In this document: in pieces, positions 1 to 64,000 of the stretch
Layout of the letters: every line of letters starts with the position of its first letter
Position numbering within the stretch: the first letter of the stretch is position 1
Assembly (NCBI RefSeq): GCF_003018115.1
Contig: NZ_CP027457.1
Strand: one strand, 5' to 3'
DNA from: Escherichia coli
GTDB taxonomy: Bacteria; Pseudomonadota; Gammaproteobacteria; Enterobacterales; Enterobacteriaceae
Length of the DNA stretch: 64,000 nucleotides
Position numbers and translations under genes: made by a program
The notes under the pieces: model-generated
Seen by the model: the letters and a program-made list of their open reading frames with translations, nothing else
Told to the model about the DNA's origin: nothing
The model's database searches: none

Positions 1-9814: not shown

Positions 9815-11677
9815 TCACGACAGCTCAGGAGGGTTATTCCTGATGTCATCTTCACAAATAATGGTTAACGCATCATATATCATTCTGCGTCTGTTCCTGT
9901 TTTCGGCCTTATCGCCATACAACATCATCACATTTTTAATTTCATCGACCGGTGATTTCACATAGTGAACTAATACACCAAGCTTCTCAACACATTGCAG
10001 TAAAGTATATTTCTTACTGCCTGTGAAAAGCCCTATCATAGTTTCTTTACGTTCGCGACTGGATAATACTTTGTTTTCCATAATGACTTCAGCCAGCGTC
10101 TTACCATCATAAACATACTCTTTATCTATCAGAATATTTATCTTATCCAGCACCTTCTCTACGTCATCAAGCAAACCTGTAATATATGGGGGCGCAATAT
10201 ATGGTTTCGTACTGATCTTTTCAAGCATACAATTATACATCTTAATAACACGCATCAGGGTAAAATTGTTCGCATCATACTGTATTTCACCCTCCTTATA
10301 TACAGGTTCAATAAGTGGTATTGTTTCAATAAATGCATCCTGATAGGCTTTTACATGGTCAAGCCAATAAAACAACGAGCCATACTTTATATTTTTTCTA
10401 TTTACTTTAACCTCCAGTGCTGTCCGAAGCAACGATAATGCCCCCCTGACATATCCTGAAGGTAATTCACCAAACAATCCTTTTCTTTCCATGTCATCAT
10501 AATGCTGCAGCACATCATTAATTTTATTTTTCCTTATCAGACAAATGTACACCGCAAGTGTTTCGTAGCAGCTGGTCACATGAACAGCCTCATTCTGCAA
10601 CTGCCCAAAATAGCTTATAATCTTTTTCAGATATGCGTCATCACAACCATTCTTATCATTAATATTAAATACAAGATCTTTCAGACGGGAAATATATTCC
10701 TGAGATTTATCATCAAGTGAAACACTATAACGAGACAATGTTCCTTCTGCACTGTTTTCAAACTTATAAAACATTTCCAGTAATTTTTTTGCATAAGGCG
10801 TTGTATCAAAGCTGGTAAAGTCATAAAGATATTGCGCAGCGTAACCATACAAACCATGAATCCAGAGTCCTTCTCTCACCAACACTCTGAGATAATATGC
10901 AAGGTTTTTAAGTATCTTCGTCTTTCGTTGTATATCAAGTAAGACACTTAATGAATAAAATGCATTATAGAATTTATCAATATTCCTGAGCACTTTCTCC
11001 AGTTCATCCTTATCCAGCTTCTTCTCCCGGTAATCCTTTTTATATTCATTTTTGATAGCCATGATATATTGTTGCATCAGGCTCTTGCTTTTCCCGTTAT
11101 CCTTCCGTATAGTTCCTGTATATTTCCCCAGAGCATACAGCTTTCCATTTTCATGAAAATCTTCCTTGTTGAATCCCAGTTCAGCCAGATATTCCCGAAG
11201 ATAACGTTTAACAGCAGCTTCATCGCTTTCTGTATCAGCGTGATCAAGACAAGGGCAATACGATTTCTGTAAAAAATTATAAATATGATAATAAAAAGCA
11301 GAGTCATTCTCTGGTCTGTATGTATTATACATATCTACAACAAGAAAAATAACCCCAAAAGTGCGCAGACAATAGCTGCGAAGGAATTCAGGTTTTAGTG
11401 TGGAATGCACTGGATAAGAATTCATCATGTAATAAAAATGTTCATATCGGGCATATATGATCCGCCGTTGCTCCTGACTGAACACCCCTTCAGCATCAAT
11501 AATACGACTGATCTCATTATAACGTTGATCCCAGAATTTTTGATGCATTTCAAAATTGGTACTCTTCCGCTTGTGTGCCGGATTCTCGCCTTCCTTAAAC
11601 AACCCCAAAACAGTACAAATATCATACAACAGATTTGTAAATGTGCGCATATGCTGTGCTCTCCGGTTGGTTTGCAT
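9815..11677 (-). CDS. Hypothetical 620-aa protein, AT-rich orphan gene (alternative start at 11650 with better RBS gives 611 aa)
   Basis: Long uninterrupted ORF in otherwise AT-rich DNA; no Walker A, HUH, or other motif recognised; helix-rich K/E/Y-rich composition. Confidence 0.7.
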   Translation of the reverse strand: MQTNRRAQHMRTFTNLLYDICTVLGLFKEGENPAHKRKSTNFEMHQKFWDQRYNEISRIIDAEGVFSQEQRRIIYARYEHFYYMMNSYPVHSTLKPEFLRSYCLRTFGVIFLVVDMYNTYRPENDSAFYYHIYNFLQKSYCPCLDHADTESDEAAVKRYLREYLAELGFNKEDFHENGKLYALGKYTGTIRKDNGKSKSLMQQYIMAIKNEYKKDYREKKLDKDELEKVLRNIDKFYNAFYSLSVLLDIQRKTKILKNLAYYLRVLVREGLWIHGLYGYAAQYLYDFTSFDTTPYAKKLLEMFYKFENSAEGTLSRYSVSLDDKSQEYISRLKDLVFNINDKNGCDDAYLKKIISYFGQLQNEAVHVTSCYETLAVYICLIRKNKINDVLQHYDDMERKGLFGELPSGYVRGALSLLRTALEVKVNRKNIKYGSLFYWLDHVKAYQDAFIETIPLIEPVYKEGEIQYDANNFTLMRVIKMYNCMLEKISTKPYIAPPYITGLLDDVEKVLDKINILIDKEYVYDGKTLAEVIMENKVLSSRERKETMIGLFTGSKKYTLLQCVEKLGVLVHYVKSPVDEIKNVMMLYGDKAENRNRRRMIYDALTIICEDDIRNNPPELS

Positions 11678-11732
11678 TTTATCGCAGAGGACATTCTGAG
11701 CTTAACGTATCAAACTGACACAACGACATGCA

Positions 11733-12038
11733 ATGCATATGGAGAACAATATGTCAAATCAAACCGGACAGCTTTACACGCCTTCACGCATCCTGCGTAT
11801 GGCTGAACTTACCCGACTGCTGGGTATATCAAGATCTACTATTTACGTGAAAATAAATCCGGCCTCGAAATACCACGACCCTACCTTTCCCAAACCAATA
11901 AGGCTTGGTAGTGCATCCGTAGGCTGGCGGGCATCTGCCATCGATGAGTGGCTGATGTTACATACGGCACCAGCCTGGTCTGAACCTGAAAACAAACGAA
12001 AGGAACTTAATGATGACGACAAAACTATCACTCCCTGA
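11733..12038 (+). CDS. alpA: AlpA-family phage-type transcriptional regulator (start may be 11751)
   Basis: MAELTRLLGISRSTIY...FPKPIRLGSASVGWRASAIDEWL matches AlpA HTH pattern (RLxEVxxxTGLSRSTIYRLxxxGxFPKPxKLGxRAVGWxxSEIxxWI). Confidence 0.7.
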   Translation: MHMENNMSNQTGQLYTPSRILRMAELTRLLGISRSTIYVKINPASKYHDPTFPKPIRLGSASVGWRASAIDEWLMLHTAPAWSEPENKRKELNDDDKTITP

Positions 12039-13539
12039 ACTTGACACAACTAAACTGCCTGACAGGTGCCAGGCATTACTTGATGAAATGCATGAAGAAA
12101 CAGGAATACGCCGTGAAATACTTCTGTCTGTTATGCTGACGGTCATGGCTGCCTCGGTCCAGGATACGCATGAAGTTGAACTTTCCGGAGGGCAACGTAC
12201 CAGCCTTCAGATATTTATGTGTCTTTCATCAGCATCAGGCAGTGGAAAAACCTCTGCCTGCGCAAAATTAATCGCTCCTGTTCATGAAACAGAAGAAGAA
12301 CTACATCAGGCATATATCGACGATAAAAAAAACTATGACCGAATGATGGAAATGTGGACAACAGATAAAAAAATCCTGGAGCGGAGATATAAAAAGGAAA
12401 TTGAAAGATCCCCGGAAAATGCTGCTGCTGCACGAGCAGCACTTGAAAAGTGTATAGCAAATAAACCCGAACCTCCCGTACAACAGGTTCTCATCGTGAA
12501 TGACGCGACACCAGAAGGGATAGCTTTGAAACTCAGCCAGTCACCCTCTCTTCTGTTGCTGTCTGATGAAGGAGGTACTATTCTGGATAAGCGTTTCGAA
12601 CGCAAATCGGCACTGTACAACACATTATGGAGTGGGCAACCAGTCAACGTTGAACGGGCATCCAGACCCGGGTTCCGGCTGAATGATGTCCGTCTCACTA
12701 TACTTATACTGACTCAACCGGTAATATTTAATAAGTTTTTTACTCTCACTGGCGATCAGATCCGGGGCAATGGCTTTCTGGCCCGGTTGCTATTTTGCGA
12801 ACCCGGAGCAATTAAAATAATGACGACAGAACCGCATACTGCCACTCCTGTTGTGACGCAACAATGTGCAAGCTGTTTTCGTAAGAAAAGTTTTGGCAGT
12901 CAGATCAGAGACTCTCTGAGAGCATCCAGAGAAAGACGTGCAAAAAGTAAAGAGCGCATCTGCATGACATTATCAAATGCAGCATCCCGCGCACTGGAGC
13001 GCTTTCACAAAGAAAATATGGATACTGTCAGACAGAATCCTCATATGGGTACTTTTGAAGACATTATTGTCAGAAAAAGAGAGCAGGTTGTCAGGATAGC
13101 AGCACTTCTGGAACTGGAGAAAGATCCAGACTCGACAGTAATAACGCTGGAAAGTACTAATAGCGCCATTTATCTCATTGAATTTTATTTCAAGCATCTT
13201 ATATATAAACTTGAATCCCTTCGGGAAATATCCCCGGCTGAGAAACTTGATAAATGGCTTCAGAAAAGAATTATCACAACAGCAGGTTACATATTCCAGA
13301 AAAGTTATATTTTACAATATGCCCCATATGCTCTCAGGAAAAAATGTGTTCTGGATGAAGCACTTGACATACTGGCGGAACAAAGGAAAATAAGGATTGA
13401 TGATAACCTGGTTGTTTATATAGGAAACACGATTACACCATCCGAACTGGCAAAAAAACTAAATATTCCTGCATTCGATGCCGGAGTTTTCATTTGTGAT
13501 CATCAAAACATACTGAAGTATCACCGAAACAGACTATAG
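12010..13539 (+). CDS. P-loop NTPase-like protein in the primase/helicase-like slot of P4/CP4-57-type elements (YfjI-like)
   Basis: 509-aa ORF overlapping alpA 3' end; near-Walker-A SASGSGKTS and hhhhDEGG Walker-B-like motif. Confidence 0.5.
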   Translation: MMTTKLSLPELDTTKLPDRCQALLDEMHEETGIRREILLSVMLTVMAASVQDTHEVELSGGQRTSLQIFMCLSSASGSGKTSACAKLIAPVHETEEELHQAYIDDKKNYDRMMEMWTTDKKILERRYKKEIERSPENAAAARAALEKCIANKPEPPVQQVLIVNDATPEGIALKLSQSPSLLLLSDEGGTILDKRFERKSALYNTLWSGQPVNVERASRPGFRLNDVRLTILILTQPVIFNKFFTLTGDQIRGNGFLARLLFCEPGAIKIMTTEPHTATPVVTQQCASCFRKKSFGSQIRDSLRASRERRAKSKERICMTLSNAASRALERFHKENMDTVRQNPHMGTFEDIIVRKREQVVRIAALLELEKDPDSTVITLESTNSAIYLIEFYFKHLIYKLESLREISPAEKLDKWLQKRIITTAGYIFQKSYILQYAPYALRKKCVLDEALDILAEQRKIRIDDNLVVYIGNTITPSELAKKLNIPAFDAGVFICDHQNILKYHRNRL

Positions 13540-13708
13540 ATACTATCGGACAAAAAATAAATTATCACAAGTGTATTATTCGTTATAATAATGAATAATC
13601 GTTATCTGAGTGCAATGCCAGGTTTTCATTACGAACTGGCATTGCATTTATTTTTCAAAAAAGAAAGCAGTAACCATTTGGCTACTCTGAGTATGCCAGT
13701 CCATGAAA

Positions 13709-14926
13709 CTAAGCGAATTCCTTAGTGTTTTTAGCAAGTTGAGACATCACATAATCCGCCCATGCCTGCATCATCGGTACACGCTGCTCCAGTAGATCAG
13801 TACGATGATATGCCGCCTCAACCTTATTTTTCAGCGTATGAGCGAGCGCCCTTTCCGCCAGATCCCGCGAATACCCCTGTTCACTACACCAGTCCCTGAA
13901 TGTTGAGCGAAAACCATGTGCCGTGGCAACTCGCCCCGGTATATCACTGATGGCTTTCTTTTTACGCAGAAAACTCGTCAACACCATATCTGAAAGGATC
14001 TGCTGCTTTCTGGGAGAAGGAAACACTAGTTCATCATGCAAACCACGTATATTTTCCAGAATGTGAATGGCCTGCCGGGATAAAGGAACACGATGCTGTA
14101 TCCTGGCTTTCATTCTTTCTGCGGGTATAGTCCATATCCGCTTATGAAAATCAATTTCAGCCCAGCGCATTCCCCTGGCTTCGCCCGAGCGGGTTGCTGT
14201 AAGTATCACCATTAATAACAGTGCCCGGGTAACATTATAAGGTTCATCTGTATACACACTGGTCGCCACAAAAAGCGGTAACTGCCTCCAGGGCATTGCG
14301 GGTTGGTGTTCATCACGTCCTCTTGTCTGCTGAGGAAGCAAATGGTCAACCACATCAACAGGGTTTGCCACACAAAAACCGTGCGCCCATCCCCACTGCA
14401 TAACAACATGAATGCGCTGTTTAACCCGGCTTGCCGTTTCTGACAAGGTTAACCAGACTGGACGCAGTGTTTCTGCCACGTCCGCAGCCGTAATCGAATC
14501 CAGCGTTTTTGCTCCCAGTTGAGGAAACGCGTAATTTTCAAGCGTCGATAACCACTGCCTGACATGCTTTGGATTTTCCCATCCCGGTGACAATTCAGCA
14601 TGTACACGCCTGGCTGCATCGGCAAATGTTGGGATAACAACTTTTTCAGCTTCAGCCTTTTTAATCTCCAGTGGGTCATCACCTGCAGCAAGTTGCTCTC
14701 GCATTATCCGGGCAGCACGTGCAGCTTCAGCAATACTGACCTCAGGATAAGTTCCCAATCCAGCATTACGCCTTTTTTGTGTCACCGGACTTACATAACG
14801 AAAAACCCATTTACCCCGCCCTTTTACTGAAGAAGGATGAAGAGTCAGTCCTGTAATTCCCCCATGGGGCAATGGTTTGTCATCAGGTTTGATATGCCTT
14901 GCTTTAGTATCCGTCAATACTGCCAT
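13709..14926 (-). CDS. int: P4-type tyrosine integrase
   Basis: 405-aa ORF, N-terminus MAVLTDTKARHIKP... typical of P4-family integrases; C-terminal R...HGFRSTFRDW...Y catalytic motifs. Confidence 0.9.
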   Translation of the reverse strand: MAVLTDTKARHIKPDDKPLPHGGITGLTLHPSSVKGRGKWVFRYVSPVTQKRRNAGLGTYPEVSIAEAARAARIMREQLAAGDDPLEIKKAEAEKVVIPTFADAARRVHAELSPGWENPKHVRQWLSTLENYAFPQLGAKTLDSITAADVAETLRPVWLTLSETASRVKQRIHVVMQWGWAHGFCVANPVDVVDHLLPQQTRGRDEHQPAMPWRQLPLFVATSVYTDEPYNVTRALLLMVILTATRSGEARGMRWAEIDFHKRIWTIPAERMKARIQHRVPLSRQAIHILENIRGLHDELVFPSPRKQQILSDMVLTSFLRKKKAISDIPGRVATAHGFRSTFRDWCSEQGYSRDLAERALAHTLKNKVEAAYHRTDLLEQRVPMMQAWADYVMSQLAKNTKEFA

Positions 14927-15085
14927 ACGCTAATTCCTGTTACTCTGGTATGCCATCCAGTATGCCATTAGTCTCTCGCTTCACTAAGAATACATTAGAT
15001 AATATCGGACAGCAAAAAGTGTAATACATTGTTTATAATGAAATTATATAACACCCCCGGATTAAGTCAGATTTATTTCAGGCGG

Positions 15086-15100
15086 CCCCCCTCACCGCCA
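15086..15100 (+). other. tRNA-Ser 3'-end-like att core remnant (CCCCCCTCACCGCCA)
   Basis: 15-nt string ending in CCA matches the recalled 3' acceptor end of tRNA-Ser (serW/serX type); upstream sequence is AT-rich and not a tRNA body; ~160 bp from integrase start. Confidence 0.55.
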
Positions 15101-15112
15101 TATTTAAAGAAG

Positions 15113-15142
15113 AGCTCGTACGAAAGTACGGGCTTTTTTTTC
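15113..15142 (+). terminator. Rho-independent terminator hairpin (GAAA tetraloop plus T8), possibly bidirectional
   Basis: gctcgtac-gaaa-gtacgggc followed by tttttttt; preceded by A-rich tract on the other strand; lies just after the tRNA-like fragment and downstream of the 15192..15878 minus-strand gene. Confidence 0.55.
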
Positions 15143-15191
15143 GTATATTGCACACACCGGGGGGATGAGAATCCCCGACCGGGATACTTAG

Positions 15192-15878
15192 TTAATGCAA
15201 CGGTTCACTCTTTGTCGCCGCGACTAATGGGCGAATTTTGTCACGAGTCTCCCAGACCGGAGGGATTTCCTCCAATTTAGTGACAGAAGCTCGTACAAAA
15301 GGCACCCGTGCAAGAGTCATAATCGTATCCAACCAACGGTCACGAATAATGCGATCCGCCCTTTCATGACTCGGGTCATCCAGCTCAATAACACAGACTA
15401 TTTTATTGTTCTTCTTTGAAACCAGAACATAATCCATTGCCATGCCATTATAAATTGCAAAGAAACGCTTTCTTTCTTCTTCGCTAAACTCAGGTTGTTC
15501 TGGAAAGTTGATCAAGCGCCCCAGAGAGACCTGGCAATGGATATGACAATAATGTCCAAACCATTTTTCCAGATTATCGAAATACATTTTTTCACAACGC
15601 GTGATTAACCACTCTTTTCTTTCCAATAAAATACCTTCGGCAACCATTCCCTGAAATAACTCATCTCGCTCTTGCCAACGAGAGTCACGATAGGTTTTCT
15701 GCGGTATATAGCTCCTTGTCGACGCCTTAGCGGCAGGGGAAGTTGCAGATGAAGGGACTGGTTGCGATTTAGCGATGATTACCGATGAGGCAACTTTTCG
15801 GAGTGTCAATTTTCTGGCAACAGCAAAACCGGCGATAAATGCAATTGTCAAACAAGTTACAAAAGACATAAAGCTCAT
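15192..15878 (-). CDS. Hypothetical membrane-anchored protein, DUF2726-like (restriction-endonuclease-like fold) C-terminal domain
   Basis: 228-aa ORF with N-terminal TM helix; C-terminal region ...DYVLVSKKNNKIVCVIELDDPSH... resembles DUF2726 (recalled, unverified). Confidence 0.45.
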   Translation of the reverse strand: MSFMSFVTCLTIAFIAGFAVARKLTLRKVASSVIIAKSQPVPSSATSPAAKASTRSYIPQKTYRDSRWQERDELFQGMVAEGILLERKEWLITRCEKMYFDNLEKWFGHYCHIHCQVSLGRLINFPEQPEFSEEERKRFFAIYNGMAMDYVLVSKKNNKIVCVIELDDPSHERADRIIRDRWLDTIMTLARVPFVRASVTKLEEIPPVWETRDKIRPLVAATKSEPLH

Positions 15879-16410
15879 AATTAATGTTCACCTATCCATG
15901 TTGATTATATTTCATTACCAATGTTACTCGCTGAAGCGTGTTACATGCCAACAATGCAACGATCAATATATAGTTAGTATCATGTTTTGATTATTACAAC
16001 CATCCCTATTTAGCCATTGCGGCTTGCCTTCCACAAAAAAACAACAACACACAATATTAGCCAAAGAATTAATTAAGATTAACCTTACATTTATAATATT
16101 ATCCCTAAAGAATAAATCAGAGGAATATATTCGGTGTTAAACAGTCAGTCAAAGTATGGCCCATTGTTGATTAAACCTCATAAGCAAAATTGGCACCAGA
16201 TCTCCTGTACAGGTTGAATGGCCGAAAAAAGATAGGCAGATGCTCATTTTTTTGGCTTCTGGAAGAAAAACTCTCCGCGCTGGCAGTATTACACTGGTCT
16301 GATGCTATGACGAAAAATGCCTGGTAAGAGTATCTAAACCAGACTCCAGTTCAGCTTATCAACACCCTCAAAGTCGCCCCCCTGAACGCTAACCTGAAGT
16401 GAAAATCTGT

Positions 16411-16441
16411 TGAAATAAAACAAAGCCCGGTTCGCCCGGGC
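16411..16441 (-). terminator. phoH rho-independent terminator
   Basis: gcccgg-ttcg-cccggg hairpin followed on minus strand by TTTGTTTTATTT. Confidence 0.6.
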
Positions 16442-16459
16442 TCTGCACCGATAATACAC

Positions 16460-17524
16460 TTAACTGTATGCATGTAGCGTACGTTGGCAAAGTGCCGAAC
16501 GTACGCAATCCTCTTTACCGAATCGGACGATCCCGACCATTTCATCTTCTTCGAAACGTTCCAGTGCGTCACTTAATCCGGAGTGCACGCCGCGAGGTAA
16601 ATCGCATTGCGTGATATCACCGTTGACGATAACCGTCACGTTCTCCCCGAGGCGGGTTAAAAACATTTTCATTTGCGCGGCAGTCACATTCTGCGCCTCG
16701 TCAAGAATGACGACTGCATTTTCAAAGGTACGTCCACGCATATAGGCGAACGGCGCAATTTCCACCTTCCCTATTTCCGGTCGCAGGCAGTACTGCATAA
16801 AGGAAGCCCCTAAGCGCCGGACCAGCACGTCGTATACCGGGCGAAAATAGGGAGCAAACTTTTCTGCGATATCTCCAGGTAAGAAGCCAAGATCTTCATC
16901 GGCTTGCAGAACTGGACGGGTGACGATAATCCTGTCGACATCCTTATGTATCAGGGCCTCTGCCGCTTTTGCTGCGCTGATCCAGGTTTTTCCGCACCCG
17001 GCTTCGCCCGTGGCGAATATCAGCTGCTTACTCTCAATAGCCTTCAGATAGTGCAATTGCGCTTCATTTCGCGCGAGGATGGGCGAGGTATCGCGACTGT
17101 CGCGGGCCATACCAATGGCTTCTACGCCGCTCATCTGCACAAGCGAGGTGACCGATTCTTCTTCACGCTGCTTATGGCTGCGCGAATCCCGTCTCAGCAC
17201 ACGTTTTGCCTCGCGACGAGCTTTGATCACTGCTTTTTGTCTTCCCATGGAGAGCACCTTGAGTTGTTTGTATTCATCACACGCGCCGTTGGCAGCGCGA
17301 TTATGCGCACGAACATCAGAGGGTTGGCTTCCTTGTAAGCCATAGTTTGCTTTTGGATAAAATGCCGAAAAACGGCTACGCGCACCGTTTACGGCGTCGG
17401 TAACACATGAAAAGAAAGGATGAGGTTGAAAATGCAAAGTGACGAGATGACTACCGGAGGAGAAAACTCCGCGAGTGGTGGCGCGTTGATTATCTAAAAC
17501 ATGTCCAGTACAGGACGTTACCAT
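16460..17524 (-). CDS. phoH: PhoH, phosphate-starvation-inducible ATPase
   Basis: 354-aa ORF with Walker A GEAGCGKT; matches recalled K-12 PhoH. Confidence 0.9.
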   Translation of the reverse strand: MVTSCTGHVLDNQRATTRGVFSSGSHLVTLHFQPHPFFSCVTDAVNGARSRFSAFYPKANYGLQGSQPSDVRAHNRAANGACDEYKQLKVLSMGRQKAVIKARREAKRVLRRDSRSHKQREEESVTSLVQMSGVEAIGMARDSRDTSPILARNEAQLHYLKAIESKQLIFATGEAGCGKTWISAAKAAEALIHKDVDRIIVTRPVLQADEDLGFLPGDIAEKFAPYFRPVYDVLVRRLGASFMQYCLRPEIGKVEIAPFAYMRGRTFENAVVILDEAQNVTAAQMKMFLTRLGENVTVIVNGDITQCDLPRGVHSGLSDALERFEEDEMVGIVRFGKEDCVRSALCQRTLHAYS

Positions 17525-17673
17525 CCGCGATCTCCATAGTGACTGACTATCACTGCCGGGAACTTCCGCTGCTACTTAATAAGTACAACAGATCTCGCAT
17601 TTATTGCAACAATATATTTACTTATATTTAACTATAAAACACCATTTCAGTGACATTAGTTTCTACTGGAAAG

Positions 17674-17691
17674 ATGACAGAGTGATGACAG
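17674..17691 (-). promoter_or_regulatory. Pho box (PhoB site) upstream of phoH
   Basis: Minus strand reads CTGTCAT-cact-CTGTCAT, matching CTGTCAT-N4-CTGTCAT consensus. Confidence 0.6.
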
Positions 17692-17719
17692 TGATGAAAA
17701 AAGCTGTGTGCTTTCAGCA

Positions 17720-17865
17720 GGATTTGCATCAGGCATCAGTGCACGATCGCCGGATGCGGCGTGAACGCCTTATCCAGCCTACCAAACCCGCACTGATTGT
17801 AGGCATGATAAGACGCGCAAGCGTCGCATCAGGCATCTGCGCACAAATGCCTTATCCGCCTAAAA
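17720..17865. repeat. REP/BIME cluster
   Basis: GCCGGATGCGGCGTGAACGCCTTATCC and GCCTGATGCGACGCTTGCGCGTCTTATCATGCCTAC-type REP units in alternating orientation. Confidence 0.6.
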
Positions 17866-17868
17866 ACA

Positions 17869-19140
17869 TTAAACCCGCAATAATGCGCTTCCGAGATAAT
17901 CGTTCGCGTCCTTCACTCCCGGCAGCGCAAAAAAATAACCGCCGCCGATAGGTTTAACGTATTCCTCCAGCGCTTCGCCATTGAGCCTTTTTTGTACTGT
18001 CAGGAAGCCTTTTTCCAGATCGTGCTGGTAGCAGACAAACAGCAACCCCATATCCAGTTGTCCGGAGTTGGTGACGCCCAGTGAATAACTGTAGCCACGA
18101 CGCAGCATCAGGCTGGACTCACTCTCCGCCGTGCGGGGATTCGCCAGCCGGATATGGCTGTCCAACGCAATCACCTTCCCTTCCGGGTCGCTGGCGTAAT
18201 CAGGCACATCATGCTCATGTTGCATTCCCAGCGGCGCACCGGTTTGCTTATCACGGCCAAAAATCGTCTGCTGTTCTTTCAGCGGCGTTCTGTCCCAAAA
18301 TTCCACTCGAAACTGAATCAAGCGTACTGCCTGATAGCTGCCACCGATTGTCCACGCAAGCTCCTGCTGATCTGCCGTTACCCACACCACTTTTTGCATC
18401 AACTTATCATTCTGGCTATCGGGATTGGCAGTGCCGTCTTTGAAACCCAGCAAATTAATCGGCGTCTCTTTGCCTTTACTACGCGCCGCGTGATCGGAAA
18501 TAAACCCTTCCCGCTTCCAGCGCACACTGAGCAAATCCGGCGTGTGTTTGATGATATCGCGCAGCGCATGGATCACCGTGTCCTGGGTGTTGGCGCAAAT
18601 CTGTAACAACACATCACCATGACATAACGCCGCATCCAGCGAGTCGTTGGGGAAACGCGTCATCTTCTGCAGCTTTTTTGGCATCTGTGGCGCAAGGCCA
18701 AAGCGCTCATCAAACAATGAGTGACCCACCGATAACGTGATGGTGAGATTATCGGGCGCAATGTAGCCGCCAAGAATGCCGGAATCGAGTGGTGGCAGGC
18801 GCGGATTTGGCGTTTCTGGTGCTGCTCCGCCCTGAGTCAGAAAAGCAAAACGCTGAGTCAACAAGCGAAACAACCGCTCAAGATCGGCTTTATCGCTGGC
18901 AAGCACATCAAACGCCACCAGCATCATTGCGGCCTGTTGTGGCGTCAGGATCCCTGCCTGATGCTCACCATAAAACGGCTGTTTCTCATTGCGTGCATCC
19001 GGTGAAAGCGTACCCGGCGCACTTTGCGTTTTTTGTGCATGAGCGACCGGACAACTTCCCGCCAGCGCCAGTGCACCAATCCCTTTCAGTAAACGTCGGC
19101 GTGACGGTCCATTCACGCCGTTTTCATCTTTATACTGCAT
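17869..19140 (-). CDS. efeB: EfeB, Tat-exported Dyp-type haem peroxidase
   Basis: 423-aa ORF with twin-arginine signal [10 protein letters not shown]. Confidence 0.9.
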
Positions 19141-19145
19141 AACGC

Positions 19146-32882: not shown

Positions 32883-33619
32883 ATGAAACTTTCACTCTCA
32901 CCTCCCCCTTATGCTGATGCACCCGTAGTGGTGTTGATTTCGGGTCTTGGCGGTAGCGGCAGTTACTGGTTACCGCAACTGGCGGTGCTGGAGCAGGAGT
33001 ATCAGGTAGTCTGTTACGACCAGCGCGGCACCGGCAATAATCCCGACACACTGGCAGAAGATTACAGTATCGCCCAGATGGCAGCGGAACTGCATCAGGC
33101 GCTGGTAGCCGCAGGGATTGAGCATTACGCAGTGGTCGGCCATGCGCTCGGTGCGCTGGTGGGAATGCAGCTGGCGCTGGATTATCCCGCGTCGGTAACT
33201 GTGCTGGTCTGCGTTAACGGCTGGCTACGAATAAACGCCCATACGCGCCGCTGTTTTCAGGTTCGCGAACGATTACTGTATAGCGGTGGCGCGCAGGCAT
33301 GGGTGGAAGCGCAGCCGTTGTTCCTCTATCCCGCCGACTGGATGGCGGCCCGCGCACCTCGCCTTGAGGCAGAAGACGCGCTGACTTTAGTCACCATGCG
33401 GATCGCATCCGCTGCCCGGTGCAAATCATCTGCGCCAGTGATGATCTGCTGGTGCCATCAGCATGTTCCAGTGAACTTCATGCCGCCCTGCCCGATAGCC
33501 AGAAAATGGTGATGCGCTATGGCGGACACGCCTGCAACGTGACCGATCCCGAAACGTTTAATGCTCTGTTACTCAACGGGCTTGCCAGCCTGTTACATCA
33601 CCGTGAAGCCGCCCTGTAA
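32883..33619 (+). pseudogene. rutD: rutD (alpha/beta hydrolase) disrupted by an internal frameshift near 33380
   Basis: N-terminal part ([14 protein letters not shown]...VVGHALG...EAEDAL) is in frame 0 and the conserved C-terminal part ([26 protein letters not shown]...HHREAAL) is in frame 2, ending just before rutE. Confidence 0.7.
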
Positions 33620-33628
33620 GGAATTGCT

Positions 33629-34219
33629 ATGAACGAAGCCGTTAGCCCAGGTGCGCTTAGCACCCTGTTCACCGATGCCCGCACTCACAACGGCTGGCGG
33701 GAGACACCCGTCAGCGATGAGACGTTACGGGAGCTTTATGCCCTGATGAAATGGGGGCCGACATCAGCTAACTGTTCTCCGGCACGTATCGTGTTTATCC
33801 GCACTGCAGAAGGAAAAGAACGTCTGCGCCCGGCGCTTTCCAGCGGCAATCTGCAAAAAACCCTGACCGCGCCCGTCACCGCTATCGTCGCATGGGACAG
33901 TGAATTTTATGAACGGTTACCGCAACTGTTTCCTCACGGCGATGCCCGCAGTTGGTTTACCTCCAGCCCACAACTTGCCGAAGAAACAGCGTTTCGCAAC
34001 AGTTCCATGCAGGCGGCTTATCTTATCATCGCCTGCCGTGCGCTGGGACTGGATACCGGCCCGATGTCGGGTTTTGACCGTCAACACGTTGACGACGCCT
34101 TTTTTGCGGGCAGCACGCTGAAGAGCAATCTGCTGATTAATATCGGCTATGGCGATAGCAGCAAACTTTTTGCGCGCCTGCCACGTCTGTCCTTTGAAGA
34201 AGCCTGCGGGCTGTTGTAA
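33629..34219 (+). CDS. rutE: RutE, nitroreductase-like malonic semialdehyde reductase
   Basis: 196-aa ORF. Confidence 0.9.
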
Positions 34220-34229
34220 GGAGCAAACC

Positions 34230-34724
34230 ATGAACATTGTCGATCAACAAACCTTTCGCGATGCGATGTCCTGTATGGGCGCGGCAGTCAATATCATCAC
34301 CACGGATGGTCCAGCCGGGCGCGCCGGGTTCACCGCCAGCGCGGTCTGCAGCGTGACCGACACGCCGCCTACATTACTGGTGTGCCTGAATCGTGGGGCG
34401 TCCGTCTGGCCGGTATTCAATGAAAATCGAACGCTGTGTGTAAATACACTGAGCGCCGGGCAGGAGCCGCTTTCAAATCTTTTTGGCGGCAAAACGCCCA
34501 TGGAACACCGCTTTGCCGCCGCCCGCTGGCAGACGGGTGTGACCGGATGCCCGCAACTGGAAGAGGCTCTGGTTTCGTTTGACTGCCGTATCAGCCAGGT
34601 GGTGAGCGTCGGCACCCACGACATTCTGTTTTGCGCCATCGAAGCGATTCATCGTCACGCCACACCCTACGGGCTGGTGTGGTTCGATCGCAGTTATCAC
34701 GCGCTGATGCGCCCTGCTTGTTAA
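34230..34724 (+). CDS. rutF: RutF, flavin reductase
   Basis: 164-aa protein starting [14 protein letters not shown]. Confidence 0.9.
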
Positions 34725-34744
34725 CCTCCTTAAGGAGACAGCTG

Positions 34745-36073
34745 ATGGCAATGTTCGGTCTTCCTCACTGGCAGTTAAAATCGACCTCTACAGAGAGCGG
34801 CGTGGTCGCGCCGGATGAACGATTGCCGTTTGCTCAGACGGCAATAATGGGCGTTCAACACGCGGTGGCGATGTTTGGCGCGACGGTGTTAATGCCGATT
34901 CTGATGGGGCTGGATCCCAATCTTTCCATTTTGATGTCGGGGATCGGCACGTTACTGTTTTTCTTTATTACCGGCGGGCGCGTTCCCAGTTATCTCGGTT
35001 CCAGCGCGGCTTTTGTCGGCGTGGTGATCGCCGCAACGGGCTTTAACGGTCATGGCATTAACCCGAATATCAGCATCGCGCTGGGCGGGATTATCGCCTG
35101 TGGGCTGGTTTATACCGTCATTGGCCTGGTGGTGGTGAAAATCGGCACGCGCTGGATTGAACGTCTGATGCCGCCCGTAGTGACGGGCGCGGTGGTGATG
35201 GCGATTGGCCTGAACTTAGCGCCTATCGCAGTGAAAAGTGTATCGGCTTCGGCCTTTGATAGCTGGATGGCGGTAATGACGGTGCTGTGTATTGGGCTGG
35301 TGGCGGTGTTTACCCGTGGCATGATCCAGCGGTTATTGATTCTTGTAGGATTAATTGTCGCCTGTCTGCTGTATGGCGTGATGACCAATGTTTTAGGGCT
35401 GGGGAAAGCCGTCGATTTTACTCTCGTCAGCCATGCTGCCTGGTTCGGTCTGCCACATTTTTCCACTCCTGCTTTTAATGGTCAGGCAATGATGCTGATT
35501 GCGCCCGTGGCGGTGATTCTGGTGGCGGAAAACTTAGGTCATCTCAAGGCGGTCGCCGGGATGACCGGACGCAATATGGATCCGTATATGGGACGGGCAT
35601 TCGTCGGTGATGGGCTGGCGACGATGCTTTCTGGTTCTGTCGGTGGCAGCGGCGTAACCACCTACGCCGAGAATATCGGTGTAATGGCCGTGACAAAAGT
35701 CTACTCGACGCTGGTGTTTGTTGCTGCTGCCGTCATCGCCATGCTGTTGGGCTTTTCACCGAAATTTGGCGCGCTGATTCATACCATTCCGGCCGCGGTG
35801 ATTGGTGGTGCATCAATTGTTGTGTTCGGGCTGATTGCAGTCGCAGGCGCAAGGATATGGGTACAAAACCGTGTCGATTTAAGCCAGAACGGTAATTTGA
35901 TTATGGTCGCAGTAACCTTAGTGCTGGGCGCGGGTGATTTTGCTCTCACGCTGGGCGGTTTTACGTTGGGAGGGATCGGTACAGCCACCTTTGGCGCGAT
36001 TTTGCTCAATGCGTTGTTAAGTAGAAGGTTGGTTGACGTTCCACCGCCAGAAGTTGTTCATCAGGAGCCATAA
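34745..36073 (+). CDS. rutG: RutG, pyrimidine permease (NCS2 family)
   Basis: 442-aa membrane protein starting MAMFGLPHWQLKS. Confidence 0.9.
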   Translation: MAMFGLPHWQLKSTSTESGVVAPDERLPFAQTAIMGVQHAVAMFGATVLMPILMGLDPNLSILMSGIGTLLFFFITGGRVPSYLGSSAAFVGVVIAATGFNGHGINPNISIALGGIIACGLVYTVIGLVVVKIGTRWIERLMPPVVTGAVVMAIGLNLAPIAVKSVSASAFDSWMAVMTVLCIGLVAVFTRGMIQRLLILVGLIVACLLYGVMTNVLGLGKAVDFTLVSHAAWFGLPHFSTPAFNGQAMMLIAPVAVILVAENLGHLKAVAGMTGRNMDPYMGRAFVGDGLATMLSGSVGGSGVTTYAENIGVMAVTKVYSTLVFVAAAVIAMLLGFSPKFGALIHTIPAAVIGGASIVVFGLIAVAGARIWVQNRVDLSQNGNLIMVAVTLVLGAGDFALTLGGFTLGGIGTATFGAILLNALLSRRLVDVPPPEVVHQEP

Positions 36074-36132
36074 ACAGAAAACCGCCGGGGTTACCCGGCG
36101 GTGCAGATTGTTGACAACGTACGCATTGTTCA

Positions 36133-36231
<99 letters not shown>

Positions 36232-36330
36232 AAGCTTACATTTGTCATCAGTATCAACCACCGGGTAACCGGCGGTGATGGCTTTTTGACGAGCTACAGA
36301 CAAAAATGCATTCGTCATTGATTAGCCCGG

Positions 36331-36504
36331 CTAGTTGTCGCTTTTGCCGTGACTGCTCTTGCCACCTTTTTTACCTGCTTCAGATGCGCGCTGCGGGTCA
36401 TTCTTGAAATTACCCCCGCTGTGCTGTCCACCTTTTTTACCTGCTTCTGATGCTCTTTCGCGGTCTTCTGCAAAATTGCCGGAACCGCCTCGATGGTTTG
36501 CCAT
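36331..36504 (-). CDS. ymdF: YmdF, KGG-repeat stress-induced protein
   Basis: 57-aa protein MANHRGGSGNFAEDRERASEAGKKGG... Confidence 0.8.
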   Translation of the reverse strand: MANHRGGSGNFAEDRERASEAGKKGGQHSGGNFKNDPQRASEAGKKGGKSSHGKSDN

Positions 36505-36858
36505 TACTGACCTCCGTCTGGGTATAGACATCATATTGCATAGAATTAACGCGGCGTATGGCGGCTGCCATATTTTCGCTACGTGGGACTAAGCTTAGTG
36601 AACTGACGCGGGCAGACCCGCGTTTAGTAATATCCTGCAACAGCTTCTTAGCGAGAATAGATATCATCTCCAATAATTATCCATAAGCCGCTCTTATGAT
36701 TAAAAAAACGCGATGAGATAAAAATGTGTCATTTTGCGACAAAATTACGTGCTTGTGAAAGTTGTTATAAATCAAATAAGTGGTTGTGAAATTTGCACTC
36801 TGAAAAGGACGTCTTATCTTTAAATAAGTGGTAGCGAATCGCTACGGAATAGAGATAA

Positions 36859-37473
<615 letters not shown>

Positions 37474-37493
37474 TCTTCAACAGGAGGATACGC

Positions 37494-37721
37494 ATGCCAA
37501 CTCAAGAAGCGAAAGCTCATCACGTCGGTGAATGGGCATCTCTGCGCAATACGTCGCCGGAAATAGCTGAGGCCATTTTCGAAGTCGCCGGGTACGACGA
37601 AAAAATGGCGGAAAAGATTTGGGAAGAAGGTAGTGATGAAGTGTTAGTCAAAGCCTTTGCTAAGACCGATAAAGATTCGCTTTTTTGGGGCGAACAGACC
37701 ATCGAACGTAAAAACGTTTAA
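37494..37721 (+). CDS. yccJ: YccJ, small protein of unknown function
   Basis: 75-aa ORF immediately downstream of wrbA. Confidence 0.85.
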
Positions 37722-37758
37722 CCAGCGACTCCCCCGTTTCTCACGGGGGAGTTTTCTG

Positions 37759-39000
37759 TTATTTCACCGCTTCATTCAACACGCTATCAAACTTATCCAT
37801 CGGGCAGAAACCGTTGGCATCTATCGGGCAACCGCTTAATTCCAGCGTCACGCGCTGCGCAGGTGCCTGCAGGGTTAACACATCGGCATTACGTAACTGT
37901 TCCGCACTCTGGTACACATACTCGATTTTCATCAAATCGCGATTGGCTTTGCTGTCATGCCAACGCTGAAAAACGATTTTGCCGCCAATCGGCGTGCGTT
38001 CGTTCTGGTCATGCAACTGATACGGTTTGAAATCCAGCGCCGTTAACAGAGAGGCTATGTTGGAGTCGTGCCCAACCAGCACTGTGATTTTCGGCGCACT
38101 GGTGCGATCGGTGACCAGAGCTTTGTCGATATAACTGACCAGCGGTTTCGCAACATTGCGCGCCACTTCCGGAGAGGTAAACAGGCTGTCCTGGTAACCG
38201 TTTTTCAGCTTCGACAACACCTTCCACTGCTGGTCAGATTTGATTTCTCCCCAGGCCACCTGATCCATCGGAAAACCTTCGTAGTATTGCAAAGTAAACG
38301 CATCTACCAGCGAGTTGCCGACTTTCAGCGGCCCGGAAACACCTGGTTCTTGTTGATACTTCGCGCTAAAGGTATTTTTGCCATCCACCAGCGAACACTG
38401 TTGTTTCTCTTTACAGGCAGGGGAATCTTTATAGTTAACGATTTTTTCCAGTAGCTGGTAGCTGTCGGTAAGCTGGAGTTTGCTGAGCTCTTTCTCCATT
38501 GCCGCCACCGCCTGTTCACTGAATGCGGCGGAATCATCGGTGATCACCGGATTAAAGGTTGGGTCCATGGTGCCCATTTTTTCCTGGTGATGCACAGGAA
38601 TATCACACCCCGGGAATGCGCCGGTAATAAAGAACTGTGCAGTCGCAACGGTACGTTGCAGACTATTGGCATAGGCATATACGGTGTCCGGCGGCGGGCA
38701 TTCCCCCGATTTTACCATCCCCTGCTCTGCCAGCCATTCACGCATGTAATGGCCCATATACACTTCGAGCACGCCACCTTTGGTGGTGAGTTGCCCACCG
38801 GGGACGTCCCATTCGGGCCATTTATTCGGCGTCGACTGCTCCAGCACACTGCCATTGTTCGCCAGCGGCGCACGTAAGTTATGGCGGCTCATCATGAGCA
38901 CTTGCTGTAGCTGATAGCCTTCCGGTACGGTTTGTGCCTGAGCATTTGAAGCGAGTAAAACTATCCCTGCCACAGTTGCGGTGATTAGCGTTTTGTTCAT
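37759..39000 (-). CDS. agp: Agp, periplasmic glucose-1-phosphatase
   Basis: 413-aa histidine acid phosphatase with signal peptide and RHNLRAP active-site motif. Confidence 0.9.
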
Positions 39001-39292
39001 TCCTGGCACCTCTTTTGTTATCAATCACTAAAGAGTGTGACAGAAATATGACTTTTTTCCGGGAACAGGTTCGCAAAATGGCCTGTTGAACACCTGCTTT
39101 TCTATATACATCTTCAAAAACAGGCAAGGTTTGACGCAAACTATGCCTGAATAGCCCCTGCCTCGCGTACGCCGCTGATAATTGCACCTGTTGCTAAACA
39201 GAATATCTGCGGCGTTACCAATACAGAGACAATATTTAACAATAAAAAAGTGTGAGACTAATAACAATGGTTTTTAGCATATGCCTTTGCCA

Positions 39293-40543
39293 TTAAATTG
39301 CATAACGATTTAAATAGTCAAGTTGCGCATTCATTTCCTTATTGTTTAACTTGTAAGCCTGAGCAAAAAGTTCAGGAGGGAGGTAAACGTCATAATGATT
39401 GCCGGTGTTTATTAAATAACCATACTCAAGATCTTCATCTGTTGAAAAGTATTCATTCCCCAAGGAGAATGATGCCACATTACTATTAACAATAAATAAT
39501 GAGCAAATGCTATCTGAAAGAACAGCAAGAAAATTCTTCACCGTTTTAATCCTATCCGACGTGTCGGTATCTAAAGCAAGCAAATTCTTGTTATCATTAA
39601 ATATAAACTCGGGTAAATGCAGGATACATTTTTCTTTATTCAAGCAACTATCAATGAATTGTTTTTTAAAAAAAAGAAAGTTCCATGACATAAGACTACC
39701 CACACCCTGAATTTTTTTGTCAGATTGCAGATCAACGCCAAATAATGTCTTAACATCGTCCCTGAGATCACAAAATGCAGCATCAACAAGAGCCTCGATT
39801 GTTGGTTTATCAACAATTTTAATAAACTCTTCGTATACTTCCTTTTGCGTCTTATGACTGCCCAGCGCCCATGAATAATCATGTTGTTTTAAAACCAGTA
39901 TGGCTCTTAACAGACAATACCCATCGCCATCTACTGGAGCGTATTTTAATTCATAAGTTTTATTAATTTCACTCTGAATAAAAGATATATCAGACAAATC
40001 AATACCAGTATCTAAATCAGATATTCCCAGCGTATTTATCCATTCTGGCTGAACACTAATGTTTTCATCATCTAAACAATACTCAGAAAAAACATCATCA
40101 CACAAGCCTTCAATAAATTTTATAAAATTAAGCCAACAATAACCTTTAAAATCTGCGATAGTCTCTGAACTTCTGTCCGGCAATGATATAATAACAAGCT
40201 CTCTCTCTGGAAAATATTTTATAGTATATGTAAAACCTCCTGAAACTCCTGAATAAATTTGCGTATCTTTAGTATGCAATGTTTTCAAAAATGAAGATAA
40301 ATCATTATCATTTTGCATTTCATATAATTGTTTTTCTAGCGATTCACATTCCAGACATGGAATATCCTCTTCATTTACTTTACGTCTGAGTTCATTGTAC
40401 AACCGCATAAAACACACCAGTGTGTTTTCAAAAAGCGTGATTGAATATGTTTGATTTTTTTCGTACTCATTTTTTATATCGTTCCAGGCCTGTTTCAAAT
40501 AATTATTTGCAGTGCAACTAATTCCATGTATATTACTACCCAT
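39293..40543 (-). CDS. yccE: YccE, AT-rich uncharacterised protein
   Basis: 416-aa ORF at the conserved position between agp and cbpA. Confidence 0.8.
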   Translation of the reverse strand: MGSNIHGISCTANNYLKQAWNDIKNEYEKNQTYSITLFENTLVCFMRLYNELRRKVNEEDIPCLECESLEKQLYEMQNDNDLSSFLKTLHTKDTQIYSGVSGGFTYTIKYFPERELVIISLPDRSSETIADFKGYCWLNFIKFIEGLCDDVFSEYCLDDENISVQPEWINTLGISDLDTGIDLSDISFIQSEINKTYELKYAPVDGDGYCLLRAILVLKQHDYSWALGSHKTQKEVYEEFIKIVDKPTIEALVDAAFCDLRDDVKTLFGVDLQSDKKIQGVGSLMSWNFLFFKKQFIDSCLNKEKCILHLPEFIFNDNKNLLALDTDTSDRIKTVKNFLAVLSDSICSLFIVNSNVASFSLGNEYFSTDEDLEYGYLINTGNHYDVYLPPELFAQAYKLNNKEMNAQLDYLNRYAI

Positions 40544-40802
40544 ATATAGCGCCTATAAAATTTAATAAACAATGACGCCCTATTTAAACTTAAAGTGCCT
40601 GGTTCAACTATCAAAAATCGCTCACCCTTTTTCACCTGTTTAAAATATGTTCAGCACCCCACCTTTAGGCGACCTCCTCTACGCGATGATTTCAATAACA
40701 TATTCTGTGTTGGCATATGAAATTTTGAGGATTACCCTACACTTATAGGAGTTACCTTACAGGGGTTCCTTCAATTTGTGTTGATTTACGCGAGATAACG
40801 CT

Positions 40803-41723
40803 ATGGAATTAAAGGATTATTACGCCATCATGGGCGTGAAACCGACGGACGATCTCAAGACAATCAAGACCGCCTATCGTCGACTGGCCCGTAAATACCA
40901 TCCTGATGTCAGCAAAGAACCGGATGCCGAAGCCCGCTTCAAAGAGGTCGCTGAAGCCTGGGAAGTGTTAAGTGATGAACAACGTCGCGCTGAGTATGAT
41001 CAGATGTGGCAACATCGCAACGATCCGCAATTTAACCGTCAGTTCCACCATGGCGACGGTCAGAGTTTTAATGCCGAAGATTTTGACGATATCTTCTCGT
41101 CAATTTTCGGTCAGCATGCCCGCCAGAGCCGTCAACGCCCCGCCACACGCGGCCACGATATTGAAATCGAAGTGGCGGTATTCCTCGAAGAAACGCTTAC
41201 TGAGCATAAGCGTACCATCAGCTATAACCTGCCGGTTTATAACGCCTTTGGCATGATCGAACAGGAAATCCCGAAAACGCTGAATGTGAAGATCCCGGCA
41301 GGCGTCGGCAATGGTCAACGCATCCGCCTGAAAGGCCAGGGGACGCCGGGCGAAAACGGCGGTCCAAATGGCGATTTGTGGCTGGTGATTCATATTGCGC
41401 CACATCCGCTGTTTGATATTGTCGGCCAGGATCTGGAAATTGTGGTGCCGGTTAGCCCGTGGGAAGCGGCGCTGGGTGCTAAAGTCACCGTTCCAACACT
41501 GAAAGAAAGCATTTTGCTGACTATCCCGCCTGGCAGCCAGGCCGGGCAACGATTGCGCGTTAAAGGCAAAGGTCTGGTGAGCAAAAAACAGACCGGCGAT
41601 CTGTATGCGGTACTGAAAATCGTGATGCCGCCGAAACCGGATGAAAACACTGCCGCGCTGTGGCAGCAACTGGCAGACGCCCAGTCGTCTTTTGATCCAC
41701 GTAAAGATTGGGGGAAAGCATAA
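40803..41723 (+). CDS. cbpA: CbpA, curved-DNA-binding DnaJ homologue
   Basis: 306-aa ORF with J-domain (HPD motif). Confidence 0.9.
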
Positions 41724-42028
41724 TGGCTAATGTTACGGTGACTTTTACTATTACCGAATTTTGCCTGCATACCGGCATCTCTGAAGAGGAATTGAATGAA
41801 ATTGTCGGTTTGGGGGTGGTTGAACCGCGTGAGATCCAGGAAACAACCTGGGTATTTGACGACCATGCCGCCATTGTGGTGCAACGCGCGGTGCGCCTGC
41901 GTCATGAACTGGCTCTGGACTGGCCGGGGATCGCGGTGGCGCTGACGTTAATGGATGATATTGCGCACCTGAAGCAGGAAAACCGCCTGCTGCGCCAGCG
42001 GCTTTCCCGGTTTGTAGCTCATCCGTGA
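41723..42028 (+). CDS. cbpM: CbpM, modulator of CbpA
   Basis: 101-aa ORF starting [16 protein letters not shown] overlaps cbpA stop. Confidence 0.9.
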
Positions 42029-42037
42029 TGTGTGTTT

Positions 42038-42168
42038 GCCGGATGTGATGACGCATCTTAGCCTGCCTGCAAAGAGTACTTTTCCTGTGGGCCGGATAAG
42101 GCGTTCACGCCGCATCCGGCGGCGGTGCCCTAATGCCTGATGCGACGCTAAACGCGTCTTATCAGGCC
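42038..42168. repeat. REP/BIME cluster between cbpM and torD
   Basis: GCCGGATAAGGCGTTCACGCCGCATCCGGC and GCCTGATGCGACGCTAAACGCGTCTTATCAGGCC. Confidence 0.6.
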
Positions 42169-42179
42169 AACAAACGACG

Positions 42180-42779
42180 TTATCTGTTTTGGTGGTCGCC
42201 CTCAACTAACACCAGCAATAACTGGCTTAGTGCCGCGTAAAAACCAAAGCTGTCATACTGACGACAACGCGCAACAAACTCTGGTAACCATTGCCGCAGC
42301 GCCGTGAGTGTTTTTTGCCGTAAACTGTCGATTCTTCGCGCAGGAACCGTCCCCTCTCCCAGCGAAAAATGCAGATGACTCAACAACTCGAGATAGATCG
42401 CCAGATGATCTGCCGGTTCGTTGAAATTGCCGCTGGTTTCCATCCCTGCCTCAACTAACAAGCGTTTAATCTCTTGCTCGTCCTGTTTGTAGGCCGATGC
42501 ATATGGCAGCGCCGCTTGTTTGTCAGTCATCAGAAACAGGCCGCAAAAGTCAGCGGCCAGTTCCAGACGGGCATCGTCACGTACTGTCAGAGTGGCAACA
42601 CAGTTTTCCAGCTCATTCACCGCCGCAGTGAGCGGCGGTTCGCTTTTCAGCAACGAAAACCATTCAGCCATCTGCGCACTGGCGATTTGCGTCAGTTGTT
42701 CATCGTCCAGTTCACGGGAGAACAACTGCGCCAGCCAGGCGTAAACACAGGCAATCTGTTGTGCTGTCAGCGTGGTCAT
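42180..42779 (-). CDS. torD: TorD, TMAO reductase chaperone
   Basis: 199-aa protein starting [16 protein letters not shown]; overlaps torA stop by 4 nt. Confidence 0.9.
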
Positions 42780-45322
42780 AATTTCACCTGCGACGCGGGA
42801 ACATATTCGCACTGCGCCACCATCTCCACGGGGCCGTTAAACGCCGTTACCTGCTCCACTGTTCCGTTGTACTTCTCAATTTCCACCAGCGTAGTGTGCG
42901 CACTGGTCGCCTGCGCCAGCTGCGAAGTACCGATGTCGATGGTCAACACGTTGGGGTTACCGTATTTGCACAGCGCACCAGGCTCGCCGCCTTTATCTGG
43001 ATCGTACCATGCCCCTTCGTGAATTCGCGCCACGCCGGGTGCATAGCGATCAGAAACGACTGCCCCTGCCAACACCTGACCGCGAGCGTTAAAGACGCGT
43101 ACCACATCACCGTTACGAATACCGCGCGCGCTGGCATCCTGCGGGTTAATGAACACTGGCTCTTTACCCGCTACCGTATATTGCTGACGCAGAGTTTCCG
43201 ACTCACATAACTGCGAGTGAAGTCGGAAATCCGGATGCACAGATTGCAGATGCAACGGATACGTCTGCGAGCCAGGCCCACCGTGGGAGCGTTCGATTTT
43301 CTCAAACCACATCGGATGCCCCTGACAATCGTCGTAGTTCATATCGGCGATGGTTTTCGAGTAGATCTCAATCAGGCCACTCGGCGTGCCCAACGGTTCG
43401 AGATCCGGATCTTCGCGGAATGCCTGGTGGCGAACAAACATCTGCGGATGGTCAAACTCGACGTACTCTTTGTTATTCCAGAAGTCATCAAACGCTGGCA
43501 AATGAACGCCGCGTCCTTTGCCTTGCTGAACACCTTCCTGCCAGATGCGTTTCAGCCAGCCCATTTCGTCCAGCCCTTCGGTAAAGGCTTCTTCGCGATT
43601 AAAGCGGCGGCACAGCTCGCGGAAAATATCAAAGTCGTTGCGCGCCTCGAACTGCGGCGGCACGACCTGTTTCATGGCGATAATGCCACGGTTGGAGTGG
43701 TTGCCGTACTGGTCGAGATCGTTACGCTCAAACTGCGTGGTCGCAGGCAGCACGATATCGGCAAAGCGGCAGGTTGAGGTCCACTGGTTATCTATGGCGA
43801 TAACCGTTTCCAGCTTGCGCCAGCCTTCAATAATGCGGTTGATCTGCTGATGGCGATGGAATGGGTTAGTTCCGGCAAAAATACACATTTTCAGCGGCGG
43901 CAGTTTTACCGATTTACCGTTCCAGTTGATCACTTTCCCCGGTTCGAGGATCGCATCGATAAAACGGGCAATCGGAATGGTGCTGCTGTAGCCTTTGTAA
44001 TCACTGTTGTCGTGAACAGGCGGAATCGACGTAGAGCCGGAGAAACCACTCAGAATAACGCCTTTACGCCCCGGCGTGCCTGCGCCGTTATAGTGCCAGC
44101 CAAAACCAAAGCCACCACCTGGCAGGCCAATTTGCCCCAACATCGCCGCCAGAACGACAATCATCCACGCCCACTGTTCACCGTGCTGCATACGCTGTAC
44201 GCACCAGCCAGCAATAATCTGCGTTCTGTTCGCCGCCATCTGCCGCGCCAGCCCACGAATGGTTTCGGCATCAATGCCGGTCAGTTTTTCAGCCCATGCA
44301 GCATCTTTCGGCTGACCGTCTTTCTCGCCCACCAGATACGGCAGGAACTGCTCAAAACCCACACAGTAGTTAGCGAGGAAGTTTTTATCGTACAGGTTTT
44401 CACTGTACAGCGTATGCGCCAGCGCCAGTTGCAGCGGCACGTCAGTTTGCGGGTTAACCGCAATGTGCTTCACATGCTCGCGCCCCAGATACTCATGGGT
44501 GGATGTAACAACCGGATCGATGCTAATGACCTCAATTTCACCGGCGGCGACTTTCGCTTTCAACTGCACGTAATATTCATAAACATCGTGATCCGGGCAC
44601 CACCAGTTCGCTTGCTGGTTTTTCAGCAAATCGGAGCCCCACAGCACAATGGTTTTGCTGTTCTGCAATACCAGCGGCCAGGAGGTTTGCTGTTCATACA
44701 CTTCCATCGAACCGACCACGCGCGGCAGGATCACCTGCGCAGCACCGGTAGAGTAATCCCCACCCGTACCAACGCTATTACCATGCAAGGCAATAGCTTT
44801 CGCCAGCATCCCCGAAGCGTTATGGAACATCCCCGTCGATTGCCAACCGCTGGCGGTCAGCAAGGCACTCGGCCCGTGAGTTTTCTGTACGCGCTCCAGT
44901 TCTTCATAGAACATGTCGAGGGCTTCATCCCAGCTCACGCGCGCAAAACGGTTATCGCCGCGCTGGGAGGTGTCGCTCAGATGGCGCTTACGCAGCCAGT
45001 CCACGCGTACCATCGGATAACGAATACGCGCCGCGTTGTGTACGTGGTCCGGCAATCCGGCGATCATTTTCGACGGATATTTATCCAGTTCGAACGGTTT
45101 TGCCGCCACAAAGCGACCATCCTTCACCGTCGCGCGGATAGCCCCCCAGTGCGACCCGGTAAGAATGCCCTCTTTCGAGATGACAGCCTCAGTCGCCGCT
45201 TGCGCCGCAGTCGCACGGCGCGGCGTTAACAATGACGGCCCCAGCATCCCGGCGACAGTTAAGCCGCCGAGTTGTGCCAGAAAACGCCGACGTGATGCCT
45301 GAAAGAGATCGTTATTGTTCAT
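42776..45322 (-). CDS. torA: TorA, trimethylamine-N-oxide reductase (molybdoenzyme)
   Basis: 848-aa ORF with Tat signal [11 protein letters not shown]. Confidence 0.9.
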
Positions 45323-46494
45323 TATTTTTCTTCCTTCTTATCGCCGTGAGCCTTACCTGCGGTGTCAGACGCATTCATTTGCAGATATTTCAACAAGGTG
45401 CGTTCTTCACGTTTATCGAGGCTGGTAAAGCCAATCATGCCGTTGAGCGTGCCGATCCAACCGTTAGCGTCAAAGTGGGAGATTTCCGGTGCGCCGTGGC
45501 ACTGGTTACAGGTGCCGTTGTACAACGAATCAGCATAAGCCCAGATCGGTTTGATATCGTTCACCATGTCGCCTTTCTTCATCCACGCGGTGGCCTGCAA
45601 CTTGCTCCACTCGGTATTGGTGTCGGCTACGGTGGTTTTCTCCAGCGTTTTCACCTGCTGCTGCACATCACCACGAATCGAGGCAACAAAGATGCGCTTA
45701 CCTGGGAATTGGGTGAGTACACGCTGACGTCCGGCGCTTTCTGTCCAGCCGGTAATTTCAATTTGCAGCCAGTCGCCGTCACGTTTAAGGACTTTCACTT
45801 CCGAGGCAGGCAGCAGAGAACCTGAGGCTTCTTTATCGCCTTTCGCCGCATAAATCGGCTTAATATCAATAGAGTACAGCGTGTCACCACTGTCATTAGC
45901 ACTGGCGCGCAGCTCATCGAACTGCTTACGGAAGCCGCTACTCATATCCGGTAACTGGTGGGCAATACCTTTATGACAGTCGATGCAGGATTGATTATCT
46001 TTCGCTGCCACCTTCATCTGACGTGCCGCTTCAGGATGCTGCTTCGCATGATCCATCGCGTCGTAGTTATGGCAGGAGCGGCAGGTTGCCGAGTTGTTTT
46101 CTTTCATTCGCGCCCATTCACGCTCGGCAAGTTCCGCGCGTTTGGCTTCGAATTTCTCAGGTGTATCAATGGAGTGGGCAATAAAGGTCTGGTAGATATC
46201 GTTGCTCGCTTCCAGTTTACGCTTCACCATGCCTGGAATATCCGGCGGGATATGACAGTCATGGCATTCAGCTCGCACGCCGGAGGCGTTCTGGAAATGC
46301 ACCGACTGTTTATATTCTTCATACACCGGTTGCATACTGTGGCAACTGACACAAAATTCGGTTGTGCTGGTGACTTTGATCCCAACGTGTGGCAATACAA
46401 TCAGCGCAATGCCAATCACAATCCCAATAGCGACCAGCGCCAGTACCGACCAACGAGCACTGGGTCGGCGTAGCGCGTTCCAGAGTTTCCGCAT
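45322..46494 (-). CDS. torC: TorC, pentahaem c-type cytochrome
   Basis: 390-aa protein from MRKLWNALRRP with multiple CxxCH haem motifs. Confidence 0.9.
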   Translation of the reverse strand: MRKLWNALRRPSARWSVLALVAIGIVIGIALIVLPHVGIKVTSTTEFCVSCHSMQPVYEEYKQSVHFQNASGVRAECHDCHIPPDIPGMVKRKLEASNDIYQTFIAHSIDTPEKFEAKRAELAEREWARMKENNSATCRSCHNYDAMDHAKQHPEAARQMKVAAKDNQSCIDCHKGIAHQLPDMSSGFRKQFDELRASANDSGDTLYSIDIKPIYAAKGDKEASGSLLPASEVKVLKRDGDWLQIEITGWTESAGRQRVLTQFPGKRIFVASIRGDVQQQVKTLEKTTVADTNTEWSKLQATAWMKKGDMVNDIKPIWAYADSLYNGTCNQCHGAPEISHFDANGWIGTLNGMIGFTSLDKREERTLLKYLQMNASDTAGKAHGDKKEEK

Positions 46495-46542
46495 AATAGC
46501 CCCTGTAAAATTATGGTTTAGTGAAGCGATCTTAATGAGCAA

Positions 46543-46605
46543 ATATGAACAGCGGCACTGGTCAGGATGAATGGCTTACGGCAGAATATGAACAGATATG
46601 AACAG
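46543..46605 (-). promoter_or_regulatory. tor boxes (TorR binding decamers) in torC promoter
   Basis: Three perfect ATATGAACAG (reverse complement of CTGTTCATAT) at 46543, 46586 and 46596. Confidence 0.7.
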
Positions 46606-46623
46606 AATGAGTAAAACCCTCTG

Positions 46624-47316
46624 ATGCCACATCACATTGTTATTGTTGAAGATGAGCCGGTTACCCAGGCGCGATTACAATCCTACTTCACTCAGGAGGG
46701 GTATACCGTTTCCGTTACGGCGAGCGGTGCCGGGCTGCGGGAAATTATGCAGAATCAGCCGGTGGATTTAATTCTGCTGGATATCAACTTGCCCGATGAA
46801 AATGGCCTGATGTTAACCCGCGCCCTGCGAGAACGCTCAACGGTGGGGATTATTCTGGTTACCGGACGCAGCGATCGGATTGACCGTATTGTTGGGCTGG
46901 AAATGGGCGCAGACGATTACGTCACCAAACCGCTGGAACTGCGCGAACTGGTAGTACGGGTAAAAAATCTGCTCTGGCGAATCGACCTCGCGCGACAAGT
47001 TCAACCGCTCACTCAGGACAACTGCTATCGCTTTGCGGGTTATTGCCTGAATGTGTCGCGCCATACGCTGGAGCGGGATGGTGAGCCGATTAAACTGACC
47101 CGCGCAGAGTATGAAATGTTGGTGGCATTTGTGACGAATCCGGGAGAAATTCTCAGCCGTGAACGTCTGCTGCGTATGCTCTCTGCGCGTCGGGTGGAAA
47201 ACCCTGACCTGCGCACCGTCGATGTGTTAATTCGTCGTTTACGCCATAAACTCAGCGCGGATTTACTGGTGACGCAACATGGCGAAGGTTATTTCTTAGC
47301 CGCTGATGTGTGCTGA
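46624..47316 (+). CDS. torR: TorR, OmpR-family response regulator
   Basis: 230-aa ORF with receiver domain. Confidence 0.9.
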   Translation: MPHHIVIVEDEPVTQARLQSYFTQEGYTVSVTASGAGLREIMQNQPVDLILLDINLPDENGLMLTRALRERSTVGIILVTGRSDRIDRIVGLEMGADDYVTKPLELRELVVRVKNLLWRIDLARQVQPLTQDNCYRFAGYCLNVSRHTLERDGEPIKLTRAEYEMLVAFVTNPGEILSRERLLRMLSARRVENPDLRTVDVLIRRLRHKLSADLLVTQHGEGYFLAADVC

Positions 47317-48317
47317 TAAAAATAGACCGGACGAAATCCCCCTGGCGACAGCGAGCGGCGGATATGTTCGCGGTCGGCATTTTTCGGCGTCAGAACTAAA
47401 ATCGGTGGGCTGACATTATCAGATACCGATTGTCCCTGTAATTGCCTGATGGCCTGCTCAACCGCCAGTTCCCCCTGCCAGACCATTTGATCGCTGGCAG
47501 CCATAATCACTCTTCCCCGCTTCAGCCCGCGATACACCTGATGTGAAAGATAAAACGACACCACGGTAAGCGGCGTTTTCAGGTTACGCCCTTCCCCCAT
47601 TGCCGCCTCTGCCGCAATGGCCGTTCCGGCAACGACGTCGATTTCTGGATGGCGTTCCAGCATCTCCTGCAACAGGTTACGCTGGATTTCAATATCGTTA
47701 TCACCAAGCGCAATATCAACAATACGCACCGGGCTTCCGGCAATGGCTGCGCGAAAACCCTCGACCATCTCCTTACTGCCCCCGGCGTTATCGGGTCCGG
47801 GCATCAACAGCACGTTCAGTGGTTTACCGTGCGCCCATTGCACCAGATATCGCCCAGGTTGATAGCCCATCTGAAACCAGGGTACACCAACGCGGCTTTT
47901 CACCTGGGGAGCATCAATAGCATTTACCAGTTCGATCACCGGCAGACTTGCTACCTGCTTTTGCAGATCGGGAAATGACGTCGTGCTACTACCGAGCAAA
48001 ATGGCCTCTGCGCCCCACTGTTTACACTGGTCGATTTGTGCTTGCTGGGTAGCCAACTGGCTGTAGCCGCCTGCCTCCAGCACTTTTAAATCCACACCGT
48101 AGCGGCGAGCAGCCTCCTGCATACCATAGTTCAACGATAACCAGTATGAATCTTTCAGGCTCGGATAAAGCGCGCACAGTTTCCATGCGCGTTTGGCTTT
48201 AAGCGGCATAGAGGCTTGCACCGTGAAATGCTGCGCATCATGCCAGCGCAACAGGTTATCAGCCGAAAATGCCGGCAACATGAAAAGGGAAAGAAGTAAA
48301 AATAGCAGTACGCGCAT
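47289..48317 (-). CDS. torT: TorT, periplasmic TMAO-binding protein
   Basis: 342-aa ORF with signal peptide; 3' end overlaps torR. Confidence 0.9.
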
Positions 48318-48399
48318 GATAGCCTCATCAATAATAAGGCTTTATGCTAGATGCATTCCGCTTTGCGACTCAACCTTTTTCACCTTAAGTACACCGACC

Positions 48400-51144
48400 G
48401 TGAATTTAACCCTGACCCGAAGACTCTGGATGGGCTTTGCCCTGATGGCGCTGTTAACCCTGACCAGTACCCTGGTGGGATGGTACAACCTGCGCTTTAT
48501 CAGCCAGGTGGAAAAAGACAATACTCAGGCATTGATTCCTACCATGAATATGGCGCGCCAGTTGAGCGAAGCCAGCGCCTGGGAACTTTTCGCCGCGCAG
48601 AACCTGACCAGTGCCGATAACGAAAAGATGTGGCAGGCGCAGGGGCGAATGCTCACCGCACAAAGCCTGAAGATTAATGCGTTGCTGCAAGCGTTACGGG
48701 AACAAGGTTTTGATACCACCGCTATTGAACAACAGGAGCAGGAGATCTCCCGTTCGTTACGTCAGCAAGGGGAACTGGTGGGGCAGCGTTTGCAACTGCG
48801 CCAGCAACAACAGCGACTCAGTCAGCAGATAGTCGCCGCCGCCGATGAGATCGCACGCCTGGCGCAAGGTCAGGCGAATAATGCGGCAACCTCCGCCGGA
48901 GCGACCCAGGCCGGGATTTACGATTTGATCGAACAAGATCAGCGTCAGGCTGCTGAAAGTGCACTCGATCGGCTGATTGATATCGATCTTGAGTATGTTA
49001 ACCAGATGAATGAACTGCGCCTTAGCGCTCTGCGGGTGCAGCAAATGGTGATGAATCTGGGGCTGGAGCAGATCCAGAAAAATGCACCAACGCTGAAAAA
49101 GCAGCTCAATAATGCGGTGAAAATTCTGCAACGTCGGCAAATACGCATTGAAGATCCGGGAGTTCGTGCTCAGGTCGCAACAACGTTAACTACCGTTAGC
49201 CAATATAGCGATTTGCTGGCGCTGTTCCAGCAGGACAGTGAAATCAGCAATCACCTGCAAACTCTCGCCCAAAATAATATCGCCCAGTTCGCGCAGTTTA
49301 GTAGCGAAGTCAGTCAGCTGGTCGACACCATTGAGCTGCGCAATCAGCATGGACTGGCGCATCTGGAAAAAGCCAGTGCACGCGGGCAATACAGCCTGTT
49401 ATTGCTGGGGATGGTTTCACTTTGCGCCCTGATTCTGATCCTCTGGCGCGTGGTTTATCGCTCAGTCACGCGTCCACTTGCCGAACAAACGCAGGCGCTG
49501 CAACGGCTGCTGGACGGTGATATTGACTCCCCTTTCCCGGAAACCGCTGGCGTACGGGAGCTGGATACCATCGGGCGGCTGATGGATGCGTTTCGCAGCA
49601 GTGTTCATGCACTGAATCGCCACCGCGAACAGCTGGCGGCGCAGGTCAAAGCGCGTACAGCTGAATTGCAGGAACTGGTGATAGAACACCGACAGGCACG
49701 GGCGGAAGCAGAAAAAGCCAGCCAGGCAAAATCGGCGTTTCTGGCGGCGATGAGCCATGAGATCCGCACACCGCTGTACGGTATTCTCGGCACTGCTCAA
49801 CTGCTGGCAGATAACCCCGCACTTAACGCCCAGCGTGATGATTTGCGGGCGATTACCGACTCTGGCGAATCGTTGCTGACCATCCTCAACGATATTCTCG
49901 ATTATTCGGCTATCGAAGCAGGTGGCAAGAATGTTTCGGTCAGCGATGAACCCTTTGAACCGCGCCCGCTGCTGGAAAGTACCCTGCAATTAATGAGCGG
50001 ACGGGTGAAAGGTCGGCCAATTCGCCTGACAACTGAAATGGCCGACGATGTACCGACTGCGTTAATGGGCGATCCGCGACGTATTCGTCAGGTTATAACC
50101 AACCTGTTGAGCAACGCCCTACGTTTTACTGACGAAGGGCAGATCGTTTTACGTAGCCGCACTGATGGCGAGCAATGGCTGGTCGAAGTGGAAGACAGCG
50201 GCTGCGGTATTGATCCCGCGAAACTGGCAGAAATCTTCCAGCCATTTGTGCAGGTAAGCGGCAAACGCGGCGGCACCGGGCTGGGGCTGACTATCAGTAG
50301 CCGTCTGGCCCAGGCGATGGGCGGCGAACTGAGTGCCACCAGCACGCCGGAGGTTGGAAGCTGTTTTTGTTTACGCTTGCCGTTACGTGTTGCCACGGCA
50401 CCCGTGCCAAAAACAGTCAATCAGGCGGTGCGTCTTGACGGTTTACGTTTGCTGTTAATTGAAGATAACCCGCTAACCCAGCGAATTACCGTTGAGATGC
50501 TGAACACCAGTGGTGCGCAGGTTGTTGCTATTGGCAATGCCGCGCAGGCTTTAGAGACACTGCAAAATAGCGAACCGTTTGCTGCCGCACTGGTGGATTT
50601 TGATCTGCCGGATATCGACGGCATTACCCTTGCCCGGCAACTGGCACAGCAATATCCGTCGCTGGTTTTGATTGGCTTTAGCGCCCATGTCATTGACGAA
50701 ACGCTGCGCCAGCGTACCAGTTCACTATTTCGCGGGATTATCCCTAAACCGGTGCCGCGTGAAGTGCTCGGTCAGTTACTGGCGCACTATCTCCAACTGC
50801 AAGCCAATAACGATCTACCACTGGATGTCTCGCAACTCAATGAAGACGCTCAGTTAATGGGGACGGAGAAGATCCACGAATGGCTGGCATTATTTAAACA
50901 ACATGCCCTGCCGCTTCTCGATGAAATCGACATTGCCCGCGCCAGCCAGGACAGCGAGAAAATAAAGCGTGCCGCGCATCAGCTAAAAAGCAGTTGCTCG
51001 AGTCTGGGAATGCGTAGCGCCAGTCAGCTATGCGCACAACTGGAGCAGCAGCCATTATCTGCCCCCCTTCCACACGAAGAAATTACACGCAGTGTTGCCG
51101 CTCTGGAAGCATGGTTGAATAAGAAAGACCTGAACGCGATTTGA
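48400..51144 (+). CDS. torS: TorS, hybrid sensor kinase
   Basis: 914 codons from GTG ([13 protein letters not shown]); HisKA, ATPase, receiver and HPt regions. Confidence 0.85.
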
Positions 51145-51215
51145 ATCAATATCAGCCAGTTAAGAATAACTAGAATAGTGGCATTTGGTATGCAACTTAA
51201 CGGACTGGCAAAATC

Positions 51216-52289
51216 ATGGCAGAGAAAAAAAGAACCCGCTGGCAGCGGCGGCCAGGCACGACGGGCGGCAAATTACCGTGGAATGACTGGCGCAATGCCA
51301 CGACCTGGCGTAAAGCGACGCAATTCTTACTATTGGCAATGAATATTTATATTGCCATCACGTTCTGGTATTGGGTGCGCTATTACGAAACGGCAGGTAG
51401 TACGACATTTCTCGCCAGACCGGGAGGTATCGAAGGCTGGCTACCGATTGCCGGTTTGATGAATCTGAAATATAGCCTTGCAACAGGTCAGGTACCGTCC
51501 ATCCACGCCGCCGCGATGCTGTTATTGGTCGCTTTTATCGTCATCAGTCTATTACTCAAAAAGGCCTTTTGTTCATGGTTATGCCCGGTTGGTACGCTTT
51601 CTGAATTAATCGGCGATCTCGGTAACAAACTGTTTGGTCGGCAATTTGTCCTTCCCCGCTGGCTGGATATTCCTCTGCGCGGCGTGAAGTATTTGCTGTT
51701 GAGTTTTTTTCTCTATATCGCGTTATTGATGCCCGCTCAGGCGATTCACTATTTTATGTTGTCGCCCTACAGCGTGGTGATGGACGTTAAAATGCTCGAT
51801 TTCTTTCGTCATATGGGGACCGCGACATTAATCAGCGTGACCGTTTTGCTGATTGCCAGCCTGTTTATTCGCCATGCCTGGTGTCGTTATCTTTGCCCAT
51901 ATGGCGCGCTGATGGGCGTGATTTCGCTATTATCGCCGTTTAAGATTCGTCGCAATGCCGAAAGTTGTATCGACTGTGGCAAATGCGCAAAAAATTGCCC
52001 ATCATGGATCCCGGTCGATAAATTAATTCAGGTACGAACAGTGGAATGTACCGGCTGTATGACTTGCGTAGAGTCATGTCCGGTAGCCTCAACATTGACC
52101 TTTTCACTGCAAAAACCTGCGGCAAATAAAAAAGCCTTTGCGTTGTCTGGCTGGTTAATGACGCTACTGGTTCTGGGGATTATGTTTACGGTGATTGGTT
52201 ACGCAATGTATGCGGGAGTATGGCAAAGCCCGGTACCGGATGAATTGTACCGACGCTTAATTCCACAAGCGCCAATGATTGGCCACTAA
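51216..52289 (+). CDS. yccM: YccM, 4Fe-4S membrane protein
   Basis: 357-aa ORF with TM helices and CxxCxxCxxxCP ferredoxin motifs. Confidence 0.85.
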   Translation: MAEKKRTRWQRRPGTTGGKLPWNDWRNATTWRKATQFLLLAMNIYIAITFWYWVRYYETAGSTTFLARPGGIEGWLPIAGLMNLKYSLATGQVPSIHAAAMLLLVAFIVISLLLKKAFCSWLCPVGTLSELIGDLGNKLFGRQFVLPRWLDIPLRGVKYLLLSFFLYIALLMPAQAIHYFMLSPYSVVMDVKMLDFFRHMGTATLISVTVLLIASLFIRHAWCRYLCPYGALMGVISLLSPFKIRRNAESCIDCGKCAKNCPSWIPVDKLIQVRTVECTGCMTCVESCPVASTLTFSLQKPAANKKAFALSGWLMTLLVLGIMFTVIGYAMYAGVWQSPVPDELYRRLIPQAPMIGH

Positions 52290-52336
52290 ATTAGCAACAA
52301 GCGGAACATCACCTCGCACGGGTGATGTTCACAAAA

Positions 52337-52510
52337 TCACATTATTTTGATTTTGACATCATAACTTTCAAGCCCGGTCATTTTTTCTCGTGCGGTGAAG
52401 CGAATTTCAGAGACTTCTTTCCCTGTATTCTTGTTCAGCTCGGCGATTTTTTGCGCGATAAAGTCGGCGATTTCCGTTTCGGCTTGTTTTTTTAACTCTT
52501 CAATATTCAC
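52337..52510 (-). CDS. gnsA: GnsA, small regulator of unsaturated fatty acid content
   Basis: 57 codons from GTG; translation (V)NIEELKKQAETEIADFIAQKIAELNK...YDVKIKIM. Confidence 0.75.
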   Translation of the reverse strand: MNIEELKKQAETEIADFIAQKIAELNKNTGKEVSEIRFTAREKMTGLESYDVKIKIM

Positions 52511-52730
52511 TGTTAACCTCGTCTGGTCTTGAAAGACAGCAACACGCCAGTAAGGTGTTGGTTCCCGGTACCCTGGTCAGGTAAGAAATGTTATAAGCCA
52601 TCTCCCCGAAAGATTCAATAATCAACAGGTTATCGCTTACTATACATACAGCGTTGAAGAAAAATAAGGCAGATATAAAAAAGGCTCCACGAGGGAGCCT
52701 GATATTATTTTGTGAAATCCAGCGGCGCAT
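52500..52730 (-). CDS. ymcE: YmcE, small cold-shock-region protein
   Basis: 76-aa protein MRRWISQNNIRLPRGAFFISALFFF... Confidence 0.7.
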   Translation of the reverse strand: MRRWISQNNIRLPRGAFFISALFFFNAVCIVSDNLLIIESFGEMAYNISYLTRVPGTNTLLACCCLSRPDEVNSEY

Positions 52731-52903
52731 GGTCAGTGCGTATTTGCAGCGCGACGTTATCAAAGGTGATCATCGTCGATTTACAAAAAATACACTTAGC
52801 GCCCAAAGGGTTTCGCTCCGTCACATCGAATGCTGATGTGCGGTACTGTGAACCATGACAACATGGACAGCGGAAATGGAGATGTTGAGTAATAACGGCA
52901 ACC

Positions 52904-53116
52904 TTAGAGCGTAACAACGTTCGCTGCCGCGGGGCCACGTTGCCCCTGCTCAATAGAAAATTCAACTTTCTGATTTTCGTTCAGCGTGCGGAATTCATTG
53001 CTCTGGATGGCGGTGAAATGGACGAAAACGTCTTTGCTGCCATCATCAGGAGTGATAAAGCCAAAACCTTTATCTGCGTTAAACCATTTTACTAAACCAG
53101 TCATTTTATTAGACAT
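52904..53116 (-). CDS. cspG: CspG, cold-shock protein
   Basis: 70-aa CSD protein [21 protein letters not shown]. Confidence 0.9.
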
Positions 53117-53401
53117 ATTTTACTTCCTTCATTTTGGGCCTTTCGGCAAACAGGGCTTTAATACAGAAACTACTTAGTGTTCAGGAGAGAGACTCAAAAG
53201 AAGGGGATAATGCCTGATAATGAGAACTGCTTTAGTAAACTACTTTGTATGCTGTCTGTCTTTCAAACCGACGCAGCTATTAACGCATGATAATTGAGAT
53301 TAAGCAAATTTTATTTTAGCCGTCCGGCGGTCTTAAATATCGCTGGCTTTATTTTATTAACCCCGTATAGTGCAGCGCAGTATTTTCAGTAAGGAATTTG
53401 T

Positions 53402-53614
53402 TTGTCCCGTAAAATGACAGGAATTGTCAAAACCTTTGATCGCAAAAGCGGCAAAGGATTCATTATCCCCTCCGACGGTCGTAAAGAAGTTCAGGTCCAT
53501 ATTTCCGCATTAACTCCCCGCGACGCAGAAGTGCTTATACCAGGATTACGCGTGGAATTTTGCCGCGTAAATGGCCTGCGAGGACCAACAGCGGCAAATG
53601 TTTATCTCTCTTAA
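53402..53614 (+). CDS. cspH: CspH, cold-shock-like protein
   Basis: 70-aa CSD protein [21 protein letters not shown]. Confidence 0.9.
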
Positions 53615-54055
53615 TATGACGCTGCTTGTTTAAAGCTGACTGGTTTTATTGGCATAGTTCAATAGTCAACACCATGTATTATAACACAAGTTACTTTTTC
53701 ACCGGAAAACTAATCCATTTAACCGAATATCTCTACAACTAATAGTTATAAATGCCACTTAACAGCGAGTTATAGTACCACTTGAAACTATATTGCCAAC
53801 AATAGTTAATAGCTTTCTTAACAATTTTCTTATCTTTAATTTGTATTTTGCTAAGATTTATCTTATGCTCACAAGTCGTATTTCCAGAGGGGAATAGTTA
53901 ACAATCTTATATTTCCCTCTGCGCGCCTTTCTCACCCGCTGTATATAGTGCAAGTGGTATGAGGAAAGGGAGATTTCACAAGGATGTTATACTCAAAGTA
54001 GACAATCCTGATCTCAAGCGTACGTATTGTCCATGCGATGAATAAAGGAAAAGTT

Positions 54056-54361
54056 ATGAAACACAAGCTTTCTGCAATCCTTATGGCCTTCATGTTGACG
54101 ACGCCAGCTGCGTTTGCTGCCCCTGAAGCAGCAAACGGGACCGAGGCAACGACGGGTACTACTGGCACCACAACGACCACTACCGGTGCAACCACGACGG
54201 CTGCTACCACTGGTGGCGTGGCTGCTGGCGCTGTCGGCACGGCGACAGTTGTCGGTGTGGCAACGGCTGTTGGTGTGGCGACGTTGGCAGTAGTTGCAGC
54301 AAATGACAGTGGCGATGGCGGTTCTCATAACACCTCAACCACCACGTCCACTACGCGCTAA
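54056..54361 (+). CDS. gfcA: GfcA (YmcD), Thr/Gly-rich small membrane protein
   Basis: 101-aa protein MKHKLSAILMAF... with long Thr-rich low-complexity tract. Confidence 0.8.
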   Translation: MKHKLSAILMAFMLTTPAAFAAPEAANGTEATTGTTGTTTTTTGATTTAATTGGVAAGAVGTATVVGVATAVGVATLAVVAANDSGDGGSHNTSTTTSTTR

Positions 54362-54467
54362 TTCTGCTTAAACGCGTCGAAATTAAAGTTAAATAATACC
54401 CGGTTGCGATATTCGTACCGGGCTTTAGAGATTTGCATTTTTTTAATTAAGCTTTCAAGGATTAAAG

Positions 54468-55112
54468 GTGCGCCCTCTTATTTTATCGATTTTCGCACTA
54501 TTTCTTGCGGGATGTACGCACAGCCAGCAAAGTATGGTCGATACATTTCGCGCCAGCCTTTTCGATAATCAGGATATCACCGTAGCGGATCAGCAGATCC
54601 AGGCGTTGCCTTATTCCACGATGTATTTACGCCTTAATGAAGGGCAACGAATCTTTGTGGTACTGGGATATATAGAACAAGAACAAAGCAAATGGTTATC
54701 CCAGGATAACGCCATGCTGGTTACTCATAATGGACGTCTTTTAAAGACCGTCAAACTTAATAATAATCTGCTGGAAGTGACAAATTCCGGGCAGGACCCT
54801 CTGCGTAACGCGCTGACAATAAAAGACGGCAGCCGCTGGACGCGCGATATTCTCTGGAGTGAAGACAACCATTTTCGCTCTGCGACCCTGAGTTCCACTT
54901 TTTCCTTTGCTGGATTAGAGACGCTGCATATTGCGGGTCGCGATGTGCTGTGTAATGTCTGGCAGGAAGAGGTGACTTCCACGCTACCAGAAAAACAGTG
55001 GCAAAACACATTCTGGGTCGATTCGGCTACTGGCCAGGTTCGTCAAAGTCGGCAAATGTTAGGCGCAGGGGTTATTCCCGTAGAAATGACGTTTCTTAAA
55101 CCCGCACCATGA
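54468..55112 (+). CDS. gfcB: GfcB lipoprotein
   Basis: 214-aa ORF with lipobox LAGC. Confidence 0.9.
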   Translation: MRPLILSIFALFLAGCTHSQQSMVDTFRASLFDNQDITVADQQIQALPYSTMYLRLNEGQRIFVVLGYIEQEQSKWLSQDNAMLVTHNGRLLKTVKLNNNLLEVTNSGQDPLRNALTIKDGSRWTRDILWSEDNHFRSATLSSTFSFAGLETLHIAGRDVLCNVWQEEVTSTLPEKQWQNTFWVDSATGQVRQSRQMLGAGVIPVEMTFLKPAP

Positions 55113-55855
55113 ATAAATTACAGTCGTATTTCATTGCCAGCGTACTTTACGTAATGACACCCCATGCCTTTGCGCAAGGAACGGTGACTATTTATCTGCC
55201 TGGCGAACAACAGACACTTTCCGTTGGCCCCGTGGAAAATGTTGTCCAGTTGGTGACACAACCGCAACTGCGCGATCGCCTCTGGTGGCCTGGTGCCCTG
55301 CTGACCGACTCCGCGGTGAAAGCTAAAGCGCTTAAAGACTACCAACATGTCATGGCACAGCTTGCTTCCTGGGAAGCAGAAGCTGACGACGATGTGGCGG
55401 CAACGATTAAATCCGTGCGCCAGCAGTTACTCAATCTCAATATCACTGGTCGCTTACCGGTCAAACTGGACCCTGATTTTGTACGAGTGGATGAGAATAG
55501 CAATCCCCCGCTGGTCGGGGACTATACGCTCTATACCGTACAGCGTCCGGTGACTATTACTCTGCTGGGTGCGGTTTCTGGGGCTGGGCAATTGCCCTGG
55601 CAGGCAGGCCGTAGCGTTACCGATTATCTGCAAGATCACCCCCGTCTTGCAGGCGCGGACAAGAATAACGTTATGGTGATTACTCCTGAGGGTGAGACTG
55701 TCGTCGCCCCTGTTGCCCTGTGGAATAAAAGACATGTGGAACCACCGCCTGGCAGCCAGCTTTGGTTAGGCTTTTCTGCGCATGTACTGCCCGAAAAATA
55801 TGCTGATTTAAATGACCAGATTGTGTCTGTTTTAACGCAACGTGTTCCTGACTGA
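55109..55855 (+). CDS. gfcC: GfcC, periplasmic capsule-assembly protein
   Basis: 248-aa ORF with signal peptide. Confidence 0.9.
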
Positions 55856-57951
55856 TGAAGAAGAATTCTTATCTTTTAAGCTGCCTGGCCATTGCCGTCT
55901 CCAGTGCCTGTCATGCTGAAGTATTAACCTACCCGGATCCGCTGGGTTCGTCGCAATCGGACTTTGGCGGCACAGGATTGTTGCAGATGCCAAATGCACG
56001 CATCGCACCGGAGGGTGAATTCAGCGTCAACTACCGGGATAACGATCAATACCGTTTCTACTCCACGTCCGTGGCGCTGTTCCCATGGCTGGAAGGCACC
56101 ATTCGTTATACGGATGTGCGCACACGCAAATATAGCCAGTGGGAAGATTTCAGCGGCGATCAGTCATACAAAGACAAATCATTCGATTTTAAACTTCGCC
56201 TGTGGGAAGAAGGTTACTGGCTACCGCAAGTGGCGTTTGGTAAACGTGATATTGCTGGTACGGGTCTGTTTGACGGTGAGTATCTGGTGGCCAGCAAGCA
56301 AGCGGGGCCATTTGATTTCACCCTCGGGATGGCATGGGGCTACGCCGGTAATGCGGGCAATATTACCAACCCGTTTTGCCGGGTGAGCGATAAATATTGT
56401 CATCGCGCAGAGTCTCACGATGCGGGCGATATCAGCTTTAGCGATATCTTTCGTGGCCCGGCCTCCATCTTTGGCGGCATTGAGTATCAAACGCCGTGGA
56501 ATCCCCTGCGTCTGAAACTCGAATACGACGGCAACAATTACCAGAATGATTTCGCTGGCAAACTGCCTCAGGCAAGCCATTTCAACGTCGGTGCAGTTTA
56601 TCGCGCTGCCAGCTGGGCAGACCTCAACCTGAGTTATGAACGCGGTAACACGTTGATGTTTGGTTTCACTTTACGGACCAATTTCAACGATCTGCGCCCT
56701 GCCCTGCGCGATACGCCAAAACCGGCATATCAACCTGCGCCTGAATCTGAAGGATTGCAGTACACCACGGTAGCAAACCAACTTACCGCCCTGAAGTATA
56801 ACGCGGGCTTTGACGCGCCAGAAATTCAGCTACGCGATAAGACGCTGTATATGTCTGGTCAGCAATACAAATACCGTGACTCTCGTGAAGCGGTCGATCG
56901 TGCCAACCGGATTCTGGTGAATAACCTGCCGCAAGGCGTTGAGAAGATTAGCGTGACGCAAAAGCGCGAGCATATGGCGATGGTGACTACCGAAACCGAC
57001 GTAGCCAGCCTGCGCAAACAGCTGGCTGGTACAGCGCCTGGTAAATCAGAGCAATTGCAACAACAACGTGTTGAAGCAGAAGATCTTTCTGCCTTTGGTC
57101 GGGGCTACCGTATTCGTGAAGATCGCTTTAGCTACTCTTTCAACCCAACACTTTCACAATCGCTGGGCGGCCCGGAAGATTTCTATATGTTCCAGCTGGG
57201 GCTGATGTCCAGCGCCCGCTACTGGTTTACTGACCACCTGCTGCTTGATGGCGGTATTTTCACCAATATTTACAATAACTACGACAAGTTTAAGTCTTCG
57301 CTATTACCCGCGGACTCTACCCTGCCCCGCGTGCGCACGCATATCCGTGATTACGTTCGCAATGACGTTTATCTCAACAACTTGCAGGCGAACTACTTTG
57401 CCGACTTAGGCAATGGTTTCTATGGCCAGGTGTATGGCGGTTATCTGGAAACGATGTACGCCGGTGTCGGTTCCGAGCTGCTTTATCGCCCGCTAGATGC
57501 CAGCTGGGCGCTGGGTGTGGACGTTAACTACGTGAAGCAACGTGACTGGGACAACATGATGCGCTTCACCGATTATTCCACGCCAACTGGTTTCGTGACG
57601 GCTTACTGGAACCCGCCGACGCTCAATGGCGTACTGATGAAACTTAGCGTTGGGCAATATCTGGCAAAAGATAAAGGCGCAACGATCGACGTCGCCAAAC
57701 GCTTTGACAGCGGCGTGGCGGTAGGGGTATGGGCGGCAATCAGTAACGTATCTAAAGATGACTACGGCGAAGGCGGCTTTAGTAAAGGTTTTTATATCTC
57801 GATTCCGTTCGACTTGATGACCATTGGACCTAACCGCAACCGCGCGGTGGTTTCGTGGACACCATTGACGCGTGATGGTGGACAAATGCTGTCACGCAAA
57901 TACCAGCTCTATCCAATGACGGCAGAGCGAGAAGTACCGGTTGGACAATAA
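55855..57951 (+). CDS. gfcD: GfcD, outer-membrane lipoprotein
   Basis: 698-aa ORF. Confidence 0.9.
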
Positions 57952-57996
57952 CCTGACGTAATTCATAACATTACATTGACTGATAAATATAAACCA

Positions 57997-64000: not shown

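Follow-up and report, generated by a model that had tools for sequence, protein, structure and literature searches.

What is the role of the one long gene that stands back to back with alpA in a P4-integrase island of Escherichia coli, and does it belong to the anti-phage cargo of the island or to its backbone? The gene, called X here, occupies positions 9815..11650 on the minus strand of the window (the whole 64-kb stretch of DNA that was analysed) and encodes a 611-aa all-alpha protein of an uncharacterised family, according to the list of open reading frames, the PGAP annotation, homologues, their alignment and an AF2 model. The longest form in the list (9815..11677, minus strand) has 620 aa; the ATG at 11650, to which the earlier note had ascribed the better ribosome-binding site, is the start of the 611-aa form annotated by PGAP (WP_050866913.1, 'hypothetical protein'), gives an N-terminus that can be aligned with all homologues, and is preceded by GGAG about 9 nt upstream. 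An open frame of 611 codons would arise by chance with a probability of about 1e-19 (our own arithmetic, at about 36% GC with stops at about 7% of codons), and the dN/dS of 0.17-0.23 between X alleles indicates purifying selection, and thus a real gene. The GC content is 0.34-0.36 across positions 8500-11500 versus about 0.5 in the flanks. The composition of X (GC 0.37; 9.0% K, 8.7% Y, 7.4% E) and the all-alpha model agree with its first description as a gene of low GC encoding a K-, E- and Y-rich, helix-like protein. A foreign or separate origin, as a reading of the low GC, was rejected because X and the DUF3987 gene beside it have equal GC3 in 8/8 loci; the low GC results from amino-acid composition.

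X is an all-alpha protein of an uncharacterised family, without a known fold match or catalytic motif. Its AF2 model consists of 29 helices (pLDDT 84, pTM 0.81). No significant match was found in Pfam (searched with the single sequence and with an 18-member alignment), PADLOC, NCBIfam, PHROGs or PDB sequences (searched by phmmer and by profile), in keeping with the earlier failure to recognise any motif in the sequence. Profile searches of Pfam and PADLOC had been proposed as checks, and they assign X to no known family: PADLOC-DB v2 contains none for X at E values up to 1, and nothing at E values up to 0.1 for three other members of the X family or for YfjH, the protein encoded opposite alpA in CP4-57. 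No nuclease, recombinase, HUH, membrane, NTPase or enzymatic feature was found in the sequence, the alignment or the AF2 model; the invariant or near-invariant residues are N, K, Y, P, G and L only, which, together with the complete lack of domain matches, leads us to read X as non-enzymatic. Conservation is concentrated in residues 1-120 at the N-terminus and 391-540 at the C-terminus, the centre (241-360) is hypervariable, and the motifs LPxGY, IKNGSL, ANNxTIMRSIKxYN and GLLDxVE..KIN stand out in the family alignment. The label of orphan is not supported: the family of X comprises about 15 clusters of full-length proteins at 50% identity, with structural relatives in Aeromonas and Burkholderia. 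When a large protein database was searched again with the X alignment, E. coli copies only and no domain fusions were returned, and a literature search with the X accessions and gene names found nothing. There is a weak, partial match to TPR-type regulators (RRNPP; NprR, AimR). No HTH family of Pfam matches X or the 18 aligned members, the best score being that of HTH_73 in one member (E = 0.085); the absence of an HTH match is compatible with a novel DNA-binding module in X.

The neighbours of X constitute, by PGAP and Pfam annotation, a CP4-57-type module (integrase, AlpA, DUF3987 protein and YagK/YfjJ-type HUH protein), and PGAP and PHROG agree with the identities that had been proposed for them. 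The alpA gene (11751..12038, plus strand) encodes an AlpA/Vis-type excisionase-like regulator of 95 aa (PHROG 'excisionase and transcriptional regulator') that is 37% identical to P4 Vis and 50% identical to K-12 AlpA. Its 3' end overlaps the start of the gene for a DUF3987 (YfjI-type) helicase/primase-like replication protein (12010..13539, plus strand; PHROG DNA helicase, E = 1e-39), which is followed by a P4-type tyrosine integrase gene (13709..14926, minus strand; PHROG integrase) whose product is 32% identical to P4 Int. On the other side of X lies an inovirus-Gp2 or YagK/YfjJ-type HUH Rep-like gene (7907..8500, minus strand), the HUH assignment of which rests on PGAP in the window. No att direct repeats of at least 12 nt were found within the fetched flanks, and no tRNA gene was found next to int, save a tmRNA gene in the Xenorhabdus locus.

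X and alpA are divergent, as described previously, and the control region between their homology-supported starts (11650 and 11751) measures 100 bp (11651..11750) rather than the 55 bp first given. The spacing of 55 bp is valid only with both open reading frames at their maximum length. The length of this region varies between 98 and 103 bp in 8 loci, and its X-proximal block (approximately 11661-11699) is conserved across lineages, reading in most of them TGaGATACT, then TGTCCnCG, an A-run and GGAAACCAACCGGAG (the ribosome-binding site). TGaGATACT resembles an extended -10 element and would provide X with a constitutive-looking promoter. A sigma-54-type promoter in the control region was dismissed by eye; dyads that might serve as operators are just 5-6 bp long, vary in position and are unconvincing.

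The earlier note assigned X to the variable cargo slot of the island. However, in 12/12 homologous loci that were fetched by protein search (X 25-38% identical), a member of the same family lies directly opposite alpA-DUF3987 at a distance of about 100 bp, and variable defence genes begin past the hairpin that follows X. A third E. coli lineage also has X in this alpA-adjacent slot, across an IS1 remnant that parts X from alpA by about 1.1 kb (two loci), so the homologues occupy the equivalent position elsewhere, as the note had suggested checking. X is present in 233 E. coli genomes, versus 230 for the matching alpA-DUF3987 lineage, and the identity classes agree. About 23% of complete E. coli genomes have a homologue of X, and the gene is intact, labelled 'hypothetical protein', in Nissle 1917, O157:H7, O104:H4 and E2348/69 among others; in the third lineage it is full length in 1031/1037 genomes, where the copies are recent (at least 99% identity in 915). 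A search of 50,697 phage records found no copy, and none occurs in genuine plasmids or away from alpA (the profile search of genome contigs for the family was done with a subset of the alignment). In the canonical layout, int, orf157, a yfjJ-like HUH gene, the DUF3987 helicase gene and alpA lie on one side and X on the other. These comparisons show that X belongs to the core of a CP4-57-family integrative island and is fixed in its position.

CP4-57 of E. coli K-12, in the order intA, yfjH, alpA, yfjI, yfjJ, then abpBA/yfjM/rnlAB, then yfjP, shares with the X elements a P4-type integrase, AlpA, a DUF3987 YfjI-type protein, a YagK/YfjJ HUH protein, a gene divergent from alpA and a defence hotspot that ends at yfjP; the third E. 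coli lineage has exactly this gene order, with X replacing yfjH. Nevertheless, the 318-aa product of yfjH has no homology to X (hhalign of profile against sequence, probability 0.1), CP4-57 has no palindrome with GCTA units (GCTAC-type), and the module proteins are only 22-52% identical (by BLASTP to the K-12 proteins, 45-52% for AlpA, 23-24% for YfjI and 32-34% for IntA; YfjJ of the relatives is 32% identical to K-12 YfjJ). In addition, the X-alpA-yfjI-yfjJ block is inverted in canonical X elements, which turns X towards the hotspot. In the E. coli lineage to which the window belongs, by contrast, the HUH gene lies downstream of X.

The alleles of X are far more divergent than the genes around them. 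X is 30% identical between elements that are 90-96% identical in their other genes, and in every pair of canonical loci X is 30-38% identical, versus 66-90% for AlpA and 68-96% for YfjJ. The proposition that X diverges in parallel with DUF3987 was abandoned after inspection of the full matrix of canonical loci, in which X is always the most diverged protein. The boundary of divergence can be abrupt: between loci L006 and L010, the interval from int to alpA together with the control region has 94.7% nucleotide identity up to codon 7 of X, beyond which X is only 30% identical. Between the window and SMS-3-5, int (97.5%) and the Gp2-type HUH gene (98.4%, or 98% as rounded) are nearly identical, whereas alpA (77%) and X (72%) are not; dS is 0.85-0.91 for alpA and X versus 0.18-0.35 for the flanks, and the diverged block has sharp edges at approximately 8750 and 12050. 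The N-terminal two-thirds of the DUF3987 protein are 95-98% identical to SMS-3-5 and its C-terminus has diverged. These comparisons show that X alleles are swapped as a cassette between otherwise near-identical backbones, and their extreme divergence points to a role of X at a conflict interface.

We tentatively favour the reading that X is a non-enzymatic phage- or stress-sensing regulator that would gate the AlpA programme in the manner of Stl of the SaPIs. This reading is suggested by the fixed position of X opposite alpA, its cassette behaviour and purifying selection, its conserved ends, variable centre and non-enzymatic character, the constancy of the family beside a promiscuous hotspot, and a control region of fixed length with a conserved X-proximal half. 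As the resident-state sensor and regulator of the island, X would have an extended -10-like promoter of its own, back to back with the alpA promoter, and would keep the AlpA-driven programme of excision and replication off through its conserved modules, acting either on the control region or on AlpA; release would follow upon contact of the variable centre with a partner that derives from a phage or from stress, in the way that the SaPI master repressor Stl or a lambdoid immunity cassette works. Stl is transcribed divergently from the activation/replication operon of its island, is always present and yet extremely divergent between related islands, and is a largely helical, non-enzymatic protein that senses a phage protein and releases the island programme. 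By comparison of loci, X shares with Stl and immunity-type regulators the position divergent from the activation operon and the extreme variability of its alleles in a conserved backbone of related islands; it differs in having no sequence or fold similarity to Stl and no detectable HTH, in being more than twice as large, and in residing in a Gram-negative AlpA-type island. To our knowledge, no Stl-like repressor has been described for Gram-negative AlpA-type islands.

Several observations weigh against X as a regulator: a DNA-binding domain (HTH or other) is undetectable, 611 aa is large for a repressor, and the likeness to TPR-type regulators is slight. Loci L006 and L010 have identical control regions, AlpA proteins that are 90% identical and X proteins that are 30% identical, which implies that any contact of X with the control region or AlpA must use the conserved modules only. 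The full-length state of X in the third lineage, despite the IS1 remnant, may be a hint that X works independently of the switch architecture, although the copies in this lineage are recent.

Where the backbone of the island ends is marked by a perfect palindrome (9737..9775) located 39 nt past the X stop codon. The hairpin that the earlier note reported here is indeed perfect, with a stem of 18 bp instead of 17 bp and a loop of 3 nt (CCCTGCTAATTTTGCTAA-cca-TTAGCAAAATTAGCAGGG); the two GCTA units of each arm are spaced by 9 nt. This hairpin is the sole perfect palindrome of at least 12 bp in the 64-kb window, with a predicted energy of -31.2 kcal/mol (z = -5.5). The palindrome is kept, at a distance of 10-111 nt from X, in 11/12 of the protein-fetched loci and in three E. 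coli loci of the window's own two lineages; no such palindrome was found in the third E. coli lineage, which possesses X. Among loci, the four GCTA units are invariant and the compensatory changes are purely Watson-Crick (16 pairs, 98.6% paired, 7 with double changes, none with one-sided changes and no G-U). The hairpin of the window passes a lax terminator scan with the tail GTATTATCTA, and the stems of homologous loci have no T-run in their tails; the invariant units and the exclusively Watson-Crick covariation appear to exceed the needs of an intrinsic terminator. Most likely, the palindrome serves at the junction of backbone and cargo as a structure-dependent DNA site or as a barrier to transcription in both directions. 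Nearly all comparisons rank AlpA as the best conserved of the module's proteins, and it would be the most plausible element-encoded protein to bind the palindrome. A second copy of the palindrome occurs in locus L005 alone; neither a second copy nor iterons are supported in the tract of the window, and an Rfam search over 7000-16500 gave nothing beyond chance in the tract or the hairpin.

In three related elements, homology stops at the last base of the palindrome, to within one base, and resumes 7-8 kb further on at a yfjP-like GTPase gene; in relatives of the window element, this right flank is 80-82% identical to YfjP. The true anti-phage cargo hotspot in these three elements, which were compared directly, is the interval from the palindrome to the yfjP-like gene. 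Their cargo consists of type IIG/I restriction-modification genes with a Lamassu-like gene, a Hachiman-like helicase with PDC-S06, and PDC-S15 with a PDC-S60-like nuclease, respectively; a fourth locus carries type III restriction-modification genes with HKD-Snf2. All four elements retain X despite these differences. The earlier placement of X in a P4-integrase/CP4-57-type island is supported, as is the carriage of anti-phage genes by islands of this kind.

The main alternative, which we consider unlikely, is that X is itself a single-gene anti-phage or superinfection-exclusion determinant in the control cassette of the island, comparable to rexAB beside cI in lambda: the variable centre would recognise phage proteins and the conserved modules would carry out an abortive or blocking response. 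The hyper-divergence of the alleles under purifying selection indicates a conflict interface and would fit this reading, as would the carriage of defence genes by these islands (abpAB and rnlAB occupy the equivalent hotspot of CP4-57), the constitutive look of the putative X promoter, and the integrity of X in 1031/1037 genomes in which the IS1 remnant broke the alpA-X junction. On the other hand, four diverse family members have no PADLOC match even at E values of 0.1 or 1, no enzymatic, membrane or NTPase feature was found in X, and no other family occupies its slot, despite the free exchange of unrelated systems in the hotspot next to it. This constancy, the lack of a PADLOC match and the absence of X from phages and genuine plasmids, as well as from sites away from alpA, make a shuttling defence gene less likely.

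It is distinctly improbable that X is a late protein for exploitation of a helper phage, the counterpart of sid-delta-psu in P4, in which case it could be an external scaffold or a factor for packaging redirection or interference, and the palindrome would lie at the position of a packaging site. The topology of P4 (alpha, vis, then sid-delta-psu, cos, the gop/beta/cII hotspot, int) is matched in that a replicase, an AlpA/Vis regulator, a divergent gene set, a cis site and a defence hotspot follow in the same order; AlpA is 36-37% identical to P4 Vis and the integrase 30-32% identical to P4 Int (37% and 32% in the window); and the divergence of X alleles could track different helper phages. The PICMI satellites of Vibrionaceae, which have a small core of int, alpA and DUF3987 plus unknown genes and AlpA as key activator, illustrate that such elements can be minimal satellites, although they are integrated beside fis and their published description lists no counterpart of X, the HUH gene or the palindrome. 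However, X has no similarity to Sid, Delta or Psu and no PHROG match; no capsid, terminase or cos-related gene is present in any locus; and the X promoter, so far as its motif indicates, looks constitutive rather than activator-dependent. The proteins of the module have no BLASTP match to P4 alpha, sid, delta, psu or epsilon at E values up to 0.01, the X element falls outside the P4-like definition, and the palindrome is unrelated to P2/P4 cos. We know of no helper phage for X islands.

The remaining possibility, which is very improbable, is that X acts on the palindrome itself and binds or processes DNA in a structure-specific manner during replication, transfer or the capture of cargo at the junction with the hotspot. 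In favour of it, X adjoins the palindrome in 11/12 of the protein-fetched loci and in the three E. coli loci named above, homology between elements ends at the last base of the palindrome to within one base, the stem varies only by Watson-Crick compensation around invariant GCTA units, and the module also encodes an HUH Rep and a helicase. Against it, X alleles of 30% identity face nearly identical palindromes while the conservation of AlpA matches that of the site, the third lineage has X without such a palindrome, and X has no nuclease, HUH or recombinase motif.

Beyond the preferred reading of X as a regulator of the AlpA programme, a bolder and rather doubtful proposal is that X is the first of a new class of phage-interface proteins with an unseen fold, either the missing Stl-like sensor of Gram-negative AlpA-type islands or a new single-protein immunity determinant, and that with the palindrome it may constitute machinery or a landmark of defence-cargo exchange in a family of islands found in about a quarter of E. 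coli genomes. Islands of the CP4-57 type and P4-integrase islands are major carriers of anti-phage genes, and their control and cargo exchange are poorly understood; this locus gives handles on both, in the form of a hyper-polymorphic partner of alpA and a covarying palindrome at the border of backbone and cargo. The interval from the palindrome to yfjP is a sharply delimited place in which to mine for new defence systems.

In the window, X is followed by an AT-rich tract of about 1.3 kb (8501-9814) in which the longest open frame is 54 codons, in accordance with its previous description as free of open reading frames. The X-proximal part of the tract (9318..9736) is AT-rich, is poorly conserved (43-66% identity to SMS-3-5) and occupies the place where relatives hold defence cargo. 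The Gp2-proximal part (8501..9317) is a widespread unannotated non-coding segment: positions 8760-9317 are matched in 1578/5426 E. coli genomes, and among the 25 matches listed there is no annotated feature beneath, apart from one weak match of 97 nt. The stretch from approximately 8000 to 8750, which runs from the Gp2-type gene into this segment, is 85-97% identical to SMS-3-5, and in Nissle 1917 a segment of the 8760-9317 type sits between yfjI and Gp2. The segment 8501..9317 travels with Gp2/YagK-type genes and not with X.

The open reading frame that an earlier note placed at 9815..11677 (-) of the window is present, together with every feature described around it, some with revised dimensions. 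Translation of the uncharacterised gene X (9815..11650, minus strand) almost certainly begins with the ATG at 11650, for a 611-aa product, because the PGAP annotation begins there, a GGAG precedes it by about 9 nt, and every homologue in the alignment begins at the same aligned position. Since alpA, encoding an AlpA/Vis-type regulator, starts at 11751 and not at 11733, the two divergent genes have 100 bp between their start codons rather than about 55 bp. The low GC of the region (0.34-0.36 across 8500-11500 versus ~0.5 outside) was correctly seen, as were the ORF-free tract at 8501-9814 (longest open frame 54 codons) and the perfect hairpin following X at 9737-9775, the stem of which is 18 bp rather than 17 bp. 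The GC3 of X equals that of the adjoining DUF3987 (YfjI-type) gene in 8/8 loci; thus a separate origin is ruled out and the low GC is attributable to a K/Y/N/I/L-rich composition. X is under purifying selection (dN/dS 0.17-0.23), and these values and the frequency of intact copies exclude a functionless decaying gene. Window bases 1-15161 are ~99.95% identical to E. coli strain 2014C-4135.

X proves to be neither an orphan nor variable cargo, as had been proposed. X has 44 matches among 1.84 billion representative proteins, including ~15 full-length relatives at 23-34% identity, and Foldseek against AFDB50 adds family members in Leclercia, Pantoea, Hafnia, Salmonella, Providencia, Proteus, Edwardsiella and Citrobacter, with remoter structural relatives (TM ~0.7) in Aeromonas and Burkholderia, all labelled 'uncharacterized'. 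Searched with the single sequence or with an 18-member profile, Pfam, PADLOC, NCBIfam, PHROGs and PDB sequences gave no significant match. Conservation is modular, with residues 1-120 and 391-540 conserved and 241-360 hypervariable; the alignment yields the motifs LPxGY, IKNGSL, ANNxTIMRSIKxYN and GLLDxVE..KIN, and its invariant or near-invariant positions are N, K, Y, P, G and L, with no catalytic-looking residue among them. In all 12 loci obtained by protein search, X is in the same alpA-adjacent slot, divergent from alpA-DUF3987, with a gap of 98-103 bp in those measured; their sources include metagenomes, Kluyvera, Edwardsiella and Xenorhabdus. In canonical loci the genes run int -> orf157 -> yfjJ-like <- DUF3987 <- alpA <- / -> X -> palindrome. 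Counts in complete E. coli genomes are 233 for X and 230 for the corresponding alpA-DUF3987 lineage, with matching identity classes. X was not found in 50,697 phage records, and its few 'plasmid' matches include chromosome-sized records and one record with chromosomal genes such as ycdU and pgaA. The 3230-base contig L014, assigned to a Bacillota metagenome-assembled genome, has an alpA-X module whose X is 30% identical to that of the window, about as similar as the Enterobacterales copies; this assignment probably reflects contamination or a mis-binned contig.

The family in the slot is constant, and its alleles are hypervariable. Two of the fetched loci (L006 and L010) share 94.7% nucleotide identity from upstream of int through codon 7 of X, and their AlpA, DUF3987 and YfjJ proteins are 90%, 93% and 96% identical, versus only 30% for X; at the palindrome, identity is back to 94%. 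Pairwise identity of X among canonical loci is always 30-38%, and X is the least-conserved protein of the module (25-38%), AlpA being the best conserved in nearly all comparisons (57-90%), with YfjJ slightly higher in a few canonical pairs. Between the window and strain SMS-3-5, a diverged block with sharp edges runs from ~8750 to ~12050, comprising the tract, palindrome, X, control region and alpA, with flanks that are for the most part 91-99% identical; X and alpA have a dS of ~0.9, and int, Gp2 and DUF3987 one of 0.18-0.35. Old and very different X alleles are thus exchanged among backbones, recombining through the conserved control region plus the first X codons at one end and through the palindrome at the other. 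In the same comparison the DUF3987 gene is itself mosaic (window 12050-13850): identity is 92-98% over its N-terminal two-thirds and falls to 48-81% over its C-terminal third, the spacer and the int 3' end, pointing to another swappable segment for specificity, perhaps for DNA binding by the replicase.

The palindrome (predicted energy -31.2 kcal/mol, z = -5.5) is the only perfect palindrome of at least 12 bp in the 64-kb window. It lies 10-111 nt 3' of X in 11/12 protein-fetched loci and in the three loci representing the window's own two E. coli lineages, and was not seen elsewhere in the loci that carry it there. The four GCTA units, two per arm and spaced 9 nt apart, are invariant; 98.6% of cells in the 16 stem pairs are paired, with two-sided changes in seven pairs, one-sided changes in none and no G-U pairs, and no covariation measure was reached in any of 500 shuffles. 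This pattern, and the absence of a T-run after the stem from most copies, suggests a structure-dependent, sequence-specific site acting at the DNA level rather than a simple terminator. Four independent short-read contigs (L007, L008, L009, L011) end inside the palindrome; assemblers probably break there, and automated surveys of what follows X would consequently be biased towards long-read or complete genomes.

The real cargo site is the interval after the palindrome, not the X slot. Three backbones (L005; L012, Kluyvera; L015, Xenorhabdus) share 85-88% nucleotide identity until homology ends within one base of the palindrome's last base (L005 9873, L012 3179, L015 11852), so precisely does the palindrome mark the hotspot edge in these related elements; homology returns 7.3-8.0 kb on, at a gene whose product shares 80-82% identity with K-12 YfjP. 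The intervals carry three different defence sets: type IIG/I RM-like genes with a Lamassu-LmuB-like ATPase; a Hachiman HamB-like helicase with PDC-S06; and PDC-S15 with a PDC-S60-like nuclease. Edwardsiella (L013) has a type III RM system and an HKD-Snf2 protein at the same position, and the window has its ORF-free tract there. L005 also has a second palindrome copy (10147-10181), 308 bp past the first and bracketing a short segment, which may be a trace of cargo exchange, and a 1269-aa protein (1020-4829) with a weak CHAT-domain match and no PADLOC match, inserted between int and yfjJ, which could be a second, minor cargo site beside the integrase.

A third E. coli lineage of X (605 aa, ~28% identical to the window copy) was found in another 1037 genomes, Nissle 1917 and O157:H7 among them, and is full length in 1031/1037. 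X lies between int and alpA, at the exact position of yfjH in K-12 CP4-57; YfjH itself was rejected on comparison as a homologue. An IS1 remnant separates X from alpA by ~1.1 kb, occupying the control region in Nissle 1917 and pB39_V (L018 7900-9000, L019 9307-10000). L018, the sole locus of this lineage inspected for the palindrome, lacks it and has an ordinary short 8-bp hairpin instead.

We tentatively propose X as a candidate sensor-regulator of the island's AlpA programme, a better fit than any alternative because five properties combine: a slot never taken by another family; alleles maintained as extremely diverse under purifying selection; a predicted helical, non-enzymatic protein with conserved ends and a variable middle; a back-to-back arrangement with alpA, which encodes the island activator; and an apparent extended -10 promoter of its own (TGaGATACT). 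SaPI Stl and the lambdoid immunity cassette would share this logic. The main rival, a Rex-like defence gene within the control cassette, draws on the conflict-type divergence of the alleles and on the retention of X where the IS1 remnant broke the alpA junction, but we consider it unlikely, as the family stays constant beside a promiscuous hotspot and is absent from every other kind of mobile element. A helper-exploitation function resembling P4 late genes is improbable, and a factor acting on the palindrome slightly more so.

The island is of the CP4-57 kind, with which it has int, alpA, YfjI/DUF3987 and the YfjJ-type HUH gene in common; it lacks the alpha, sid, delta and psu that would make it P4-like. 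Its relatives also have a defence hotspot ending at yfjP, mirrored by abpAB and rnlAB between yfjJ and yfjP in CP4-57 and by the P4 hotspot beside psu-delta-sid and cos. As far as the searchable literature goes, the X family, its hypervariable-cassette behaviour and the hotspot-edge palindrome are undescribed. Att sites and island ends were looked for and not found, and no tRNA or tmRNA adjoins the P4-type integrase in the window (14927-16460) or in 8/9 related loci scanned; only Xenorhabdus (L015 4402-4765) has ssrA beside int. The islands are located at the phoH/ycdU and clpA loci.

The X-proximal part of the ORF-free tract is poorly conserved. In its Gp2-proximal part, an AT-rich non-coding segment of ~0.55 kb upstream of the Gp2/YagK-type gene (window 8760-9317, also L019 5739-6701) is present at 73-87% identity in 1578/5426 complete E. 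coli genomes and travels with Gp2/YagK-type genes, lying between yfjI and Gp2 in Nissle 1917. It has no Rfam match and, among the 25 matches listed, no annotated feature beneath it bar one weak 97-nt match; it may represent a long leader, serve the HUH Rep as an origin, or encode an RNA not yet described. Past Gp2, the island also contains two 'putative zinc ribbon' genes, of which one is frameshifted in the reference strain, with no PADLOC match for their products, and an SdiA-regulated-domain gene (window 6729-7536 and 4760-5590); further out on this side, the closely matching 2014C-4135 has lactate-utilisation genes and cdiBA. Just past int (window 15161-16417, compared with L001) the window strain departs from 2014C-4135: the order is int, a DUF2726-type gene (15192-15878) and phoH, as in E2348/69, and the ycdU, IS3, dgcT and pgaABCD of 2014C-4135 are missing at this position.

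Follow-up and report, generated by a model that had tools for sequence, protein, structure and literature searches.

A probable attR junction of a SpLE1/OI-48/SRL-PAI-family island at the 3′ end of serX in Escherichia coli

The genomic island OI-43/48 is flanked by a perfect 14-bp repeat, TGGCGGTGAGGGGG, which corresponds to the last 14 bp of serW and serX and is identical to the repeat that flanks the SRL PAI (Bielaszewska et al. 2011, PMC3064760). In OI-43/48, a P4-family int gene lies at the end where ycdU and the cryptic ser′X are located, whereas the intact serX is found at the ycdW (ghrA) end, and complete excision of the island by site-specific recombination has been measured (PMC3064760). 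The int gene of this island is 15 bp shorter than that of the SRL PAI (PMC3064760). The SRL PAI integrates at serX or serW and is excised precisely in an int-dependent manner (reviewed in PMC7545054, PMC2297512).

We analyzed a 64-kb window (the whole stretch of DNA under study, 64,000 nucleotides) of an E. coli genome, in which a fragment of a serine tRNA gene lies between an integrase gene and chromosomal backbone genes (Table 1). Positions 15086–15142 very probably represent the attR junction (P arm–core–B′) of an island integrated at the 3′ end of serX, and the island belongs to the family of SpLE1, OI-48 and the SRL PAI. A serX attR of this type is an already described and very common arrangement.

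SpLE1 of O157:H7 Sakai and OI-48/OI-43 of EDL933, which are associated with tellurite resistance and adherence, have the same serX/serW site and 14-bp repeat, and almost identical P and P′ arms. Their integrase is also closely related to that of the window, which is 98% identical (390/400) to ECs_1299 of SpLE1. In these islands, int lies beside the cryptic ser′X and reads inward, and the intact serX is at the end that carries DUF4942; ECs_1299 adjoins ycdU, in the same position and orientation as the integrase of the window. The cargo differs, with ter, ure and iha in SpLE1/OI-48/OI-43 and lactate utilization genes in the window. They also differ in the chromosomal flank (ycdU in SpLE1/OI-48/OI-43, DUF2726-phoH in the window), in the length of the integrase (400 versus 405 aa) and in the base at the junction (T versus C).

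The SRL PAI was compared by description. It shares the serX/serW target, the 14-bp repeats and, as a trait of the family, int-dependent precise excision. One of its ends carries int (orf1), orf2 and rox (orf3), and an AlpA-family gene occupies the place of rox in the window; DUF957, DUF4942 and IS110-like genes are found at its other end, as in the island of E. coli 2014C-4135, the closest relative of the island in the window. The int gene of the SRL PAI is longer than that of OI-48 by 15 bp, and the window shows the same difference (1218 bp, compared with 1203 bp for ECs_1299). In contrast to the SRL PAI, neither a resistance locus nor fec genes were seen in the window.

Table 1. Positions of island, junction and flanking features in the window
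Feature	Position	Strand	Description
serX-integrated island, part inside the window	1–15085		~100% match to the 2014C-4135 island
AlpA-family helix-turn-helix gene	11733–12038	+	Pfam Phage_AlpA, E = 2.3e-17
DUF3987 gene, conserved integrase-end module	12010–13539	+	Same place relative to int in 2014C-4135, O104:H4 and E2348/69
P4-family tyrosine integrase, 405 aa	13709–14926	−	Pfam Arm-DNA-bind_3, Phage_int_M, Phage_integrase
P arm, island DNA between int and core, 159 bp	14927–15085		Conserved across relatives
Paired direct repeats GTATGCCAT	14948–14956, 14960–14968	+	Candidate arm-type integrase binding sites
Promoter-like site upstream of int	15043–15070	−	CTGACT-16-TATAAT, consensus scan 10/12
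Core, displaced serX 3′ end (cryptic ser′X)	15086–15100	+	Identical to the last 15 nt of serX
Native serX 3′ flank	15101–15183	+	Start of 181-bp RtT-like unit, truncated 98 nt from the core
Native serX intrinsic terminator	15114–15141	+	8-bp stem, GAAA loop, T8
DUF2726 gene	15192–15878	−	Pfam DUF2726, E = 4e-18; chromosomal backbone

The island side and its far end

The part of the island inside the window carries lactate utilization and permease genes, IS remnants, YagK/YfjJ-type and AlpA-family genes, a DUF3987 gene and int. The integrase is transcribed inward, away from the junction, and its start codon at 14926 lies 159 bp from the core, in agreement with the first-pass annotation, which had placed it about 160 bp away on the island side. 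A search of the neighboring island proteins against NCBIfam returned nothing except a sub-cutoff integrase-domain match for Int. By analogy with the place of rox (orf3) in the SRL PAI, the AlpA-family gene probably encodes a recombination directionality factor. The promoter-like site upstream of int is weak, and one such site is also expected from shuffled sequence.

The P arm is nearly identical in SpLE1 (Sakai), O104:H4, E2348/69, 600055 and 2014C-4135, and ends with GGCGG(T/C/−) before the core; in most of the relatives its end reads ...TTTCAGGCGGT directly before CCCCCTCACCGCCA. Between GGCGG and the 14-bp repeat, SpLE1, O104:H4, E2348/69 and 600055 have a T and 2014C-4135 lacks the base; the window has a C, which is the base of the tRNA at that position. 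Within the P arm, the two GTATGCCAT repeats are the only exact copies in the 64-kb window, and are spaced by 12 nt. A pair with the same spacing and orientation is present in the P′ arm of 2014C-4135 and SpLE1, 57 and 69 nt after the serX CCA. Judging from this arrangement, the pairs in the two arms are probably arm-type sites at which the integrase binds.

None of the 5,426 complete E. coli genomes combined the island arm of the window with its flank. For this reason, the island side was compared with 2014C-4135 and the backbone side with F9792. Window positions 1–15161 were ~100% identical to 2014C-4135, with one single-base difference in a C run. The element of 2014C-4135 is about 71 kb long, is bounded by the int-proximal remnant at one end and, beside ghrA, by an intact serX at the other, and includes the lactate genes; the earlier proposal of an island of at least 15 kb that contains these genes was thus borne out. 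Its cargo consists of lactate permease, lutABC-like genes, CDI, a type I R-M system, DarTG, dGTPase, Ag43 and a CbtA/YeeU module, with CDI, type I R-M, DarTG and Ag43 instead of the ter/ure/iha of SpLE1/OI-48. The chromosomal flank in 2014C-4135 is ycdU, as in K-12, not DUF2726, indicating that one island arm occurs in two backbones.

At the attL of 2014C-4135, the sequence reads ...GAATCCCCCCCTCACCGCCA|GATTATAAGCGCATGTTATTGTTTAACATGCGCTTTTTT..., so that the CCA of serX is followed by GATTATAAGCGCATG..., the start of the P′ arm. This P′ arm beside serX is common to 2014C-4135 and SpLE1, and in both of them the second copy of the repeat is present within the intact serX at the far end. In a circular form, attP would read ...TTTCAGGCGG-core-GATTATAAGC.... 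Directly after the reconstituted serX CCA, we observed an island-borne terminator-like hairpin, GCGCATGTTA...TAACATGCGC, with a T run (2014C-4135, L004 24330–24392; Sakai, L009). The island thus supplies a replacement terminator for serX, the native one having been displaced to attR.

Another relative has a different composition. At the attR end in E. coli 600055 (L001 1–21427), the DUF3987 gene is truncated, and it and the serX-type integrase are immediately adjoined by the yersiniabactin genes irp2, irp1, ybtUTE and fyuA. The high-pathogenicity island is normally found at an asn tRNA gene.

Given these relatives, the intact serX of the genome from which the window derives would lie outside the window, and we infer that its island copy, whose far end is beyond the window start, is complete and still mobile. 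It is very unlikely that the junction is instead a dead scar, that is, an old integration whose far end did not survive a later rearrangement or deletion, leaving attR with no attL partner and making excision as a unit impossible. The far end does lie outside the window, the related islands are mosaic and IS-rich, and the int module of 600055 is truncated and joined to yersiniabactin genes; moreover, internal deletions of OI-43/48 are frequent, and the int-proximal (5′) junction was lost in one strain (PMC3064760). However, int is full length and the P arm is intact in the window, and the adjoining 15 kb is ~100% identical to an island that has both of its ends (2014C-4135). In addition, the two junction types occur at similar frequencies among the 5,426 complete E. 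coli genomes: attL (tRNA plus P′ arm) was detected in 1,355 of them, and attR (P arm plus core plus native terminator, at coverage of at least 80%) in 1,265.

The core, the empty site and the backbone

The 15-mer CCCCCCTCACCGCCA on the plus strand corresponds to the last 15 nt of K-12 serX/serW tRNA-Ser(GGA), CCA included, which was correctly recognized in the first-pass annotation; for comparison, the 3′ end of K-12 serX reads ...GGGGGTTCGAATCCCCCCCTCACCGCCA. The whole of 15081–15142 reads GGCGG CCCCCCTCACCGCCA TATTTAAAGAAGA GCTCGTAC GAAA GTACGGGC TTTTTTTT C. The published 14-bp direct repeat TGGCGGTGAGGGGG corresponds to positions 15087–15100; these last 14 bp of serX/serW (CCCCCTCACCGCCA) are preceded by the island arm and followed by the native flank and terminator. 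The fifteenth matching base results from the T-to-C difference at the junction. Neither ARAGORN nor Rfam found a tRNA in the window, where only the last 15 nt of serX are present, consistent with the earlier observation that no tRNA body precedes the 15-mer.

Downstream of the core, the hairpin GCTCGTAC-GAAA-GTACGGGC (15114–15133) is followed by T8 (15134–15141), and has a predicted folding energy of −29.2 kcal/mol (z = −5.5). This sequence is base-for-base the one that directly follows serX in K-12, and likewise in A31 and F9792, in line with its previous assignment as the native terminator of the tRNA gene. A terminator-like site was also called here on the minus strand.

Sub-threshold Rfam matches at the junction (MicC, Thr leader and others) were dismissed, as they were driven only by the terminator hairpin. 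GGCGG...CCGCC forms an inverted repeat at 15081–15099, but only in attP and attR, because its left half is island DNA. We considered these motifs as core-type binding sites and make no such claim; nothing similar is present in attB. Elsewhere in the window, four Rfam families reached the gathering score: Ysr251 (16465–16658, plus strand), antisense to the 3′ end of phoH; ES036 (36168–36210, plus strand); naRNA4 (42090–42168, plus strand); and the cspA thermoregulator (52850–53272, minus strand).

The boundary was observed directly in strains that have no island at this site. When positions 15086–27700 of the window were aligned with the island-free strain F9792, the 12,615 nt matched without gaps and differed at a single position (99.992%). 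The alignment begins inside the serX 3′ end of F9792, where the gene order is ghrA-serX-DUF2726-phoH, and window positions 1–15085 are absent from this near-isogenic strain. A31 has the same gene order and no island, and its alignment with the window likewise starts at exactly 15086. Both F9792 and A31 join the body of serX to exactly position 15086. F9792 thus represents a near-isogenic empty site, indicating that the DNA to the left of 15086 was inserted, and that the sequence from 15086 rightward is the native serX end and its flank. The comparison with an island-free strain, which had been proposed as a check, therefore gave an exact boundary and upheld the attR arrangement.

The empty site is not restricted to these strains. 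We reconstructed attB as a query, by joining K-12 ghrA-serX to window positions 15101–15700, and found it contiguous in 419 of the 5,426 complete E. coli genomes, with up to 99.8% identity in one piece.

To the right of the junction, DUF2726, phoH, efeBOU, putP/putA and rut correspond to the 1.08-Mb region of K-12, in reverse orientation. The K-12 order is phoH-pgaDCBA-dgcT-IS3-ymdE-ycdU-[units]-serX-ghrA; the backbone variant in the window has the DUF2726 gene in place of the K-12 segment from pga to ycdU. This gene also sits between serX and phoH in the island-free strains A31 and F9792.

Two further observations concern this backbone. The serX gene of F9792 (L011 12248–12334) is annotated with a length of 87 nt and has six C's, not seven, in the T-stem/acceptor run; either the homopolymer was misassembled or this copy of the tRNA gene is defective. 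The window also has an AT-rich insert of about 2.5 kb between efeU and putP (21290–23833), which is absent from K-12 and 600055 and was found in 643 of the 5,426 genomes; the efeU-putP stretch, 2.65 kb of the window, is ~100% identical in F9792 and in four further genomes, of which two are O169:H41 ETEC. An ORF in the insert (22343–23686, plus strand) encodes a hypothetical protein of 447 aa, which has many Ser, Thr and Asn residues at its N-terminus and three C-terminal repeats of about 38 aa (...KW...ARNYL...). In Pfam, this protein matches only PipB2_N, and weakly (E = 0.017).

Native 181-bp units downstream of serX

K-12 has no island at this site, and 3.4 tandem units of 181 bp are present downstream of its serX (L002 18962–19584). 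Each unit begins with AATCCCCCCCTCACCGCCA, the last 19 nt of serX, followed by the serX terminator and then by an RtT-like element; complete K-12 units match the Rfam family RtT (RF00391) with 46.3 bits, against a cut-off of 45. The copy number differs between strains irrespective of the presence of an island: A31, Sakai, 2014C-4135 and the window have only a partial unit, O104:H4 and 600055 have one extra unit, and K-12 has up to 3.4. In the window, positions 15101–15183 are the first, truncated unit of this native array, with 99% identity to every one of the K-12 units.

At the tyrT locus, units of 178 bp each begin with the 3′ end of tRNA-Tyr. The flank in the window resembles these RtT RNA repeats (RF00391) in belonging to a tandem 181-bp unit that starts with a tRNA 3′ end, but differs in that a single unit is represented, by its first 98 nt only. 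No RtT match was obtained in the window, either with the gathering threshold or with E ≤ 10 as the cut-off.

The backbones of the DUF2726 type and of the ycdU...pga type both join a repeat unit right after an ACCGGG motif, at differing positions of the unit: CGACCGGG|ATACTTAG at 15183/15184 in the window, and ACACCGGG|TGCCCCCG in K-12 (L002 18962). The shared motif may be a coincidence, or may be a trace of another recombination event.

Because the serX end is natively repeated, an island is not needed for direct repeats of the core to exist. The first-pass annotation had recommended a search for a second copy of the core; since the block of core and terminator is natively tandem downstream of serX in K-12, this search alone is not diagnostic of an island at serX. 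For the same reason, the block in the window might be read as nothing but a native 181-bp unit that arose by tandem duplication, as at the tyrT locus, with no integrase junction and with the island boundary elsewhere. We consider this extremely unlikely. The 3.4 units of island-free K-12 do each consist of AATCCCCCCCTCACCGCCA with the same terminator, and unit number varies with or without the island; however, the core in the window is preceded by the island P arm (...TTTCAGGCGG) rather than by the end of a unit (...GCGAGTCAAT), and in the island-free strains F9792 and A31 the serX body joins at exactly 15086. The right-hand sequence, being the first and partial native unit, is the B′ flank, and is consistent with attR.

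Islands of this family were joined to a core inside a 181-bp unit in none of the 5,426 complete genomes, compared with 1,355 at the tRNA gene itself, suggesting that target recognition needs sequence of the tRNA body upstream of the core. Tentatively, attB might require the T arm of the tRNA body, 5′ of the core, and the 181-bp units, each with a perfect copy of the 14-bp core, might be unused decoy cores and not secondary attachment sites; the base that is T, C or deleted just left of the core may mark the edge of the strand-exchange region. We hold this model to be possible, with the odds somewhat against it.

A chance match of the 15-mer to a tRNA end has only its shortness in its favor and can be dismissed: the 15-mer is the sole copy in the 64-kb window on both strands with up to two mismatches allowed (0.10 matches in shuffled sequence; by arithmetic, about 1e-4 exact matches expected in 128 kb), the boundary is exact in the empty-site strains, and the match continues for 98 contiguous nt at ~99% identity into the serX flank. 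This contiguous match (15086–15183 against the K-12 serX 3′ end and flank, terminator included; 98–99% identity) indicates that the observation made in the first-pass annotation is real.

Proposed origin and meaning of the junction

In the proposed course of events, the P4-family tyrosine integrase (13709–14926, minus strand) would have recombined the attP of the island with the terminal ~14 bp of serX. The copy of the serX end that the island brought with it, together with the island-borne terminator, would now complete serX at attL, which would lie to the left of window position 1 (by about 56 kb in 2014C-4135). The original serX 3′ end and its native terminator would thereby have been displaced to attR, directly before chromosomal DUF2726-phoH. 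The GTATGCCAT pairs of both arms would be the probable arm-type integrase sites used in this reaction, and the Rox-like AlpA-family gene (11733–12038) probably provides the directionality factor for excision.

The junction is of use mainly for annotation: it sets the right boundary of a large, horizontally acquired island at 15085/15086, and assigns the lactate genes and their neighbors to the island, and DUF2726 and phoH to the backbone. The tandem copies of the serX end call for caution in automated att-site calling at serX. The element itself belongs to a well-studied family of islands that are proficient in excision and whose cargo in EHEC and Shigella includes virulence and resistance genes.

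Follow-up and report, generated by a model that had tools for sequence, protein, structure and literature searches.

What occupies the interval between phoH and the tRNA-Ser gene serX in an Escherichia coli genome that departs from K-12 at this point, and what might its occupant do? In K-12 MG1655 the annotation after phoH runs through pgaDCBA, dgcT, IS3, ymdE and ycdU to serX, in agreement with the original prediction, which had placed pga at this position. In the 64,000 nucleotides of contig NZ_CP027457.1 (assembly GCF_003018115.1) analysed here (the ‘window’), K-12 homology by blastn ends at 16417, 43 nt beyond the phoH stop codon, and resumes only at 15183-15086, with a single 228-codon gene in the gap (Table 1). 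Its product had been taken for a membrane-anchored, nuclease-like protein and, from its place at an island junction, for a plausible defence or exclusion factor.

Table 1. Features of the phoH-serX interval and its surroundings, in window coordinates.
Feature	Position	Strand	Basis
P4-type tyrosine integrase, end of serX island (context, outside the feature)	13709..14926	-	Pfam Arm-DNA-bind_3, Phage_int_M, Phage_integrase
att core remnant, last 15 nt of tRNA-Ser serX; right-hand island junction	15086..15100	+	alignment with intact serX of F9792
serX trailer with terminator hairpin (15117-15130)	15101..15183	+	blastn versus K-12
Allele-specific block absent from K-12 (K-12: 10.9 kb pgaDCBA-dgcT-IS3-ymdE-ycdU)	15184..16416	.	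blastn breakpoints, K-12 annotation
CDS, membrane helix plus DUF2726, 228 aa	15192..15878	-	ORF, Pfam PF10881, RefSeq annotation, dN/dS
Vsr-like (EDxHD-type) PD-(D/E)xK nuclease domain, codons 66-215 (predicted)	15234..15683	-	
Flexible linker (‘leash’), S/P/A/T/K-rich, codons 22-65	15684..15815	-	pLDDT, alignment variability, dN/dS
N-terminal transmembrane helix, codons 3-21, predicted signal-anchor, N-out/C-in	15816..15872	-	Kyte-Doolittle, flanking charges, AF2
TATAAT, candidate -10 box, 26-31 nt 5' of the ATG	15904..15909	-	inferred from spacer alignment
Sigma-70-like site TTGACT-17-TATATT (10 of 12), alternative promoter candidate	16124..16152	-	consensus scan; weak
phoH intrinsic terminator, divides phoH from the DUF2726 gene	16420..16446	-	11-bp stem, 7 GC pairs, T-run
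phoH (context); own Pho box 17674-17691	16460..17248	-	next gene, same strand

The ORF listing gives an uninterrupted frame from ATG to stop on the minus strand (15192-15878), which is confirmed as a real coding gene and which RefSeq already labels ‘DUF2726 domain-containing protein’ (e.g. WP_001612790.1 of strain F9792, 100% identical). The C-terminal DUF2726 domain had been correctly anticipated: residues 90-205 match Pfam PF10881 (E=2.5e-18; 66.5 bits where the gathering score is 24.7) over profile positions 3-116 of 126, making the protein a full member of the family, and this was its sole Pfam match at E<=1. NCBIfam returned no match to the protein, PHROG only an entry of unknown function, and a PDB sequence-profile search only a spurious capsid match (E=1.7). 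The family comprises >5,000 clusters at 50% identity, and in other proteins the domain is fused to AbiJ N-terminal domains; the open-access literature searched mentions DUF2726 without functional study and does not mention PF10881.

The restriction-endonuclease-like fold ascribed to this domain was recovered in the AlphaFold model, where the nuclease domain (pLDDT >90) has an alpha/beta restriction-endonuclease-like core and resembles Vsr-type endonucleases, which on predicted structure places it in the Vsr-like/EDxHD branch. DUF2726 had earlier been grouped with Vsr and DUF559 in one cluster (Steczkiewicz 2012). The candidate catalytic residues are E96, D149, E165, D167, H171 and D180. Across 17 homologues from three genomic contexts, E96, E165, D168, H171 and D180 were invariant and D149 was conserved in at least 90%, and the composite motif E...D...x...H...D (E96, D149, D/N167, H171, D180) is invariant or nearly so. 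The catalytic motif residues of Vsr are E25, D51, H64, H69 and D97, and the local contexts of our motif parallel those around Vsr E25, D51, F62, H64, H69 and D97 (TAIEKRL, PDFVV, VIFTHGCFWH and ERDRRD; PMC3239194). This mapping was made by inspection of motif and secondary structure, spacing and local context; when the family profile was compared with E. coli Vsr by hhalign, no alignment reached significance, which leaves fold and motif as the basis of the link to Vsr. From these features we infer a metal-dependent nuclease activity. The protein differs from Vsr, DUF559 and the EDxHD homing endonuclease I-Bth0305I in several respects: it has neither the zinc site nor the intercalating tryptophans of Vsr, it lacks the NUMOD/HTH DNA-binding modules of I-Bth0305I, an additional helix (residues 133-144) separates its E motif from its D motif, and it is tethered to the membrane.

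The tether, an N-terminal transmembrane (TM) helix, was likewise part of the original prediction and is well supported. The hydrophobicity of residues 3-21 (FMSFVTCLTIAFIAGFAVA) is high, with a Kyte-Doolittle 19-mer mean of 2.18; no charged residue precedes them, RKLTLRK follows, and AF2 models a helix across residues 3-31. Such an anchor is typical of the closest 150 cluster representatives (132 of the 169 best DUF2726 representatives have one), and K/R residues are more frequent behind the helix than ahead of it in 146 of the 149 family members with an anchor (mean of 4.1 versus 0.27). Together, the hydrophobic 19-mer and the positive-inside rule, applied to the 228-aa protein and its relatives, predict an N-out/C-in topology with a cytoplasmic domain. 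Behind the helix, linker residues 30-62 have pLDDT values <50 in the AF2 model, the linker varies in length and sequence among homologues, and dN/dS is 0.44 for TM plus linker versus 0.056 for the nuclease domain.

How is this gene distributed? Among complete E. coli genomes, ~19% (~1043 of 5426) have it in the phoH-serX interval, mostly without the island seen here, and the pga block was found in 4382. The two counts add up to 5425, as if exclusion were perfect, which a combined query ruled out: 5395 of the 5426 genomes carry the gene, the block or both, and by inclusion-exclusion ~36 have both and ~31 neither. The DUF2726 gene and the pga-dgcT-ycdU block are thus close to mutually exclusive, and in ~80% of E. 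coli, K-12 included, the gene is replaced by the block. Literature searches on the absence of pga returned no account of the DUF2726 gene. The same position is occupied in E. albertii, a cryptic Escherichia clade and Salmonella, with a full-length ORF intact in all of these as in E. coli (219 aa in Salmonella, where 151-aa ‘truncated’ proteins proved to be gene calls from internal starts), and several thousand indexed blocks of an assembly collection contain the exact Salmonella sequence. Whole-gene dN/dS was 0.14 versus E. albertii and 0.04 versus Salmonella, and that of the nuclease domain ~0.05 versus both, over saturated dS; these ratios indicate that the gene is under purifying selection. 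Given this selection and the synteny with phoH in Salmonella, the comparison indicates an ancestral chromosomal gene that is vertically inherited in Escherichia and Salmonella, and the smaller state of the interval, with the DUF2726 gene, is probably the ancestral one. The original prediction had named a core gene, syntenic in most E. coli, as grounds for its refutation, and the finding nearly amounts to that, though only ~19% of E. coli carry the gene.

On the side away from phoH lies the island. The suspected att remnant is real, since 15086-15100 equals the last 15 nt of serX, and the same 15-nt scar has been described for SPI-19 (PMC2907695). Core and serX trailer form a 98-nt unit that is repeated ~3.5 times in K-12, where RefSeq names its copies ‘RtT sRNA’; ARAGORN found no intact tRNA in the window. 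Homology between island and chromosome breaks at 15085/15086, leaving the DUF2726 gene outside both the island and the 15-nt core. Moreover, the two occur independently. F9792, a K1-derived strain and E. albertii all have the gene between phoH and an intact serX without any island, and ECZP248, also free of the island, retains it as an IS1-truncated remnant; the integrase seen here adjoins it in only 68 of the ~1043 carrier genomes; and in the pga-type strain 2014C-4135, which lacks the gene, this island (100% identity across 15 kb) lies against ycdU. The gene is therefore neither enclosed by att sites nor does it co-vary with the island, its adjacency to the island is incidental, and the junction gives no ground for suspecting a defence function. 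In light of these data the gene very probably encodes an inner-membrane protein with a 2-residue periplasmic N-terminus and one TM helix, joined by ~40 disordered leash residues to a cytoplasmic Vsr-like DUF2726 endonuclease domain, and is an old, vertically inherited occupant of the phoH-serX interval rather than a part of the serX island.

Homologues in other genera place the protein in two further contexts. Close relatives (~54% domain identity to the window protein) occupy a fixed tssA-X-tssF slot in type VI secretion (T6SS) operons of Rahnella, Citrobacter, Enterobacter and Pantoea, in the order TssM-TssA-X-TssF-TssG-TssJ-VgrG. In six lineages of integrative and conjugative elements (ICEs), homologues lie downstream of traG in the transfer module (TraU...TraG_N...X...integrase). 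An Erwinia homologue adjoins VgrG-DUF2169-PAAR-phospholipase. The window copy has no T6SS genes alongside and, being chromosomal and outside mobile elements, does not share the entry-exclusion position of the ICE homologues. The Salmonella copy had seemed a fourth T6SS association, which we discarded, as the T6SS beside it is that of SPI-19, inserted at serX (PMC2907695), and the adjacency is incidental. A separate lead, STM1127, came to nothing, as this gene specifies the MurR-type regulator of an unrelated ManNAc island. The open-access literature searched does not describe the phoH-serX locus or the T6SS and ICE slots of this DUF2726 subfamily.

On the basis of domain, fold, motif, predicted topology, synteny, selection and recurrent contexts, we propose a mechanism that we regard as possible but doubtful: a leashed nuclease, facing the cytoplasm, would cut DNA as it enters at the membrane. 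The DUF2726 domain would be an active Mg2+-dependent nuclease whose tether restricts its reach to a shell of a few nanometres beneath the inner membrane, where it would cleave nucleic acid arriving through the envelope, such as a conjugative T-strand or injected phage DNA. The nucleoid would be spared by distance, so that no immunity partner would be needed; comparison of the phoH-to-gene spacers of E. coli and Salmonella uncovered no conserved small ORF or immunity-like partner, and Rfam gave nothing credible within the gene or its 5' region. In T6SS operons and ICE transfer modules the same module would act as a barrier or exclusion factor during contact-dependent conflict. Identity and mechanism taken together are the best overall explanation we can offer, and we adopt it tentatively, at somewhat less than even confidence. 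A defence or exclusion role is thus plausible, albeit unproven, and its support comes from the architecture of the protein and from the T6SS-cluster and ICE homologues, not from the island.

The closest functional parallel is SNIPE, a membrane-bound anti-phage nuclease of E. coli whose delta-TM form is toxic, which shows self-sparing through membrane confinement (Saxton et al., bioRxiv 10.1101/2025.11.03.685801). Akin to SNIPE, the window protein is predicted to have a single N-terminal TM helix, an N-out/C-in orientation, a cytoplasmic nuclease and no immunity partner. It is, however, about half as long and has neither the DUF4041 DNA- and tape-measure-binding domain nor the GIY-YIG (T5orf172-type) nuclease of SNIPE, its Vsr-like PD-(D/E)xK fold being unrelated. 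The entry-exclusion proteins TraS (of F) and Eex (of SXT/R391) are small inner-membrane proteins encoded beside traG in the transfer module, a position resembling that of the ICE homologues downstream of TraG_N in six lineages; they are polytopic, have no nuclease domain and act via TraG recognition. They are also element-encoded, unlike the window copy, and no sequence relationship to the window protein was detected. EndA of S. pneumoniae and NucA of B. subtilis are nucleases that are tethered to the cytoplasmic membrane and act on envelope-crossing DNA, but their beta-beta-alpha-metal catalytic domains are on the outer side, and their role is in DNA uptake, not exclusion; E. coli and Salmonella are not known to be naturally competent in this manner.

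Several observations weigh against a tethered defence nuclease: (i) since before Escherichia and Salmonella parted, the gene has evolved slowly, vertically and as a single copy, which is unusual for defence genes; (ii) the protein has no sensor or DNA-binding accessory domain comparable to DUF4041 of SNIPE; (iii) ~80% of E. coli do without the gene, and neither plasmid nor phage collections contain close homologues, tblastn returning only mislabelled chromosome pieces and one distant Vibrio plasmid from the former and only distant matches in 11-13 kb Vibrio elements from the latter; (iv) none of the PADLOC-DB 2.0.0 defence HMMs matched the protein at E<=1, and DUF2726 has no NCBIfam name and no functional literature. 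In addition, each of the three contexts (T6SS, ICE and phoH-serX) may reflect one ancient capture rather than repeated recruitment.

These contexts could also be read differently, with the protein as a dedicated accessory part of secretion machines that span the envelope, whether T6SS or conjugative T4SS, such as a membrane-anchored factor that they need to assemble, to be regulated or to handle nucleic acid, and the copy beside phoH as an orphan that lost its machine. This is consistent with the unvarying place of the gene in the operons of four genera, always between tssA and tssF, with tight gaps of 17 and 28 nt in L040, with a divergence of the X domain between Rahnella and Citrobacter (76% identity) similar to that of core T6SS genes (TssM 78%, TssG 82%, TssJ 72%), and with the fixed place downstream of TraG_N. 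Yet the E. coli and Salmonella copies are under strong purifying selection with no T6SS or T4SS of their own adjacent, the secretion genes beside the Salmonella copy being the later SPI-19 insertion; the Pantoea T6SS copy is frameshifted while its cluster looks intact; the T6SS literature found in searches on tssA/tssF accessory genes describes no such component; and T6SS and T4SS have no common subunit for it to serve. We therefore consider the accessory role unlikely.

We attach an equally low probability to a housekeeping function in which the protein would be a membrane-proximal nucleic-acid enzyme for RNA or for DNA repair, perhaps acting with the PhoH ATPase, on the model of the PIN-PhoH2 and YbeZ-YbeY pairs, or under phosphate starvation. 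The gene follows phoH on the same strand, efeB and efeO lying on the far side of phoH. A strong terminator, whose stem is kept in K-12 (homology runs to 16417), and a 581-bp AT-rich spacer separate phoH from the DUF2726 gene. The only Pho box found lies upstream of phoH, none being found for the DUF2726 gene. The spacers of E. coli and Salmonella share only ~30 nt and are otherwise not conserved; the shared part includes the TATAAT, which is conserved in E. coli, E. albertii, the cryptic clade and Salmonella, and the sigma-70 consensus scan yielded 6 sites against 4.0 expected. Furthermore, the T6SS and ICE homologues have no phoH neighbour, and most E. coli keep phoH without the DUF2726 gene.

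That the ORF is catalytically dead or a functionless relic is very improbable: its GC content is low (0.434 versus 0.494 for the window), its AT-rich upstream region could be silenced, it is dispensable in most E. coli, and shortened forms occur occasionally (76-aa cluster members and the IS1 deletion in ECZP248), but such a relic would hardly show the domain dN/dS, the intact ORFs across Escherichia and Salmonella and the near-invariant candidate catalytic residues reported above. Most far-fetched of all is that the gene is defence or exclusion cargo of the serX island or its junction, a notion prompted by its closeness to the att remnant (92 nt) and to the integrase gene (~270 nt) at an integration hotspot, and refuted as regards island membership by the att position and by the independent occurrence of gene and island.

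Returning to the tethered nuclease, a broader conjecture, which we consider rather unlikely as it stands, is that anchored DUF2726 proteins form a new class of single-gene, sensor-less, membrane-confined Vsr-like nucleases that destroy DNA as it crosses the inner membrane. They would have been captured three times, in T6SS operons, in ICE transfer modules as DNA-level exclusion and in the phoH-serX interval of the Escherichia/Salmonella ancestor, and long kept each time, the E. coli copy persisting as a standing presence/absence polymorphism with pga.

Whatever the function of the protein, the phoH-serX interval of E. coli has two near-exclusive states, one with the genes for the PNAG biofilm polysaccharide together with dgcT and one with the DUF2726 gene, which is relevant to pangenome studies and to the interpretation of biofilm genotypes, for instance in O111:H8 and other STEC without pga. 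If the proposed mechanism is true, it would be a second and structurally independent case, after SNIPE, in which self and non-self DNA are told apart by location and not by sequence, in a system much smaller and simpler than SNIPE whose carriers include roughly one in five E. coli as well as Salmonella, and which recurs among T6SS and ICE gene sets. A large Pfam family would then also gain a function, and the biology of T6SSs and ICEs a DNA-level layer.

The gene downstream of phoH is a real gene under selection, already annotated in RefSeq and belonging to an uncharacterised family, and the ATG-to-stop ORF of 228 codons with an N-terminal transmembrane (TM) helix put forward in the original prediction was confirmed. 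In K-12 MG1655 phoH is followed by pga (order: phoH, pgaDCBA, dgcT, IS3, ymdE, ycdU, serX, ghrA), unlike in the window, where no pga, dgcT or ycdU homologues were found. Homology with K-12 spans phoH up to 16417, 43 nt beyond its stop and including the terminator stem, and begins again only at 15183-15086; the intervening block therefore occupies the place of the K-12 interval. The att remnant suspected beside the gene is the 3' end of serX, and ARAGORN found no intact tRNA in the window.

Features of the phoH-serX interval in the window
Feature	Position	Strand	Remarks
DUF2726 gene ORF	15192-15878	-	ATG to stop, 228 aa
phoH	16460-17248	-	next gene, same strand as DUF2726 gene; efeB and efeO beyond
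P4-type integrase	13709-14926
Block without K-12 counterpart	15184-16416		1.23 kb, versus 10.9 kb in K-12
serX 3' remnant	15086-15100		identical to final 15 nt of serX
phoH intrinsic terminator	16446-16420		strong
Pho box	17674-17691	-	2 mismatches; upstream of phoH; sole Pho box nearby
TATAAT	15904-15909		26-31 nt 5' of ATG
Consensus-type promoter-like site	16152-16124		weak evidence

Pfam placed the predicted DUF2726 domain (PF10881) on residues 90-205 (E=2.5e-18, 66.5 bits versus a gathering score of 24.7). An AlphaFold2 model built on a 17-sequence alignment comprises an N-terminal helix (residues 3-31), a disordered stretch (30-62, pLDDT <50) and an alpha/beta domain with pLDDT of ~90 or higher, the last consistent with a published classification that puts DUF2726 together with Vsr and DUF559 (PMC3424549). 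Residues E96, E165, D168, H171, R176, R179 and D180 are invariant in this alignment, D149 is conserved in at least 90% of it, and position 167 is D or N, like the 'x' position of the EDxHD motif. The contexts of the candidate catalytic residues (..TRCE96KMY..L, MD149YVLV, VCVIE165LD167DPSH171, IRD180RWLD) match by inspection those of Vsr (TAIE25KRL, PD51FVV, CVIF62TH64GCFWH69, ERD97RRD) and parallel the EDxHD motif as defined for I-Bth0305I (PMC3239194). Comparing the family profile with the Vsr sequence gave no significant result, and no PDB entry was detectable by sequence. Pfam threshold, fold and motif place the protein in DUF2726 and in the Vsr-like PD-(D/E)xK branch; the modelled Vsr-like fold agrees with the restriction-endonuclease-like fold originally proposed, and conserved residues stand at the positions of the Vsr-like catalytic motif.

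RKLTLRK comes directly after the strongly hydrophobic 19-mer of residues 3-21, and the N-terminus carries no positive charge. The same K/R bias after the helix was seen in 146 of 149 anchored relatives (mean 0.27 before, 4.1 after), and in 112 of these the helix begins no later than residue 10. The positive-inside rule predicts a cytoplasmic domain, tied to the membrane by a flexible leash. An anchor of this kind is also present in 132 of the 169 best DUF2726 representatives (at least 140 aa) and is thus no peculiarity of the window gene. Tether architectures in the family are many: in the distant members P0037, P0038 and P0062 the anchor is followed by two nuclease domains in tandem and then by long low-complexity K/S/Q-rich tails, and P0113 and P0124 have a large, extracytoplasmic-looking N-terminal domain ahead of the TM helix.

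What emerges is a conserved, selected, membrane-anchored protein with a predicted cytoplasmic Vsr-like domain and no partner gene. We tentatively propose, by analogy, that it cuts incoming DNA under the membrane: an active nuclease confined by its tether to the zone beneath the membrane would meet envelope-crossing DNA (conjugative ssDNA, injected phage DNA) and not the nucleoid. SNIPE provides a demonstrated case of such membrane confinement: this single-pass, N-out protein cuts lambda DNA with its GIY-YIG domain as the DNA is injected, and the chromosome comes under attack once the TM helix is removed (bioRxiv 10.1101/2025.11.03.685801); the window protein has neither DUF4041 nor a GIY-YIG domain and is not a SNIPE member. 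Against such a tethered nuclease stand the absence of a defence-HMM match in PADLOC, which also led us to reject a catalogued defence system, the absence of any functional study of a DUF2726 member in the literature searched, a slow vertical evolution unlike that of typical defence genes, the absence of sensor and DNA-binding domains, and the dispensability of the gene in most E. coli.

A profile-guided scan covering a single genome of each species, together with searches for exact proteins and local tblastn with the flanking genes, showed relatives in three recurrent contexts. In T6SS operons the gene stands between TssA and TssF (TssM, TssA, [gene], TssF, TssG, TssJ, VgrG, all on one strand), with gaps around the gene of 17 and 28 nt in one such locus (L040); this context occurs in Rahnella woolbedingensis, Citrobacter sp., Ca. 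Pantoea deserta, a Rahnella-like metagenomic contig and Enterobacter, whose cluster goes on with a VRR-Nuc TseV-like effector, TsiV and TssE. The Ca. Pantoea deserta copy (L020, 6007-6693) is split by a frameshift in its tssA-tssF slot and is either a pseudogene or an assembly error, the flanking T6SS genes looking intact. ICE transfer modules of the MPF_G type read (TraC, DUF1525) TraU, orf, orf, TraG_N, a small reverse ORF, variable TA genes, [gene], ~1 kb, Integrase_1, as found in E. coli, Pectobacterium cacticida, P. brasiliense, Dickeya fangzhongdai and two metagenomic lineages. Stand-alone copies lie at the phoH locus and, in Erwinia, directly 5' of VgrG, DUF2169, a PAAR-phospholipase and an ankyrin protein. 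Close homologues were absent from the plasmid and phage collections. Together with a report that DUF2726 occurs fused to AbiJ N-terminal domains (PMC3710099), the T6SS and ICE homologues fit a role in conflict or exclusion. Two contigs of public assemblies looked like contamination or mis-binning: probably a 'Chryseobacterium sp. 18061' contig (L018), with tblastn coordinates equal and identities near-equal to those of the Citrobacter sp. 18056 T6SS locus (L017), and likely also a 1.45-kb contig of a 'Collinsella sp.' MAG (L011) bearing the E. coli gene at 94% identity.

Between Rahnella and Citrobacter the domain is 76% identical, within the range of the flanking core (TssA 59%, TssM 78%, TssF 86%); between the E. 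coli and Pectobacterium ICEs the DUF2726 protein (~49%) diverges faster than TraG_N (70%). In a neighbour-joining domain tree T6SS, ICE (with Erwinia and Xenorhabdus) and phoH copies form separate clades, and each context may therefore stem from a single ancient capture.

We consider an accessory role specific to each machine, which the fixed slots might suggest, and a housekeeping or PhoH-linked nucleic-acid enzyme equally improbable. Gene and phoH share strand and neighbourhood; a strong terminator and an AT-rich 581-bp spacer (GC 0.387; gene 0.434; window 0.494) lie between them. E. coli and Salmonella spacers have almost nothing in common besides the TATAAT and the ribosome-binding region, and their comparison yielded no conserved small ORF as a candidate immunity protein. 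The mechanically called phoH ORF is 354 aa (16460-17524, minus strand), matching the K-12 annotation (PGAP: 262 aa), and an Rfam match to the Yersinia antisense sRNA Ysr251 (16465-16600, plus strand; 121 bits versus a gathering score of 100) lies antisense to its 3' end and stops at the edge of the searched stretch.

That the gene is an inert relic is very improbable: dN/dS in the domain is 0.056 and 0.050 (against E. albertii and Salmonella; phoH ~0.02), and 0.44 in the TM helix plus linker. Its dS against E. albertii is 0.42 (phoH 0.33), and against Salmonella both are saturated. Window 21292-15086 (efe, phoH, gene, serX repeats, ghrA) has a colinear counterpart in E. albertii at 89.6% identity, the gene of a cryptic Escherichia clade is 94% identical, and the Salmonella enterica orthologue (71% identical) lies directly 3' of phoH on the shared strand (putA, putP, phoH, gene, (IS), ghrA, ycdXYZ, csg). 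The many Salmonella proteins listed at 151 aa are internal-start gene calls on an intact 219-aa ORF. The 90% clusters also contain Shigella and Citrobacter freundii-complex members. Synteny thus holds in E. albertii and Salmonella but not in most E. coli, the gene occurring in 1,043-1,049 of 5,426 complete genomes, always in essentially one chromosomal copy; carriers include O111:H8 and other large-genome strains of human and bovine sources, as well as PCN033 and O166:H15, with two allele groups (at least 99% and ~96%). Among these 5,426 genomes pgaC is found in 4,382, the DUF2726 gene in 1,049 and at least one in 5,395, hence both in ~36 and neither in ~31, which makes the two states all but exclusive. 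Read most simply, the gene is ancestral to the Escherichia/Salmonella lineage and was replaced in most E. coli by a pga-dgcT-ycdU insertion. In E. coli ECZP248 (L047) an IS1 insertion deleted the 5' four-fifths of the gene, leaving 139 bp beside serX, a case of recent loss without gain of pga. A 447-aa ORF between efeU and putP (22343-23686, plus strand) matches nothing in Pfam or PADLOC; annotated as a 'hypothetical protein' at the equivalent place in F9792 and a K1-derived strain, it is a further strain-variable insert in this core region.

Cargo of the serX island is effectively refuted, and the suggestion that the junction is a clue to the gene's role is not supported: F9792 (gene 100% identical; order ghrA, intact serX, gene, phoH, efeBOU) and the K1-derived strain (same arrangement, allele 94% identical) carry the gene without the island, the window's integrase adjoins it in only 68 genomes, and strain 2014C-4135 has island 1-15090 at 100% identity on a pga-type chromosome, with ycdU as its neighbour. 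The gene is an old occupant of the locus. No genome in the complete-genome collection matched both the window's island and the DUF2726 flank. In 2014C-4135 (L044) the island (1-15085 in the window) runs on for >45 kb and includes genes for contact-dependent inhibition (cdiB/cdiA), IS66 copies, orphan toxin/immunity pairs and a type I restriction enzyme. The integrase is at the end with the 15-nt remnant and not at the intact tRNA. A 620-aa island ORF (9815-11677, minus strand; no Pfam or PADLOC match; 'hypothetical protein' in 2014C-4135) is flanked by a DUF3987/HTH module and an inovirus-type Gp2-like gene. The 98-nt unit at 15086-15183 (the 15 nt of serX plus a trailer with terminator hairpin), labelled 'RtT sRNA' by RefSeq, is single in the window, present in ~3.5 tandem copies of ~181-nt period downstream of serX in K-12 (L003, 14962-15580) and in 2-3 copies in E. 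albertii; copy number is strain-dependent, the sequence matches H2 and H3 being longer by ~180 bp. The phoH-serX interval is a known insertion hotspot in Salmonella too, where SPI-19 inserted at serX left an identical 15-nt scar (PMC2907695) and the Typhimurium ManNAc island STM1127-1131 lies in this region (PMC11745405).

In the literature searched we found no account of the gene as ancestral and allelic to the pga block, of how widespread the N-out/C-in anchor is in this branch of DUF2726, or of the constant positions within T6SS operons and the transfer modules of ICEs. Taken together, the original interpretation is partly supported, and the idea of a tethered nuclease is concrete and would be cheap to test.

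Follow-up and report, generated by a model that had tools for sequence, protein, structure and literature searches.

A 64-bp Deletion with End Points in a Short Direct Repeat Interrupts rutD in an Otherwise Intact rut Operon of Escherichia coli

Results

The rut Locus and Its Surroundings

The window, meaning the whole 64,000-nucleotide stretch of Escherichia coli DNA analyzed here, carries a rut locus arranged in the order putA, rutR, rutABCDEFG, and wrbA. The rutR gene (29768–30406, minus strand) was intact and encoded 212 aa. On the plus strand, rutA (30694–31785), rutB (31785–32477), and rutC (32489–32875) were intact, as were rutE (33629–34219), which has its own AAGGA ribosome-binding site, rutF (34230–34724), and rutG (34745–36073). 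Each of these genes (rutR, rutA, rutB, rutC, rutE, rutF, and rutG) had the same length as its counterpart in F9792 and was free of internal stops. The gene lying between rutC and rutE was assigned to the RutD family, and the gene order matched that of annotated relatives.

The closest complete genome, F8111-1SC3, was 99.2% identical to the window over the 24 kb compared. Across approximately 44 kb examined for indels against this genome, the deletion in rutD was the sole gene-disrupting indel in the window. The few other indels comprised a variable REP-like stretch between genes, an in-frame difference of one 18-bp repeat unit, two 1-bp differences that compensate for each other, and 1-bp differences at one intergenic site and in phoH. 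At the phoH site (window position 16645), the window has one C more than F8111-1SC3, whose phoH is annotated as 'frameshifted'; the phoH ORF of the window (16460–17524, minus strand) is open, and it is F8111-1SC3 that carries the lesion. The REP-like stretch (GCCGGATAAGGCG...GCCTGATGCGACGC) lies between cbpM and torD at 42057–42130 and includes ~55 bp that could not be aligned to the closest relative, along with several small indels. Near position 54157, the window has one 18-bp unit (TACTACTGGCACCACAAC) fewer than F8111-1SC3, an in-frame copy-number difference in a tandem repeat located inside a hypothetical-protein gene upstream of gfcB.

The left part of the window is of a different character. 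Left of ~15086, there was no match to the csg-ghrA-tRNA-Ser region of the closest relative, and an ORF with a P4-type integrase domain (13709–14926, minus strand) adjoins a 15-nt remnant of the 3′ end of tRNA-Ser (CCCCCCTCACCGCCA, 15086–15100). ARAGORN found no intact tRNA in the whole window. Positions 1–15100 resemble the right-hand end of a genomic island of more than 15 kb inserted at tRNA-Ser. Its ORFs include several without an NCBIfam match, a transporter of the lactate-permease family, and an LdhH-like C-terminal fragment.

A 64-bp Deletion in rutD

The rutD gene begins with an ATG at 32883, and its frameshifted ORF (32883–33512, plus strand) consists of 167 native codons followed by 42 out-of-frame codons and a TGA, which together specify a product of 209 aa. 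Alignment with the intact rutD genes of F9792 and PapRG-04-4, whose remaining sequence has 100% identity with that of the window gene, showed that exactly 64 bp are missing from the window. The gap is a deterministic difference from the reference and not a statistical signal. In intact rutD, the 8-bp sequence ACGCGCTG occurs twice, at gene nucleotides 494–501 and 558–565, both in F9792 and in most haplotypes. The window has one copy only, at 33376–33383 (plus strand), which alignment to the intact alleles identified as the deletion junction. The extra sequence of the intact alleles at this point is a 56-bp spacer plus the second 8-bp copy. The end points of the deletion therefore fall in a direct repeat that is present twice in the intact allele, one copy has been kept, and the deleted length equals that of the spacer and one repeat (64 = 56 + 8). 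No foreign DNA was found at the junction. In seven complete genomes, rutD was 100% identical to the window gene over all 739 query bases, aligned as two pieces that span 803 bases.

The sequence lost from the window corresponds to codons A168–R187 plus 4 bases, and the reading frame shifts after L167. Translation of the shifted frame gives a tail of 42 residues (33384–33509, plus strand) that ends at the premature TGA stop at 33510–33512. In the sequence, this stop overlaps a native-frame ATG (Met232) as TGATG (33510–33514, plus strand). Severed from the start of the gene, the 3′ remnant in the native frame (33383–33619, plus strand) retains codons D189–L266 (33383–33616) and the native stop (33617–33619), and was 100% identical to the F9792 allele. 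We conclude that rutD in the window carries a real, heritable 64-bp deletion and is now a pseudogene.

An earlier, sequence-only reading of this DNA had anticipated most of this structure. It had placed a frame switch near 33380, estimated a deletion of 60–65 bp, and named approximately 20 missing residues, all of which agree with the alignment to intact rutD. The 7-mer CGCGCTG that it had proposed as the flanking direct repeat sits inside the actual 8-mer, and its view that the other rut genes were intact is borne out by their lengths and the lack of internal stops.

The Truncated RutD Product

Intact RutD aligned in full with PDB 3V48, and its match to Pfam Abhydrolase_6 covered residues 16–249. 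The product encoded in the window follows the native sequence to residue 167 only. A complete α/β-hydrolase fold of ~266 aa in one frame was not found; the last third of the fold is gone, and the C-terminal 78 residues lie in another frame. From this loss of fold, the truncated protein is probably inactive. Against TIGR03611, it nevertheless scored 267.4 bits over profile positions 1–170 of 258, above the cut-off of 238.5, compared with 408.6 bits over positions 1–257 for the intact allele. Consequently, databases name the truncated product RutD ('pyrimidine utilization protein D') without flagging it.

The gene might alternatively be split or recoded, with RutD activity restored either by programmed frameshifting or by the N-terminal fragment acting together with a reinitiated C-terminal peptide. 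The stop–start overlap at 33510–33514 and a 35-aa downstream ORF with a remaining match to the end of the RutD model would be in keeping with such an arrangement, but 21 codons are absent and residues 189–231 are out of frame, so no frameshift rebuilds the fold, and the two missing strands and helices cannot come from a peptide of 35 aa. An intact gene in one frame is also the norm: rutD keeps at least 80% coverage in 5,418 of the 5,426 complete E. coli genomes. We give a functional split gene practically no credence, and programmed frameshifting as a conserved state was ruled out, as 64 bp of coding sequence are physically missing.

A separate observation concerns residues 86–90 of RutD (window 33137–33151), which read G-H-A-L-G. 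α/β hydrolases normally carry G-x-S-x-G at the nucleophile position, with Ser as the nucleophile. Ala occupied this position in all RutD alleles seen, including the sequence of PDB 3V48, an observation that accords with the unsettled state of RutD biochemistry.

Occurrence in Public Assemblies

Public carriers of the deleted allele were found by exact-protein look-up. The exact 209-aa product was present in 136 blocks of a public assembly index and in 94 contigs drawn from NCBI, ENA, and Logan. Carriers include E. coli TA447 and KTE196, and the product is identical to ELH41955.1, ELI32867.1, and EZK24555.1. In all five of the distinct loci retrieved, the identical 44-bp junction was found together with full-length neighbouring rut genes. 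Among 5,426 complete RefSeq E. coli genomes, none matched a 44-bp junction probe; as a positive control, an equally long probe spanning the intact repeat matched 3,916 of the same genomes. That collection thus contains neither the source strain nor its siblings, and overall the allele is uncommon.

These data bear on the second half of the sequence-only reading, which had left the choice between a real inactivation and an assembly error; the former stands and the latter does not. Had the genome an intact rutD from which 64 bp were dropped during assembly or sequencing, the absence of the junction from every complete RefSeq genome would be readily understood. Against this, the same junction and product recur across independent assemblies from different projects and years, with carriers that include GCA_002110175.1, GCA_000627885.1, GCA_015674585.1, GCA_910665005.1, and Logan SRR24917758, among others. 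Moreover, neither a k-mer nor an overlap assembly would collapse a repeat as short as 8 bp, and the window shows no suspicious indels elsewhere. An artefact is accordingly very hard to credit. In its narrowest form, as an error confined to one assembly, it was ruled out by the 136 blocks and 94 contigs from several sources, and assembly error is excluded because the identical junction occurs in many independent assemblies.

Recurrence across rutD Haplotypes

The same 64-bp deletion was simulated on nine other rutD haplotypes, and the hypothetical products were looked up by exact match. Five of the nine exist in public data, and one further variant was present in a cluster listing. At the DNA level, the carrier haplotypes were those of F9792, O157:H7, 07B21, and O111:H8, a K-12-like and an ATCC 25922-like haplotype, and one divergent haplotype, which differ from each other at up to 30 of 737 positions. 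Polymorphisms that distinguish the haplotypes lie close to the repeats on both sides, with SNPs at gene nucleotides 483, 486, and 489, which precede the left repeat by 5–11 nt, and at 575 and 576, which follow the right repeat by 10 nt. Apart from the 64-bp gap, the O157-type carrier matched O157:H7 genomes at 100% identity over 5.5 kb.

The parsimonious reading of these sequences is that the deletion arose independently on at least seven rutD haplotypes, several of the occurrences resting on one to four contigs from Logan assemblies of sequencing runs. This follows because transfer across haplotypes would need repeated conversion tracts of ~25 bp. A single ancestral deletion moved to other backgrounds by homologous recombination was considered, given that recombination is clearly active at the locus. 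Specifically, carriers of the window haplotype share a nearly SNP-free core of ~3.6 kb (~31174–34759), from which the intact F9792 allele differs by one SNP, while their flanks are mosaic in rutR, rutA, and rutG. This pattern indicates that the deletion is young relative to the haplotype and that recombination has acted around rutD. However, the SNPs hug the repeats, such that ~25-bp conversion tracts would be needed at least six times, and on either side of the gap the O157 carrier shows no difference from O157:H7 genomes. As a general account, one origin is therefore very improbable. For the cross-haplotype cases, it is unlikely; within the F9792-type haplotype of the window, a single origin with recombination and a repeated origin account equally well for carriers with differing flanks.

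Other Repeat Pairs and Other rutD Lesions

Intact rutD contains only three pairs of 8-bp direct repeats that are no more than 100 bp apart. Besides the pair at the window's junction, these are the pairs at gene nucleotides 217/271 (54 bp apart) and 216/291 (75 bp apart), and deletion between either pair is in frame. When the 54- and 75-bp deletions were simulated on five haplotypes, five of the ten products were found in public data. Many more RutD alleles of 241 and 248 aa were also seen, and a 248-aa RutD is a widespread Shigella allele (119 contigs). As judged from these sequences, all three close, GC-rich 8-bp repeat pairs in rutD yield recurrent deletions. The idea that the 64-bp site is a unique hotspot was consequently rejected, since the other two close pairs are also recurrently deleted. 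The 54-bp deletion removes residues 73–90 (nucleotides 217–270) and the 75-bp deletion removes residues 73–97 (nucleotides 216–290); in both, the G-H-A-L-G 'nucleophile elbow' segment is lost (alleles P0040, P0041, and P0035–P0039).

A hairpin was examined as a possible driver of the 64-bp deletion. An imperfect inverted repeat overlaps the right ACGCGCTG copy. When the repeats and spacer were folded as single-stranded DNA, the folding energy of the two strands was no better than that of shuffled sequence (z = −0.36 and −0.17), and a hairpin-promoted hotspot is thus unsupported.

Short-repeat deletions are not confined to rutD, as seen from a 66-bp in-frame deletion in O157-type rutB between GC-rich GCCGCAGC repeats, which was present in six contigs (L028, Logan SRR2034070). 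On the deeply sampled O157 background, rutD deletions were on record for three of three repeat pairs, compared with one of four comparable deletions in rutA, rutB, and rutG. This suggestive contrast, drawn from a small control, fell short of significance (Fisher p = 0.14) and is confounded with the GC content of the repeats, as all recorded deletions occurred at GC-rich repeats. With so small a control, a mutational bias of GC-rich repeats and relaxed selection are inseparable.

Further natural lesions of rutD were noted among the genomes. In W409 (NZ_CP122499.1), an IS1 family transposase interrupts rutD, another independent natural disruption. In ChlosBP-23-1 (NZ_CP048603.1, locus L018, 1501–2364), the place of rutD and rutE is taken by one CDS of 864 bp with the annotation malonic semialdehyde reductase; only the first 343 nt of rutD are matched, which implies a putative rutD'-'rutE fusion deletion. 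In a divergent haplotype (L026/L027), the usual TAA is missing from its expected place at the end of rutD, and rutE is shifted by 1 nt. One RutD variant of 270 aa (P0004) ends in ...REAACKELL, which suggests that a 1-bp deletion at the rutD stop may extend the protein towards the rutE start.

Constraint on rutD and the Case for Adaptive Loss

Crude pairwise dN/dS values placed rutD at 0.20–0.26, the highest in the operon, compared with 0.075 for rutA, 0.095 for rutB, 0.142 for rutC, 0.130 for rutE, 0.007 for rutF, and 0.064 for rutG. Purifying selection thus acts on rutD, though less strongly than on any other gene of the operon. For the protein haplotype of the window, the deleted allele was present in 136 index blocks, compared with 693 for the intact one, and this argues against a strongly deleterious effect of the lesion.

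The rutD deletions, together with the IS1 and fusion lesions, could also be read as adaptive, convergent loss across E. coli and Shigella, in which removal of RutD is positively selected in some host-associated niches while the operon retains rutA, rutB, rutC, rutE, rutF, and rutG. The recurrence of three deletions on many backgrounds, some with ~57–119 contigs, points in this direction, as do the O157 contrast between rutD and rutA, rutB, and rutG and the sizeable share of its haplotype that the deleted allele holds. Yet that contrast is both non-significant and confounded by GC content, intact rutD haplotypes are under purifying selection (dN/dS ~0.26, below 1), the great majority of complete genomes retain the gene, as described above, and losing RutD has no known benefit (PMC8113886). 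Positive support does not extend beyond the non-significant contrast, and we regard adaptive loss as unlikely. If it were true, rutD would represent adaptive gene loss inside a retained operon, with GC-rich 8-bp repeats serving as built-in off switches.

Consequences for the Rut Pathway

The sequence-only reading had described the affected function as the aminoacrylate hydrolase step, an assignment that is outdated: RutC is the 3-aminoacrylate deaminase (Buckner et al. 2021, PMC8113886). For RutD, an acceleration of carbamate hydrolysis has only been proposed, and a plasmid-borne operon with RutD ΔV16-L250 restores growth on uridine, demonstrating that RutD is not required; the classic ΔrutD defect reflects polarity on the downstream genes (PMC8113886). 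Given that RutD is dispensable on uridine, the pathway need not stop when the enzyme is lost. In carriers, the outcome depends on the degree of polarity that the premature stop exerts on rutEFG.

The premature stop lies 116 nt from the rutE ATG (33629), and the C/G ratio of this interval was 1.2–1.6 in 78-nt windows. Gene callers predicted a 35-aa ORF running from TGATG to the native stop, 9 nt before rutE, and ORFs of 35 or 37 aa were present in the carrier loci. TGATG is a possible termination–reinitiation site. No promoter-like or terminator-like sites were found in 33300–33700, which indicates that the deletion creates no new internal signal. Based on these features of the sequence, polarity on rutEFG is expected to be mild.

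Discussion

Taken together, the data are very probably explained by a recurrent slipped-strand or short-homology deletion that inactivates rutD, a weakly constrained gene. The two ACGCGCTG copies, 64 bp apart, would misalign, and one repeat copy would be lost along with the 56-bp spacer. The resulting frameshift would truncate RutD after residue 167, removing the C-terminal third of the fold and presumably inactivating the enzyme. The same event would have recurred on at least seven haplotypes, with the two sibling repeat pairs giving rise to the 54- and 75-bp deletions. Deleted alleles may then persist and spread because rutD is weakly constrained, being dispensable on uridine in the laboratory and having the highest dN/dS in the operon. 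The rutD lesion is, in short, ordinary gene decay by a textbook mechanism.

The finding is of modest interest, chiefly for the recurrence on at least seven haplotypes, the two sibling deletion sites, and a blind spot in annotation. It leaves the current view of the Rut pathway and of deletion mechanisms unchanged. Carriers such as TA447 and KTE196, which are without RutD, constitute natural tests of the importance of this protein outside the laboratory and complement the finding that it is dispensable on uridine. Because the truncated product passes the RutD cut-off, pathway reconstructions based on annotation only would miss the lesion. Three short-repeat deletions in one gene also provide a countable case of mutational hotspots combined with weak constraint in natural E. 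coli. A literature search found no paper describing a natural rutD frameshift.

The locus can be compared with several known systems. Like K-12 RutD (PDB 3V48; TIGR03611), the gene in the window is located between rutC and rutE, and residues 1–167 and 189–266 are essentially identical; unlike it, the gene is interrupted, with only profile positions 1–170 of 258 in frame. The engineered RutD ΔV16-L250 allele resembles the natural one in combining loss of rutD function with an otherwise intact rutCDEFG context (PMC8113886). That allele, however, is in frame (non-polar) and plasmid-borne, whereas the natural one sits on the chromosome and shifts the frame, with a premature stop 116 nt before rutE, and polarity could differ between the two. 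The other natural rutD lesions (the 54- and 75-bp deletions, the IS1 insertion, and the fusion) differ from that of the window in position and mechanism, the lesion of the window being the frameshifting one.

A further parallel is found in a different gene. Spontaneous deletions between short direct repeats, whether slipped-strand or RecA-independent, are well known, the classic example being the deletion hotspots of E. coli lacI. The rutD case differs from these in that it comes from natural populations and not from a selection experiment, and in that no strongly stabilizing hairpin was found between the repeats. It resembles them in that the end points lie at a perfect 8-bp repeat of which one copy is kept, the loss consists of repeat plus spacer with no foreign DNA, and the event recurs independently.
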